Assembly: GCA_977020255.1 (NCBI GenBank)
Contig: CDROCS010003914.1
Location: 124,001-188,000, forward strand
DNA length: 64,000 bases
Source of the DNA: Obrimoposthia wandeli
Taxonomy: Eukaryota
Direction of reading: 5' to 3'
In this document: positions 1-64,000 of the stretch, one piece after another
Layout: each line of letters begins with the position of its first letter
Numbering within the stretch: the first letter of the stretch is position 1
Translations under genes and position numbers: made by a program
Notes under the pieces: generated by a model
Told to the model about the DNA's origin: nothing
The model's database searches: none
The model's input: only the letters and a program-made list of their open reading frames with translations

Positions 1-231
1 GCTGCTCCAGGCTTTACCAGATACTTTCTGTTGTAAAGAGCACTCTACATATCTATCAGCAAATATAACTCGTAGCTCGTTGGAGTGATCTGTGCTCGAT
101 ATCTCAGTCACTTCTCTGCATATTGTTTGCAGCCAATTGATTACATCATCGACACTTCGGCTTTTAATGTAAATTTCTAAATCGGGGTGGCGCGGCTGTG
201 AGCTTAAGAGATCTGACATTGAATTATCCAT
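1..231 (-). CDS. Conserved hypothetical protein, partial (runs off the window's left edge); not in ORF track
   Basis: Manual minus-strand translation from ATG at 231 is open to base 1: MDNSMSDLLSSQPRHPDLEIYIKSRSVDDVINWLQTIC...QKVSGKAWSS. The PDLEIYIK...WL pattern resembles a small uncharacterised gammaproteobacterial family I recall. Confidence 0.55.
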   Translation of the reverse strand, partial: MDNSMSDLLSSQPRHPDLEIYIKSRSVDDVINWLQTICREVTEISSTDHSNELRVIFADRYVECSLQQKVSGKAWSS

Positions 232-518
232 GATAATAGTTTGATGGTATCAAGAGTGGCCATCATACAGCCAAGTTAAGGCAAGTAACAGTTAAGACAT
301 TAAAGCTGTTTGAAGTGCTTCGATTGAAAGAGAAATAAATTGACGTTTGCTAAATGCGCTTTCGCTGTTTAACGATGCAGCGCTTGAATTTTTGTATTAA
401 TTTATTTACCAGAAAAATGCTTAAAATAATTAAAAACCAATAGTTTTGTGTGTCTAGCTAGATCATTTCTATAGGCTAGCTGTTAAAATTCCCGTTTTTT
501 ATTTTAAAGGATTAAGCA

Positions 519-1823
519 ATGAATAAAGCTTGGTGGTTTGGTGGTTTGGTAGTTACTGTTGGTATCGGCTTTGGGGCTGGAGTTGTTTTTACGGGCAAGC
601 AGGTAAACTTAGAGTATCAGCGCTATGTGGCTGCCATTACGAAAAGCTACGTAGGTGTCGCTAAGGTTTCTTCTAGTATCGATGAATCGTTATTTTCCTC
701 TGCTAATACGCTCACGTTAGACTTTTTAGACTTGTCTAAGCCTATCGCTGATTGGGCGGGCACTAATTCAGTTAGTTTTGATATTAATTACTCTCATCGC
801 TTTTTAGCTAGTCGCAGTGTCGCAACAATTACTGCAGGGGATTTGTTAGATAAAGTTAAAAGTTATCAAGTAAATAAAGTGCAGTCGCCTTTAATTATAA
901 ATAGCGATTACAGCTATAACATGCTGGAAAATACCGTAGAGATAGACAGCGTTCTTGTTTCGGATACTTTTTTAGCTACACAAAACGACGATAAATTGTC
1001 AATTGGAAGTTCTAAAGCTCAACTAAACTTAACAAAAGCGGCGCTTGAGTTAGATTGGGCTGTGACGCCAAGCTTTATTAAAGTAGGCGATGTTCGTACA
1101 GATATAGGTGAAATACGCTTAAAGGATCAAAGGAGTGTGCTTGAAGGAGATATTCTTGCAGCGAACTTTGCTGAGCAGTCTTCAGGTCAGTTTCTTATAG
1201 AAAGCATCAAGGTCAGTGATGTTGATACGCAACTGGAAATCGAGAAGTTCTTGGTCAAAGTAGGGCATCATATTAAAGAGCAGCGTGTATTAATTGATCT
1301 TGAGTATCAATCAGATTCCGTACAAGTGAAAGCGGGTCCTAAAAACTACCGTTTTGATAAGCCTGAATTACAGCTTGTTGTTGATTTAGATTATAATGCA
1401 ATGAAGGGATTTGTTGAAAAAATCCAAGAAATGCAGCAAGCAACAGGACCTATCAGTGATCCAGCCCAGTTATTGCCGTTGGTTAGCAGTATCACCGAGG
1501 AAAGTGTGAATTTTGATATTGAGCGTGTTTCTGTAACGGTTGATGGTGCAACGTTAGAGGGACAAGCGGGTTTGAAAATGGCACCTTTTTCTATTCAAGA
1601 AGCAATGCTAGATCGTCAAGGTTTGATGAAAAAAATGGATTTGCAAGCTGAATTATTAGCCCCTAAAAAGTTTGTGCAAGCGTTGCCAGGTTATGACCCT
1701 AAGCAATTACAGTTCATTGTAGGAATGGGGTTTCTTCGTGATGAAGGTGAGAGTTATAGCTTTGATCTAGACGTAACAAAAGGTGTGGTTAAAGTTAATG
1801 GAAATCAAATTCCTGGTTTATAG
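519..1823 (+). CDS. YdgA/DUF945-like membrane-anchored protein
   Basis: 434 aa; AGGA RBS before the ATG; N-terminal hydrophobic anchor (WWFGGLVVTVGIGFGAGVVF); C-terminal KGVVKVNGNQIP typical of DUF945 proteins. Confidence 0.6.
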   Translation: MNKAWWFGGLVVTVGIGFGAGVVFTGKQVNLEYQRYVAAITKSYVGVAKVSSSIDESLFSSANTLTLDFLDLSKPIADWAGTNSVSFDINYSHRFLASRSVATITAGDLLDKVKSYQVNKVQSPLIINSDYSYNMLENTVEIDSVLVSDTFLATQNDDKLSIGSSKAQLNLTKAALELDWAVTPSFIKVGDVRTDIGEIRLKDQRSVLEGDILAANFAEQSSGQFLIESIKVSDVDTQLEIEKFLVKVGHHIKEQRVLIDLEYQSDSVQVKAGPKNYRFDKPELQLVVDLDYNAMKGFVEKIQEMQQATGPISDPAQLLPLVSSITEESVNFDIERVSVTVDGATLEGQAGLKMAPFSIQEAMLDRQGLMKKMDLQAELLAPKKFVQALPGYDPKQLQFIVGMGFLRDEGESYSFDLDVTKGVVKVNGNQIPGL

Positions 1824-1844
1824 GTTTATAGGTTTATAGGTTTA
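1815..1844 (+). repeat. Tandem 8-bp repeat (GGTTTATA) x3.75 spanning the stop codon of the DUF945-like gene
   Basis: GGTTTATA at 1815, 1823 and 1831, then GGTTTA at 1839. Confidence 0.9.
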
Positions 1845-1848
1845 ATAT

Positions 1849-1886
1849 CAAAAATGCTCGAGCAATTAATCGCTCGAGCATTTTTG
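1849..1886. terminator. Bidirectional intrinsic terminator
   Basis: Perfect 15-bp inverted repeat CAAAAATGCTCGAGC / GCTCGAGCATTTTTG with an 8-nt loop and A/T tracts on both sides, between convergent genes. Confidence 0.85.
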
Positions 1887-1916
1887 AGAAAATAGAGGTA
1901 CCACTGAAGCATTTTA

Positions 1917-2255
1917 TTAGCTGGCCTTTTCTATAATAGCTGCTTTTTTGATTGTTTTAAGCGGTTTCTCTATTGTCTCGTTTACCTTCTTCTTTATCTT
2001 ATCGTCAGGTTTTTTAGTGCTTAATGCGCTTTTTCTTTTAGGTTTTGAGCGACAATAAGCTTTGACTTTTTTCCCGTCTTTGCGCAGGTGCGCATTAATC
2101 CAACTGCAGCTACCATTTTCTAAACAAATTGTTTGGCTATGGCCTTTGCAGCTGGAAGCTGCATAAGTTGTAGCGCTAAATGCCAAAAAAATGACAAGTG
2201 TCATTAGGATTTTACTGATGATTTTGTTGTATGTGTTCATGAGTTTTTCCTGCAC
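1917..2255 (-). CDS. Small secreted 4-Cys protein with Lys-rich tail (probable start 2240)
   Basis: Signal peptide ending ATTYA-A; mature part CKGHSQTIC...CSW...RKDGKKVKAYCRSKPK, then a basic tail; AGGA RBS upstream of ATG 2240. Confidence 0.7.
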   Translation of the reverse strand: MQEKLMNTYNKIISKILMTLVIFLAFSATTYAASSCKGHSQTICLENGSCSWINAHLRKDGKKVKAYCRSKPKRKSALSTKKPDDKIKKKVNETIEKPLKTIKKAAIIEKAS

Positions 2256-2728
2256 TTATAGTTTATTCAGTATACTGCTCGAGGTTTATAACTCTGTGAG
2301 TTATGCATAAAGTGTAGTAAAGGTAGTGAATTATGAATATGGGAATTAAGAGTATATAAAGAAAAATAGGTCTTAATCTTATAATGTATAGTAATAAATT
2401 TTAAGAGCATAAATGGGGGGTAGTGTTTTTTATTTAATTGCAAAGGGTTAGCTTAGTCCTTTTTATAATAAAGTTTATCAGTGTGTATTATATAGGCGAG
2501 ATCAATACAGTATAAAAGACAAAAGCATCCAATATGACCACGATTTAAGGTAAGCTGCCGGCTCTTTTCTAGTATAGGCCGTTGGGTTTCATCGGTCATC
2601 GAAAACCGACTGTCGTGCTACTAGTTTATATTAGTGTCAATGTTGGCAGGATCTTGAAACTGACAAACACGCCGTTTGCCAGTTAAGGGTTATAATCTTT
2701 ACCTTATTCATGCAAAGCAAAAGTTAAT

Positions 2729-3742
2729 TTGATATTTGGAGATAGTTTTATTTTAGTTTTTAAGTGCCACAGTCAGTTATTATTACAGGCCATAGTGATG
2801 AGTATCATTGGGTTGTTTGCTCTTCCATCTATGGCGCTAGACTGGAAAATGCCGGTGGCTCATGATAATCAGAACTTTCAAGCACAATTAGCTGTCGGCT
2901 TTGCTAAGCAAGTAAAAAAATTGACGAAAAGTCGTGTTGTGATCAAACCCTACTTGGGTGGCTCGTTATTTAAAGACGAGCAAATATTTGGTGCTGTGAG
3001 TAATGATTTAGTACCAGTAGGGTCAAGATTGATCTCTGCGCTGGGGCATGTTGATATAGTGTTGCAATTAGATGCTTTACCTTTTTTAGCTAAAAACTAT
3101 CGAGAGGCGTTTAAATTATATAAATCCTCTAAAAAAGCCGTTGAAAAAGTTTTGGAAAATAAAGGGGTTAAATTACTATATGCGGTGCCTTGGCCAGCTC
3201 AAGGACTGTATAGTAACAGGGGTATTTCACAGCTTTCCGATTTTAAAAATTTACGCTTTCGCCCCTATAGTAAAGTGACCGCCAATTTAGGTGAAAAACT
3301 GGGTCTAAAACCGGTGATTGTGCCGGTATCCAAATTACCTAAAGCCTTACAAAAGAAACAGCTAGATCTATTGTTTGGTTCAGCATTAGCGGCTGAAAAG
3401 CTGAAGTTGTCGAAATACTTCCCCTTCTGGTATGACTTACAAGCTTGGTTGCCTAAAACCATGATGGTTATAAACTTGCAACAGTGGAATGCGCTACCTA
3501 AAGGGGATAAGACGGCTATTTTAAGAGCTGCTAATGCAATTGAGGCTCAGGGATGGGCTAGATCTAAAAGTGTCTCAGAAGATGCTAAGCGAAGGCTGGT
3601 AGAGTCTGGAATAAGTATCGTGAGTTTTGATGCCAAATTGCAACGAGAGTTTGAAGTGATTGGTTTATCCATAGTGCAGCAATGGCTGGCACAAATTGGC
3701 GATAGAGGGCGTTACCTGCTTGAGCAATATATAAAATTATAA
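2729..3742 (+). CDS. TRAP transporter substrate-binding protein (DctP family), orphan; start codon uncertain
   Basis: GGSLFKD, DALPFL, AVPWPAQGLYS, LRFRPY and AWLPKTMMVIN motifs of DctP proteins; signal-peptide-like segment ending PSMA. Confidence 0.85.
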   Translation: MIFGDSFILVFKCHSQLLLQAIVMSIIGLFALPSMALDWKMPVAHDNQNFQAQLAVGFAKQVKKLTKSRVVIKPYLGGSLFKDEQIFGAVSNDLVPVGSRLISALGHVDIVLQLDALPFLAKNYREAFKLYKSSKKAVEKVLENKGVKLLYAVPWPAQGLYSNRGISQLSDFKNLRFRPYSKVTANLGEKLGLKPVIVPVSKLPKALQKKQLDLLFGSALAAEKLKLSKYFPFWYDLQAWLPKTMMVINLQQWNALPKGDKTAILRAANAIEAQGWARSKSVSEDAKRRLVESGISIVSFDAKLQREFEVIGLSIVQQWLAQIGDRGRYLLEQYIKL

Positions 3743-3782
3743 CGACTGTCAGTGCCTGTAAACTTAATTGCCTGTGTTGTCT

Positions 3783-4490
3783 TTAAATAGGCAGCAAAGT
3801 GGTGGAAGCAAATCCGTGCAGTACCTTATTAATAGTGCGATTGTTTCTGTTTGCTATGATATCGGCTAGTATATCTTGGCTGGCAATGATTTTACCAAAC
3901 AGGCGCTCGTAACTGAGGTTCGCTGTGTTTTGGGAAGTATAGCTATTGCTGAGTAAGTACAATGCGTTTTGTGTATCTTTTCTGTTATTGAGTAGCCAGC
4001 TAGCTGTTTCTAAATTTCGTGCTGAGTTATAAATTTTTTGCTCGTTTATGGCATCCAACATGAAAAATTCATCCTGAAAATTATAGGAGCTATGCAGGAT
4101 TCCTGCGACACCCGCCATAAATGAAAATACTCTATCTCCTTTGAAGTCGTGGTTAAATGCGTTGATTAATGCGCTGTTAGCGTAAGCGGTGCCTAGTTCG
4201 TTGAATTGAACTTGTCTGGGGAAATTGAATAGTTGTTTTATGCGGGTATTTACACTTGTGCCAGTAGGCGCTTTCTTGAGCTCTTTTGGATTGCGTTTGT
4301 AAAGTTTTTTCATTAACTCAATGGCTTGAGAGTTAGTTTGAGCAAGATGGGCGTCAATCACCATATCTAGTTCAGACTTGGCCAGCGACTCTATTCTAAA
4401 GCGCTGATTGGGGTTGTTAGAGCAGCCGCTTAAATAAGCTAATAACATGCAGCAGCAGATGAGTTTAAATATGACTAACTTTTTTGACAC
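3783..4490 (-). CDS. Uncharacterised lipoprotein
   Basis: Lipobox LSG-C after a hydrophobic segment; 235 aa; KLYKRNPKELKK and GDRV...G motifs; GAGAG RBS-like element upstream. Confidence 0.75.
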   Translation of the reverse strand: MSKKLVIFKLICCCMLLAYLSGCSNNPNQRFRIESLAKSELDMVIDAHLAQTNSQAIELMKKLYKRNPKELKKAPTGTSVNTRIKQLFNFPRQVQFNELGTAYANSALINAFNHDFKGDRVFSFMAGVAGILHSSYNFQDEFFMLDAINEQKIYNSARNLETASWLLNNRKDTQNALYLLSNSYTSQNTANLSYERLFGKIIASQDILADIIANRNNRTINKVLHGFASTTLLPI

Positions 4491-4778
4491 AATGAGAGCT
4501 CTCAGTAATTAAAACGTTTGGTGCAGTTTTTTTTAGTGCTGCTATCTATAGCTTTTAATGGTCGTTTTAGCAATTTATATATCACCTGAAGTCAAGTATT
4601 GAAGGAAGCCATGGTAGGTGTTTGTAAATAATAAATATAAAGCAAATTTATAGCGTGTGTTCAGTGTTTTAAATAATCGGTACTTAACAGTATATTGTCT
4701 GAAATCAAGTACTACTATTAATTTAAAAATTATGATGCACGGCACGAAACCTATAAAGTAAATTTTGGAAGGTGTTAG

Positions 4779-5429
4779 ATGGAAAAAAAAGCTATAGATT
4801 TAACCGCGATTAGACGTGAATACAGTACCATTGATTTTTCACGCAAAGATCTATCAGATAACCCTGTAGAGCAATTTACCAAGTGGTTCGAGCAAGCTCA
4901 GGGCGTTCGGGCTGATGATGTGTCTTCGATGACTCTTGCCACTGCTGATGCGAAAGGTATGCCCTCTGCAAGAATTGTATTATTAAAGCATTACGACGAT
5001 ACAGGTTTTTGTTGGTATACCGATTATGAAAGTCAAAAAGGTATTGATTTAGCACACAACCCACAAGCTGAATTAATGTTTTATTGGTACGGTTTAGAGC
5101 GCCAAGTGCGTATTCAAGGTACTGTGCATAAGTTAGACTCTCAGCATGCCAAGCAGTATTTCTCACAGCGCCCTAGGGGAAGCCAAATAAGCGCCGCAGC
5201 TAGCCATCAAAGTAAGCCAGTGGCTACTCGTGCGCAGCTACAAAGCTTGGTTAATGAGCTTGAGACACAGCTTCAAGGCGAAAGTGTTACTAGGCCTGAT
5301 CGCTGGGGAGGTTATTGTTTAATTCCAAGTAAATTCGAGTTCTGGCAAGGCCGAGCAGGGCGCTTGCATGATCGTTTCGTATATAGTTTGCAAGAAAATC
5401 AGTGGTCAATTGAAAGGCTTCAGCCATAG
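4779..5429 (+). CDS. pdxH: Pyridoxamine 5'-phosphate oxidase
   Basis: RREY, PSARIVLLKHYD, YTDYESQKG, RQVRIQG, YFSQRPRGSQ and FEFWQGRAGRLHDR motifs. Confidence 0.97.
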   Translation: MEKKAIDLTAIRREYSTIDFSRKDLSDNPVEQFTKWFEQAQGVRADDVSSMTLATADAKGMPSARIVLLKHYDDTGFCWYTDYESQKGIDLAHNPQAELMFYWYGLERQVRIQGTVHKLDSQHAKQYFSQRPRGSQISAAASHQSKPVATRAQLQSLVNELETQLQGESVTRPDRWGGYCLIPSKFEFWQGRAGRLHDRFVYSLQENQWSIERLQP

Positions 5430-5867
5430 CAGCGGCTCAATAATTAATGAATAACACAACTGATAAGCAACGGTGCAAAGGTTGTGTTCTACGTTTTTCT
5501 TAGGCTATTTATCTAACCTTTAGCTCTTCTCTTCCTATCTACTGTATTGCAACCTCGGCTATTTTTTGAAGTTTTTTTAAGATAATAAAATCTATATTTC
5601 TAGTCAAATTCACACCATGTTTTCAGATTATGTTCATTTTGTTTGTATTCCGTTATCGCCATAAAGTATTTGTTGAGCCATTTTGGTATAGAAATTATAG
5701 AGCAGTAGAGGTCTAGAGTTGCTATATTTTTTTGTGAAACAATTGGAAATGCTAAATCAACAAATGAATTAAAAGGATAATCAGAGCAGAGTGCAATTTT
5801 TTTTTGCACTAAGTACTGGAATTTAGGATAATCGGCAGCATTAACTTTTATTCTTTAGGAGCAAACA

Positions 5868-6521
5868 TTGCAATCAATAATTAAAGATACTCATGCATCT
5901 CCCGATGCCGCTGTTATATGGTTACACGGGTTAGGTGCGGATGGAAACGATTTTGTTCCAGCTATACCTCATTTGCAGTTAGCACAGAATATTAAAGTGC
6001 GATTTGTATTTCCTAGTGCGCCTGAGCGAGCAGTGACTATAAATAATGGCATGCAGATGCGTTCTTGGTATGACATTAAGGCAATGTTGCCGCAAAGGGT
6101 TACTGATGAGCAGCAGCTGCAAGAATCAGTAGACCGGATAGCACAGATAGTCACGGATTTGGTTGATCAGGGAATTGCGGCAAAAAGGATCATTGTGGTC
6201 GGTTTTTCTCAAGGCGGAGCGGTTGCTTACGAACTGGCATTGACCACAAATTCAAATGTTGCAGGTGTTGCAGCTATGTCAACTTACCTTCCGAGATCTT
6301 TATCTGTTGAGCAATGTATAGCGGATAAGTCTTTAGCTATATTATCTATTCATGGAGATCACGATAATGTAGTGCCTTGTGCATTAGGAGAAAGTGGCGT
6401 TGCTCAATTAAAAGTATTAGGTTTTAATCCTCAGTGGCACACTTTTACTATGGACCATGAAGTGTCAGCCGCTTCATTAATGTTATTAGGTGAGTGGATC
6501 ACTGATCAATTGGCGAATTAA
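5868..6521 (+). CDS. Phospholipase/carboxylesterase (alpha/beta hydrolase)
   Basis: IWLHGLGADG, GFSQGG nucleophile motif, HGDHD and MDHEV catalytic Asp/His; TTG start with AGGAG RBS. Confidence 0.93.
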   Translation: MQSIIKDTHASPDAAVIWLHGLGADGNDFVPAIPHLQLAQNIKVRFVFPSAPERAVTINNGMQMRSWYDIKAMLPQRVTDEQQLQESVDRIAQIVTDLVDQGIAAKRIIVVGFSQGGAVAYELALTTNSNVAGVAAMSTYLPRSLSVEQCIADKSLAILSIHGDHDNVVPCALGESGVAQLKVLGFNPQWHTFTMDHEVSAASLMLLGEWITDQLAN

Positions 6522-6524
6522 ATT

Positions 6525-6959
6525 ATGCAAATAAATCAAGACTGTACAGTATTATTCCACTATTCTTTGTTAAATGAAAAAGGTGAAGTAGTGGATACAT
6601 CTAAAGAGCAAGAGCCGGTGTCATTCGAAACAGGCAAAGGGAAAATAATACCTGGTTTAGAAAAAGGCATGCAAGGGAAATCAATTGGCGATAAATTTCA
6701 ATTGAAGATCAAAGCAGATGATGGTTATGGGCAGTGGGATGAAGAAAAAGTCTATGATATTGATGCGCAGATGTTTTCTGGCCTGGATGATCTAGAAGTT
6801 GGTTTGATGTGTGAAGTAACTAACCCTCAAGGAGAGAAGGAGTTAGTGACTGTTGTTGAGATATCTGACGAGCTTATTACTGTTGATGCTAATCACCCGT
6901 ATGTGGGAAATGACTTGAAATTTTCAATTGAAATAGTCAATGTAACAAAAAATAGCTAA
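6525..6959 (+). CDS. slyD: FKBP-type peptidyl-prolyl isomerase, SlyD-like, without the His/Cys-rich tail
   Basis: IIPGLEKGM, DGYG and ITVDANHPYVGNDLKFSIEIV motifs; 144 aa. Confidence 0.85.
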   Translation: MQINQDCTVLFHYSLLNEKGEVVDTSKEQEPVSFETGKGKIIPGLEKGMQGKSIGDKFQLKIKADDGYGQWDEEKVYDIDAQMFSGLDDLEVGLMCEVTNPQGEKELVTVVEISDELITVDANHPYVGNDLKFSIEIVNVTKNS

Positions 6960-7040
6960 CGCAAGGAGTTCATTGAGATCAATAATTCATGAGCGCTAAC
7001 ATGTATTAGGCTATTTCAAAAACAATTTATAATTATTATC

Positions 7041-7068
7041 AGGCGGCCAATTTGGCTGCCTTTTTTTT
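7041..7068 (+). terminator. Intrinsic terminator after the esterase-slyD operon
   Basis: AGGCGGCCA-att-TGGCTGCCT stem followed by a T8 tract. Confidence 0.8.
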
Positions 7069-7112
7069 GCCTATTAAAAAGTTCTTAGTTACGTTGCAGT
7101 GCTGAGTAATCC

Positions 7113-7370
7113 TTATACTTTCTCTTTCCATTCTAAATCCCCTATATGCACGTTTAACCACTCAAAGCCAATGCGTTTAGCAACAGCTGAAGCGCCATCC
7201 AAGCTTCTGAATTCTCTCTCTTGATTGCCGCGTTGCAAATCCAAGGTCATTACATTGTCATCTTTAGTGACAAATTTCAGCGTCCAGCCGCGTGACATAG
7301 AAATAGGGATGGCCTGGCATGAATCGAAAACACTGGCATTAAAAAGTAACTTTATTTCTTTTTCTTGCAT
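7113..7370 (-). CDS. Small hypothetical protein (85 aa, MQEKEIK...); the ORF track start at 7448 is probably too long
   Basis: GGAG RBS 8 nt before ATG 7370; contains GWTLKF...QRGNQEREFRSLDGASAVAKRIGF. Confidence 0.65.
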   Translation of the reverse strand: MQEKEIKLLFNASVFDSCQAIPISMSRGWTLKFVTKDDNVMTLDLQRGNQEREFRSLDGASAVAKRIGFEWLNVHIGDLEWKEKV

Positions 7371-7387
7371 AATCTTTACTCCATTTA

Positions 7388-7595
7388 GATATATCAAAAC
7401 ATTAAAACAATTATAGCAATAAACGATCAAAATGACAAATAAATGCAAGAGTATTTATTAAGTTAAATCTTTGTTTTCAAAGAGATAAATAATATTTTAA
7501 AAATAAAAAGTATATTGCAATATTAATATAATTATTAATATTTAGATTAATCAAATTATGTTTTGTGATATATCAAAAAGTTATAACAAATTATA
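7388..7595. repeat. Two imperfect ~28-bp direct repeats with palindromic core GATATATC (7388-7415 and 7567-7595)
   Basis: GATATATCAAAACATTAAAACAATTATA versus GATATATCAAAAAGTTATAACAAATTATA, 179 bp apart, in an AT-rich intergenic tract. Confidence 0.6.
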
Positions 7596-8065
7596 AAAAT
7601 AATTAGTTGAAAACACCGAGTTTTTAAAATAAGTGCATGAGAAGAGCTGAATGGGCTAAAACTTCAGTTGGGCTTACCTAGAAAGGAAATATTTTGAGAT
7701 ATCTATCTTGAGTGGGATAAAGCAGTCGCATATTTCTTAAGAAAGTCTAAAATGCGCCAAGACAATTTTATTGACTGAAATAGATAGAATGCACAGGTTT
7801 ATGCCCAAAAAGTTAACAGCAGGAAAAGATCAATTACTTGCGTCACAAGGTTATTAAGCAAACTATTTCATTAGTTTTATAGAATCTTGAATAAAAATGT
7901 CGCTGTTATTGCGCTCTTAGAATAAGTTGCGTGAAAACCTCAAACTATTACTTCGAATAGCTAAACAGATTAAATCTTGTAATAGAGACATGTATTTAGC
8001 TGGTTTTGTGTCTCATTTTTATTTATACATCAACTAGTTCATCGAACATTCTTTGAATATCAATT

Positions 8066-8701
8066 TTGGAGTTAAAGAAAATTTATATATTATGGCTATC
8101 AGTGTTGCCACCTGTTGTTTTGCTTAGTGCTTTTTATTATTTAAATTGCGTCAAGCGCATAGCAGTAACTCGCAAGCGAACTATAGAGACAGCTTTGACC
8201 TCTGGGTATCAATTTAATAATGCAGAACGGGCTTTTTTAACGGTATTAGAAAAAGGAGTAGGTTCGAATTACTATGTAATAGGAAAGGTGAAAGCTTTTG
8301 ATTTATTACAGGCCGAGAGCCGTGTTAAGGTCATCAGCGAAGGTGTGGATAAGCTATTTGCTAACTATTTATTTGACTATGTAGTTTGCGAGAAAAATAC
8401 TAATCAAATTGTTTGCGTTGTTGAGCTCGAGAAAGTGACAAATGTGAAGCGAAGCTGGCTATTGCAGCGTAAAAAGAATTTGATAAATACACTAATGCAA
8501 GATTATTGCCTGCGCTGTGATTTATCACGTCTGCAAGTAGCAGAGCAAAGAGGCTATATGCTCAATGAGTTGATAGAAAGGTTTGAAGCCGTTATCGATC
8601 ACAATACTACTAATGACATGCCTCAGGGTACGCTTAGTGATGGTGAGCAAGCTAATGGTGAGAATGAGAAAGTAGCATCGCCGGATGGTTATGTGCTTTA
8701 A
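8066..8701 (+). CDS. DUF2726 domain protein with N-terminal TM helix
   Basis: AERAFLTVLE, IGKVKAFDLL, FDYVVCEK, VCVVELE and LMQDYC motifs typical of DUF2726. Confidence 0.8.
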   Translation: MELKKIYILWLSVLPPVVLLSAFYYLNCVKRIAVTRKRTIETALTSGYQFNNAERAFLTVLEKGVGSNYYVIGKVKAFDLLQAESRVKVISEGVDKLFANYLFDYVVCEKNTNQIVCVVELEKVTNVKRSWLLQRKKNLINTLMQDYCLRCDLSRLQVAEQRGYMLNELIERFEAVIDHNTTNDMPQGTLSDGEQANGENEKVASPDGYVL

Positions 8702-8855
8702 ACGAGATGATTCTCTAGTTTAAGAGCAGCGACTAGCAATAAATAGTTGGGTTTTTTAAGAGGATGTCGTAAAGAAAGCGCATATATAATTATATATGCG
8801 CTTACTTGAATGATTTTTAAATCAACGGTAGATTGATAAAGAAGGGTGTATAGCC

Positions 8856-11774
8856 TTACCCTGTTACCACAATGATACGAATGGCTTCAAGCTTGAGTTG
8901 TAAGCTTGCAGCGTATTTTTGTAATGCAAGATGTGCCTCACGCTGATATTCAATTTCTGATTCACGAATATTAGGATTAACCTTAGCCAGTGCTTGTAAG
9001 CGGGCTATCTCTGCTTCCATTTGATGATTAATTTTACTCAGTGCTTTTGTAATCATATCTGGTTGCTGCGTTTTCGCAATATTCTCAACTTTTACAATCT
9101 GTTGCTCTATCTGGTTTCTGGCGTGCTTGATAAGATTTTGCGCGCTCTTTTTCGGCACCTTTTTAGAGAGCGCATGGATGTTATCAGCACTGATAATAGC
9201 GGAGAGATCATTATCGTTAGAATCAAGCAATACGCGATGAATGCCTTGCTCTATATAACGGTTTAGTTGTAACGATTTAGGCGCAGCGCAATGAGGCGTA
9301 AAAATAGCTTCGATAAGCAGCGAGCCTTCATTTATTGGCGGTAACTTCAGCGTGCAAAATGAAGTATTACCGTAATCGCCGCTAAGCATCATATCGATGG
9401 CGCCAGTAACAAGTGGGTGTTCCCAAGTGAGGAATTGTAAGTCATCTCTTGATAGCGCGTGATCTTTATCCCAGGTTGCACTTACACCATCTTCCGTTAA
9501 ACCTGGGAAGTGATGTGTACGCATATGATCACCTGGGTGTAAGGTGAAGCTGTAAGCGTCGTAAGGCTGTACTTCAACACCGAAATAATCACACATGTCT
9601 TCGATGTATTTGGCTAACACTTGTGGTGTGTAAGCATCTTCAATATCGTCTAAAACCTTTTGAGCAGGGATCGCTCTACAAGAATTCAATTCTAATATTT
9701 TATCGCGACCTTGTTGCAGCTTTTCTTCAAGCGTAACTCGCGTGTTGGAAGTAGTAGCTATTAACTGTTGTATTTCAGATTCGTCGCAAGAGTCAAAACA
9801 GAGCAGTAATTGCTGTTCAAAATTATTAAATAATTGCATGCCAATTGAGCAGCTTTGCTCGAAAGCATTGCAGCCTTGATGGTACCAATCTAGCAGTACT
9901 TGTTGCGCGCTGTTTTCGTAATAAGGCACATGTATTTGAACATTGTTTTCCTGGCCAATACGATCTAAGCGACCGATGCGTTGTTCAAGTAAATCAGGGT
10001 TTAGAGGTAGATCAAACAGTACAATTTTGCTGGCAAACTGGAAATTTCTACCTTCGCTACCTATTTCAGAACAAATAAGTATTTGCGCGTTATCTTCTAG
10101 GTTTGCAAAGTAAGCTGCTGCTCTATCTCGATTAATGAGCGACATCCCTTCATGGAAAGAAGCAGAGCGAATGCCCTCGCGTAATCGTAAATGATCTTCT
10201 AAGGCGATAGCGGTTTCAGCACTGGCGCAGATAAGCAATATTTTTTCGTAACGGAACTCTTTTAACCAATCGATTAACCAGTTGACTCTAGGATCGTTGT
10301 GAAGCCAATCTTGTCCTAAAATAAGTTCTGGTTGTAGCTTTTCGATATTTGAAACTTCAGCGGCTATAGCGTCATAAAGATCAGGTTTAGCTAGTGAGTG
10401 CGTATGTAGTTCACGTGCTGGAAAGCCTGTAATTGCCGCACGTGTATTACGAAACAATACGCGGCCAGTACCATGCTGATCAAGTAGCTGATCAACAGTA
10501 TCTTGAATAATTTCAACGCTATCTTGTTTAGCTTTAAGTTGTAGTTTGATCTGCTGGAATTGCTCAGTGCTTAAGTATTTTTGTAGTAAATCATCAAATT
10601 CGCCATCTAAAAGCTTATGCTGAGCATCCGTTGCTAATAACGCTTCAATAAACTGGCTTAAAGGGCGATAATCTTGTTCTTCGTCTTTAAATTTTTGTAA
10701 ATCATAATAGCGATCAGGATCAAGCAGGCGCAGCCTTGCAAAGTGACCTTCAACCCCAAGTTGTTCTGGTGTAGCGGTCAGTAATAATAAGCCAGCGGTA
10801 TGTTTGGCTAAATCTTCAATTAGTTGATATTCAGTACTAACTTGGGTTTCGCTCCACTCTAGGTGATGCGCTTCATCAACGATGAGTAAATCCCAAGTCG
10901 CTGCTTGTGCTTGCTCAACTCTATGCGGATTTTGCGCAAGAAACTCTAACGAGCAAAGTACTAACTGCGAGCTTTCAAAAGGATTAATTTCTAGCAGTTC
11001 ATCGGGAATAACATCTGATTCAAAAAGATCTAAATCAATATCCGGCATTTTATCTTCAATAGCTAAGCAGCGTGGCTCATCCAAAATGGTGTACATCAAA
11101 TTAAAACGGCGTAGCATTTCAACTAGCCACTGATGTACTAGTGAGTCAGGAACAATAATAAGAATGCGTTGGGCACGCTCAGTCATCAGTTGTTGATGTA
11201 AAATCAAACCTGCTTCTACTGTTTTTCCAAGGCCTACTTCATCGGCAAGTAATACTCTTGGCGCGTGTCTGTTAGCAACTTGGGATGCAATATAAAATTG
11301 ATGGGGTAATGGCTGAACTCTAGGGCCTAATAAGCCACAAACACCAGATTGCTGATGGCGATGTTGATGCTCTAAGGTTTCTATTCTTAATTTGAAGGAT
11401 TTTAACTTATCGATTTGGCCGGCAAAGAGTCTATCTTGTGGTTTGCTAAAGTGTACAAAGCTATCTAGATCAATTTCATCGAGTGCAACCTGTTCGCCTT
11501 GTGAATCGGAACATTGGTAAACAAAGCAGCCTTCTTCTTCAATGCGAGCAATAATAGTGTAAACACTTCCTTGCTGATCTGAAATGCTTTCCCCAACATT
11601 GTAAATAACGCGGCTTAGTGGCGCGTTATCAGAAGCGTAAGTTCGGCGATCACCAACGGCTGGGAAACTAACTTCAATACGCCGGTTTTCACTAACAACG
11701 ATAATGCCTAAACCTAATTCTGATTCTGTATTACTGATCCAGCGCTGGCCTGGTACAAACTCTTCAATTTTCAT
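8856..11774 (-). CDS. rapA: RNA polymerase-associated SWI2/SNF2 ATPase RapA
   Basis: 972 aa; GQRWISNTESELGLG, RVLLADEVGLGKT, DEAHH, LLTATPEQLG, SEIGSEGRNFQF and EQRIGRLDRIGQ. Confidence 0.98.
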   Translation of the reverse strand: MKIEEFVPGQRWISNTESELGLGIIVVSENRRIEVSFPAVGDRRTYASDNAPLSRVIYNVGESISDQQGSVYTIIARIEEEGCFVYQCSDSQGEQVALDEIDLDSFVHFSKPQDRLFAGQIDKLKSFKLRIETLEHQHRHQQSGVCGLLGPRVQPLPHQFYIASQVANRHAPRVLLADEVGLGKTVEAGLILHQQLMTERAQRILIIVPDSLVHQWLVEMLRRFNLMYTILDEPRCLAIEDKMPDIDLDLFESDVIPDELLEINPFESSQLVLCSLEFLAQNPHRVEQAQAATWDLLIVDEAHHLEWSETQVSTEYQLIEDLAKHTAGLLLLTATPEQLGVEGHFARLRLLDPDRYYDLQKFKDEEQDYRPLSQFIEALLATDAQHKLLDGEFDDLLQKYLSTEQFQQIKLQLKAKQDSVEIIQDTVDQLLDQHGTGRVLFRNTRAAITGFPARELHTHSLAKPDLYDAIAAEVSNIEKLQPELILGQDWLHNDPRVNWLIDWLKEFRYEKILLICASAETAIALEDHLRLREGIRSASFHEGMSLINRDRAAAYFANLEDNAQILICSEIGSEGRNFQFASKIVLFDLPLNPDLLEQRIGRLDRIGQENNVQIHVPYYENSAQQVLLDWYHQGCNAFEQSCSIGMQLFNNFEQQLLLCFDSCDESEIQQLIATTSNTRVTLEEKLQQGRDKILELNSCRAIPAQKVLDDIEDAYTPQVLAKYIEDMCDYFGVEVQPYDAYSFTLHPGDHMRTHHFPGLTEDGVSATWDKDHALSRDDLQFLTWEHPLVTGAIDMMLSGDYGNTSFCTLKLPPINEGSLLIEAIFTPHCAAPKSLQLNRYIEQGIHRVLLDSNDNDLSAIISADNIHALSKKVPKKSAQNLIKHARNQIEQQIVKVENIAKTQQPDMITKALSKINHQMEAEIARLQALAKVNPNIRESEIEYQREAHLALQKYAASLQLKLEAIRIIVVTG

Positions 11775-11908
11775 GTTCTAACCTATTTTCTATCTAAATT
11801 AAGTGCGCTTGGTATTTTGAGTAATCTGTACTGGGAAAAAGTAGAGATAATTCAAAACGAGCTTGATGTGAGCTGAAACCTATTAAACAGAGGTTTCAAA
11901 GCTTTATT

Positions 11909-13270
11909 CTACTTTATATTACTGTTTTTGGCTGCTATCCATTGCGCCATATATTTGGTGCTTTTGTGGTGGTGGTGGCGTAGCATCATTCCGGTGAAGT
12001 TGCTTAAACGCATTGCAGTTAGGTCTTTTTGCAGAATTGCAATTGCAGCTTCTAATCGCATACTTAAGTGTGTTTTATTGTAATGAGTATCTATAATTGT
12101 AGTGCCTTTATCGGATGCCTGCTGCCAAAGTGTAGCAGATTGGTAAAGTTCAATTGCAGCTTGGGCGATTTCATCACTTGAGTTGTGGATAGCGCCGGGC
12201 CAACTAAAATCGCCGTGCATAGATTCGGCCCCCACGCTGGTTGTAATACTGGGTGTTGAGCATAGCATTGCATCAGTAAATTTACCTTTAATACCCGCGC
12301 CGAATCGAATCGGCGATAGGCAAATACGCGCTTGAGAAAGTACCTCAAAAGCATCTTGAGCCCAACCTTGTACATAAAAACCTTGTTTAGGGTTGTGTAG
12401 GCTGGTGGCTTTTTTGGGAGGGTAAGCTCCGTAAATATGCAGCTGCGCTTCAGGCATCAGTTTACGAATTTTTGGCCAAACAGCTTGTTTTAGCCATAAA
12501 ATAGTATCCCAGTTGGGTGCGTGGCGAAAATTCCCTATAGTCACGAAATGTGCCCTCTGCTCAAAAGTGGGCAGTATGCTTGCAGTTTTATTACAATGAT
12601 GGGTAGTAGTGCTCGCGTCACTAAAGCAAAGTTGTTCTAGCATAAAAGGCAAATGTAATAACAAGGCTTGAGGGATGTTGAATTTCTGAGTAAGCAACTG
12701 AATTTCAAATTCCGAAATCATCAATGTTAGATCACAGCGTAAAATAGCTGCGATTTCTCGCTGGCATACATCTGTTGTAGCCATCATTTGATAGATTGTA
12801 TCTAAGTGATCAAATTGAAGGTCAATTTCTTGATTAGCTTTAAGTGCCGTTTTTAATTGTTGGTGGCGAGCTTCGCGTAAGCTATGCAGGTCTTCAGTAT
12901 CTAAAATGCGGATGCAATTAGGGCACTGTTGTTCAATTCGCCAGCCAAATTGCTCTTCCATCATAAATCGATCAAAGAGGACGAGTTCAGGTTGTAGTGC
13001 ATTGATCCAGTGGTCAAAGCTTTCGCAGTTAAGTGTAATATTGTGCTCTTCAATATCTAACGCACTGAGTTGTACTCGATGCTCGCCTAATTGCGCAGGG
13101 CTGGCAAAAATAACACGAGAGCCTCTTTGCTTGAAAAACATCAATAATTGCATCATGCGCGAACCCGCAGCTGACGAATTTGGCTCTGGCCAAACATAGC
13201 CAATAATGACAACGGTTGACAAAGTTTGCATGGCGGCTAAAACTTGCTTCCTTGATATAGATAAGGACAT
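11909..13270 (-). CDS. Glycosyltransferase, GT-B fold family 4-like (probable start 13231)
   Basis: VWPEPNSSAAGSRM, LFDRFMMEEQFGW, DTEDLHSLR, IGNFRHAPNWD and PIRFGAGIKGK motifs. Confidence 0.85.
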   Translation of the reverse strand: MSLSISRKQVLAAMQTLSTVVIIGYVWPEPNSSAAGSRMMQLLMFFKQRGSRVIFASPAQLGEHRVQLSALDIEEHNITLNCESFDHWINALQPELVLFDRFMMEEQFGWRIEQQCPNCIRILDTEDLHSLREARHQQLKTALKANQEIDLQFDHLDTIYQMMATTDVCQREIAAILRCDLTLMISEFEIQLLTQKFNIPQALLLHLPFMLEQLCFSDASTTTHHCNKTASILPTFEQRAHFVTIGNFRHAPNWDTILWLKQAVWPKIRKLMPEAQLHIYGAYPPKKATSLHNPKQGFYVQGWAQDAFEVLSQARICLSPIRFGAGIKGKFTDAMLCSTPSITTSVGAESMHGDFSWPGAIHNSSDEIAQAAIELYQSATLWQQASDKGTTIIDTHYNKTHLSMRLEAAIAILQKDLTAMRLSNFTGMMLRHHHHKSTKYMAQWIAAKNSNIK

Positions 13271-13491
13271 AAATAGCGGAAAAACCTAGTAGAAAAACAC
13301 AACGAAAAATTAAAACATTAAACTCTATTTTACTATACTCAATCAATCGAATAAATGCTTATTTCGCCGCTAGGTTAAGGAAGTGCCCTGCTGGTTAAAT
13401 TTTGAAAATGCAGCCAACAATAGCGGGGATGCGTAATAGCAAAGCCAGTAGTATTAAGCCGGTTAAACTTTATATTCAATGAAATACATAG

Positions 13492-13674
13492 CTTGTGGTA
13501 GGTTTTGCATTTGATTTATACTGTGAGTTCGCAAGTGAGCTCTTTTTCATAAATGAAGTTAAAAAGACTATCGCTGAGATAATTTTGAGAACTCTAAAAC
13601 CACAAGGCGTGGCTGTGATGAGCTGTTTAGCGCCACTAACTATAATGCTAATAAATTATACTATCTTTTGGTGA
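13492..13674 (+). pseudogene. Possible fragment of GTP cyclohydrolase I (folE-like)
   Basis: Open 60-codon frame containing FASELFFINEVKKTIAEIILRTLKPQGVAV, which aligns without gaps by eye to FolE FARRLQIQERLTTQIAE..LKPQGVAV; the rest of the gene is absent. Confidence 0.3.
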
Positions 13675-13754
13675 TTCTCGAAAATTAGTAAAGTATCCAA
13701 TATAAAATTTAGAATGAAAGCTAATAATTTTCAGATAAGTAAAAAAGGTGATAG

Positions 13755-14075
13755 ATGTTAGATTTAGAAAAGCTATTTGAAAGGATTCAGCAACGTTTTA
13801 ATGCCAGTGCTGCGCAAAATATCAGTGCTACTTTTCAGTATAATTTGTCGCAAGAGCAAAGTTTTAGCTGTGAGATAAATGATGGGCAGTGTATTTTAAA
13901 ACAAGGTGTGCACGCATCTGCAGATATTACTTTAACACTCAGCGGCGAGTTGATATTAGGCATTGTCTCTGGAGAAAGTGATGCGCTTCAAGCTTTTATG
14001 GAGGGGAGTATTATTGCTCAAGGCGATCTGTCATTAGCACCTATTCTAGCCAGCTTGTTTACGTCAATCGAGTAA
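13755..14075 (+). CDS. SCP2 sterol/lipid-binding domain protein
   Basis: 106 aa; ADITLTLS, DALQAFMEG and GDLSLA, typical of SCP-2. Confidence 0.9.
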   Translation: MLDLEKLFERIQQRFNASAAQNISATFQYNLSQEQSFSCEINDGQCILKQGVHASADITLTLSGELILGIVSGESDALQAFMEGSIIAQGDLSLAPILASLFTSIE

Positions 14076-14172
14076 TTGTTGGTCATGAAATTGGCGGTAG
14101 TATAAATATCCATGAGAATTAGGCTCAGTATTACCTAACCTGCTGTGGAGTCCACGAATTAAGAGATGCATT

Positions 14173-15813
14173 ATGAACCAATTTAAACGTGGATCTTGGA
14201 TCCCACAGTCTTTAAATGAAGATGGCTATAAGTCCGTCTTAGATATCTATGATAAAGCCTGTAAAACCTATAGTGATAAACCTGCTTATAGTAGCTTTGG
14301 GCACAGTATCTCATTTATTCAGTTAAACAAATTAGCGGATGCTTTCGCCTGTTACTTACAATCAAACACTGATCTCAAAGCCGGTGATCGCATTGCTATT
14401 CAGCTTCCTAACATATTGCAATATCCCGTTTGTGTCTTAGGTGCGATGCGCGCAGGTTTGATCGTGGTAAACACTAACCCTTTGTATACCCCTAGAGAGT
14501 TGTTACATCAATTTAATGACGCCCAAGTAAAAGCATTGATAGTCTATGAAGGCGTGGCGCACAATGTTGAAAAAATTATTGGTGACACGGATATAAAATT
14601 CGTATTTACGACTAACTTAGCTGATCTACACCCTGTTTTTAGCCGCATGTTGATTAATTTAATGATTAAGCATGTGAAAAAAATGATTCCGCGTTTCAAT
14701 TTGCCCAAGGCGATAAATTTACGCTCTGCAGTTAAACTGTACGAAGGAAAAGAGCCCATAAAACTAGCGACAAAAGAGGAAGATGTAGTTGTACTGCAAT
14801 ATACCGGCGGAACAACAGGCGTATCTAAGGGCGTGATGTTAACCCATGCTAATTTGGTCTCGAATATGTTGCAGGCAGCTGAAGTTATTAGTAAAGCGCC
14901 TAGCCACTGGAAGGATGTGGTGATAGCGCCTTTACCGCTTTATCATATTTACGCTTTTACTATCTCGTTGATTGTGATGGAAGAGGGTGGGCAAAGTGTT
15001 TTAATTGCCAATCCAAGGGATTTTCCTAACTTTGTAAAGGAGTTATCTAAATGGAAAATAACGGGCTTTTTGGGGCTTAATACACTCTTTGTATCGCTGT
15101 GTAACCAACCAGGTTTTAAAGCACTCGATTTTAAAAATTTTTGCCTCACTATTTCAGGTGGCATGGCGCTGACACATGACTGCGCGAAGTTATGGCATGA
15201 AACCACAGGCACCGAAATTATGGAAGGTTATGGTTTAACCGAAACCTCGCCTATTGTTGCTGTAAATAGAGTGAAAGATATTGAAATAGGTACTATTGGT
15301 TATCCTGTTAAGGAAACACAGATTCGGATTGTTGATGAGCAAGAACAAGATGTTGCCGAAGGCGAGTCAGGAGAGCTTTGTGTATTAGGTCCACAAGTAA
15401 TGGCAGGATACTGGCAGCAGCAAGAGGCTACTGATGAAGCTTTTACTAAAGACGGTTATTTCAAAACGGGCGATATTGCCAAACTAGATGAGAACGGGCG
15501 CCTGAGTATTGTCGATAGGGCAAAAGATGTCATCATTGTATCTGGTTTCAATGTTTATCCTAATGAAGTAGAGGATATTGCGTCATCTCATCCGCAGGTT
15601 CTAGAGTGTGCCGCGATAGGAGTTAAAGATGAGGTTAGTGGAGAACAAGTTAAATTGTACGTGGTTGGCAGTGAAGAGATAGATACACAAGAGTTACGTC
15701 GTTACTGTAAACAGCAGCTGGCGAGCTATAAAGTGCCTAAAGAGATAGTGATAACGGATGAATTGCCAAAATCCAATGTAGGTAAAGTATTGCGAAGAAT
15801 GCTGCGTGATTAA
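14173..15813 (+). CDS. fadD: Long-chain fatty acid--CoA ligase
   Basis: LQYTGGTTGVSKG AMP-binding loop, PLPLYHIYAF, EGYGLTETSP, TGDIA, DRAKDVIIVSGFNVYPNE and PKSNVGKVLRR. Confidence 0.93.
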   Translation: MNQFKRGSWIPQSLNEDGYKSVLDIYDKACKTYSDKPAYSSFGHSISFIQLNKLADAFACYLQSNTDLKAGDRIAIQLPNILQYPVCVLGAMRAGLIVVNTNPLYTPRELLHQFNDAQVKALIVYEGVAHNVEKIIGDTDIKFVFTTNLADLHPVFSRMLINLMIKHVKKMIPRFNLPKAINLRSAVKLYEGKEPIKLATKEEDVVVLQYTGGTTGVSKGVMLTHANLVSNMLQAAEVISKAPSHWKDVVIAPLPLYHIYAFTISLIVMEEGGQSVLIANPRDFPNFVKELSKWKITGFLGLNTLFVSLCNQPGFKALDFKNFCLTISGGMALTHDCAKLWHETTGTEIMEGYGLTETSPIVAVNRVKDIEIGTIGYPVKETQIRIVDEQEQDVAEGESGELCVLGPQVMAGYWQQQEATDEAFTKDGYFKTGDIAKLDENGRLSIVDRAKDVIIVSGFNVYPNEVEDIASSHPQVLECAAIGVKDEVSGEQVKLYVVGSEEIDTQELRRYCKQQLASYKVPKEIVITDELPKSNVGKVLRRMLRD

Positions 15814-15844
15814 ATACAGCAGCTTTAAAGTCTGATTGAACAGG

Positions 15845-16879
15845 TTAGCTTAAATCAGATGGAGGCAGTTTTAGTTTTTTTCCCGATAAAATTAATAAGA
15901 TATCGGTAATAATTAACCAATGATTTCCGCTAGACATCCCTTTTATTATTTGATCAGCACTGCTGCTTTGGCGCAGTAAACCTTCAAGTTCAGAAAAATC
16001 TAAACGGCTTGCTGCCTGCTTTAAAAATTGCTTCTTTTTTCCCCAAATGCGTAATTTTCCACATAAGGATTCATAACTCACACTTTGACTTAAACCTGTC
16101 TTTACAGCGTGTATGAGCCTTAGTTCACGGCTGATAGCCCACAAAATAATGGTGGCTTCAACGCCTTCTTGTTGCAGTGTTTGTAATATCTTTAGGCTCC
16201 GTCCGCTCTGCCCTGCTAAAACAGCATCAATCAGCGCAAACACATCGTATCTGGAACTATCCGATACTGCGTCAATGATGTCATCAGCACTGAGAGGGGA
16301 GTTGTTTTTTAATAGCTGTAGTTTATCTATTTCTTGTTTGGCTGCCAGTAGATTTCCTTCTATGCGCTCGCACAATATATTAACGGCGTCATCGTCTAGT
16401 TGAATGTTTTGTGCGCTGGCGCGGTTTTTAATCCAAGCAGGTAATTGTTGGGTTTCAACAGGCCAGATTTCAACAATAGTGCCGTTTTTCTCAATACTTT
16501 TATACCAGGCGGATTTTTTACTGGCAGCATCTAGTTTATCAGCAATAATCAGTAGGGTGTTTTCAGCGGGAGCATATTGAAGATATTCTTGCAAAATTTT
16601 ACTGGCAGCTTTATTTACTTTTTGGCTACCTAGGCGTAATTCAATTAACCTGTTTTCAGCAAACAGTGAAAGAGCGTTGGCGCATTCTAGTAGATATTCC
16701 CATTTAAAGCCTGCTTCGACATGCAAAACTTCACGCTCATCAAAGCCTTTTCTTTTTAAATGTTGGCGAACTAAATCACAGCTCTCTTCAAGAATTAATG
16801 GCTCATCACCGTTAATTAAGTAGGTTTGGGCTGTGCTTTTTTGTAACAGGGCGCTTAATTGATCTGCTTTTATTTTCAT
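15845..16879 (-). CDS. holA: DNA polymerase III delta subunit
   Basis: GDEPLILEE, LSLFAENRLIEL, EGNLLAAKQEIDKL and SSRYDVF; conserved leuS-lptE-holA order. Confidence 0.97.
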   Translation of the reverse strand: MKIKADQLSALLQKSTAQTYLINGDEPLILEESCDLVRQHLKRKGFDEREVLHVEAGFKWEYLLECANALSLFAENRLIELRLGSQKVNKAASKILQEYLQYAPAENTLLIIADKLDAASKKSAWYKSIEKNGTIVEIWPVETQQLPAWIKNRASAQNIQLDDDAVNILCERIEGNLLAAKQEIDKLQLLKNNSPLSADDIIDAVSDSSRYDVFALIDAVLAGQSGRSLKILQTLQQEGVEATIILWAISRELRLIHAVKTGLSQSVSYESLCGKLRIWGKKKQFLKQAASRLDFSELEGLLRQSSSADQIIKGMSSGNHWLIITDILLILSGKKLKLPPSDLS

Positions 16880-17397
16880 TTAGTTTTAAAGTGAGCCGAG
16901 TATTGTCTCAAAATTTGCTGTGCAAGCTCAATCCTTAATTCCTTGCCTAAAAAAGCTTCTCGTGAATTACTGGCAGCACCATCGTTGGCGTCATACTGAA
17001 AAGTACGCTCGGCAAAAGCATTGAGATTAGTGGCAATTAGTTGCTCGTCTTGGCCGACAATATTAAAAGTTAATTCCCCTCTTAACGTATACTCATCTAC
17101 CCCGGCACTGGAGTTTCTGCTGGTGGTTATTCTTCTAAAGCTGCTGCGTGAGATAATAATGCGATTATCAGCATTCTCATCGACAATAAGTTCATTCGTT
17201 GCAGCAAGCGCTTTAAACTGGCGAAGTAATGCGCTGTTCTGTTTGTTATCTAAAACGAGCCAAATAGAGCGAGCCTCTAATGGGATATCGATGTTGCCAC
17301 GTAAGGTAAAACCACAGCCAATTAACAGCAACAACATAAAGCTGGTGATGAAAAGCTTGAGGTGGTTGGTTGCTACGCTTCTTTTCACTGCAAACAT
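16876..17397 (-). CDS. lptE: LPS assembly lipoprotein LptE
   Basis: Lipobox LIG-C followed by GFTLRG; lies between leuS and holA with a 4-bp overlap onto holA. Confidence 0.93.
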   Translation of the reverse strand: MFAVKRSVATNHLKLFITSFMLLLLIGCGFTLRGNIDIPLEARSIWLVLDNKQNSALLRQFKALAATNELIVDENADNRIIISRSSFRRITTSRNSSAGVDEYTLRGELTFNIVGQDEQLIATNLNAFAERTFQYDANDGAASNSREAFLGKELRIELAQQILRQYSAHFKTK

Positions 17398-17531
17398 TGA
17401 AACTCCTTAGATGACTTGTTGCTAAAATTAGACTAAACGGGAAGTGTTGTTTTAATCAGCGGTTAGATTGGCGCATCTTAGAATGTGATACGCCGCTCTA
17501 ACTGTTTTCAGGCTGTATTAATCAATCACAC

Positions 17532-20150
<2,619 letters not shown>

Positions 20151-20246
20151 TTACCCATAGAGGATTCTCTTTGGTATTTGTCAGGGAAAATTTGACCCAT
20201 AGCATACCTTAAACACAAGGTCATAAATACAGCGTATCTGGCAAAA

Positions 20247-20813
20247 ATGTATCTTTTGGAGGATATTATGCAGACAAATAATGAAACTGAGAAAAAAATA
20301 ACAACCAAGGCAGAAATTCCACTTGTCTCCGGCTACGATCGTATTATTCAGCGCATTTCAAAAACAGGTTTGGATACCACTGATAGCTCAGTAACACTGA
20401 TTAAAAAAATGGTGGATGAAGCGATAGAGCTTGAGCATGCCGCGGAAGAAATGACCAGTGATGAAGTGCATTTATTAGCACAGTATGTGTATCGGGATAT
20501 GAAACTATTAGCTGCTTACTTACATGATACAGGGGAAGGCTTAGCGTCGTGGCTTAACTTTGATTTAACCGTTTTAGAACAATCTACAAAACAGCAGTTT
20601 ATGCATTTAGCAGATCAAACCATCATCGATAATTTGACCTTGCAAGAAAAGCTAGAGTGCTCAGAAATACAGTACTTAGCGGGTGAAGTATGCGCAGCGG
20701 GTACGTTGCGATGCTTAAACTGTGCAACAGAATTTCAATTGCGTAAAACCGAACTAATTACTGAGTGTAAGCAATGCCAAAGCCAATGTTTTGAAAGACT
20801 TTCTAAGCGCTAA
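20247..20813 (+). CDS. ybeL: Zinc-ribbon protein, YbeL/DUF1451 family (probable start 20268)
   Basis: C-terminal AGEVCAAGTLRCLNC...CKQC...FER; adjacent to leuS as in E. coli. Confidence 0.8.
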   Translation: MYLLEDIMQTNNETEKKITTKAEIPLVSGYDRIIQRISKTGLDTTDSSVTLIKKMVDEAIELEHAAEEMTSDEVHLLAQYVYRDMKLLAAYLHDTGEGLASWLNFDLTVLEQSTKQQFMHLADQTIIDNLTLQEKLECSEIQYLAGEVCAAGTLRCLNCATEFQLRKTELITECKQCQSQCFERLSKR

Positions 20814-20852
20814 TTTCAAAATACTGATACTTGAATACAAAGCTTTAGAGGG

Positions 20853-21512
20853 TTAACGTGCAGGGTCAATTAGGCCCCCATGATTATTATTGACTCTAAA
20901 CCAACCGGCGATGCTATAGCGAGTTTGTTGCGCTGCTAGCACTTCATGTGGAAACTTTTCACTGAGAAAGATAATCATAGTGCCTAATTGCGGTGCAACT
21001 TTTTGTAATGCTGATTGCGTATCACCAGATGGTGAGTGCTTAGGTGGGTACAGCAATAATTCACCCGCATCAGCTTCTTGCCAGTTTTCATTTAAATATA
21101 AAACGGTTGATAACACACGGTTGCTTCGTCCCTTTAAAGCGTCTATATGCCTCTGGTAAAACTCACCTGGCTGATAAATTGAAAAATGGCTTTCATAATC
21201 AAATAACCCCATAAACAAACGCCGGTTTAGCCCCTGTCTTAGTTTGTCCATCAGTGCTAAAAAGTGTTTTTCGATAGGGTCCGATTGCGATATCCAGTGA
21301 ATTTTATCAGAGCGAACCTGCTTATCAACTTGAAACAGTTGAGCTCTACCAACACCCGCATCACACCACTGGTCCTTACTAATTGATAGCGCTCTTTGTT
21401 TAAGAGATAGCAGCAATGGTTTCTCTATTGCTTGTGTTAATACTAAATAGCCTTGGTCAGCTAATTGATCAGCAATATTATCAAGTTGTGTTTCACTAAA
21501 TTCTAAGTTCAT
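20853..21512 (-). CDS. 2OG-Fe(II) oxygenase, prolyl-hydroxylase (PHD/PPHD)-like
   Basis: HID...H metal triad (FYQRHID, FPHEV), 2OG-binding Arg in TRYSIAGWF, plus VRSDKIHW and TVLYLNENW. Confidence 0.9.
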   Translation of the reverse strand: MNLEFSETQLDNIADQLADQGYLVLTQAIEKPLLLSLKQRALSISKDQWCDAGVGRAQLFQVDKQVRSDKIHWISQSDPIEKHFLALMDKLRQGLNRRLFMGLFDYESHFSIYQPGEFYQRHIDALKGRSNRVLSTVLYLNENWQEADAGELLLYPPKHSPSGDTQSALQKVAPQLGTMIIFLSEKFPHEVLAAQQTRYSIAGWFRVNNNHGGLIDPAR

Positions 21513-22043
21513 GCAAAAATCAAATTATTATTGCTAGTGTTGTTTTATCGTCAGCGATGGCTTGAGAATGAACACTAGGTAGTTGTTGTGCTCTTTTGAT
21601 AGGTATAGAAAATCTCATGCTTAGTACCATTAAGAGTGCAACGACGTGTTAATATTAAACAATTAATTTTTGCCTGAAACAATTTAATTATAGGAAACGA
21701 GATTTAAATCAATGGCAAAAAATATAGTATGTAGGCGAAGTAAAGTATGATAACAAATAATGTTTAAGAAGCTATCATCGAACACGATTTAGTTTCCATC
21801 CGTAAACAGAAAACTACTGGGTGCGTATTATTGAAACAAACCTGTACCACTCTCGGTAGAGTAATTTAGAACAACCAAAAGGCTATATCTAGTAGCGCGT
21901 ATCTTGAATCATGGAGTTGCCCTCGTGACAGTCCCGTAGGAGTATGAAAACTATTTAGTTGACTGGATTTAGTGATTTAGGCTGGTTGTTTGGGAGTTGC
22001 GCAGAGAATGATTTTATTAGTAATTTAGAAAATAGAGTAATTA

Positions 22044-22628
22044 ATGACAGAGAATAGTGTTCGAGAGAAAGTGTTTAAGTTAACCCGAGCTTTAGAGAAA
22101 CCTTTAGACTTGCTCAATCACCTACCTTTTCGAATCGCGGTGATTAGTAACTTACTGGCGTTTAATAGAGATTGGAAAATTCGCAATATGTGTAATCTAG
22201 AGCCGCGCGAATTACGCATATTTATAAATATTGGCTCGTATATGCCGATTAAAGCCGCGGATATCGCTTATCAATCAAGATTAGATTCGTATACAGTTTC
22301 ACGGGCAGTAAAAAAATTGCAAAGCGCGCAACTGATTGAAATTGAAGCAGACCCCGCTCATAAAAATATAAAAAACTTGATGCTTAGCAAACAGGGCAAA
22401 GCTTTATATGAATCGTTGGTGCCAGCATTAGAAGAGCGTTCACAAGTATTAGAAAGTGTTTTAACAAAACCAGAGAGAATACTTTTTTATAGCATGCTAG
22501 AAAAGGTAGAAAATAAAGCAGAACAAATCTTAGCGGAACAAGCGCTACAGATAATACAGCAGGGAGGGGAACCCCCTGCCGATCAAAAAGAAATTATTCG
22601 CTGGTATCGTAAAGGGCAAAAAAAGTAG
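22044..22628 (+). CDS. MarR-family transcriptional regulator with C-terminal extension
   Basis: HLPFRIAVISN, wHTH segment IKAADIA..SRLDSYTVSRAVKKL, LSKQGKALY; 194 aa, longer than a typical MarR. Confidence 0.85.
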   Translation: MTENSVREKVFKLTRALEKPLDLLNHLPFRIAVISNLLAFNRDWKIRNMCNLEPRELRIFINIGSYMPIKAADIAYQSRLDSYTVSRAVKKLQSAQLIEIEADPAHKNIKNLMLSKQGKALYESLVPALEERSQVLESVLTKPERILFYSMLEKVENKAEQILAEQALQIIQQGGEPPADQKEIIRWYRKGQKK

Positions 22629-22652
22629 CATTTTCAATGCTGAATTAATTGT

Positions 22653-23330
22653 TTACAGATAGGTAATAATATCGCCTAAAGATTTTTTCAACATAGCGTG
22701 CTCAGGTATCGTAGCGTCTTCTTTTGGGTAGCCAACAACCATCAAAATGTAAGCTTTATCAGATGCTGGGCGATTGCATATATCATTTAAAAAGCCCATA
22801 GGTTTAGGGGTATGGGTTAGCGTGACCAACCCGGCATTGTGAATAGCAGTAATTAAAATACCTGTGGCAATGCCTACTGATTCAGCAACATAATAATTTT
22901 TGCGCTCCATACCGGCTTCGACACCGCCCTTGCGTTCAGCAAAAATAGCAATTAGCCAAGGGGCGTCTTCTAAATAAGGCTTAGATGCATCGGTACCCAA
23001 CGGGGCTAAGGCATCAAGCCACTCTTCACCGGCGCGTCGTTCGTCATAAAATCGACGTTCTTCTTGTTCAGCGGCTACCCTGATTTTGGATTTAACATCA
23101 TCGTTACCTATCAGCGCAAAGTGCCAAGGTTGATGGTTGGCTCCACTAGGCGCTGTACTCGCAGCTTTAATGCAATCTTCTAATATCTGTTTAGGAACCG
23201 CGCGATCAGAAAAATCTCGCACGGTATGACGTCTGCTTACATCTTCGTAAAACTGCTTTGAGCGCTCCAACATATTCTCAACTGGATATTCTTGATAGTC
23301 GGGTAATGGTAATGAGTCATGTTCTTGCAT
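22653..23330 (-). CDS. Iodotyrosine deiodinase (IYD)-like flavoprotein, nitroreductase superfamily
   Basis: RRHTVRDF, APSGANHQPW, lid AAEQEERRFY...EWLDALAPLGTDASKPYL and GLVTLTHTP; E91, Y95, K117 and T174 counted by hand. Confidence 0.9.
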   Translation of the reverse strand: MQEHDSLPLPDYQEYPVENMLERSKQFYEDVSRRHTVRDFSDRAVPKQILEDCIKAASTAPSGANHQPWHFALIGNDDVKSKIRVAAEQEERRFYDERRAGEEWLDALAPLGTDASKPYLEDAPWLIAIFAERKGGVEAGMERKNYYVAESVGIATGILITAIHNAGLVTLTHTPKPMGFLNDICNRPASDKAYILMVVGYPKEDATIPEHAMLKKSLGDIITYL

Positions 23331-23487
23331 CGTCGTTCTCTTGTTGTCGTAATTAATGAGGCTTAATTAGCTAATAGAATAAGTAGCTAAGCAAAATATC
23401 TAACTTTCTATGAACAGCCAAATGCAACACAGTGACTGCGCGCTCAACTATCTAAACTAGGTGATATAAGTTTATATATTAGTTATA

Positions 23488-23499
23488 TTGCATATGCAA
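23488..23499. promoter_or_regulatory. Palindromic operator candidate TTGCATATGCAA between the divergent IYD and pcp genes
   Basis: Perfect 12-bp palindrome; a degenerate 8/12 copy at 23416-23427. Confidence 0.5.
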
Positions 23500-23611
23500 C
23501 AATGATTAAGAGGTTTTATCAATTCCCTGGAATAAGTGATACTCGAGTGAGTATAAAAGGTGTAGCTTGAGGGCATCAATAAGCTGTTATTGAATCAAGA
23601 GAATTTAAAAA

Positions 23612-24238
23612 ATGAAGAAAGTATTGATCACCGGTTTTGAAAAATTTGATGATGCGAGATCAAATCCAACAGAAGATATGCTGCAAGGGTTACAGTGCTC
23701 TGAAGTTATACTTAGAACAGCAGTATTACCAGTGACCTTTGATGGATCTTTTTTGATGTTGCAAAGACTAATAGCAGATTTTTCGCCTGACTATATTTTA
23801 CTGTGCGGATTAGCGGGTAATAGAGAGCAAATATCCCTAGAAAAAATAGCGATCAATTACATTAATGCCCGTATTGCTGACAATACAGGCAAACAGCCGC
23901 TCAATGCGAAAATATCTGAATCAGGTGCTGATGGATACTTTTGTACTTTTCCAATAATTGAACTAGCGGCATACTTGCAAGATAAAAGCGTGCAAGCAAC
24001 CGTTTCTCTATCAGCGGGTAGCTACGTGTGTAATTACCTAATGTATCAAACGTTGCATGTATTACAAAACAGCGACATACAAACCACATTTGTGCATTTT
24101 CCACCTATAGCAAAAACCAAGGATATAGAATGCTATCGGCAATTTTTGTTTGATACTTTAAACTTTATTGCCCATAGACCCAATACGACAGCTGTTGATT
24201 TAGAAAAAACTGCCAAGCTGTTTGCCGTTGAAAACTGA
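23612..24238 (+). CDS. pcp: Pyroglutamyl-peptidase I
   Basis: VLITGFEKF, SLEKIAIN (Glu), SAGSYVCN (Cys) and FVHFP (His) catalytic triad. Confidence 0.95.
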   Translation: MKKVLITGFEKFDDARSNPTEDMLQGLQCSEVILRTAVLPVTFDGSFLMLQRLIADFSPDYILLCGLAGNREQISLEKIAINYINARIADNTGKQPLNAKISESGADGYFCTFPIIELAAYLQDKSVQATVSLSAGSYVCNYLMYQTLHVLQNSDIQTTFVHFPPIAKTKDIECYRQFLFDTLNFIAHRPNTTAVDLEKTAKLFAVEN

Positions 24239-24304
24239 CAGCGATCATTTCAAGCGGTTACTCAATATAAAAGTTTTATGTAGCTAAGAGCTTAACGGTT
24301 GTAA

Positions 24305-24838
24305 CTACTCAACTGTTGATCCTGGCGCCATGATACTAGTACCACTTTGAGTTGCTAAAGCCGCGAAATCTTTATCAATCAGGAACATGGCAGGTCCATC
24401 GTTGCCGATCATGTTTAGTTTATCTAATACCCCTTTAAACAATTTTTCTTCTTCATGTTGCTCAGCCACATACCACTGTAAGAAATTAAAGGTAGAGTAG
24501 TCTTGTGAACTGAAAGCAACATGCGCTAATGCATTAATCCTTTCTGTAATTAAGCATTCATGTTGTAATATTTGTTCAAAAACATCACGTAAAGATGCAA
24601 ATTCATACGGTGGGGCATCAATATTACCTAAAACCGGTAATCCACCAGTTTCAGAGATGTAAGTAAACAAGCGTTTCATGTGTTCCATTTCTTCGTTGGC
24701 GTGCTTGCGTAAAAAAAGTGCAGCACCTTCAAAGCTCTTATCTTCGCACCATGCACTCATTTGTAAGTACAGGTTGGATGAATAAAACTCAAGGTTAACT
24801 TGTTCGTTTAATTTATCTATCATGGCTGTAGAAAGCAT
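24305..24838 (-). CDS. ftnA: Non-heme ferritin
   Basis: [31 protein letters not shown] and [15 protein letters not shown] ferroxidase motifs. Confidence 0.97.
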
Positions 24839-25230
24839 ATAACACCTTAGTAATGTGCCTAGAGTATTGTTAGTTTTAACTGATAAAGTGCTAACAAAAA
24901 CCTAGTTTTAATCTATAAACAATGTCGCTGTGCAGGGCTAATAATTTGAGATGAATATGACTAGATATAAATTGTTTGACGCTTGAGGTAGCAATATCTA
25001 GAAGTAGTCAAGTCAGCTTAGAGAAGCATTCACAGTAGATTCTCGTTTGAAAATGTGTGGTCGTAAATAAAGCGGCAAATAATCGCTTAATAACGAGCAC
25101 CAGTCAACTTATTAAATAATATCAATAGGTAATTTATAGTTGCAGATCCGAGTAATATGATGCCGCTAATGAGAAATTACCGTGCCTTTTAGCAAGATGT
25201 CTTTGCGTGAATATCTTTTTACACTTATGA

Positions 25231-25866
25231 TTGTCGCTGTTATTTTTATTTAGATCAAAGGAATATTATAGATTGTTGTTTGACTCTTTCTTACCTACAG
25301 CTGTCGTTGATTTGCTGGCGAATAATCCTTTAATGGATCCCTTTCTACTCATACCGATTAGTTTGGCATTCTTGTTGAGCATTGTTTTCATATTAAAATA
25401 TAAAAATGCAATGCCTAATAAAGAGAACCCTTTTCAGCAGGTTGGAGAGTTGTTTTCACCTGTAGAGCGTTCTTTTTACGGATTACTTTGCCAGGCTGCC
25501 TGCGGCGAAAGAAAAGGCGCTAGAATGGGCGGTTCGCTGGTGTTGGGTAAAGTGACGATGGCAGAAATACTGGCAGGGCAAAACAACTTAGCTCGGCCAC
25601 ATCAACAAAAAAAATTGAAAAAATTAGCGAAAATCAATTTTGATTTTGTGATTTGCCAATCGAGTGATTTATCAGTTATAGCGTTGGTTGAATTAGAACC
25701 TACCCTTAAAACGAGCTCCAAGACTTACCATCAAGAATATAAAAATAATGCCAAGCGAATTAAATATTTAGGTGAACAGTGTAAAGCTCAAAATTTGCCG
25801 TTTTACCACTTTAAAGCAAATGGTAATTATGACATTGAGCAGATAGTTGAGTGCATATTTACTTAG
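25231..25866 (+). CDS. DUF2726 domain protein with N-terminal TM helix (start uncertain)
   Basis: LFSPVERSFY, GKVTMAEIL, FDFVICQS and ALVELE; second DUF2726 paralogue in the window. Confidence 0.8.
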   Translation: MSLLFLFRSKEYYRLLFDSFLPTAVVDLLANNPLMDPFLLIPISLAFLLSIVFILKYKNAMPNKENPFQQVGELFSPVERSFYGLLCQAACGERKGARMGGSLVLGKVTMAEILAGQNNLARPHQQKKLKKLAKINFDFVICQSSDLSVIALVELEPTLKTSSKTYHQEYKNNAKRIKYLGEQCKAQNLPFYHFKANGNYDIEQIVECIFT

Positions 25867-25899
25867 TTTGCTAGTTAATTACTTAGCGAGCAAATGATG

Positions 25900-26337
25900 T
25901 TAAAAATCTTGAGGCAACCGACTGGTAACCGTTTCCGATAAAATCAGCGAAGTGTCTGTTTTGCATATAAGTGTTAGTGATTCTAGTAATACATCTAATT
26001 CAGACATGGTCTTCACAGCAATGCGAAAAATATAGGCCTTTTCACCTGTCACATTAAAACACTCTGTTACCGCCGGGCACTGCTTGATAATCTGTCGAAA
26101 TTCTACTTCTTTTCCCGTCACAATATCGGCATGGACAAAGCCTGAAATAGCGTAACCTAATGCCTCTGAATCGGTTCTTAAGCTGTATCCTTGAATAGCC
26201 TGTTGCTCTTCAAGCTTTTCAATACGTTCCTTCACAGCAGGGGCAGAGAGGTGTACAGCCTTTGAAAGTTCAGAAATAGTGATGCGCGCATTGTCATTTA
26301 AAATACGGATGATTTTCTTGTTTATACTATCCAACAT
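25900..26337 (-). CDS. Lrp/AsnC-family transcriptional regulator
   Basis: LDSINKKIIRILNDNARITISELSKAVHLSAPAVKERIEKLE and ECFNVTGE. Confidence 0.93.
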   Translation of the reverse strand: MLDSINKKIIRILNDNARITISELSKAVHLSAPAVKERIEKLEEQQAIQGYSLRTDSEALGYAISGFVHADIVTGKEVEFRQIIKQCPAVTECFNVTGEKAYIFRIAVKTMSELDVLLESLTLICKTDTSLILSETVTSRLPQDF

Positions 26338-26492
26338 AACAACTAAGCCTAAGTGAGTTTAAAAACTATTATAAACTTAAATGAAAATAACACCTTAGAT
26401 GAAAGAGGAAATAGTCAGTTTTTGTTACATCAAATACTTACAATATTGACAAAATCACCATAGCGAAGCTGTTTAGCTCTACTAACCTAGGG

Positions 26493-27335
26493 CTAAACCC
26501 CCGTTCTTATTTTTTCACTGCGTGCCCGTAAAAACTCTAAAGTCAGCAGCATTAATGCAGAGACAACAACTAATAGCACAGCAACTGCTAAGATGGTTGG
26601 ATTTATTTGTTCACGTAGTCCAGAAAACATTTGTCGAGGAATAGTTCGTTGCTCAGGGCCCGCTAAAAATAGCACCACTACTACTTCATCAAACGAGGTG
26701 ATAAAGGCAAATAGTGCCCCAGAAATTACCCCAGGGCGAATCAGCGGCATAATAATTTTAAAGAAAGTATAGACGGGTTTAGCACCAAGTCCCATAGAAG
26801 CACGTACTAAGGAGTAATCAAATCCTGAGAGTGCGGCATTGACGGTAATAATTACAAAAGGAGTACCTAGTGCAGCATGCGCAATAATAACGCCTAAATA
26901 GCTACCCGCTAAGTTGAGTTGGCTGTAAAAAAAGAACATGCCTGCTGCTGTGATAATCAATGGCACTATCATGGGTGAAATTAATAGCGCCATAAATGCG
27001 CTTTGCAATGGCATCTCTGACTTCGTGAGGCCAATGGCCGCAAAGGTACCAAATACAGTGGCGATAATTGTTGCCCAAAAACCGATATAGAAGCTATTTT
27101 TTATCGCCAGAATCCACTTATCATCATCCCATATCTGCTGATACCATTTTAGGGAATACGCATCTAAATCAAAATTTAACATGCCTTCAGTAAAGGTAAA
27201 GTATGGCTCCGCGTTAAACGACAAGGGAATAATGACTAAAATGGGGATCATCAGAAATGCTAGTGTGCCCCAAGCGGCAATGCGAAGTGTGTAAATGCCC
27301 AGTTTTTGCCAAAAAGTAAAGTATGCTGGAAACAT
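26493..27335 (-). CDS. Polyamine/opine-type ABC transporter permease (PotC-like)
   Basis: IPILVIIPLSF, SPMIVPLII, EAA-like loop ASMGLGA, FITSFDEVVV. Confidence 0.92.
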   Translation of the reverse strand: MFPAYFTFWQKLGIYTLRIAAWGTLAFLMIPILVIIPLSFNAEPYFTFTEGMLNFDLDAYSLKWYQQIWDDDKWILAIKNSFYIGFWATIIATVFGTFAAIGLTKSEMPLQSAFMALLISPMIVPLIITAAGMFFFYSQLNLAGSYLGVIIAHAALGTPFVIITVNAALSGFDYSLVRASMGLGAKPVYTFFKIIMPLIRPGVISGALFAFITSFDEVVVVLFLAGPEQRTIPRQMFSGLREQINPTILAVAVLLVVVSALMLLTLEFLRARSEKIRTGV

Positions 27336-27339
27336 GCGG

Positions 27340-28605
27340 CTATCCTAATTTAATGTTACTAACACCTACTAGACGGTCGTAGATCCAGTAGATAATGATA
27401 ATAAGAGTGAGCAATAAAGAGCCCAACGCAGCAGCAAGCTCCCAGTTGTTTGAAGATTGCATATGAAAGGCGATGATATTACTGATCATTTGCCCGTCGG
27501 TGCCGCCCACTAGTGCGGGGGTAATGTAGTAGCCAATCGAAATAATGAATACTAGTAGCGCACCGGCACTAATTCCCGGGATAGTCATCGGCATATAAAT
27601 GCGGATAAAGGCGGGGATGGGTTTACCCCCAAGGGAAAGTGCCGCTCTAAAGTAACTGGGATCGATACCTTTCATCACACTATAAAGCGGTAAAATCATA
27701 AAAGGTAACAGAATATGTGTCATCGCTATAATGGTGGAAAACTGAGTATAAAGCAGTTCTAAAGGTTCTGTTATAATATGTAAGCTCTGCAATGTAGAGT
27801 TAACCACACCGTTTGTTTGCAGCAATGCGATCCAAGAAGTGGTCCGCACTAGTAGCGATGTCCAAAAAGGGAGCAGTACGAATACTATTAATGTATTGGC
27901 GGTTTTTGTAGGCGCGGTTGCTAAATAATAAGACAGTGGAAAGCCGATGATAATGGTTAATAAGGTGATATATAGCGCTATTTTTAAACTCTTCCAATAC
28001 AGTTTTAAATAGATTTGTGTTTCGCGCTGTACAATTTCTCCGGCGCTATTGCGCTTTAAATCAAGTGCGGTTAGATAGTAGCGATCAGTAAAAATAGCCC
28101 CTGATTTCTTAATTGCCAGCCAAAGCGCAGGGTTGCTCCATTTACCTTTTTTGAGCTTTAAAAGCTCTTCATTGCCGGCTAGAGATAGGCGCTCATCGGT
28201 GATTTTTTTGATTTTACGCGAGCTAGATTTAATTAAGCTAGAACTGCCAGGCATAGAGCGATTGATCTCTTCAGCTAGCTTACCTGCACGGCGTTCTTTA
28301 GCCAGTGACTTCATCTCTAGGGTAAAAGCAATTAGCGTGGCCGCATTAGGGATTTCATTACTTTGCTCATCCCAAGCATCTAATTGCTCAAGCGTATTAG
28401 GGATAAGTTGCGCAACGGTAGGATGATAAAAACTGCGATAAAGCATCGTTCCGATCGGAGCGATAAAAGAGGCGAGAATAAAAATAACCAGTGGGGCGAC
28501 AAACAATAGCGCTAATAATTTACTGCGCCAGCGGTTTTTACTACTCTCTTTTAGCTCAGCTGCGCTAAGGCCATTATTAGCATTATCTAGTGTGGTAGTG
28601 CTCAT
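27340..28605 (-). CDS. Polyamine/opine-type ABC transporter permease (PotB-like) with a large periplasmic loop
   Basis: LLPFWTSLLVRT, HILLPFMILPLYSVM, AALSLGG and GYYITPALVGG. Confidence 0.92.
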   Translation of the reverse strand: MSTTTLDNANNGLSAAELKESSKNRWRSKLLALLFVAPLVIFILASFIAPIGTMLYRSFYHPTVAQLIPNTLEQLDAWDEQSNEIPNAATLIAFTLEMKSLAKERRAGKLAEEINRSMPGSSSLIKSSSRKIKKITDERLSLAGNEELLKLKKGKWSNPALWLAIKKSGAIFTDRYYLTALDLKRNSAGEIVQRETQIYLKLYWKSLKIALYITLLTIIIGFPLSYYLATAPTKTANTLIVFVLLPFWTSLLVRTTSWIALLQTNGVVNSTLQSLHIITEPLELLYTQFSTIIAMTHILLPFMILPLYSVMKGIDPSYFRAALSLGGKPIPAFIRIYMPMTIPGISAGALLVFIISIGYYITPALVGGTDGQMISNIIAFHMQSSNNWELAAALGSLLLTLIIIIYWIYDRLVGVSNIKLG

Positions 28606-28761
28606 GAATTTACCTATGTTTTCCTAACCAGCACTTTGAAAGTAGATGAATTTATTGAATGAAATGCCTTTTATGCGCAAGTATTCAAGTTTCATCAGCT
28701 TTCAGTTTTAAACGGTTATCGGGTTTATATATGATGTCAACGGTACATTTTAATAGTCAAA

Positions 28762-28799
28762 AGCGGTTACAGCGCGAAGTGATTGCTGCCATAACCGCT
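28762..28799 (-). other. Stem-loop just downstream of the SBP gene (mRNA stabiliser or partial terminator)
   Basis: AGCGGTTA...TAACCGCT outer stem plus CAGC/GCTG inner stem. Confidence 0.5.
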
Positions 28800-28809
28800 G
28801 TACAGTTTT

Positions 28810-29871
28810 TTACTTAAGTAACCATTCGTTGAATTTTTCACCCAGCGATTCGCCGTAATCAGCCCAGAATTCACCTGATGCTTTTACGCCTTCTGTTAAG
28901 TGTGCTGAAGGTAGTTTAGAAAGAACGGCCTTATCGACATAAGCGTATGAAGACTCGCGAGTAGGTCCGTATGCCACATCTTGCATGCCAGCTTCTGGTT
29001 TAGAGCTGGTGGCGAAACGGATAAACTCTTCTGCAAGCGCTTTGTTTTTACTGCCTTTTACAATTGCCCAAACATCCAAATCATAAACGTGAGAATCCCA
29101 TACCATTTCAAAGGGTTTTTTATCTGCTTGAATTGCATCAAAGATACGCCCGTTGGCAGATTGCACCATTACCGCGCCGCCATCATTTAATAATTGTGGT
29201 GCTTGTGACCAGCTATCAAACCAAACGAGATCATCTTTAATCGTCGATAGTTTTTTAAAGGCACGTTGCTGGCCTTCGTCAGTACTTAATAGTTCATACA
29301 AATCTTCTGGCGCTACACCATCTGCTAGTAGTGCCCATTCCATGTTAACTTGAGGGCGCTTGCGCAGTGCGCGCTTACCAGGGAATGTTTTTGTATCAAA
29401 CAAATCTTCTATTTTAGAAGGCTTGCCACCTTTAATGGTCTCGCTGTTATAGGCGAAAAGAATAGTCCAAACAATGTTGCCAACACCACACTCGTTGGCC
29501 AGTGCCGCCTTACTAAAGTCATCAGCAGCTGCTACACCATTATCACCAGCTGGGAGAGTATCCTGCGGGAATACTTCAAGTAAGCCCTCCGAGCAAGCAC
29601 GCTCTAAATCGATTACTTCTATATCCACAACATCCCATAAGATATTGCCACTTTCAACTTGTGCTTTAATTTCGGCGATACCGCCAGAGTAGTTTTCAAA
29701 AAGTATTTTGTGACCTGTTTTTGCAACAAACGGATCAATCATATGCTTTTGTTGAGCAGCACCATAAGCTCCGCCAAATGACACCGCTGTCATTTGATCT
29801 GCTATAGCAGCAGTGCTGGCTAGTGCTGTGCTGACGGCTATCGCAGCCGTTAAACGTTTTAATTTTTTCAT
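28810..29871 (-). CDS. Polyamine/opine-type ABC transporter substrate-binding protein (PotD/PotF-like)
   Basis: Signal peptide; SFGGAYGAAQ, WDVVD, FDTKTFPGKRALRK, MEWALLADGV and ANGR. Confidence 0.92.
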   Translation of the reverse strand: MKKLKRLTAAIAVSTALASTAAIADQMTAVSFGGAYGAAQQKHMIDPFVAKTGHKILFENYSGGIAEIKAQVESGNILWDVVDIEVIDLERACSEGLLEVFPQDTLPAGDNGVAAADDFSKAALANECGVGNIVWTILFAYNSETIKGGKPSKIEDLFDTKTFPGKRALRKRPQVNMEWALLADGVAPEDLYELLSTDEGQQRAFKKLSTIKDDLVWFDSWSQAPQLLNDGGAVMVQSANGRIFDAIQADKKPFEMVWDSHVYDLDVWAIVKGSKNKALAEEFIRFATSSKPEAGMQDVAYGPTRESSYAYVDKAVLSKLPSAHLTEGVKASGEFWADYGESLGEKFNEWLLK

Positions 29872-29962
29872 GTTTCTTCCTCTGTTTTTTTTGTTTGTAG
29901 ATGACTGAAATAAATTAATGGATTAAATAGTTATTCGAAGGTCTATTACTGATCATTAACGA

Positions 29963-31060
29963 TCAGATAGGCGGTTTATCTAAGGCCAGCCCTTTATTAA
30001 CCGCCCAAGTTAATTGCACTGTGTCTCCCTCATTAAAAAAGGGTGCATCTTGATCGTTAAGTGCCTTAATCATTAAATCTTCACCACTTGATAAGTGGAA
30101 AAAATAACGAATTGAATCACCCACATAAAGGCGTGCGACAAAACTGGCATCGATACTATTGTCTAGAGAGCGGCTGGTGTTGGCGATAAATAAATTTTCC
30201 GGGCGAATAGTAAGCACACACTGTTCGCTAGTGTTTGCTATGTCGCTAGCTATCGCCTTCACTGAAGTGCCACAATCTAATTGAATATTAGCTATACCTG
30301 CCTCGATATTAACAATAGATCCTTTAATGCGATTATTCTCACCTATGAAATCAGCCACAAATGAGTTACTCGGTTGCTCGTAAAGCTCTATAGGGGTAGC
30401 GCACTGCTGCACAATGCCATCTTCAAAAACAGCAATGCGATCAGACATCGTCAATGCTTCTGTCTGATCATGGGTAACGTACACCGCAGTAAAGCCAAGA
30501 TCTGCGTGTAAACGTTTAATTTCGAACTGCATTTGCTCACGTAAATTTTTATCTAAAGCACCTAAAGGCTCGTCCATCAAGACGATACTCGGCTCAAAAA
30601 TAAGTGAGCGAGCTAACGCGACACGTTGTTTTTGTCCACCAGATAATTGCCCAGGATAGCGTTTACCGAAATGGTTTAATTCTACTAAAGCGAGCGAGTC
30701 AGCTACTTTTTTATCAATATCATGACTGGCCATTTTTCGAACTTGTAGTGGGTACGCCAAGTTCTCGGCAATCGTCATATGAGGGAATAGTGCGTAATGC
30801 TGAAAAACCATACCGATATTTCGATGGTAAGGCGCAATATTGTTTACGGATTGCCCGTCGATAATAATTTCACCACTAGTGACACCTTCAAACCCTGCCA
30901 GCATCATCAAACAGGTTGTTTTACCTGATCCAGATGGGCCGAGCAGTGTAACAAATTCCCCCTTTTTTATATCAAGGTTGAAATCTTTAACGACAAGTAC
31001 TTTTTGGTCGTAGCTCTTTTTTACATTTTTAAACTGTACGTAATGGGTATCTGGCTTCAT
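29963..31060 (-). CDS. Polyamine ABC transporter ATPase (PotA-like)
   Basis: GPSGSGKT, LSGGQKQRVALAR, DEPLGALD and VTHDQTEAL; TOBE-like C-terminus. Confidence 0.95.
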   Translation of the reverse strand: MKPDTHYVQFKNVKKSYDQKVLVVKDFNLDIKKGEFVTLLGPSGSGKTTCLMMLAGFEGVTSGEIIIDGQSVNNIAPYHRNIGMVFQHYALFPHMTIAENLAYPLQVRKMASHDIDKKVADSLALVELNHFGKRYPGQLSGGQKQRVALARSLIFEPSIVLMDEPLGALDKNLREQMQFEIKRLHADLGFTAVYVTHDQTEALTMSDRIAVFEDGIVQQCATPIELYEQPSNSFVADFIGENNRIKGSIVNIEAGIANIQLDCGTSVKAIASDIANTSEQCVLTIRPENLFIANTSRSLDNSIDASFVARLYVGDSIRYFFHLSSGEDLMIKALNDQDAPFFNEGDTVQLTWAVNKGLALDKPPI

Positions 31061-31808
31061 GTAAGTTAACCGTACTTTAATTATTGTTATAAATAGGTTG
31101 TTACTGCTTTGAAATCGGTCTTTTTCTAAGATTGTTACTAGATGTGTGTTGAAATTTGTTTTTTGCTGATAGTTGTTTTCTATTGAATGCTGAATTAAAA
31201 ATAATATATATAGTGCATCGCTTTATTGTTTCCAAAGAGCTTCTAAAGCATAAAAAACATATTCACTACTCAACGGAAAATTTTAACTTTATGCTTTTAA
31301 GTTTCCTTTTTCATTCAATAGCTTAGTTATAATTTTTTAATTTAAGCTACATTAACAGATATAAATATAAGTCGTAGTACCAAAATAGCTCAAAAAATTA
31401 TATATCTGGTTATATGTTTGTGTATATAGTTGTATTAAACTTAAAGAGCCCATTTTTCTGGCAATAGGCATATATAATATACTAGTGTTTTAGGCTGTGT
31501 AAATTTCAAACGATGCTTTGCGTATTTGTCATCAGCCTTATCTTATCTTATCATTTAATAGCTAACACTGCTTAATCCTAGTAGTGTGCTTACTCCTCAT
31601 ATCCTCTCAATAAATTATAAAAAATATGATAGTTAATAGTGTATCAAAATTAAGGTTTATCAGTGGAGAGTCTTTTTGAAAAACATTTAGTCGGTTTTCA
31701 ACGTAACATGTTTGGATAAAGCGCGAGTAACAGTCATGTTTATAGCATCCTCAATGAAAGTACGAGGCTATAATTTGCAAGTTTTAATATAAGGTATTAG
31801 ACAATCAT

Positions 31809-32591
31809 ATGGCAGGATTCAAAATTGCTGTTGCTCAAACATCTTCAGTAAAAGGCAACATCAAGGAAAATGTACAAAGGCACATCAGCATAATAAAACG
31901 TGCAAAAGGGCAGGGCGTAAAAGTACTGGTTTTCCCTGAGTTATCTTTAACAGGATATGAGTTAGCACTTGCCAAAGAGTTGGCGTTAACTATCAATGAT
32001 CCACAGCTAGAGCCTTTACGAGCTATCGCCGTAGAGCTAAATATGCATATTATTGTTGGGGCACCGATTAAAAATTCTAGCATTGCAGCTGACAATTATC
32101 TTACATCTAGCAGTGATCCTATAAGCTTAGGCGCGATTATTTTTGAAGCCGCAGGGGGTGTTTCTTTATATTCAAAGATGCATCTACACTCTACTGAGCA
32201 GCTATACTTTGGCGCAGGTAAAAGTTGTATAATGCTTGATATTCAAGAACAGCGAATCGCAATGGCAATCTGTGCAGATACCAATGTAGCATCACATATT
32301 GAAGCGTATGTTGACGATAGAGCCACTATTTATGTCGCTGGTGTTTTGTTTACCGAAAAGGGCTATTTAGCGGACTCTCAAAAGCTGGCAGCTTACGCTC
32401 AGCAACATAATATATTGGTTACTATCGCTAATTATAACCGTCCCAGTGGCGAGCTGTTCGCTATAGGTAAAAGTGCGGCGTGGGGCCCTAAAGGGCTTTT
32501 AGCTTGTGCTAGTGAGCGCGAGGATTGTTTAGTTATTTCCCAGAAAATAAATGATAACTGGGTTTCAGAAATTATTGAATGTAATACTTAG
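31809..32591 (+). CDS. Carbon-nitrogen hydrolase (nitrilase superfamily)
   Basis: VFPELSLTGY (Glu), YSKMHL (Lys) and ICAD (Cys) triad. Confidence 0.92.
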   Translation: MAGFKIAVAQTSSVKGNIKENVQRHISIIKRAKGQGVKVLVFPELSLTGYELALAKELALTINDPQLEPLRAIAVELNMHIIVGAPIKNSSIAADNYLTSSSDPISLGAIIFEAAGGVSLYSKMHLHSTEQLYFGAGKSCIMLDIQEQRIAMAICADTNVASHIEAYVDDRATIYVAGVLFTEKGYLADSQKLAAYAQQHNILVTIANYNRPSGELFAIGKSAAWGPKGLLACASEREDCLVISQKINDNWVSEIIECNT

Positions 32592-32635
32592 TTCACTATT
32601 ATCATTATTTTAATCGCACTTTAAAAGGAATAATT

Positions 32636-33262
32636 ATGCAACTCGAAAACTGGCTGGCATTTTGCTCAATTGCCTTTCTAGCCACCGCTGTCCCGGGGCC
32701 TGCTATATTACTAGTTTTAACCCATAGTTTACAATTCGGCACCTTGCGCGCTTTAATAACGGTGCTGGGAAACATCAGTGGATTGTTCACCATGTCTGCT
32801 TTATCGATATTAGGCTTGAGTACCTTAGTCGTATATTCAGCCACAGCCTTTACAGTGATTAAAATAGTAGGGGCCTTATATTTGCTATATCTAGGTATTA
32901 AAATATGGCGAAGTGGTGTGCAACTTGATACTACTGATAAGCATAGCGAGGTTAAATTCAAAGCTTGGAACTCTTACTTACAAGGGTTGCTAATCTCATT
33001 AACGAATCCTAAAGCCATTATTTTCACTTCGGCTCTTTTTCCACAATTTATTGTGGTATCTCAGCCTTTGCTGCCACAATTTATGCTGCTCGTTATAACA
33101 TTAATGAGTTGCTCTTTTTTATGTTTGCTAGCATATGCTTTGATGAGCCAAAAACTAAAAAAAGGGAGTACCCGATTTATATCCGGCAGTGTTCTAGGAA
33201 AAGTATTCGGCACCACTTTTATCGGTGTCGGCGGTGCTTTGGCCATTTCTGCGCAAGGTTAA
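32636..33262 (+). CDS. LysE/RhtB-family exporter
   Basis: PGPA, GALYLLYLGIKIW and LTNPKAIIF. Confidence 0.93.
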   Translation: MQLENWLAFCSIAFLATAVPGPAILLVLTHSLQFGTLRALITVLGNISGLFTMSALSILGLSTLVVYSATAFTVIKIVGALYLLYLGIKIWRSGVQLDTTDKHSEVKFKAWNSYLQGLLISLTNPKAIIFTSALFPQFIVVSQPLLPQFMLLVITLMSCSFLCLLAYALMSQKLKKGSTRFISGSVLGKVFGTTFIGVGGALAISAQG

Positions 33263-33301
33263 ATACCGCCAAGTAAAGAAAAGTATTGAGGGAATAGTAT
33301 T

Positions 33302-33886
33302 TTGAAAAATAACATTTTAACATCCTTAAATGAAAGCAATGAAATGCTTGTTAGTTTTATGCAAAACCCTGTAGCAATAGCCGCTATTGAGCGTGCAGCC
33401 CAGATAATGATTTGCGCTTTAAAATCAGGAAATAGAATTTATAGTTGTGGTAATGGCGGCTCAATGAGTGATGCAATGCATTTTGCAGAAGAGCTTTCGG
33501 GTAGGTTTCGCGACAGCAGAGCCGCATTATCGGCTACAGCCATTAGTGACCCTGGACATATTACTTGTGTTGCAAATGACTTTGGTTATGAGTATATATT
33601 TTCAAGATACTTGCAGGCCAATGCTCAAAAGCAGGATTGCCTATTAGCGATAAGCACCAGCGGCAGTAGTCAAAACGTATTGAAAGCTGCGCAATATGCA
33701 AAAGAAAATGGCATACAGGTTATTAGTTTAACAGGCCCTGCCAATACTGTTATAGGGCAAAGTGGGGATGTTGATATTTGTGCGGGCCCAAGTCACTATG
33801 CCGATAGAGTTCAAGAAATACACATTAAAGTTATTCATATTTTGATTGAACTAATAGAGCGAGAACTGTTTCCTGAAAATTATTAA
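33302..33886 (+). CDS. gmhA: D-sedoheptulose 7-phosphate isomerase
   Basis: CGNGGSMSDAMHFAEELSGRF, CVANDFGY, ISTSGSS and DRVQEIHIKVIH; TTG start. Confidence 0.9.
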   Translation: MKNNILTSLNESNEMLVSFMQNPVAIAAIERAAQIMICALKSGNRIYSCGNGGSMSDAMHFAEELSGRFRDSRAALSATAISDPGHITCVANDFGYEYIFSRYLQANAQKQDCLLAISTSGSSQNVLKAAQYAKENGIQVISLTGPANTVIGQSGDVDICAGPSHYADRVQEIHIKVIHILIELIERELFPENY

Positions 33887-33942
33887 GTCAGCAGTGCAAG
33901 GCTCTTTAATAGCGATTGTCGTTGTAAAATATAAGGTAAATC

Positions 33943-34911
33943 ATGAGCCTTTTTAGTAGCAGTACCAGCACCTTAAAAGTAGTTGTTTTGTTGTTGCCAC
34001 AATCATCTTTAATGTCGCTCGCGGCTACATTAGATACGATGCGCGCCGCAAACCGCATTTCAAGGCGCAATCTATTTGATTGGCAAGTGAGCACTGTAGA
34101 TGGGGAGCCCGCTACCCTTAGCTGTGGACAAAAAATTCATCCTGATGGTGATTTAGAGCAAATGCAGCAAGGTGATTTACTTATTTGTATTGCAGCTTTT
34201 AGTCATCAAAAACACATGCCCGCTCGATACTTAACGCTGTTTAAAAAACAAGCCAAAAAATTTTCATACATTGGAGGAGTGGAATCAGGCAGCTGGATAT
34301 TAGCCAGAGCAGGTTATTTACAAGATAGAAAAGCGACCACTCACTGGGAAGATTTAGAAGATTTTCGCGATGCCTTTAACAATGTAAGTGTGCAACCTGA
34401 TCGCTACGTTATAGATGGTAAATATTTTACAACCGGTGGAGCGGCCCCCACTATCGATCTGTTTTTACATTTAATTGGCACGCGATACGGGCATACACTT
34501 GCTTTAGAAGTTGCCAGCGTCTTTATTTATGACGGCGGCCAACGCGCACAAACACCACAGCCATTAGTTTCGCTAGGTGCATTGCAAGCACAGCAGCCTA
34601 TAATAGCTGCAACTATTAGGCTAATGGAAAAACATATCGATGCACCTATTACCAGTCAAAACATTGCCCAACAGCTAGGTGTTTCTAGTCGCAGTTTAGA
34701 GCTATTATTTCGCAAAGAGCTAGCAACCAGCCCGCAACGTTATTATAAAAGGCTACGCTTGCAAGTTGCTAAGCGGCTAGTGCTTGGTAGTGAGCACAAT
34801 ATGCAAGAGATCGCGATTCGCTGCGGTTTTAATTCATTAGCCGCTTTCTCAAGAGAGTTTAAACGCTTCTTTGAAATGAGCCCTATGCATTATAGGCAAG
34901 AGCACAAGTGA
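33943..34911 (+). CDS. GlxA-family AraC regulator (DJ-1/PfpI domain plus HTH)
   Basis: RAANRIS, ESGSWILARAGYL, ATTHWED and TGGAAPTIDL; C-terminal double HTH. Confidence 0.93.
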   Translation: MSLFSSSTSTLKVVVLLLPQSSLMSLAATLDTMRAANRISRRNLFDWQVSTVDGEPATLSCGQKIHPDGDLEQMQQGDLLICIAAFSHQKHMPARYLTLFKKQAKKFSYIGGVESGSWILARAGYLQDRKATTHWEDLEDFRDAFNNVSVQPDRYVIDGKYFTTGGAAPTIDLFLHLIGTRYGHTLALEVASVFIYDGGQRAQTPQPLVSLGALQAQQPIIAATIRLMEKHIDAPITSQNIAQQLGVSSRSLELLFRKELATSPQRYYKRLRLQVAKRLVLGSEHNMQEIAIRCGFNSLAAFSREFKRFFEMSPMHYRQEHK

Positions 34912-35076
34912 CAGTAAACTTGTTAAGTTATTATTGTGCTGTCTTAAATCGGTCATAATTAACAGGTACACTGTGCATAAATATAAGCTTTGATAAGTAT
35001 TATGTCATGCACAAAGTTATGCTTTCTTACATAGTGAAATAATACGTTGAGTAATGCTCAGCGAATAAAGTTGAAA

Positions 35077-35105
35077 TTGACAATTTAAATTGAGTATGAG
35101 ATTCT
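35077..35105 (+). promoter_or_regulatory. Sigma70-type promoter of chrB-chrA
   Basis: TTGACA at 35077-35082, 17-bp spacer, TGn extended -10 then GATTCT at 35100-35105; predicted start about 35112. Confidence 0.55.
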
Positions 35106-35111
35106 CTGTTG

Positions 35112-35186
35112 TATGGGGCACACGGATGCCTCGTGAGGCGCCAGCTAAATTCCGCATCCTAAACCTATTAAAAGGAGGATGCTTAC
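35112..35186 (+). ncRNA. Structured cis-regulatory leader, riboswitch candidate (chrB-a/chrB-b-like)
   Basis: GCCTC-GT-GAGGC hairpin; GCATCC(T) at 35154-35160 can pair with GGATGC at 35124-35129 or with AGGATGC at 35176-35182, which overlaps the GGAGG RBS; directly upstream of chrB. Confidence 0.65.
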
Positions 35187-36014
35187 ATGGCGTCACCTAC
35201 GGAAATTACCTGTTCACAATTATCACGCTTAATAGGCACTAGTGATTGCCCTATTATCATAGATGTACGTATCGATGATGATTTTGCTGCAGACCCTTAT
35301 CTAATACCTAGTGCATTTAGACACCCCTTTAATCGTATCATGGAGATTGCTGAGCAACTTTTGCATGACAAACCTGTGCATAAAAGAGTCGTTATTTACT
35401 GCCAAAAAGGTTTTAAAATAAGCCAAGGTGCTGCTGCTTTATTACGCACTTATGGTGTGCAAACCGAAACGCTTCAAGGAGGACAGTTTTCTTGGCGAGA
35501 TGCGGGTTTACCATTACTAACGCTTGATAATCTACCGGTACCCGATGAAACGGGAGCGACGCTTTGGGTGACTAAACATCGACCCAAAATTGATCGCATA
35601 GCATGCCCTTGGTTGATCAGACGCTTCATTGATACTAAGGCAAAGTTTTTGTTTGTAGCCCCTTCCCAAGTGATCAATGTTGCAGAAAAGTTTAACGCTA
35701 CGCCGTTTGATGTGGAAGATGTGTTTTGGAGTCATCAAGATCAGTACTGTACCTTTGATAAACTAATCAGCGAATTCAACTTACACACTCCGGCCTTAGA
35801 TAAACTCGCTGTTATTGTTAGAGCTGCCGATACCAATTGCTTGGAACTCGCGCCTGAGGCTGCGGGCTTATTAGCGGCTTCTTTAGGTTTATCACGTATC
35901 TATCGCGACGATTTAGCGCAGCTAGAAGCGGGTTTTGATCTCTATGATGCCTTTTATCGTTGGGCGAGAGATGCCAGTAATGAAAGTCACCATTGGCCTG
36001 CTTCAACTAAATAA
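35187..36014 (+). CDS. chrB: Rhodanese-ChrB fusion (chromate-resistance protein ChrB)
   Basis: IIDVRIDDDF rhodanese domain, then WVTKHRPKIDRIACPWLIRRFID, TPFDV, CTFD and APEAAGL...SLGLSR of ChrB_C. Confidence 0.92.
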   Translation: MASPTEITCSQLSRLIGTSDCPIIIDVRIDDDFAADPYLIPSAFRHPFNRIMEIAEQLLHDKPVHKRVVIYCQKGFKISQGAAALLRTYGVQTETLQGGQFSWRDAGLPLLTLDNLPVPDETGATLWVTKHRPKIDRIACPWLIRRFIDTKAKFLFVAPSQVINVAEKFNATPFDVEDVFWSHQDQYCTFDKLISEFNLHTPALDKLAVIVRAADTNCLELAPEAAGLLAASLGLSRIYRDDLAQLEAGFDLYDAFYRWARDASNESHHWPASTK

Positions 36015-36085
36015 TCATTGAGCAGAGCTATCAGTAAAGCCTCGTTGTTAAATAATGGGTAGACGTTAATTTTTTATCAGCGAGC

Positions 36086-37471
36086 GTGTTAAAAGGTACC
36101 AACATGAATACACTAGAGATGGTTAATACAGCTACAGATTCAGCAAAAAAAATCTCACTAACAAAGATTTTTCAAATATTTTTAAAGATAGGCTTGCTAT
36201 CTTTTGGTGGGCCAGCAGCGCAAATATCACTGATGCATAAAGTATTAGTAGATGAGAATAAATGGTTGAGTGAGCAACAATATTTAAACGCATTGGGTTT
36301 CTGTATGCTCTTACCAGGACCTGAGGCTATGCAACTTGCTACCTATGCAGGTTGGCGTTTGCGAGGCATATTAGGCGGTTTAATCGCAGGATTACTGTTT
36401 GTAATACCTGGTGCAATAGTCATTTTATTGCTGGCGAGCCTTTATGCGCTTTATGCAGATACGACGTTTAATGATGTTGCGATAATTGATACTTTATTTT
36501 TGGGTGTTAAAGCCGCAGTGTTGATCATCGTGTTTGAAGCATTAATAAAAGTATCTAAAAGAGCATTAAAAGCCACCGCGCACTGGATCATTGCCACTTT
36601 GGCTTTTATCGGTATTTTCTTTTTATCAATCCCCTTTCCTTTAATTATCTTAATGGCTGCGTTGTATGGTTTTTTTGCCATAAAATCTGCAAAAAACACT
36701 TCACAAGGGATGTCAGCTGCCGCTCAGAATAACCCTAAGTTGGCGCATTCTCTGCGCAAAACATTGGCTATTATCGTCATTGGTGTCGGGTTGTGGTTTT
36801 TACCTATATTAGTAATTGAGCAGTTTACAGATCTGGTAATACTCAGTGATATAGCGCGATTTTTCTCCAAGTTAGCAGTGGTTACTTTTGGCGGAGCCTA
36901 TGCCGTGCTGGTGTATATGACGCAAGATGTGGTCACCCAATTTGGCTGGCTAACAACAGGGGAGATGATGGATGCACTAGGCTTGGCTGAAACTACGCCC
37001 GGACCACTAATTTTAGTCACGCAGTTTGTGGGCTTTATTGCGGCATTTAACCAAGGAGGGTACTGGTTAGCAGTGGCAGGTAGTGGTATTACTTTATGGG
37101 TTACTTTTGTGCCATGTTTTATTTGGGTGTTTGTGGGCGCACCCTATATCGAGTGGATGCACTCACAACAGCGCCTTAGTGCTGCTTTCTCGGCAATTAC
37201 AGCAGCGGTAGTAGGGGTTATTTTAAATTTATCAATTTGGTTTGCATTGCATTTGCTGTTTAAAAATGTGGATGTGCAAACTTGGCCTATAAGCTCATCT
37301 TTGAATGTGAATTTATCGCTATGGCAGCCACAATTAACAAGTATAGATTGGCGTATAATATTACTAACAGCCGTGTGCGCTGTTTTATTTTTTTATAAAC
37401 GAATTGGGGTTGTCCCGGTATTGCTAATAGCCTCTTTCTTGGGTTGGGGGCTCGTGAGTTTGGGTGCTTAA
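36086..37471 (+). CDS. chrA: Chromate-ion transporter (CHR family, long chain); probable start 36104
   Basis: SFGGPAAQI, LPGPEAMQLA, TFGGAYAVL and ETTPGPLI repeats. Confidence 0.95.
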   Translation: MLKGTNMNTLEMVNTATDSAKKISLTKIFQIFLKIGLLSFGGPAAQISLMHKVLVDENKWLSEQQYLNALGFCMLLPGPEAMQLATYAGWRLRGILGGLIAGLLFVIPGAIVILLLASLYALYADTTFNDVAIIDTLFLGVKAAVLIIVFEALIKVSKRALKATAHWIIATLAFIGIFFLSIPFPLIILMAALYGFFAIKSAKNTSQGMSAAAQNNPKLAHSLRKTLAIIVIGVGLWFLPILVIEQFTDLVILSDIARFFSKLAVVTFGGAYAVLVYMTQDVVTQFGWLTTGEMMDALGLAETTPGPLILVTQFVGFIAAFNQGGYWLAVAGSGITLWVTFVPCFIWVFVGAPYIEWMHSQQRLSAAFSAITAAVVGVILNLSIWFALHLLFKNVDVQTWPISSSLNVNLSLWQPQLTSIDWRIILLTAVCAVLFFYKRIGVVPVLLIASFLGWGLVSLGA

Positions 37472-37656
37472 GATGGTAAAACAAAAAGAACTAGATAGCT
37501 TGTGAGCTAGTTGATTAAATGAAGCGTCGATGAAAGTTTAGCCCGTTTGACTGAGCGTCGTTTTGGTTCTTCAGCTTTAGAATACCAAGTAAGTAACGAC
37601 TGTTTCTGAAAGTTTTCCTTAATTATATCAATTGCCTAGTAATTAAAGGAATGAAT

Positions 37657-37680
37657 TAAAACAGCCCGCTAAACGGGCTA
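37657..37680 (-). terminator. Intrinsic terminator after the chemoreceptor gene
   Basis: Minus strand TAGCCCG-tttag-CGGGCTG followed by TTTT. Confidence 0.7.
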
Positions 37681-37694
37681 TGTTAAATGTGGCT

Positions 37695-39806
37695 TTAGTG
37701 CTTGAAACGAGCAAGCTGTTGCTCAAGTGTTTTGACTAATTTAAAGAGGCGATCGCTCTCAGCCAAACTATCGTTTGAAGCATCTGCAACTTCATTGATC
37801 GCAGTATTAATATTACTAATATTACGAGAGATGTCTTCAGATACCTCTGCTTGCTGTTCAGATGAGGTCGCTATTTGGGAAGTCATATCATCTATTTCGT
37901 TAATATCAGAAACGACTGTATTCAATGTATCTACTGCTTTTTCAGAGCTGCTTAAACAATTTCCAACCGATTTGTTACCTTGTTCTAATGCCGTTACTGC
38001 TTGTTGCGAGCGCTCTTGTAGCTTGTCAATCAGCAGCTGAATTTCTTGAGTAGATTGCTGGGTTTTAGACGCTAAGTTACGAACTTCATCCGCTACTACA
38101 GAAAATCCACGTCCTTGCTCACCGGCACGTGCCGCTTCAATTGCTGCGTTTAATGCTAGTAAGTTAGTCTGCTGAGAAATGCCGTTGATAACTTCTACAA
38201 TTTTACTGATGTTTTCGCTATCCGATGCAAGTAGCTGCATTACAGAACCGACTTCCTCCATTTCTTTGGCGAGAACTTTAATAGACTCTGAGCTTTCTTT
38301 GACGTTTTCAGAGCCTGTACTGATCGCGTTTTTCGCCTGGCCTGCCGAATTGGCCGCTTCTTCTGCACTGCGCGCAACTTCTCCGGCATTGGCTGACATT
38401 TGTGTTACAGCTGCTGCTACCATTTCAATTTCTTCTCGTTGCTTATCTACACGGGTATTACTCTTTTTGGCTATTTCAGAAGTGCGTAGCGCTGAATCTT
38501 CAACATTAATCATCTCTCCTGCAATATCTTTAACTATACCTTGCGTCTTGCCAATAAAGGCATCGACTCCATCAGCCAGTTTTCCTATTTCATCTTTGCG
38601 CTTCATATTGAGACGGCTGGTCAAATCACCATCTTTTGAAGCGATATCTGTAATAACGGATGCTGAGTATTCAATTGGGCGAGAAATAGTACGTGCAAAT
38701 AATAGCAATGCAATAACTCCACCTATCCCAATCAGGATACTTAAGATTAGCTGCTCATTGATACTGTCTCTAAAGCTGTCTACCATTAGTTGATCTAGTT
38801 GGTCTGCTCCAGAGAGTGCTTCCGTTATTGGTACTAGAACAATAGCCCCCCAAGTATTGTCTAAAAGCTCAACCTTAATGGGCGAATAAGCTAAATAGTC
38901 ATTATTAAATTCTTCGAATGCTGTTTTTTTTGCTCCATTCCAATTCTTAAAGAGCGGCACAAACTCGGTTTCAAGTGCTTTACCAACGAGCTCAGACTTG
39001 TGTGAATCACCAGAGACTTTACCTCCAGAACTAACAATGATGACACGACCAATGCCGTCATATATTCGGCTAGAAGCATTCGTGGCGAATTTTTGAATCT
39101 GATCCAATCCAATATCAACTCCTGCCATACCATAGAGCTTACCGTTAACAATAATAGGTAAGGTAATAGATGTACCAAGAGTTTGTTTTCCCTGTACCTC
39201 CCATGAATAAGGTTCTGTGATACAAACACGTTTATTTTTAAGAGGGCACAAATACCAATCGTCGTTAGATGCGTCGTCTGAGCCACCGCTGCTCATAGCA
39301 TCTGCAAGATTAAGCGGCCTTAAGGCTAGCTTACCGTCTCCACTGCGATTCCAGTAAGGAGCGAATTGGCCATTTTCAAAGGTGTGACTACTTTTCTTAT
39401 CAATGTATTGAGCATCATTATTGTCAACAGCATTTTTTTCCCAAGCTGTATAGGTTCCTAAAATATCTTTGTTGTGTTCTAACACACCTTTAAGATATGC
39501 AGTCACACGATCACGATCAAGGGATACACTGTCATTATTTTGGATGAGAGTTTCAAGTGTCACTTTTATAGATAGCGCAATTGAAAGAGCTTTTTGAATA
39601 TTATTGGCAATTTTTGCCGATTCTAATTCAGCAATGGCTTGTAACTGTTGCTGAGATTTTGCTTGTAGCTCCTCTTTAATCAGTTTTGCAATATTCTTTT
39701 CAATTTTCTGATTGTTATAAGCCGTAATTCCGATGCTCGCGCCAACAGCAACGAGCAGGCAAATCGCTGAAATGAGGGCTATTTTGTACTGAATTCTATT
39801 TAACAT
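37695..39806 (-). CDS. Methyl-accepting chemotaxis protein with dCache_1 sensor (McpU/TlpQ/PctD-like)
   Basis: Two TM helices; [26 protein letters not shown] and AGVDIG; HAMP; [31 protein letters not shown]. Confidence 0.95.
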
Positions 39807-40490
39807 TATAGTTATTCCTCGGGGTTAGCCTCTATATGATTATTGTTATATTAATTCTTATAAATATAAAATTATTTAAATCAGTTCATTGCCGTACATC
39901 TTAAAAGTAAGAGAAAAGATATAGAGCACTAACCATATAGTTTACGTAAAAAATGATGTTAACTAGGCAGCTATTTTCCCTGCCAGAGGTGGGGATAAAC
40001 ACTACCAAAGCATGTTGTATGAAATTTTACAATCTATTGTTCATCATGTTTGTTAAAAAATGGTAGATCACCATAATGGATACCATCGAACTAGAGCACT
40101 ATTATGCTGGAGTTAAGAGGCTGCTTTACCCTTGCAAACTTAGAAATAAATCTATTTAAGTAATACCTAAAAGGCTTAAAACGGAAATAAATAATCCGGG
40201 GAAACCCTTTAGTTGATCTTGTTGACTGGATGTTAAGGGTGATCTCTTTGAAATTGTTATCAGAGCATTTTATTATCCGCTTAACTAAGTACTATCAAAA
40301 CTGACTGAAACTGGATCGATTTAAATGGGCCGAATTTTGTACACAAAAAGCGGTGATAAAGAGGTTTACAGTTTAAGAGCTAATGAATAAGAAATTACTT
40401 ATACATCAACTCTTTTGTAACCAAGAAAAGACTCAACTAGCCATCCAATATAGTGATTGAACTAAATAGCTAATTGAGGTGAATCTCAAA

Positions 40491-43064
40491 TTAAGATCTA
40501 GGTTTGCCGTTAGTTGGATCGTATAGTGCGCCGTAACCAACTGCTTCAACCGTTACATCGTAGATATCGCCAAAATATTCAATCTGCAATTGAGTACCCA
40601 CTTTACATTGCTCGTATGGCAAGTAACCTAGTGCGATATTTTTACCGATGCTCGGTCCATATACAATACTTGTTGTGTAAGAACGACGCCCTAATGAGTC
40701 GATCAGCGCTTCACCGCTAGCTGGGTCCAAGATAGGGCAGTTACCTACAGGGTAGCGGGCAACGCCGTTAGCATCGATATTATTGTTCATGGTTATCGTG
40801 CAAAGATAAGCCGGTTGATGCTCACGTTCACGATGTGAGACATAAGCTTCTTTACCGAAGAAATCCGCTTTCTTCACTACAGGGCGCGCTAAATCAACTT
40901 CTAACAAATTGTATTCAGTTAAGATATCCGCGTTTTGTAGACGCAAACTCTTTTCTAAACGACGGCTGTTAGCATACGTTTCAATACCAACAGGGGTCAC
41001 GCCTTGTGCGTGAAGAGCATCCCAAAGTGCTAGTCCATCTTTCATTTCAAAATGGATTTCCCAACCTTGCTCGCCCACGTATGAAATACGGAATCCCATG
41101 TAAGTGATACCGTTAATCACGATATCTTTAACTGCGGCAAACGGATAGTTTTCTAAGCTGATTGACGATGGATCATCAACGATTTTTTCAAGTGTGGCAC
41201 GGGCATTAGGGCCCCAAACACCAAGGCAACCGTAGTCAGTAGTACGGTTAGTCACTTGGGCATCAAAACCAAAGTCTTGTGCCATGCGTTGTACCCAAAC
41301 TAAATCTCTGTGGCCAGCATCAGCGCCATCGATAAAGCGGTAATGCTGTTCACCTAAGCGTAATACGGTTAAATCGGCACGTACACCGCCGATATCATTT
41401 AAGAAGTGTGTGTAAACACCTTTGCCGACAGGCGTATCGCCACCTACTTTAGCAACACAAGCGAATTCCATTAATGCCGCAGCATCAGGGCCCGTTACAT
41501 CAACGATGGCAAAGTGAGATAGATTGATCATACCGACATCTTCAGACATTTTTAAATGCTCAGCGTTCGACACACGAAAGAAATGACGGCTGTCCCATTC
41601 AGCTTCACGTACTGGGATGCGATCACCGTACTCTTCTAGTAAATGCTCGTTGCTTGCGTATCCATGAGCACGTTCCCAACCTGAAAGCTCCATGAAGTAG
41701 CCGCCGAGTTCGTTTTCACGCTCCCAAAATGGGCTGCGAAACTTACCACGTGCTGCAGTATATGGCTCGCGGTTGTGTACTGGTGGGTTATAAATTTTGA
41801 AAGCCGATTCATAGCAGCGATCGTGTATGTATTGCTCTTCACACTGGAAAGGATAAGAGCGAGCGACATCAACGCTACTGTGGTCAAGTTCAGTACGCCC
41901 ATCTGTCATCCAATCGGCGATAACTTTACCGGTACCTGGGCCATCTTTAACCCAAACCGATACGCCATACCACAAGCCACGAACATTAGACGATTCACCA
42001 ATAGAAGGGCCGCCATCAGCTGTTACTTGTAATAAACCATTGAACGAGTATTTATCATCGTAGCCAAGCTCACCTAAAATAGGTGTCAGTTCAATTGCGC
42101 GCTCTAGTGGATCGATTACTTCTTCAATATCTAGGTCGCGCATTGAAGGAGAAAGACGTGCTTCTTCTTTTTCTAAAATATCGCGTGGGTGGCACATACG
42201 CGGCTCTTTCTCTTCGTAGTAACCCCACTCAAGTTGTCCGCCTTCAGCAGATTTTGGGTCGCCTGTATCGCGCAAATAAGCAGAGTTTCCTTGGTCACGC
42301 AGTAATGGGTAGCCAATTTCTTTACCTGTACCTTCAAATTCATTGTAATCTTTGAAGAAAGTTAGCGGGTGATCCACAGGCATTACCGGTAAATCTTCAC
42401 CTGCCATTTTCGCAATCAGACGGCTCCAAAGACCTGCACAAACCACAACGTAATCTGCTTCAATATAGCCGCGATCTGTTTCTACGCCTTTAATACGCCC
42501 ATCTACAATTTTTAAACCGGTACAAGAGGTATTAGCAAATGTTTGTAACTTACCGGTCTTTTCAGCGTCTTCAATAAGTTCCCCCGCAACCGTTTGCGAA
42601 CGAGGTGTTACTAAACCGGCATCTGGATCCCAAAGTGCACCTTGAATCACATCTTCTTCTAAAAGCGGGAATTTTTCTTTCGCTTCAGCAGTACTCATCA
42701 TGCGCACATTGTTGCCAAATGCTTTACCTGAAGTAACACGACGCTTTAACTCGTCCATGCGCTCTGAATCGCCTTTACGGGCAACTTCTATACCACCGAT
42801 GCGCTCGTAGCGGCCTCTTTTTTCAAAGAAATCAATACTGTATTTCGTAGTGAAAATAGTCATTTGATCGTGGGCGGTATTAAAGCAAAAATCAGAGGCA
42901 TGCGCGGTGGAGCCAATATCAGTAGGAATAGCCGACTTATCGATACCAACAATGTTATCCCAACCTCTTTCGATTAGGTGATGCACAACAGATGCACCGA
43001 CGATTCCGCCTTGGCCGATGATAACGACTTTCGCACTTTTAGGAAATTTTGACATGTAGCTCAC
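40491..43064 (-). CDS. FAD-dependent GcvT-family oxidoreductase (dimethylglycine/sarcosine dehydrogenase-like)
   Basis: IIGQGGIVGASV FAD-binding start, GSTAHASD, VVCAGLW, RISYVGEQGWEIH and RLEKSLR, THF-binding GcvT C-terminus; 857 aa. Confidence 0.9.
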   Translation of the reverse strand: MSYMSKFPKSAKVVIIGQGGIVGASVVHHLIERGWDNIVGIDKSAIPTDIGSTAHASDFCFNTAHDQMTIFTTKYSIDFFEKRGRYERIGGIEVARKGDSERMDELKRRVTSGKAFGNNVRMMSTAEAKEKFPLLEEDVIQGALWDPDAGLVTPRSQTVAGELIEDAEKTGKLQTFANTSCTGLKIVDGRIKGVETDRGYIEADYVVVCAGLWSRLIAKMAGEDLPVMPVDHPLTFFKDYNEFEGTGKEIGYPLLRDQGNSAYLRDTGDPKSAEGGQLEWGYYEEKEPRMCHPRDILEKEEARLSPSMRDLDIEEVIDPLERAIELTPILGELGYDDKYSFNGLLQVTADGGPSIGESSNVRGLWYGVSVWVKDGPGTGKVIADWMTDGRTELDHSSVDVARSYPFQCEEQYIHDRCYESAFKIYNPPVHNREPYTAARGKFRSPFWERENELGGYFMELSGWERAHGYASNEHLLEEYGDRIPVREAEWDSRHFFRVSNAEHLKMSEDVGMINLSHFAIVDVTGPDAAALMEFACVAKVGGDTPVGKGVYTHFLNDIGGVRADLTVLRLGEQHYRFIDGADAGHRDLVWVQRMAQDFGFDAQVTNRTTDYGCLGVWGPNARATLEKIVDDPSSISLENYPFAAVKDIVINGITYMGFRISYVGEQGWEIHFEMKDGLALWDALHAQGVTPVGIETYANSRRLEKSLRLQNADILTEYNLLEVDLARPVVKKADFFGKEAYVSHREREHQPAYLCTITMNNNIDANGVARYPVGNCPILDPASGEALIDSLGRRSYTTSIVYGPSIGKNIALGYLPYEQCKVGTQLQIEYFGDIYDVTVEAVGYGALYDPTNGKPRS

Positions 43065-43922
43065 TCCGCGCTGTCAGTTTTCTGCCAGCAACATTTTATG
43101 ATGATCAATAAGCTATCTACTCTAAAGTATCATTTTTGACGCTTTAAAATAGCGAGCTTACAAAGTTATTATTTGTTTGATTTTCAGTCTAAGTTATAGT
43201 GCAAATCTTAATTTATCGTAATCACTGTGGCTTGTCTATTAGCGTCACCATTTTGTATTTAATGTAGATATTAGATAAGAATTGACTAAAAAACGTCTCA
43301 GTAAGATGGATTGGTTTACTGAAAGGCAAGTATGCAAAAGCGTTTCAGCTTAAGCTTTAATTGCGAGAATTTTATCCTTGGTTGGAACTTGATCATTTAA
43401 GTCATTGAGCTAGGTGCAAAAATTGTTTTCCGTCATAGTCGGTTTCATCCAGTAGCTTGAGTCATAGAGTTTTGAATTATAGAATTTTGAATTATAGTCG
43501 CTAGCATTTTTAAACCCAGGGAATAACTACCCTGTTATTTGAATTTAAGGTTGTATGTGTTCAACGAGCTTGGGATATAACTCGAACCGAAAATAAGAAA
43601 GAGATTAGTAGATAATGCAGTTGTCGTAAGATATGGTCATAAAAATATAATGGGTAGGCGGGGATTTTAGCACTCAGACTTTACAGCCTATCGCCCATAG
43701 AATGTGAAAGGAGATTTGCGTAACCGTATCAAGCAAAATTTAATACGTAATGTTCTGGGTAGTAGTGCCAACGGTATGCACAAATTTTTTGTTATAGCGG
43801 GAGAAAGTGCAGGTCGAGCCTGTTTTTAACATAGTGTTATTGGGCATCTTTATTATCACTAAGTGGTTAATAATGATTTGTTGTAAACGCTAGTAAAATT
43901 TTATTAAACGAAGGAGTGTTCG

Positions 43923-44363
43923 ATGCAAACTGGAATGTACATAATTTTTGCGCTGCTCATAGGCGTTATTTCATCCATTTATATGCCGATGAACTCTTCT
44001 GTGGCTAAACATTTAGGATCGTCGTTAACAGCCAGTATTTCATTTTATTTCGTTGCGCTAGTGACGTCAGTTGTTATTTTTATGCTTTTTGGTGAGCACG
44101 AAACAATTTATAAATTTAAATCTGTGCCACCTTACTTACTTTTAACCGGGGTGTTTAGTGCATTTATTGTGCTTAGTATCACTTTTTTGATACCTATATT
44201 AGGCGTAAGAAAATTGACGACACTCACCATTGCAGGCTCGATTATAACGGCAATGATAGTCAGCCACTTTGGGGTGTTAACATCTCCTGTCGATCCCATA
44301 ACGTTTAAGAAAGTGGCGGGTGCTACCTTGCTGTTTTTAGGCGCTGTGATATCAGTAACTTGA
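43923..44363 (+). CDS. DMT-family small transporter (YdcZ/DUF606-like)
   Basis: 146 aa, highly hydrophobic; NSSVAKHLG, PPYLLLTGVF and MIVSHFG. Confidence 0.85.
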   Translation: MQTGMYIIFALLIGVISSIYMPMNSSVAKHLGSSLTASISFYFVALVTSVVIFMLFGEHETIYKFKSVPPYLLLTGVFSAFIVLSITFLIPILGVRKLTTLTIAGSIITAMIVSHFGVLTSPVDPITFKKVAGATLLFLGAVISVT

Positions 44364-44440
44364 GTAGTTGAGAGTCATTAAGAGTGGCTAGTCTCTCATT
44401 TATTCCATTTTAACTACTCTTAGCAAAACTGCATGCTGCC

Positions 44441-45286
44441 TTAAGACTCTCTTTTAAACTTGAGCTTGCGAAGAGGCGATAGCATTAGTAATGCACTAAA
44501 AATAAGGGCTATGCCGATAAGTTGTAAATTATCTAACGTTTCAGCCATCAAGAAAACTCCCAATAGTACTGCTACCAATGGGTTAAGTAGCGATAATAGT
44601 CCCATCACTTGTGTGCCTAATATTTGCAGAGAGCGCACCCACGCCCAGTAGCCATAAGCAGTATTTAATACAATTAACCATACTAAACCTGGCAAAGCGT
44701 TTATATCAGGTATAACAAAAGCACCCGCCACTAAATAGGCAAAAGGTAGCATCAAAACACCCCCTATAATGAGCTGCCAAGCTGCAATATTGAGCACATC
44801 ATTAATCACCAATCTTTTCATCCAAATTGAAGTAATTGACATAATACTGATGGCTGAAAACGCAGCGATCACTCCCCATAAATTAACGTCCGCTGTAGGG
44901 TTTAAAAGTAGCATAACGCCAAAAACGCCGACTAATGAGCTTATTATGTACTTTGCACTGGGCACAACTTTATAAATTAACCAGTTAAAAAACATCATTA
45001 CTAATGGAAAAGTGGCCCCTAATGTACCTGCGACTGATCCAGGTAATAAGTAAATAGCCGTGATTAATAAGGGAAAGAAAATCGCAATATTACCCAAGCT
45101 AATTAATAGCATGTCGCGCTTGCTTAATGTACACAGCTTTGGCTTTAGCATGAGCAGTATTATCCCAGCGGGTAAAGCTCGCCAGACTGCTAGCCATGGA
45201 GCAGGGATATCCAATAAAAAGAGGCCGATGATGGCATAACTTGTGCCCCAAAGGATGGGCACTGACATCGCAATTAAATAATTCAT
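44441..45286 (-). CDS. pecM: EamA-family exporter, PecM-like
   Basis: PILWGTSY, WRALPAG, AAWQLIIGG and LSLLNPLVAVLLG; divergent from a PecS-type MarR. Confidence 0.8.
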   Translation of the reverse strand: MNYLIAMSVPILWGTSYAIIGLFLLDIPAPWLAVWRALPAGIILLMLKPKLCTLSKRDMLLISLGNIAIFFPLLITAIYLLPGSVAGTLGATFPLVMMFFNWLIYKVVPSAKYIISSLVGVFGVMLLLNPTADVNLWGVIAAFSAISIMSITSIWMKRLVINDVLNIAAWQLIIGGVLMLPFAYLVAGAFVIPDINALPGLVWLIVLNTAYGYWAWVRSLQILGTQVMGLLSLLNPLVAVLLGVFLMAETLDNLQLIGIALIFSALLMLSPLRKLKFKRES

Positions 45287-45385
45287 GTTTACTCAAGTGT
45301 TTTGTTGGAGGTTGATTGAGAAACGACATAGACGTTCGGTTCTAATTTATCATGACGTTTAGCTGGGAAATATTGATTATGCAAA

Positions 45386-45469
45386 TGGCTTTTCAAAAAG
45401 TATCTTTTGCAAAAGATAAATATAATATTGAAACACTCACCATAAAGCAACTAACTTTTCAAAAAGATA
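45386..45469. promoter_or_regulatory. Three 18-bp PecS-type operators
   Basis: Perfect palindrome TATCTTTTGCAAAAGATA at 45401-45418; variants TAACTTTTCAAAAAGATA at 45452-45469 and TGGCTTTTCAAAAAGTAT at 45386-45403. Confidence 0.75.
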
Positions 45470-45492
45470 AAAGTATGTTTGAATAGATTCTT

Positions 45493-46002
45493 GTGTCATC
45501 AATTAATGAGCTAGCATTAATGAAAAAAGATCATGTAGCAAAAATCCTGCAGCAATGGGAGACTCAACGGCCTGATTTAGATTGCTCACCCGTTGCCATA
45601 ATTGGGCGTATCTCAAGAATCGAAAGAATAATGAAACCAAAGATTCAACAAGGCATGACACCTTTTGGCTTAACGGCGATAGAATTTGATATTCTGGCCA
45701 CCTTAAGGCGCAATAATTGTGTATTAACCCCCACTCAGCTCTATCAAATGGCGATGTTATCTTCAGGTGCGATGACGACGAATTTAGATAAGCTAGAAAA
45801 GCGGCAATTAATAAAAAGGCAGCATAGCCCCCAAGATAGGCGTAGTTGCACAGTTGAGCTAACCTCACAAGGCTGGGAATTAATAGAAAGTGCTTACCCT
45901 GCGCATCTTTGCAATGAAGAAAAAATGCTAGCGCCACTAGATTCACAAGAGAGGGCTCAGTTGGCAAGTTTGTTACAGCGCTGGTTACTAGCGAATGAAT
46001 GA
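45493..46002 (+). CDS. pecS: MarR-family regulator of PecS/urate-responsive (UrtR) type (probable start 45520)
   Basis: DHVAKILQQWETQRPDLD N-terminal helix, EFDILATLRR, SSGAMT and DRRS. Confidence 0.85.
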   Translation: MSSINELALMKKDHVAKILQQWETQRPDLDCSPVAIIGRISRIERIMKPKIQQGMTPFGLTAIEFDILATLRRNNCVLTPTQLYQMAMLSSGAMTTNLDKLEKRQLIKRQHSPQDRRSCTVELTSQGWELIESAYPAHLCNEEKMLAPLDSQERAQLASLLQRWLLANE

Positions 46003-46140
46003 TTCTTTTAATGAAGAATAAGTAAAAAAACATATTTATCCATATTGAATAACTAAATCGTAGCGGCTTTAATTAATTTTTATGCAATAGTATGCAAAAA
46101 TAGTGATATCTTTAATGAGGGTTATAACTTATGAAAAGAG

Positions 46141-47226
46141 TTGATCATGGCACTTCTTAATCACGAACAAGCAAAACATAAACAAATTAATCGAGCGATT
46201 GTATTAATTTTTTGGTTCAATGTAGCCGCTTGTTTAGTGTTTCTATATCAATTTGGCTTAGCCTACTCATCTGTTAGGCCTGTCGTACAGTATCTAATTA
46301 CAGCTATATTCTTTGTGATTTTTATGGGTAGGTATCGGTTATCACTTAAAATAAAGCTTATTTTTTTGGTTATTTACGGACTAATTACAACAACCGCAGG
46401 GCTGCTGTATGTAGGCACTATGACTGTTAGCCTGTCATTGTTTACTATCATTGTTGTGGTAGGTGCTCTTTATTACGAAAAGAAACAGCTATATATTTTA
46501 TTACTAGCGATAGCATCCATTCTCAGTGTTATTGGGTTCGCGTTTACCCAAGGTTATATTCAACCAAGAATTAAGCCTGGCCTGTTAATCGCTATGCCAA
46601 TTTACTGGGTTAGCTTTATTGCTTTAATGCTACTGTGTTTTTTTACTATCTGTAATGCCATAACATCTTATCGTAATCGAATAGATGAGTTATACGAAAC
46701 GATCGAATTGCAGAACCAGCAATTATTAAAGCTGGTGGCTACTGACCCGTTAACTAGTTTGGCATCATCGAGAGTGGTGGATGATAGGTTGCAAATGGCA
46801 ATCAAACACTGTGACAGGTATAAGATCACATCAGCGGTGCTGTTTATTGATATAGATAATTTTAAGAAAGTTAACGATGATTTTGGTCATGCTATTGGCG
46901 ATGCTTGCTTAAAAGAACTGGCAAATCGTCTCACCGCCAGTGTTAGAAAAACGGATACTGTTGCAAGGTTAGGTGGGGATGAATTTTTAGTTATATTGGA
47001 ACAGCTTGATATAGAGACGGGATTAGATGGAGTTTTACAAAAAATGTTAGATCGAATTCGCCAGCCAATCACTACTGACATAGGTACTATTAAAGTGACT
47101 TGTAGTATTGGTGTGGCAATTATCCCTCAACATGGAAATAGTATTGCTCAACTTAAATCCAGAGCGGATGAAGCGATGTATCAAGCTAAAAGATCTGGAA
47201 AAAACCGGTATAGTGTAGGAAATTAG
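46141..47226 (+). CDS. Membrane-bound diguanylate cyclase
   Basis: About 5-6 TM helices; LFIDIDNFKKVNDDFGHAIGD; RKTD I-site five residues before GGDEF. Confidence 0.93.
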   Translation: MIMALLNHEQAKHKQINRAIVLIFWFNVAACLVFLYQFGLAYSSVRPVVQYLITAIFFVIFMGRYRLSLKIKLIFLVIYGLITTTAGLLYVGTMTVSLSLFTIIVVVGALYYEKKQLYILLLAIASILSVIGFAFTQGYIQPRIKPGLLIAMPIYWVSFIALMLLCFFTICNAITSYRNRIDELYETIELQNQQLLKLVATDPLTSLASSRVVDDRLQMAIKHCDRYKITSAVLFIDIDNFKKVNDDFGHAIGDACLKELANRLTASVRKTDTVARLGGDEFLVILEQLDIETGLDGVLQKMLDRIRQPITTDIGTIKVTCSIGVAIIPQHGNSIAQLKSRADEAMYQAKRSGKNRYSVGN

Positions 47227-47707
47227 TTGATGCTAGAGCTTCGTCTCGATCGCTTGGCGTTAAATTTTGGATGGTTAAATGACACTTAGTAGTTTTTTGA
47301 AAAGCGAGCTTAGCTTGAGCTCAAGTTAACATCCGTATTATTAACTTAGACCAATTGATGGGTAAAACGAAGTATTTTGCAAATAAGAGAGAGGGCCATC
47401 TTAGTCTTCTCGATAGCATGCAGGTTTAACTATTTCACTGGCAAGCGTAAGCTTAGTTATTTTTTGGAATTCTTTTTCTACCACTGAAGCCTTTAAGGTT
47501 TAGGAAGGTCATTCATGTTTTTAAGTTCAAAGAAATTATCTATTCGCTCTAGTATCGAAACATAAAAGCGCTTTCCAGCGCAGTTATATCGTCTCTAGGA
47601 GTATCAGGGAAATCCAATACCATCCTAAGTTGACAGTCTAAGCTGTATTCTTAAGAAAAATGATTATTTCACCGCACAATGTTATAAAAAGTATCGAATA
47701 AAGAAAG

Positions 47708-47884
47708 TTAAACTTGGCGAGCATTTAACTGAGATTTGATAACTTGTTTAACTGTGCAGGCACACTTACCACACTGATCCGCAATGCATAGCTCTTTATT
47801 TAGATCGCGTAAAGATCTAGCACCTTGATCGATATGGGTTTTAATTTGGCTATCAGTTACGGCATTACAAATACAAATATACAT
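47708..47884 (-). CDS. bfd: Bacterioferritin-associated ferredoxin (58 aa), missed by ORF track
   Basis: Manual translation MYICICNAVTDSQIKTHIDQGARSLRDLNKELCIADQCGKCACTVKQVIKSQLNARQV*, with the C-x-C...C-x2-C Bfd pattern. Confidence 0.93.
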   Translation of the reverse strand: MYICICNAVTDSQIKTHIDQGARSLRDLNKELCIADQCGKCACTVKQVIKSQLNARQV

Positions 47885-47937
47885 AAATCAACTACTAAGT
47901 TAAGTTTTGGAAAGGACATAATAAGCCACATGTTAAT

Positions 47938-47956
47938 AATAACGATTATCATTTAT
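47938..47956. promoter_or_regulatory. Fur box between divergent bfd and bfr genes
   Basis: AATAACGATTATCATTTAT matches 13/19 of GATAATGATAATCATTATC; 54 bp upstream of the bfd start. Confidence 0.65.
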
Positions 47957-48126
47957 ATTGCAATGACTATTTATACTAATATTTTATCCATAGAAGTGAA
48001 TGAGAAACGAAATAAGAAAGATTATTTATATAAGTTATTGTAAAATATAAGTTTATTGATGGTTTTGTTCGTTGATGGTAGTCTGTTTACCAGTAAAGAT
48101 AGTGCTTTTAAGTGTTGGAGAAAATT

Positions 48127-48597
48127 ATGCAGGGTGATAAAAAGGTCGTAAGTCAGTTAAACAAAGTACTGACATTCAAGCTTACATCGATAAACCAGTA
48201 CTTTTTACATGCGCGTATGTATAAAAACTGGGGATTAGGCGAGCTAAATTCAAAAGCTTATAAAAAATCTATCAAAGATATGAAACAAGCTGATGAGTTA
48301 ATCGAAAGAGTGCTTTTTTTAGAGGGCCTGCCAAACCTGCAGCACTTAGAAAGATTACGCATCGGCGAACACACAGCTGAAATGCTTGAGTGCGATATGC
48401 AGTTGCAATACGAATTGATGAGCATACTGCGCCAATCAATCGCGTTGAGTGAAACACAGCAAGATTATGTTACTCGTGATGTACTAGAAGAAATTCTGGA
48501 GTACGAAGAAGAGCACGTAGATTGGATAGAAGCACAGCAATATCTTATCGATCAAACAGGTATTCAAAACTATCTACAGTCACAAATGGGAGAATGA
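48127..48597 (+). CDS. bfr: Bacterioferritin, heme-binding subunit with degenerate ferroxidase centre
   Basis: Met52 retained; ferroxidase positions are K18, D51, Q54, Q94, E127 and H130; GGAG RBS before ATG 48127. Confidence 0.93.
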   Translation: MQGDKKVVSQLNKVLTFKLTSINQYFLHARMYKNWGLGELNSKAYKKSIKDMKQADELIERVLFLEGLPNLQHLERLRIGEHTAEMLECDMQLQYELMSILRQSIALSETQQDYVTRDVLEEILEYEEEHVDWIEAQQYLIDQTGIQNYLQSQMGE

Positions 48598-48599
48598 AG

Positions 48600-49067
48600 A
48601 TGAAAGGCAGTGATAAGGTCATAGCAGAACTAAACACACTTTTAGCCGGCGAATTAGCGGCAATGGATCAATACTTTATTCATTCCTGTATGTACGATGA
48701 CTGGGGGTTGAGCAAGCTCCATGCACAGATTGCACATGAATTTGACGATGAGAAAGGACATGCAGAGCTGCTGATACAGCGCATTTTATTTTTAGAAGGT
48801 CGGCCAGATATGGTTACAAGAGATCCGATTAATATAGGGGCAGATGTGCCTGCTATGTTGCAATCTGATCTAGATATTGAATATGCAGTGGTTGCGGCAC
48901 TGAAAAAATCAATAGCACTGTGCGAAGCAGAGCAAGATTATCAAACTCGTGAAATACTTGAAAAACTGCTAGAAGATACAGAAGAAGATCATGCGTATTG
49001 GTTGGAAAAACAACTAGGATTAATAAGCAGAATTGGCTTAGCTAATTATCTACAATCACAAATGTAA
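48600..49067 (+). CDS. bfr: Bacterioferritin, ferroxidase subunit lacking the heme ligand
   Basis: E18, E51, H54, E94, E128 and H131 intact; K at position 52 instead of Met; translationally coupled to the first bfr. Confidence 0.93.
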   Translation: MKGSDKVIAELNTLLAGELAAMDQYFIHSCMYDDWGLSKLHAQIAHEFDDEKGHAELLIQRILFLEGRPDMVTRDPINIGADVPAMLQSDLDIEYAVVAALKKSIALCEAEQDYQTREILEKLLEDTEEDHAYWLEKQLGLISRIGLANYLQSQM

Positions 49068-49109
49068 TTTTTAGCAGCTAGAATCCGCTAACTTATTAGG
49101 TGTTGAAAT

Positions 49110-49131
49110 AACGAGCTTCGGCTCGTTTTTT
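49110..49131 (+). terminator. Intrinsic terminator of the bfr operon
   Basis: AACGAGC-TTCG-GCTCGTT followed by TTTT. Confidence 0.85.
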
Positions 49132-49153
49132 ATGCATTATATTTAAATGAGCT

Positions 49154-49305
49154 CATTAGTGTCCGGTTTAATTTTTGTTGCTCTCTAACTCATTGATTTT
49201 ACGTTAACGGAAAAACTCTTTAGCTAAAAAATATCTATTTATCCATGATAGAAAACCACAAATCAATGAGTTAGAGGGCTTACATTTTTTAACCGGACAG
49301 CAATG
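49154..49305. mobile_element. MITE-like non-autonomous element, 152 bp
   Basis: 46-bp terminal inverted repeats (35/46 identical, inner 17 bp perfect) flanked by near-identical 9-bp direct repeats AAATGAGCT / AAATGAGGT; no ORF. Confidence 0.7.
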
Positions 49306-49992
49306 AAATGAGGTACAATTTTTAACAGTAAATTCGCCTAACTATCCAAAATTAAATAGTCAGTGTTAAGTTGCAAATACAGGGCATTTTCTCTCCCTCA
49401 CCTATCAAGCGAATTATTTTATCTCGTTTGAATAATAATCTTTTGAAATTAACTACTACACCTATATTGCGTGTTTTTGATGATTATTAGCTGAGTAGGA
49501 TGTTAAAGGACAATTGAACTCACAATAGTAAAATGATATATGATTATAAGTGATTAAGTACCAATAAAAATAATAACTTAGTATTAATTTTATAAAATTA
49601 AAATTCTCCATATTGTATTTTAAATATTTCTTTCATGTTTATTTCTGTGATGAGGGTGCATTTTATGTTGCCTTTTTTATCTAATATGTTTTATTGAATG
49701 GTATAGATATAATAATTATATTGTTTTATAACGAATATAAAAAAAATAACGTAGAAACGTTCTTTATACTTCATTCTTTATTACAAGATAAAAATAGGCG
49801 TGAAAGCCGGTTATTTCAGTAAATATTTTTTGATAAAAGAATAAGCCTTTAGCTTAGCCAAAAATGTAAGCACTTAAGTACGATTAATTACTTTTTAAAA
49901 CGCAAGCTTAACAATATTGTATAACAAAGCTTCGACGGACAGAGTGTATTTTTAGTCAATTAGAATTTAACGATAGAATTAGAGGCACGTAG

Positions 49993-52900
49993 ATGAATAT
50001 TAGCTTGGGAAGTTTAAAAATTGGCCAGAAATTCATTCTTAGTTTTTTGGCTTTGGGGGTTATTCCTGCCATTATTATTGGCTTCGTCAGTCTTTATCAG
50101 GCGAATCAAGGTATGCAATCGTTGGCTTTTAATTCGCTGGAGGCAGTGAGAGAAATAAAAAAAGCCCAATTAGAACAGTATTTCGCAGCGAAGCAACACG
50201 ATGTTAGCGCGCTAGCAAGCGTTGCTGGTACTTTACGTACTCAAGCCTTAGAGAAGCTAAAAGCCGTTAGAGAAGTTAAAAAATCAGCGATAGAGAATTA
50301 CTTTCACCAGATAGAGTTACAAATTGAGTCATTTACTGAAAACGCCACTACCAAGAATTCGCTAGTAGAATTTAGAGATAATTTCGGTTTAATAAAATTT
50401 GTAAACAAGTTTGATGAGGCGGCTGTTGCAAAAATGAAAGCTGAATTGAAAGTGTTTTATAGTGAGAACGTTAACAAGTATTTCACGGAAAAATTAGCGG
50501 TTGACTCAAGTGCCGAAATTGGCAAATATTTTGCAACATTAGATGATGAAGCTATCGTTGCTCAATACTTTTACTTAGTGAAAAATAAATCGCCTATGGG
50601 TGAAAAGTATAAACTTAAACGTGGCTCCGATAAATCAAAATACTCAAAAGCACATTATAAATCGCATGCTGGAATACGTAACTTTCAAGATAAGTTTGGT
50701 TACGAAGATATCATTATGGTTGATGCTCGTAAGCATCGTGTAATTTATTCCGTTAAAAAGAATATCGATTATGGTGTTGATTTAAGTAAGGGACCAATAG
50801 CTGAAACACCCTTAGCTAAAATATATCAGAAGGCGTTAAAAGCGGGGCGAAAAGAAGCGTATTTAAGCTCAGATTTCGAAATATACTACCCTTCAGTTAA
50901 TTCCCCTCAAATGTTTATTGCGGCTCCAATGCGTCATTATGGGGGTGTCATAGGAGTGGTGATATTTCAAATCAATATCCAGCAATTAAATCTTGTTATG
51001 AGCGAGCGAACAGGGCTTGGAAAAACGGGCGAAACGTATTTAGTCGGTAGTGATTTTAAAATGCGTTCTGACTCAAGCTCAGGCGGTAATCGCACAGTAA
51101 TGTCTTCGTTATCCAATAAAGAGAACTCCACCGCTAACTCCACCGCTATAGAAAATGCACTAAACGATAAAACGGGTGCCGGTATCATCACCAATTACCT
51201 TAACAAGCCTGTTCTATCTGCCTGGGTGCCGTTACTGGTGGGTGGTAACAAATGGGCGTTGTTGGCAGAAATCGATGTGGCGGAAGCACTCAGCCCAGTG
51301 GATGAAGCGGGTAATGCTTTTTATCAAAATTACGCATCTCAATATGGGTATCCTGATCTCTATCTAATCAATCCAAATGGGTACGTTTATTACACAGTAT
51401 CTCAAGGGGAAGATTTAAATACTAATTTATTAACCGGAAAATTTAAATCCAGCAGTTTGGGGCAATTAATAAAAACGGTGAGTGACACCAAAAAATTTGC
51501 CTTTGCCGATTTTGCTAAGTATTCGGCAAATAATAATGAAGCGAGTGCTTTTATCGCGACGCCGTTAGTATCGGTTTCCGGTCAGCTTGAGCTTATCATT
51601 GCGCTTAAACTCCCCTTAAAAGGAATTAATGATATTACTGCAATAAGAGAGGGGATGGGTAATAGCGGTGAATCTTACTTAGTTGGGTCTGATTTTAAAA
51701 TGCGCTCGGATTCTTACCTTGACCCAGAAAATAGATCCGTAGCGGCTTCTTTTGCTGGTAATATCGAGAAAAATGGCATAAAAACTGAAGCGGTTTTAGA
51801 GGCTCTCAAAGGTAATTCTGGTACCAAAGTGATTACCAATGCTTTAGGTGTGAAAGTATTATCCGCCTACTCGCCTATTGATGTAGCAGGAGTCACTTGG
51901 GTATTAATGGCCGAAATCAATGAAGCGGAGGCTTTCGCAACTTCTGAAAACTTGAAGTGGATCACATTGATGATTTTATTGGTATCTATCGTTTTTATTG
52001 TCGCTTTCGGTGTGTTTATGGCCTCAAGAATTAGCAAGCCTTTAGTGAATGCCTCTTTATTAGCTCAGCAAGTCGCATCGGGTAATTTATCTACTGATAT
52101 TAAAGTTGAGCGCAAAGATGAAATAGGCCAGCTACAAGGGTCACTTAAAGAAATGAATGATGGTTTGAAGGTTATGGTTTCTAGAATTAGCGATTCAGCA
52201 GAACAGCAAGCCTCAGCGGCCGAAAGGTTATCTTTTATTACTAATCAAACGCGTACACACGTTAGAGAGCAAAATGAAGGTACAGAGCAAGTAGAACAAG
52301 CCATCAACGCTATGAGTACAACCTTTGAGGAGGTAAACGCTAGCACTAATGAAGTGTCGGATGCCGCTATACAGGCCAACCAAGAGGCAGAATTAGGCTC
52401 CGTGGAAGTTGAGAATACGATTACTTCAATACATAGTTTTTCAACTGAGATTGACCATATGGCTGAAACATTAACCGAAGTAGAAAAAGGGGCACACGAT
52501 ATTGGTGGCATTGTTGAAGTCATAAACGGCATTGCTAATCAAACCAATTTACTGGCATTAAATGCATCTATAGAAGCGGCCCGTGCGGGAGATCAAGGCA
52601 GAGGATTTGCCGTTGTCGCGGATGAAGTTCGCTCCCTTGCTAAAAGTACACAGGGCTCGACACTACAAATTGAAGAAATGGTCATCAAGCTGCAGAAGGA
52701 TGCTAAAACCTCTGCCGATGTGATGGGGCGCAGTAAAGAGCAATTGGTTAACGTTGTGAACCAAGCTGAAAACACCGGTTCTGCTCTAGTGCGTATTACC
52801 GATGCGATAAGCCAAATCAGGCTAGTAACAGAAAAGATTATGTCTGCTAATCAGCAGCAATCTATAGTGACCGAAGATGTAAATACAAACATCAAGCACA

Positions 52901-53016
52901 TTAGTGAGTTGTCTAAACAGACAGGGGAAGATTCAGATAAAATTCTTGAAGCAAGTGAAGAGCTAGCGCGTTTAGCCACTAGCTTACAGGAAGAAACTCA
53001 CAGGTTTAAAATTTAG
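49993..53016 (+). CDS. Large methyl-accepting chemotaxis protein with duplicated dCache sensor region
   Basis: 1007 aa; YLVGSDFKMRSDS occurs twice; two TM helices, [35 protein letters not shown]. Confidence 0.95.
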   Translation: MNISLGSLKIGQKFILSFLALGVIPAIIIGFVSLYQANQGMQSLAFNSLEAVREIKKAQLEQYFAAKQHDVSALASVAGTLRTQALEKLKAVREVKKSAIENYFHQIELQIESFTENATTKNSLVEFRDNFGLIKFVNKFDEAAVAKMKAELKVFYSENVNKYFTEKLAVDSSAEIGKYFATLDDEAIVAQYFYLVKNKSPMGEKYKLKRGSDKSKYSKAHYKSHAGIRNFQDKFGYEDIIMVDARKHRVIYSVKKNIDYGVDLSKGPIAETPLAKIYQKALKAGRKEAYLSSDFEIYYPSVNSPQMFIAAPMRHYGGVIGVVIFQINIQQLNLVMSERTGLGKTGETYLVGSDFKMRSDSSSGGNRTVMSSLSNKENSTANSTAIENALNDKTGAGIITNYLNKPVLSAWVPLLVGGNKWALLAEIDVAEALSPVDEAGNAFYQNYASQYGYPDLYLINPNGYVYYTVSQGEDLNTNLLTGKFKSSSLGQLIKTVSDTKKFAFADFAKYSANNNEASAFIATPLVSVSGQLELIIALKLPLKGINDITAIREGMGNSGESYLVGSDFKMRSDSYLDPENRSVAASFAGNIEKNGIKTEAVLEALKGNSGTKVITNALGVKVLSAYSPIDVAGVTWVLMAEINEAEAFATSENLKWITLMILLVSIVFIVAFGVFMASRISKPLVNASLLAQQVASGNLSTDIKVERKDEIGQLQGSLKEMNDGLKVMVSRISDSAEQQASAAERLSFITNQTRTHVREQNEGTEQVEQAINAMSTTFEEVNASTNEVSDAAIQANQEAELGSVEVENTITSIHSFSTEIDHMAETLTEVEKGAHDIGGIVEVINGIANQTNLLALNASIEAARAGDQGRGFAVVADEVRSLAKSTQGSTLQIEEMVIKLQKDAKTSADVMGRSKEQLVNVVNQAENTGSALVRITDAISQIRLVTEKIMSANQQQSIVTEDVNTNIKHISELSKQTGEDSDKILEASEELARLATSLQEETHRFKI

Positions 53017-53191
53017 CATCATATATTGATGAAGTGCTCTGCTTTGTTCATTTATAAGCTTCCTAGGATGATTTAATCTCAGGGAGTTTTAGATTAGTCC
53101 GCCATGCTAGTGATGAAGTCACCCTCCAGTTGTTAGTCCTTTACTTTGGAAAGGGTGATTTTAATACGTATTGATCAAACTTGTTAACAAG

Positions 53192-54016
53192 TTAGCGCCA
53201 GCGCAATAAACGTCGTTCAATACGCGTTATCAAACTGCTAACGGTTAATCCCAGCATCGATAAAATCATTACACCAGCTAGTAATTGCTCTATTTGATAA
53301 AGATTACCTGCCGCTAGAATAAGCGCCCCCACACCAAATTCGGCGCCAATCATTTCTGCGGCAACTAGTAAAATAATACCGATAGAAGCAGAAATACGAC
53401 AACCCGCCAATATGTTCGGCAAGGCGCCGGGAAATATAATACGGCTAATGATCGACTGTGTTTTTAGATTAAAGCTCAAACCCATCTGAATAAGGTTACG
53501 CGGCACCATATCAATACCAGAATAGGTATAAATCACCGTTGGGAAAAATACCCCAAAGGCAATAGTGGCTACTTTACTGGGTTCTCCTATGCCGAACCAA
53601 ATAATAAATAAAGGTAGCAAAGCTATTTTGGGGATAGCGAAAAAAGCCGATATAAAGGGCACGCCAATAGCCCTGCCGATAGAAGTTAAGCCAACCAACG
53701 CGCCGATAAACAAGCCGCAAATCGTCCCTAAGCTCCAACCTAGAACAAGGCGCTGTAATGAAGCACTTAAATGCTGCCACAATTCACCACTGATAATGAG
53801 TTGCCACAGAGCTTGGCCGATTTCTAAAGGCGCTGGTAATACGATTGATGGAACCCACCCTTGCACACTACCTAATTGCCAAAAAGCCAGTAGCGCGATA
53901 AATGCAAGTAGTGCTAAGCCTGGAATGATCTTGAGCTGGAACTTAGCGCCACGATAGGTAACCTTTGTGAATCTGTCTGCTTCAAGGTCGTCTGTTTTAG
54001 GTTTATCAGTCAACAT
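53192..54016 (-). CDS. NitT/TauT-family ABC transporter permease
   Basis: LPAPLEI, IPKIALLPLFIIWFGIGE, PGALPNI and AAEMIGA. Confidence 0.93.
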   Translation of the reverse strand: MLTDKPKTDDLEADRFTKVTYRGAKFQLKIIPGLALLAFIALLAFWQLGSVQGWVPSIVLPAPLEIGQALWQLIISGELWQHLSASLQRLVLGWSLGTICGLFIGALVGLTSIGRAIGVPFISAFFAIPKIALLPLFIIWFGIGEPSKVATIAFGVFFPTVIYTYSGIDMVPRNLIQMGLSFNLKTQSIISRIIFPGALPNILAGCRISASIGIILLVAAEMIGAEFGVGALILAAGNLYQIEQLLAGVMILSMLGLTVSSLITRIERRLLRWR

Positions 54017-54776
54017 TTCCTACCTCGTTTTGTGCTTCAATCGCTTCATCTTTAATTAGCGACCAAATCTGCTGCTGAAATTGTGCCATCTCTTGCGGGT
54101 GTTGGAGTCTGTCTTCTAGTGGTCTGTTAATCTCGATAATATCCTTGATGCGCCCAGGTCTGCGGCTCATAACAACTACTTGATGCGCGATGCGCACTGC
54201 CTCCGATAAATTATGAGTAACATAGACAGCAGTGATTTTATTCTTAAGCCATAACTGCACGATATCCTCCATCAGCAGTTCACGGGTTTGTGCATCTAAG
54301 GCGCTTAGTGGTTCATCCATTAATAGAACCGCAGGATTAACCGCCAATGCGCGGGCAATGCCGACTCGCTGCCGCATCCCTCCAGATAGCTGTTTTGGCA
54401 AAGCATGGGTGAAATCACTCAAGCCTGTTCTGCTCAGTGCGTCAGCTACTCGTTGCTTAGTTTGGGAGGTGTTAAGATTCGCGTTTTCAAGCACTAAGGC
54501 GATATTGTCGTAAACACTTAACCAAGGTAGTAATGAAAAATCTTGGAAAACATAAGTCAGTGCATTAACGCAGTCGTCAGGTAAATCACCTGCCTTTAAA
54601 ACTTGGCCTTCGCTGGGCTCGAGTAATCCACCTAATATATTCAGCAGTGTCGATTTGCCACAGCCTGAAGGGCCAACTAAAGCGATAATTTTCCCCTCGC
54701 CTATATGGAGGTTAATATCATCCAGAACCTGTAACTGCTGATAGTGATGGCTGACGCGAACAGCTTTTAGTTCCAC
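54006..54776 (-). CDS. NitT/TauT-family ABC transporter ATPase (GTG start at 54776 preferred over 54812)
   Basis: GPSGCGKST, YVFQDFSLLPW, LSGGMRQR, DEPLSALD and VTHN; AGGAG RBS 7 nt upstream. Confidence 0.93.
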   Translation of the reverse strand: MELKAVRVSHHYQQLQVLDDINLHIGEGKIIALVGPSGCGKSTLLNILGGLLEPSEGQVLKAGDLPDDCVNALTYVFQDFSLLPWLSVYDNIALVLENANLNTSQTKQRVADALSRTGLSDFTHALPKQLSGGMRQRVGIARALAVNPAVLLMDEPLSALDAQTRELLMEDIVQLWLKNKITAVYVTHNLSEAVRIAHQVVVMSRRPGRIKDIIEINRPLEDRLQHPQEMAQFQQQIWSLIKDEAIEAQNEVGNVD

Positions 54777-54866
54777 ACGGGTGCTCCTAATTTTGGTTGA
54801 CGGCAAGCACAAAGGCTTGTTTTATAGTAAATTGTTGAAATATGAAAACTTGAGAAACAGCAATGA

Positions 54867-54892
54867 AAATCGCCAACTAACATTGGCGATTT
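54867..54892 (-). other. Stem-loop just downstream of the SBP gene (stabiliser or weak terminator)
   Basis: AAATCGCCAA-ctaaca-TTGGCGATTT, perfect 10-bp stem. Confidence 0.6.
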
Positions 54893-54936
54893 CCTAAACT
54901 AATAGTGAAATTAGTTTCAATGTGCTATCAAAGATA

Positions 54937-55980
54937 TTATGGTTGGTTGAAGTGACCTTCAATAAAACTAGTATCAATAATATCATCAGCTTTCACGGAT
55001 TTATTGACCATACCTTGCTTTTGATACCAATCTACCTGCTGGTGGATGCTGCCAATATCCAACCTCGCTTGTGCGTCGATAAACATGGCACCTGCGCGGA
55101 TTTTTGCACCCGCTTCCTTTCCTTTGTAAACGTACTTGTTGATTAGGGGTACGATTTCATCGGCCTTGGGACCAAATTCTCGATTGCCGTCGGCATCTAA
55201 TTGCAACATCGCCTGAGAGTAATCTTGGGCGCCTCGTGTGTAAGCTTTGATAAACTTTTCAACTACATCGCGCTTTTGCTCAATGTTCTTAACCGAAGTA
55301 AATAGCCCGCCAACTTGATACGGAGCATAATCCTTAACCCAGCCGATAATTTTGGCAGCACCGGCTTTATCTAGCGCTTTGGCAATATGCGGTACAATAA
55401 TCATCGAATCTACTTGGCCACTTTTAAGCGCACCAATCATATTGGGAACAGACTGCAAAGGTTTAAGCTTGATATCTTTTAAGTCAATATCATTTGCAGC
55501 AGCAACTTGGCCAATCATGTAATGAAAAGAAGATCCAACCTGAGAGATAGCAAAAGAGTGGCCTTTAAGTTGGTTTACTTGGGTTAGGCCCGCTGCATAA
55601 GCTTTGTTGGATACTAAAATGGCAGAACCGTCGATAGCGGTAACTTCACGACTTTGAGCACCAACAACTTTAAGCGCTCCTTTGCCAGCTAAATTGAAAA
55701 ATCCAGCGGTAAAAGCGGTTACCCCAAAATCAGCATCACCGGATACGATGGAGACAGCGACAGGTTGAGCGGCACGGAAAAATTTAAATTCTACATCCAA
55801 GCCCTCATCCGCGTAATAGCCTTTCTCTTGTGCGATAAATAGCGGGCTAGAAGATACAAAGGTTAAAGCCGCTATAGTGATCTTTTCATTGGCACTAGCT
55901 AAGCCTGGAGCACTCAAAAGAAGTGCCGAAAATGCGCCTAAAAGAACCCTTTTAGTTTTGTTGAATTTATATGTTTTCAA
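54937..55980 (-). CDS. NitT/TauT-family substrate-binding protein (NMT1/THI5/SsuA-like)
   Basis: Signal peptide; SSPLFIAQEKGYYADEGLDVE, SGDADFG and GSSFHY; TTG start with AGGAG RBS. Confidence 0.92.
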   Translation of the reverse strand: MKTYKFNKTKRVLLGAFSALLLSAPGLASANEKITIAALTFVSSSPLFIAQEKGYYADEGLDVEFKFFRAAQPVAVSIVSGDADFGVTAFTAGFFNLAGKGALKVVGAQSREVTAIDGSAILVSNKAYAAGLTQVNQLKGHSFAISQVGSSFHYMIGQVAAANDIDLKDIKLKPLQSVPNMIGALKSGQVDSMIIVPHIAKALDKAGAAKIIGWVKDYAPYQVGGLFTSVKNIEQKRDVVEKFIKAYTRGAQDYSQAMLQLDADGNREFGPKADEIVPLINKYVYKGKEAGAKIRAGAMFIDAQARLDIGSIHQQVDWYQKQGMVNKSVKADDIIDTSFIEGHFNQP

Positions 55981-56767
55981 AAATTATCTCCTATAAACAG
56001 CAGGTTATTTATAATTGTAGATTAATAAATAGCACGTATCTAGAGTTGGGGCAATTGATATATAGCGCGTTAAATTAATCGTGATGAAGAAAGCAACTAT
56101 TGACTGATTAAGTTATTATTCATGCAACCAATATACCGATACATTAGGGTGCACATCTAGTGCTTGGAGATTGATTTTTTGTTATTAAGTATCAGTGCTA
56201 TCAAGTATCCGCAGAAATAATTTATGGACTTTGTAATAGATACTCTCTAAATGTTAATGATACCTCGCCATAACCCCTGATGATGGGTTTATCAGTAATC
56301 ATCTCTCACCAGTAAAATCAATCGGTATTCCTATATTCGAAGATATCAACGGATGCACAATTTGCTCCCCGGCAACGAAATCTGCTGAAAATGTTCACCC
56401 AAAACTTCATAGTTAACGACGCGACGCGACGCTAATAAATAAAGTATAAGTTAGTGTAATTATGATGATGTAACTTTTGTCTTAGCCAAAAGGTTTACAA
56501 GGTATTTGCTAGCCAACAAAACTTTTACATTACGGCTGTAAAGTTTTAAAACACGGTTAGAGCGGAAAGTATTAAGCTTAAAGACTTGCTAAAATAGATA
56601 GATTCTCCTCACTATTACTCGTTAATATCGTTGGAAAACTGCTCAAGATTACTAATTTCAGAAGAGCGACTAGAACGACTTCATTAAGGGCGTGTAGGTG
56701 ATTGTGTATTGACATTTTTTTCAATAATTATTAAATTGAGCGCTTTCTCACAATAAGAAACCCCACC

Positions 56768-57130
56768 ATGAATCTTACTGAAATTAAGCACTTTTGGTCT
56801 AAACAAATTGCTGAAGCTAAACTCAATGTGCCAGCAAAGAAGCATAATTATAAAGCACTTACCGTTACTATCCACAACGCAAGTTGGTGCCCTGATTGCG
56901 AGCGCGAAGTTTCGCAATTACTAGCTTTAGATGCGCAAGCAGAACAGGGATTTGACTCAATGGTTTTACACAGTTATGAAAATATAGAAGCTTACAAACA
57001 ATGCAAATTGACAGGGGAACTGGCTATTTCATGTTTGCCCACTTTAATCTTTTATAGAGAAGGGCAAGAAGTGTTACGGGTTGAGGAGAATTCAGCGGGG
57101 CAACTTAGCTCACAATTAAACCAACTATAA
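56768..57130 (+). CDS. Thioredoxin-family protein
   Basis: ASWCPDC active site; cis-Pro loop CLPTLIFYREGQE. Confidence 0.88.
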   Translation: MNLTEIKHFWSKQIAEAKLNVPAKKHNYKALTVTIHNASWCPDCEREVSQLLALDAQAEQGFDSMVLHSYENIEAYKQCKLTGELAISCLPTLIFYREGQEVLRVEENSAGQLSSQLNQL

Positions 57131-57134
57131 AATT

Positions 57135-57161
57135 CAGGTTAGCAGGTTAGCAGGTTAGCAG
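57135..57161 (+). repeat. Tandem 8-bp repeat (CAGGTTAG) x3.4 just after the thioredoxin stop codon
   Basis: CAGGTTAG at 57135, 57143 and 57151, then CAG. Confidence 0.9.
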
Positions 57162-57989
57162 TAACGGAAGTGATGTGGTTTCCTCGAAAGGGTAATACAT
57201 ATGTTTTACTAGAACAGTGCATCCGTTCAGTTACGACTAATAGAGATCAAAAATAGCAGCGCAATCGCACTAAAGTTCCGCTAATGTTTTCAATGTATAA
57301 CCATGTTAACTAGCTATGTTCAAAGTTCTCTATAAAGATAGCGCCACAGCAGCATAGAACACGTTTAATATTAACTAGATTAATTCCCCTTTTGAATAGA
57401 AGTTTATTTTAATCAACTCTATAAACAATACTGGCAGTGGCCGGCTGAACCAAAAAACAGCTTGTCTGAGTGAGGTATAACTTTTCAATTTGAAGTTGAG
57501 AGAAATTATTCAATAACAACATGTAGTTATCAAGAATGCTAAGTATTTATTTTACATAAGGATTAAAGCAGAGGTATAAAAGCGAAAGCTCAATGGGCAC
57601 GCATTGCGCCAAGCAAGTCGCTCGAAGACTACAAGTCTTTTAACGGGCAGGATATAGCATTCCTTAACCGTTATAATTTGATGCGTTTGCTAGCTAAAAA
57701 TCATCAATAGGCCATTTAATGATCTATCTATATGAAAACCATTGCTCAATTTTCTGAATTTGAACTCAAAGTCACCTTCTTTTGTTTGTTTTCATGGCTG
57801 TCTCCGTAATAAAACCGTAATTTCAGTCGCTAATTAGACCCAGTATGAATTAGAGATGAAGGCTAACTTTATGTTTTATAACTATTCGTTAAGTTTAAAG
57901 TAATGAGCTGTTAATAACGAGTGTAATTCTAATATGATTTAAGCTATATTAATCTTTACTAGGAAAAAGTCTTAGGAAGGAGAATTCAT

Positions 57990-59618
57990 ATGCTTAACAA
58001 TACCTCATTCAAAATAAAGCTAATCATGATATCAGTATTGCCGTTAGCTATTTTAGGAACTATGTTGCTTGTCTTGTTATTAGAATGGAAAAGTGCGGCT
58101 TCTGGTGTAGACAGAATTTACAGCGATCGAGTGGTTCCCTTAAAAGGTTTAAAAGTCATTGCCGATGACTATGCCGTTATGGTGATTGATGCCGTAAATA
58201 AAGCAAATGCTGGATTGGCAACCGTTGAAGAAACATCAGAAATAATTGAAAGTTCTGAGAAAAATATTGCTAAAAAATGGAAAGAATATATAGCGACCGA
58301 ATTAACAGCTGAAGAAAGTAAATTAGTAAAAGAAGCGGAACTTTTATTTGTTAAAGCAGATGCCGCAATTGAGAAAACCCATAGTGAACTTCAAGAATTA
58401 TCTGGAAATGTAGCAGGGAAACTAAATCATTTAGATGGGCCTTTGTATGCAGATATAGATCCAATCAGTGAAAAGATCACTGAATTAATCAACCTGCAGT
58501 TACGGGTCGTCAAAGATGAAAGAGATTTAATACATGATACTTACGAACGGGATGTTGCCATATTGATACCACTTTCCATTGGTGTGATCTTATTAATTTC
58601 TTTATTGTGTTTCGTTGTCTACAAGTCTCTTATAGGGCCTTTAGTTACAATGAAAAACACGCTTGAGAAAATCGCAACTGACTCAGACCTGACACATTTG
58701 CTTGAAACGAACGGCAAAAACGAATTAAGTGACATAGCAGTAAGCTGTAATACACTACTATCGCAAATACGGGGGTTAATATCTCACATCAGCGTATCTA
58801 CAGCTAAACTATCAACTTCAGCAGTTGATATGAAAGAGGTTAGCCTTAGTGCTACAAAAGGCATTAATACTCAAAAAGAGGAGATAGAGCAAGTTGCAAC
58901 CGCAATGAACGAAATGGTATCGACCGCCCAAGAGATTTCCCGTAATGCTGAGTCTGCTGATAAAAGTGCAAGAAGGACCAGTGAGCAAGCCGAGCAAGGT
59001 AATATTATTGTTAATGGAGCGGTTCAAGCAACCGGCGCTCTGGTTGTAGATGTAGAAAAGGTTTCTGATCAAATACAAGTTTTAGAGGCTGAGAGTAGTA
59101 GTATTGGTTCAATTGTTGATGTAATCAAAGGAATAGCAGAACAGACCAATTTATTGGCCCTAAATGCTGCGATCGAAGCGGCCCGTGCTGGAGATCAAGG
59201 TCGAGGTTTCGCAGTGGTAGCTGACGAGGTACGTAGCCTAGCGCAAAGAACGCAACAGTCTACCCAAGAGATACAAGACGCTATTGAAAAACTACAAGAA
59301 GGTACCGGTAATGCTGTTGTTGCAATGAATGCTGGGCAGGAAAAGGCCGAGGGAGCAGGAGTTCAATCAATAGAAGCAGGTAAAGCTTTGGAATCAATAT
59401 CTGTGGCTATCTTGGATATTACTGGCATGAACGGTTTGATCGCCACGGCTTCAGAAGAACAAACTAGTGTTTCTGAGGAAATTAATAAATCGCTCGTCAC
59501 TTTGCTTGGCTCTTCCAATCAATCCAGTGTTGGAGTCGCAAGAATTGCAGAGTCAAGTGAGGAATTAGCGCTACTAGCGGATGAACTGAAAGAAGTTATT
59601 ATTCAGTATAAGGTTTGA
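57990..59618 (+). CDS. Methyl-accepting chemotaxis protein with four-helix-bundle (4HB_MCP_1) sensor
   Basis: [21 protein letters not shown]; two TM helices, HAMP, conserved signalling hairpin. Confidence 0.95.
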
Positions 59619-59904
59619 TAGAAGAGAGTGGAAAATCTAAAGCTCTGCTTGTTTTTTGATAGAGCTTTGATCACTACAGGATGGTTAGCATGGCTAAAGC
59701 GGATATGGCAGTGGGGCTAGCATTAAACGGTATATAATTAAACGCTGAAATTCATTGGTATTTCCTAGCGAAAATAAAATATCTAATGGATAACCTAATG
59801 AAATAGTTAGACATAGTTGTTGTGAAAAACTGACTAACGATAGCCTAACAGATGATGGTTTCGCAACTATGATGTAGATCGGTTGTGGTTTTTTTGTGTT
59901 TATT

Positions 59905-60061
59905 TTAAATTGGGGTAATACCACCTATTCCCATATTATGCCGCTCACGGTGTTAAACCCATAACCATGCAGCGGCTCTAGTTTACCAGCCTGGTATCAC
60001 GATGAATATAATGGCTGAACCAATTATATCTTACCGTTCGATTAAAACGTTAAATCTAAGC
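59905..60061 (-). pseudogene. Degenerate IS3-family transposase (OrfB C-terminus) remnant
   Basis: Minus strand A*I*RFNRTVRYNWFSHY, frameshift, then AAAWLWV*HRERHNMGIGGITPI*; matches the IS3 pattern AYIERFNRTVRYDW...WLWTYNHERPNMAIGGITP. Confidence 0.8.
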
Positions 60062-60734
60062 GCTCAATAAATTGGCAATAAGCTGATTAGCACTATTAAG
60101 TTTAGCTTTATATCTATATCACGTTCCACTGATCAGAAGTACCATGCATTAGACTGACACTGAGTAGACCCTAGCGAGGTGATTTATTGTATATTTATTC
60201 CCCATTACTTTATGTTCACAAACAGAGACTACTTTTTTTTACGGTAAAGATGGTCATTTTTTCAGGCTTGTAGAGCGTGTTTCTAAGGTTTATGCACCCT
60301 GAAAGTTCAGAATAAAATCAAGAAGCGCGTCAGCACATTGCCATAAGAAATTAGCTTAAAGCGTGTAATAAAATACGCAAGACAATGACTCTCAAAAATT
60401 GGCTGATGGGAATTTATTAATCATAAAGTCATAGAGAAAGTTTTAAAGTTCAAGGATTTCTCTGTAAAACCTTATCTTTCGAGGCAGCGTGGCCTTAATG
60501 AAGAGGCATCGTAGATCACTGCGACAATAGTCCTTAAAAGGAAAGATCGACGCTTTCATATTTTGAAATAGAGCAATCTAATATTAAGGTATATCCTAGG
60601 AAGATGCTTATCTATCTATCTTGTATTAATTTCTAGTGGGTAAGCGTTTATCGCTTAATTTGTACTTCTAGAGTTTTCTGCGAATTGAGCTATAAATACT
60701 GCATTTACCATCTGAAGTCGGAAGTTTTTAAGGT

Positions 60735-60767
60735 CTCTATCTAGACACTATTAATGTCTAGATAGAG
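60735..60767. other. Perfect 13-bp hairpin downstream of the chemoreceptor gene
   Basis: CTCTATCTAGACA-ctattaa-TGTCTAGATAGAG; no 3' U-tract on either strand, so not a canonical terminator. Confidence 0.55.
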
Positions 60768-60775
60768 GCAAAAAA

Positions 60776-62281
60776 CTATTGGTTTTCCGTTACTTTGAAT
60801 TGCTGTGATAAATTTCTAAGCTCTTTGGCTGTATTCTCCATTTCTTTCGAATTATCAGAAATGCTAGATATTTCACTTAAGCTATTATTACCAATACTAG
60901 TGATACTATTTATTGATGCGTTTATGTCATCAGCTACGGTACTTTGCTCTCTTATTGTCACTACAATTTGAGAGGCCATTAGGCTGATTTTTTCAGTAGA
61001 GTCTTGAATATTTTTCAAGAATACACTTGATTTTTTTGCATCATCAGCCGTAGATATTCCGCGCGCGGTTCCTTCTTCCATGACCTCTACAGCCGCTTTA
61101 GAGCTAGTTTGTAACCTCTGAACAGTTTGTTCTATTTCGCTAGTACTTGCTTGTGTTCTGGTTGCAAGAGTACGCACCTCATCCGCTACAACAGCAAAGC
61201 CACGACCTAAGTCACCCGCTCTTGCAGCTTCAATTGCAGCATTTAAAGCGAGTAAGTTTGTTTGATCAGCGATGGTTCTTATGACTTGTAAAACGCTAGC
61301 AATACCGCCAACATCATTTTCCAGTGATATAATAACTTCACTAGTCTTAGCCAGATGCTCAGAGAGCTCGTTAATTGAATTTACTAATTCGTTAATAATA
61401 TTGGTAATTGTTGTCGCGTCATCGCTGGCTTTGCTAGCAGAATCTGCTGCTAGTTCAATGCTTTCTGAAATTTCGTTAGTCGCAGCGGACATCCCAGTAA
61501 TAGCTGTCGCAACTTGATCGGTTTCTTGCTGTTGCTTTATTAACCCTTGATGGTTAATAGAGATTGTTTTGCTGACATTTTTAGCAACAATTGATCCTTG
61601 GTTAGCTGACTCTTGGATAGATAGAATTAAATTTTGAATTTTTAATACAAAGCTATTAAACGATGATGCAACGTGTCCTATTTCGTCCTTGCGTGCTACC
61701 TTCAAACGCAGGGTAAGATCGCCATCACCTTCGGCGATATTTTCTAAAGCGATGCCCACTTCTTTTATTGGTTGTAAAATCATTCGGTTTAATAAAAAAT
61801 AAATTAATGCTATTAATAAAGTGATTAGCAATAAACCTTTAATTGTTATTGTTTTAATAAGAAGGTTAAGCTCATCTTTGATGGTTGAATTATCTTTGTA
61901 TAAAAGAACAGAGCCTACTTCATTTTCTTCTTCATCTTCTATGTACATTAAATTAAAGGCGATAGCATTTCCGCTGCCTTTACCGTCTGAACCACCAACT
62001 TTTTCACCTTTATTATCTAGTATCTCAATATAGGTAATATATTCTGATTGCTGCTCTGAGTTAATAGTACTTATGAATTGTTTTTCTTCAAAGTTCCATA
62101 TTAAGGCGGGTAGGTTTATTTTCAGTCTAGATTCTATTAGTGTCAGTTCATGCTTCTGCCTTTCTGACAACAAATTTCGTTGGTGTGTGTAGTCGTATAC
62201 TCCAAAAGTAATTATTAACGCTGCGACGATAATAAAGATTGCTACTATCAGCCGAAAAGAAAGAGATTCATATATTTTCAT
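60776..62281 (-). CDS. Methyl-accepting chemotaxis protein with small single-module periplasmic domain
   Basis: Two TM helices around about 110 aa ([10 protein letters not shown]...YIEILD...VGSVLLY); HAMP; [17 protein letters not shown]. Confidence 0.95.
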
Positions 62282-62370
62282 TGTTTGTAACTCTTATTCA
62301 ATTCATTAATGTCATATTGGCTCTTATTAATCCAGAGCCAATATCTTTAATAAAATAATGCTTCGCGGGT

Positions 62371-63156
62371 TTAGTTTCCTAACCACTTATTCTTTAATGC
62401 GTCGTATTCACCATTTTCTTTCATTTCTTTAAGTACAATATCGTACTGGTCAACGACACTTTGAATTTCTGGGTGAGAAGATTTTTTAGAAAAAGCCATT
62501 GGATAGCCTTTTGAAAAGAGCACAGCTTCGTTGCTCTGGATGTTCTTAAGACCTAATAATTTATTGAAAGTATATTTACCTGTGATTTTATCTTCAACGA
62601 TAGCGTCGATACGATTACTATCTAACTTTTTAAAATTACTGGTTAGATCTTTACCTTCTTTTAATTGCTTACTTAATTTTTTATCAGATCTATTTGGAAA
62701 AGCTTTCCAAAAAGCATCGTTATATGAATAGCCTTTAATTACACCCACTTTTGCTTTACTTGCAACTAAGTCAGCGTAACTTTTATCTCCTTTCGATTTG
62801 CCTTCTATATTGGAGAATATCGTAAACTCACTAGTCCAAAGGTCTTCCTTAGGATAGATAACAAATGGTAATCTTTTATCTTTACGCGAGGTGCTCAACG
62901 ATGCATCGGCTTCGCCACTTTCAATCATGCTCCAAGCACGTACCCAAGGAAGAATTTTAATTTCAGCAGTATGGCCCATTTTTTTGAAAATAGCCTTGGT
63001 AATATCAATATCCATACCTACTACATTTCCTGATTCATCCTGGAATTCAAAAGGTGCTGTGCTGCCTGCTACTATTAAAAAATTACTTGCCTGAACCATT
63101 TGGGCAGAAAGAATTGTTGAAATTAAAGCTAAACCAATAGTTGTTTTTTTTAACAT
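62371..63156 (-). CDS. Solute-binding protein family 3 (SBP_bac_3), no adjacent permease
   Basis: Signal peptide; APFEF, GMDIDIT, LPWVRAW..IESGEAD, GVIKGYSY and RIDAIV. Confidence 0.9.
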   Translation of the reverse strand: MLKKTTIGLALISTILSAQMVQASNFLIVAGSTAPFEFQDESGNVVGMDIDITKAIFKKMGHTAEIKILPWVRAWSMIESGEADASLSTSRKDKRLPFVIYPKEDLWTSEFTIFSNIEGKSKGDKSYADLVASKAKVGVIKGYSYNDAFWKAFPNRSDKKLSKQLKEGKDLTSNFKKLDSNRIDAIVEDKITGKYTFNKLLGLKNIQSNEAVLFSKGYPMAFSKKSSHPEIQSVVDQYDIVLKEMKENGEYDALKNKWLGN

Positions 63157-63536
63157 AATATTACCTTATAAGTTAGGAGCCAGATGTTTTTTACGTTAAC
63201 TTTTGTTCGGAGTATTTGTCATATATTTAAGACTAAATAATCTAGAACCTAATTTTATTGTATTGGTTTTCTTATCAAACGACAATAAAAGTATATAGGT
63301 TGTGTTAATTAAAACTAACATCGGCAGCCCTCTGAAAAACAATAGAAGTAAAAACGAGAATCTTCTTTTATACAAACTGTAGGAGAGGATTTAATAAAAA
63401 AATACTCTTTTACGAACACAAAAAATCAACTAATTTAAGTCAATATCTAAAAGTATTTTTTACAAAATCGATAGCTAGTAATATACTTTATTTATTGTGT
63501 GTTAAGGTTTTTAAGTAAGAAACTTGGAGGTCAAGT

Positions 63537-64000
63537 ATGACTGGGCAGAGTTTGGATCGTCGAACATTTGTAAAATCATCACTATTTGTTTCTATTTCTT
63601 TGTTATTGGCTCCTTATCATTTAGCTCAAGCTAGTGCCCTACAAGGTATTCGAGTCATTGTAATAGGTGCTGGTTGCGCTGGGTTAGGAGCTGCTCGTGT
63701 TCTGGCGGATTCAGGTGCAATTGTCACTGTAATCGAAGCAAAACCAAACATAGGTGGTAGGCTATTAACTGATTGGTCAATGGGGGCGCCTTTTGAAATT
63801 GGCGCTGGTTGGATACATGGGCCATCTGCTAAGAACCCTATTAAGAAATTGGCAGATGCAGTTGATGCTAAATACATAGTGACGCATGATGACAATTTAG
63901 AAGTATTTGATTTTAAGTCTAAAATCATGTCTGAGGCAGCGTTAGAAAAATTGAATCGCACTTGGGAGAAAACACTTAAAGATGTTGATGATGCGCTGGA
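63537..64000 (+). CDS. Tat-exported flavin amine/polyamine oxidase, partial (runs off the right edge); not in ORF track
   Basis: GGAGG RBS; MTGQSLDRRTFVKSS twin-arginine signal; VIVIGAGCAGLGAA, VIEAKPNIGGR and GAGWIHG...NPI of the amine oxidase family. Confidence 0.9.
   Translation, partial: MTGQSLDRRTFVKSSLFVSISLLLAPYHLAQASALQGIRVIVIGAGCAGLGAARVLADSGAIVTVIEAKPNIGGRLLTDWSMGAPFEIGAGWIHGPSAKNPIKKLADAVDAKYIVTHDDNLEVFDFKSKIMSEAALEKLNRTWEKTLKDVDDAL

What the first reader, a model, noticed from the sequence alone, without database searches (positions are those of the whole stretch)
35077..35189. Switch-like 5' leader on chrB-chrA: probable orphan riboswitch controlling a CHR-family transporter
Seen: a good promoter places the transcript start at about 35112, so the ~75-nt leader is almost all structure. 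It holds a GCCUC/GAGGC hairpin and one segment, GCAUCC(U) at 35154-35160, with two mutually exclusive partners: the 5' GGAUGC (35124-35129, RBS free) or AGGAUGC (35176-35182), which covers the GGAGG Shine-Dalgarno. A third register, CGGA (35123-35126) with UCCG (35151-35154), competes for the 5' strand and would favour the OFF hairpin. Knowledge: the chrB-a/chrB-b RNA motifs are orphan cis-regulatory candidates upstream of chrB genes, and I know of no established ligand. Inference: a translational ligand-sensing switch whose ligand would point to the real substrate of rhodanese-ChrB/ChrA. That may not be chromate; sulfate, thiosulfate, other oxyanions or an organic anion are possible.
Basis: partly seen in the sequence, partly recalled or inferred. 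Interest (0 to 1): 0.78.

Follow-up and report, generated by a model that had tools for sequence, protein, structure and literature searches.

The report
Known chrB-a leader RNA, gammaproteobacterial copy

Summary
Window 35110-35189 (+) matches Rfam chrB-a (RF03078) over the full model, 49.8 bits against a gathering score of 43.9. It lies directly upstream of a rhodanese-ChrB_C gene and chrA. The same RNA precedes 55 of 62 related loci. These include the plasmid pLA6_12, whose chrBAC cassette is shown experimentally to give chromate tolerance.

Conserved features in 46 distinct leaders:
- P1 hairpin.
- An invariant GGC/GCY mini-hairpin (P1a).
- An SD-sequestering hairpin, P2, paired in 100% of cells.
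- A covarying pseudoknot between the P1 loop and the 5' flank of P2. A chrB pseudoknot was already reported by CaCoFold in 2020.
- A -35 TTGAY box at a fixed distance from P1 in 44 of 44 upstream regions.

Most likely mechanism, inferred: a translational ON switch. The pseudoknot competes for the closing pairs of P2, and in this lineage P1a competes with a helix that buries the AUG.

The ligand is unknown. Verdict: new member of a known kind, of moderate interest. The scan had not noted this motif before.

The parts
35077..35082 (+). -35 box TTGACA
   Evidence: Sequence. A TTGAY box sits at offset -37 to -39 from the first G of P1 in 44 of 44 distinct orthologous upstream regions, 35 of them TTGACA.
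35097..35105 (+). TG-extended weak -10 box (TGaGATTCT), 17-nt spacer. Predicted transcript start about 35111-35114.
   Evidence: Sequence. Best -35/-10 pairing per locus leaves 2-6 nt between the -10 box and model position 1 in 23 of 24 loci. Inferred; no RNA data.
35110..35189 (+). chrB-a RNA (Rfam RF03078), full length
   Evidence: 49.8 bits against GA 43.9, model positions 1-80. 65.1 bits with my own model R1.
35114..35133 (+). P1 hairpin: UGGGGC (35114-19) pairs with GCCUCG (35128-33). Loop 35120-27.
   Evidence: Rfam alignment. 97% of cells paired; the loop-closing pair shows six standard pair types.
35123..35126 (+). Pseudoknot 5' strand CGGA, in the P1 loop
   Evidence: Pairs with 35151-35154. 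The family helix is 97% paired, 3 of 5 pairs have compensatory changes, and slid controls give 10-54%.
35137..35146 (+). P1a mini-hairpin: GGC, loop GCCA, GCU
   Evidence: Paired in 46 of 46 leaders, but the stem is invariant apart from G-C to G-U. Loop length and type vary. The Rfam seed holds one GAC/GUC compensatory case. The homologous hairpin is annotated in chrB-b.
35151..35154 (+). Pseudoknot 3' strand UCCG. G35154 is shared with P2.
   Evidence: In most leaders the overlap with P2 is 2 nt.
35154..35182 (+). P2, the SD-sequestering hairpin: GCAUCCU (35154-60) pairs with AGGAUGC (35176-82). An inner CCU (35164-66) pairs with AGG (35173-75). SD GGAGGA lies at 35174-79.
   Evidence: Rfam alignment. 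100% paired in 46 leaders, with GC:27 and AU:18 at one pair. Predicted -11.2 kcal/mol.
35187..35194 (+). Start codon, and the 3' strand (UGGCGUC, 35188-94) of a 7-bp helix, P3, formed with GGCGCCA 35137-43
   Evidence: Part of the MFE fold. In the family it is 82.7% paired with one compensatory pair. It stands out from CDS windows in only 13 of 42 leaders. It is also present in pLA6_12.
35187..36014 (+). Rhodanese + ChrB_C protein, 275 aa
   Evidence: Pfam PF00581 and PF09828. The rhodanese part is nearest to ChrE in NCBIfam, below the cut-off. PGAP names homologues 'sulfurtransferase/chromate resistance protein'.
36086..37471 (+). chrA, a CHR-family transporter, 461 aa
   Evidence: Pfam PF02417, two stretches. 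TIGR00937, 216 bits, above the cut-off. chrA follows chrB in most loci that hold enough downstream DNA.

Best explanation
The element is a member of the chrB-a RNA family and forms the whole 5' leader of a rhodanese-ChrB_C/chrA operon. A rigidly placed promoter starts the transcript at the foot of P1.

The 5' two-thirds folds into a small pseudoknotted domain. It consists of P1, the P1a mini-hairpin, a few conserved unpaired A residues, and a pseudoknot between the P1 loop and the bases just 5' of P2.

The 3' third is the expression platform. P2 buries the Shine-Dalgarno sequence, and the start codon follows 4 nt after P2.

The pseudoknot's 3' strand shares its last 1-2 bases with the first bases of the anti-SD strand of P2. 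The folded domain and a full-length P2 therefore cannot coexist.

Proposed mechanism (inferred): a signal that stabilises the pseudoknotted domain removes the closing G-C pairs of P2. In this lineage, forming P1a also dissolves a 7-bp helix that buries the AUG. Translation of the resistance genes then switches ON.

The signal is most likely a small molecule or ion linked to chromate stress. Its identity is unknown.

Graded confidence:
- Family membership: about 0.97.
- Cis-acting translational control through P2: about 0.85.
- Direct small-molecule sensing: about 0.55.
- ON direction through the pseudoknot/P2 overlap: about 0.45.
For: Membership: Rfam hit above GA over the full model.

Association with the gene: chrB-a is above GA in 23 of 25 genome loci found through the protein alone, and in 55 of 62 loci with model R1. 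These include six gammaproteobacterial genome loci.

Structure: P1, P2 and the pseudoknot together are 97.8% paired, 0 of 500 shuffles reach this, and slid controls give 35-58%. The pseudoknot alone gives 97%, on an alignment that was not fitted to it. G-U pairs in P1 and P2 place the structure on the + strand RNA.

Promoter: -35 box at a fixed distance in 44 of 44 regions.

Overlap as a conserved design: bases G59 and C60 are claimed by both the pseudoknot and P2. In 5 chrB-b leaders with an unrelated P2 sequence, the last 2 nt of the pseudoknot strand are again the first 2 nt of an SD-sequestering hairpin.

Energetics: median predicted P2 stability is -10.5 kcal/mol, falling to -4.7 without the two shared pairs. 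The pseudoknot duplex is -5.4 kcal/mol, so the exchange is nearly balanced.

P3 and P1a share the strand 35137-43.

Function of the cassette: pLA6_12 carries the same leader and gives 10-20 fold higher chromate tolerance (PMC6789725).
Against: - No binding data exist. The discoverers saw no binding to chromate or related chemicals in vitro (PMC5737381).
- No RNA-seq is available, so the transcript start is unproven.
- In the window the pseudoknot/P2 overlap is only 1 nt. P2 would still be about -7.8 kcal/mol without that pair, so the overlap alone may not open the SD here.
- P3 is not universal. It is absent where codon 2 is CCN, and it stands out in only 13 of 42 leaders.
- The shared G-C pairs and the P1a stem are invariant, so covariation cannot show which partner they use.
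- The direction of the switch (ON or OFF) is inferred from gene function alone.
Confidence: 0.55

Rival explanations
1. Protein-mediated control. The pseudoknotted domain is the binding site of a protein, for example the rhodanese-ChrB_C product itself or another chromate-responsive factor. The protein, not the RNA, senses the signal.
For: In vitro ligand tests were negative. The motif is tightly linked to chrB genes. This ChrB lacks the N-terminal DNA-binding domain of canonical ChrB (Pfam finds only Rhodanese and ChrB_C), so its regulatory role, if it has one, needs another target. The same fold precedes other genes in chrB-carrying loci.
Against: No RNA-binding domain is recognisable in the protein. 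The fixed strong -35 box and the small aptamer-like fold with conserved unpaired A residues are typical of riboswitches. None of this is decisive.
Confidence: 0.2
2. OFF switch or constitutive damper. The pseudoknot stacks coaxially on the rest of P2 and stabilises SD sequestration. Either a 'no-stress' ligand such as sulfate does this, or no ligand is involved and the leader simply sets a low translation rate.
For: The pseudoknot 3' strand runs directly into the P2 5' strand, a geometry that allows stacking. In the window the pseudoknot and a 6-bp P2 can coexist. The default MFE fold buries both the SD and the AUG.
Against: The 2-nt overlap is kept in both chrB-a and chrB-b although the P2 sequences differ. 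This is easier to explain by competition. Repression by a ligand is an unusual logic for resistance genes. The discoverers report no binding to chemicals structurally related to chromate.
Confidence: 0.13
3. GCAUCC (35154-59) alternates between AGGAUGC (OFF) and the 5' GGAUGC at 35124-29 (ON), with CGGA/UCCG acting as a modulator.
For: The 6-bp complement exists in the window and also in L001, L026 and L058. As a pseudoknot it would free the whole SD. Duplex energy is -8.2 kcal/mol.
Against: It is paired in only 58% of cells family-wide, and the slid controls score about as well on covariation. Five of its six bases are already fixed by P1 and the pseudoknot. In L058 the loop A-to-G change is compensated at the pseudoknot partner and not at this register. 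The fold with this helix enforced is 7.6 kcal/mol above the MFE and breaks 2 pairs of P1.
Confidence: 0.08
4. DNA-level element (an operator made of inverted repeats) or a chance structure.
For: The pseudoknot strands are an inverted repeat in the DNA.
Against: G-U pairs are tolerated in P1, P2 and the pseudoknot; they would be C-A mismatches on the other strand or in DNA symmetry. The promoter spacer and the upstream DNA are not conserved, while the transcribed leader is. Rfam E = 2e-5.
Confidence: 0.03

Closest known systems
chrB-a RNA motif (Rfam RF03078; Weinberg et al. 2017, PMC5737381)
   Same: Full-length covariance-model match above the gathering score. It has P1, the conserved GAGGCG-CA-GC-AA linker and an SD-containing P2, with the AUG right after P2 and a chrB gene downstream.
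   Different: The host is an AT-rich (about 40% GC) gammaproteobacterial-type genome, whereas Rfam and the paper describe the motif as alphaproteobacterial. The score is low (49.8 bits) because of divergent bases: the loop reads CACGGA instead of GCGAUC, the linker reads AAAU instead of AAGA, and the pseudoknot is shifted to CGGA/UCCG with a 1-nt overlap with P2. The Rfam consensus structure lacks the pseudoknot and P1a.
chrB-b RNA motif (Rfam RF03086)
   Same: Same core: a GGGG/CCCC P1, a loop whose GCNN pairs with a 3' strand after a conserved AAG, and an intervening hairpin that equals P1a. The SD hairpin starts inside the pseudoknot strand.
   Different: The window has no chrB-b match. The chrB-b model stops before the expression platform. 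In the fetched loci it precedes TauE/SafE, Fe/Mn SOD or a YncE-like propeller, not chrB.
chrB pseudoknot predicted by CaCoFold (Rivas 2020, PMC7657543)
   Same: That paper lists chrB RNA as an example of a new pseudoknot with covariation support. The helix I tested is the only pseudoknot I found with such support.
   Different: I could not see their figure, so identity of the two helices is presumed. The overlap with P2 and the link to chrB-b are my own reading.
Translational ON riboswitches such as the Vibrio vulnificus add adenine riboswitch (from my own knowledge)
   Same: In both, an aptamer helix competes with a repressor stem for part of the anti-SD strand, so ligand binding frees the SD and AUG.
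   Different: No sequence or fold relationship. Here the competing helix is a pseudoknot and the overlap is only 1-2 nt. No ligand is known.
Fluoride (crcB) riboswitch (from my own knowledge)
   Same: A small pseudoknotted RNA of about 50 nt that senses an anion and controls exporter and resistance genes.
   Different: No Rfam match and no sequence similarity. Anion binding by chrB RNA has been sought and not found.

Membership tests
chrB-a (RF03078) | Covariance-model score at or above the curated gathering score, over the full model | tested here: met
   49.8 bits against 43.9, model positions 1-80, E = 2e-5 for the window.
chrB-a (RF03078) | P1 hairpin (GGGG/CCCC core) with a loop of about 8 nt | tested here: met
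   35114-19 pairs with 35128-33, loop 35120-27. Family: 97% paired, with compensatory changes.
chrB-a (RF03078) | Conserved linker GAGGCG-CA-GCC-AAG between P1 and P2 | tested here: met
   The window reads GAGGCGCCAGCUAAAU. The invariant A, G, G, C and A columns are kept. It deviates at GCU and at AAAU.
chrB-a (RF03078) | P2 hairpin holding the Shine-Dalgarno sequence, with the start codon a few nt after it | tested here: met
   35154-59 pairs with 35177-82, GGAGGA at 35174-79, ATG at 35187. 100% paired in 46 leaders.
chrB-a (RF03078) | Lies in the 5' UTR of a chromate-resistance gene | tested here: met
   Rhodanese-ChrB_C, then chrA. The same order is seen in the orthologous loci and in the annotated plasmids.
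chrB-a (RF03078) | Pseudoknot between the P1 loop and the 5' flank of P2 (a later addition to the model, by CaCoFold) | tested here: met
   CGGA 35123-26 pairs with UCCG 35151-54. Family: 97% paired, 3 of 5 pairs compensatory.
chrB-b (RF03086) | Covariance-model match | tested here: not met
   No chrB-b hit in the window at the gathering score, nor up to E = 10 in 34900-35400.
Riboswitch (metabolite- or ion-sensing cis-regulatory RNA) | Conserved structured domain with covariation, joined to an overlapping expression platform | tested here: met
Riboswitch (metabolite- or ion-sensing cis-regulatory RNA) | Direct, selective ligand binding by the RNA | not testable with these tools
   The only report is negative for chromate and related chemicals (PMC5737381). 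No later paper is in the held library.
Riboswitch (metabolite- or ion-sensing cis-regulatory RNA) | Ligand-dependent change of gene expression in vivo | not testable with these tools
   No RNA run holds this stretch. pLA6_12 shows that the cassette works, not that the leader regulates it.

The most novel reading that the evidence does not exclude
chrB-a and chrB-b are two versions of one pseudoknotted aptamer (P1, P1a, AAG, pseudoknot). Its pseudoknot acts as an anti-sequestor by taking the closing pairs of the SD hairpin. In the marine clade P1a also competes with a helix over the start codon. Its true ligand is not free chromate. It is instead a chromate-stress product or a sulfur oxyanion, which would account for the negative binding tests and for the TauE/SafE, SOD and rhodanese genes under its control.
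Probability: 0.25. Interest if true: 0.65.

Novelty: new member of a known kind. Interest (0 to 1): 0.33.

Why it matters
chrB RNAs are among the riboswitch candidates of 2017 that still have no ligand. If one is found, it would be either the first RNA sensor of chromate stress or a pointer to the physiological signal behind CHR-family transporters.

This copy does not change that picture. The comparison made here does add four usable points:
- The motif travels with the rhodanese-chrB/chrA cassette between marine alpha- and gammaproteobacteria.
- The same leader sits on pLA6_12, a 7-kb plasmid with a proven chromate phenotype in a transformable host. That offers a ready test bed.
- The promoter is rigidly spaced, so the RNA to be tested can be defined exactly.
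- The pseudoknot/P2 overlap, and in this clade the P1a/AUG helix, give specific mutations to test.

Tried and rejected

3. An all-against-all covariation scan suggested two further pairs in alignment A2: columns 31-44 and 37-61. The second looked like a possible base triple with the P2 pair 61-150. Reading the 163-sequence Rfam seed showed many mismatches for 31-44. It also showed common U-G cases and one C-A case for 37-61. I dropped both as effects of shared ancestry.

4. P3 (linker with start codon) as a universal feature: rejected. It is significant only in some clades, so I keep it as a lineage-restricted feature.

5. RNA-seq evidence for the transcript start: no RNA run holds the stretch.

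6. blastn of chrB-b against plasmids: no match.

7. The AraC/DJ-1 regulator upstream as part of the system: it is shared only with L001, so it is not part of the conserved unit.

8. Recent transfer judged from base composition: the cassette has the same G+C as its surroundings, so composition gives no signal. The ChrB tree does not resolve a donor.

Full report
**1. What is there.**
The window between the AraC/DJ-1 regulator gene (33943-34911) and the ATG at 35187 was read directly. A scan of the whole 64-kb window against Rfam gave a single hit above a gathering score. It is chrB-a (RF03078) at 35110-35189 on the + strand, 49.8 bits against 43.9, covering model positions 1-80, with E = 2e-5.

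The alignment to the model gives these elements:
- P1: UGGGGC (35114-19) pairs with GCCUCG (35128-33).
- A conserved linker, GAGGCGCCAGCUAAAU.
- P2: GCAUCC (35154-59) pairs with GGAUGC (35177-82). P2 holds the Shine-Dalgarno GGAGGA, and the start codon follows 4 nt after it.

The single-sequence fold is -34.9 kcal/mol, z = -3.87.

Downstream genes are a 275-aa Rhodanese + ChrB_C protein and a 461-aa CHR transporter (NCBIfam). PGAP names the homologues 'sulfurtransferase/chromate resistance protein'.

**2. Is it conserved?**
Loci were fetched through the protein alone: 25 from genomes and 37 from metagenomes.
- Rfam chrB-a is above its gathering score, immediately upstream of the gene, in 23 of the 25 genome loci and in most metagenome loci.
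- My own model R1 was built with P1 and P2 only. It found 55 leaders, 46 of them distinct.
- Loci labelled Oceanospirillaceae (L001, 93% protein identity; L006), Granulosicoccus (L002, L005) and Gammaproteobacteria (L003, L007) carry the motif.
- In a ChrB tree these gammaproteobacterial sequences sit in a clade with 99/99 support, together with marine Rhodobacterales. The clade is unresolved inside.

Rfam and the original paper describe the motif as alphaproteobacterial. The cassette has the same G+C, about 0.40-0.43, as its surroundings.

**3.

| Pairing | Result |
|---|---|
| P1 and P2 together | 98.6% of cells paired; P2 alone 100% |
| P1 loop-closing pair | six standard pair types |
| P2, one pair | GC:27, AU:18 |
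| P2, another pair | UA:33, UG:13 |
| 'Third register' CGGA (35123-26) / UCCG (35151-54) | 5-bp family helix, 97% paired, 3 pairs with compensatory changes, 0 of 500 shuffles as good, slid controls 10-54% |
| 'ON' pairing GGAUGC (35124-29) / GCAUCC | 58% paired; three of six pairs broken in 29-39 of 46 leaders |
| GCCUC/GAGGC hairpin | 67% paired, no covariation, 2-nt loop, uses the P1 3' strand |

The third-register helix was tested on an alignment that was not fitted to it. It is a pseudoknot between the P1 loop and the bases just 5' of P2. A covariation-supported chrB pseudoknot was already reported by CaCoFold (PMC7657543). The Rfam consensus structure still lacks it.

The 'ON' pairing is complete only in the window, L001, L026 and L058. 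Five of its six bases are already fixed by P1 and the pseudoknot. In L058 the loop A-to-G change is compensated at the pseudoknot partner, not at this register. Enforcing this helix costs 7.6 kcal/mol relative to the MFE.

**4.

(a) *P1a.* GGC (35137-39) pairs with GCU (35144-46) around a 4-nt loop.
- It is paired in 46 of 46 leaders, but the stem is invariant, so covariation is silent.
- Loop length and type change between leaders: GCCA, GUCA, GUAA, UUCG, UUUG, GACAU.
- One Rfam seed sequence has a compensatory GAC/GUC stem.
- The chrB-b model annotates the homologous hairpin.

(b) *chrB-a and chrB-b share one core.* Both have P1, a conserved A, P1a, AAG and a pseudoknot strand. In chrB-b the loop GCAG pairs with the tail CUGC.

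(c) *Promoter.* A TTGAY box starts 37-39 nt before the first G of P1 in 44 of 44 distinct upstream regions; 35 of them are TTGACA. About 0.04 would be expected by chance. The spacer and the -10 box vary. No RNA run holds this stretch.

(d) *Overlap of pseudoknot and P2.* The last two bases of the pseudoknot 3' strand are the first two bases of the P2 5' strand. In the window only G35154 is shared. The same arrangement recurs in five chrB-b leaders whose SD hairpins have unrelated sequences. Predicted median P2 stability falls from -10.5 to -4.7 kcal/mol when the two shared pairs are lost. The pseudoknot duplex is -5.4 kcal/mol.

(e) *P3.* In the window's MFE fold, GGCGCCA (35137-43) pairs with UGGCGUC (35188-94) and buries the AUG. 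This strand is also the P1a strand.
- Across the family the helix is 82.7% paired, with one compensatory pair (AU:20, CG:7, UG:6, GU:3, GC:1, 9 unpaired).
- It fails where codon 2 is CCN.
- It beats ordinary CDS windows in only 13 of 42 leaders.
- It is present in the window's marine clade, including pLA6_12.

**5. Gene context and function.**
- chrA follows the rhodanese-chrB gene in most loci that hold enough downstream DNA.
- An annotated Sphingobium plasmid has the order chrB-a, ChrB-domain protein, chrA, Fe/Mn SOD.
- The closest plasmid homologue (67% identity) is the 7,053-bp plasmid pLA6_12, found identical in three Rhodobacterales genera. It carries chrB-a directly upstream of chrB1.
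- Transfer of pLA6_12 into Phaeobacter inhibens raised chromate tolerance 10-20 fold (PMC6789725).
- chrB-b precedes TauE/SafE (L023, L033, L061), a Fe/Mn SOD (L042) and a YncE-like propeller (L022).

The regulon therefore looks like a chromate or oxidative stress regulon. It does not look like a sulfate-uptake regulon. The TauE/SafE and rhodanese links keep a sulfur oxyanion possible as the signal.

**6. Mechanism.**
Shown by the comparison:
- a conserved pseudoknotted 5' domain;
- a conserved SD-sequestering hairpin;
- their 1-2-nt overlap;
- a fixed promoter.

Inferred: stabilising the 5' domain, by an unknown ligand or factor, removes the closing pairs of P2. In this clade it also dissolves P3. 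Translation then turns ON. The logic resembles translational ON riboswitches such as the add adenine switch (my own knowledge).

Main rivals:
- a protein that binds the domain;
- an OFF switch or constitutive damper in which the pseudoknot stacks on P2;

The discoverers found no binding of chromate or related chemicals. The held literature has nothing newer.

**7. Verdict.**
Part of the drawn switch is wrong. The element is a new, divergent, gammaproteobacterial member of a known orphan motif. It adds test handles but no new kind of system.

Noticed in passing
L011:1010-1382, L015:1845-2201, L008:1-211: In three marine Rhodobacterales loci an alpha-type tmRNA gene lies 0.7-2.7 kb upstream of the chrB-a/chrB cassette. 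tmRNA genes are common island integration sites, which fits a mobile cassette.
   Followed up: no
L023:2031-3003, L033:209-1229, L061:164-1168: Tandem arrangement: chrB-b RNA, a TauE/SafE-family exporter gene, chrB-a RNA, then the rhodanese-chrB gene. In L042 chrB-b precedes a Fe/Mn superoxide dismutase. In L022 it precedes a YncE-like beta-propeller.
   Followed up: partly
L065 (CP031597.1) 1706-1825: The 7,053-bp RepL plasmid pLA6_12 is identical in Marinibacterium, Roseovarius and Celeribacter. It carries a chrB-a leader with the same P3 start-codon helix as the window, upstream of chrB1-chrA1-chrC1.
   Followed up: partly
L007:2840-2959: This leader has a G+C-rich insertion of about 40 nt in the P2 loop. 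The insertion folds on itself, giving a predicted P2 of -28 kcal/mol.
   Followed up: no
L016:2924-3003 and L021: L016 has a degenerate leader (34 bits with R1, below Rfam GA). Its P2 is held by three G-U pairs, and its P1a loop would be only 2 nt. L021 has chrB and chrA but no detectable chrB-a.
   Followed up: partly
L023:3825-5220: Here chrA is split into two half-size CHR ORFs (216 and 292 aa) instead of one long chrA.
   Followed up: no
window 33943-34911: An AraC-type regulator with a DJ-1/PfpI domain lies just upstream on the same strand. It is shared only with the nearest relative L001, so it is probably unrelated to the chr operon.
   Followed up: partly
window 37366-37384 and 37661-37681: A terminator-like hairpin lies inside the 3' end of the chrA ORF. 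A second, on the - strand, follows the convergent MCP gene (37695-39806).
   Followed up: no
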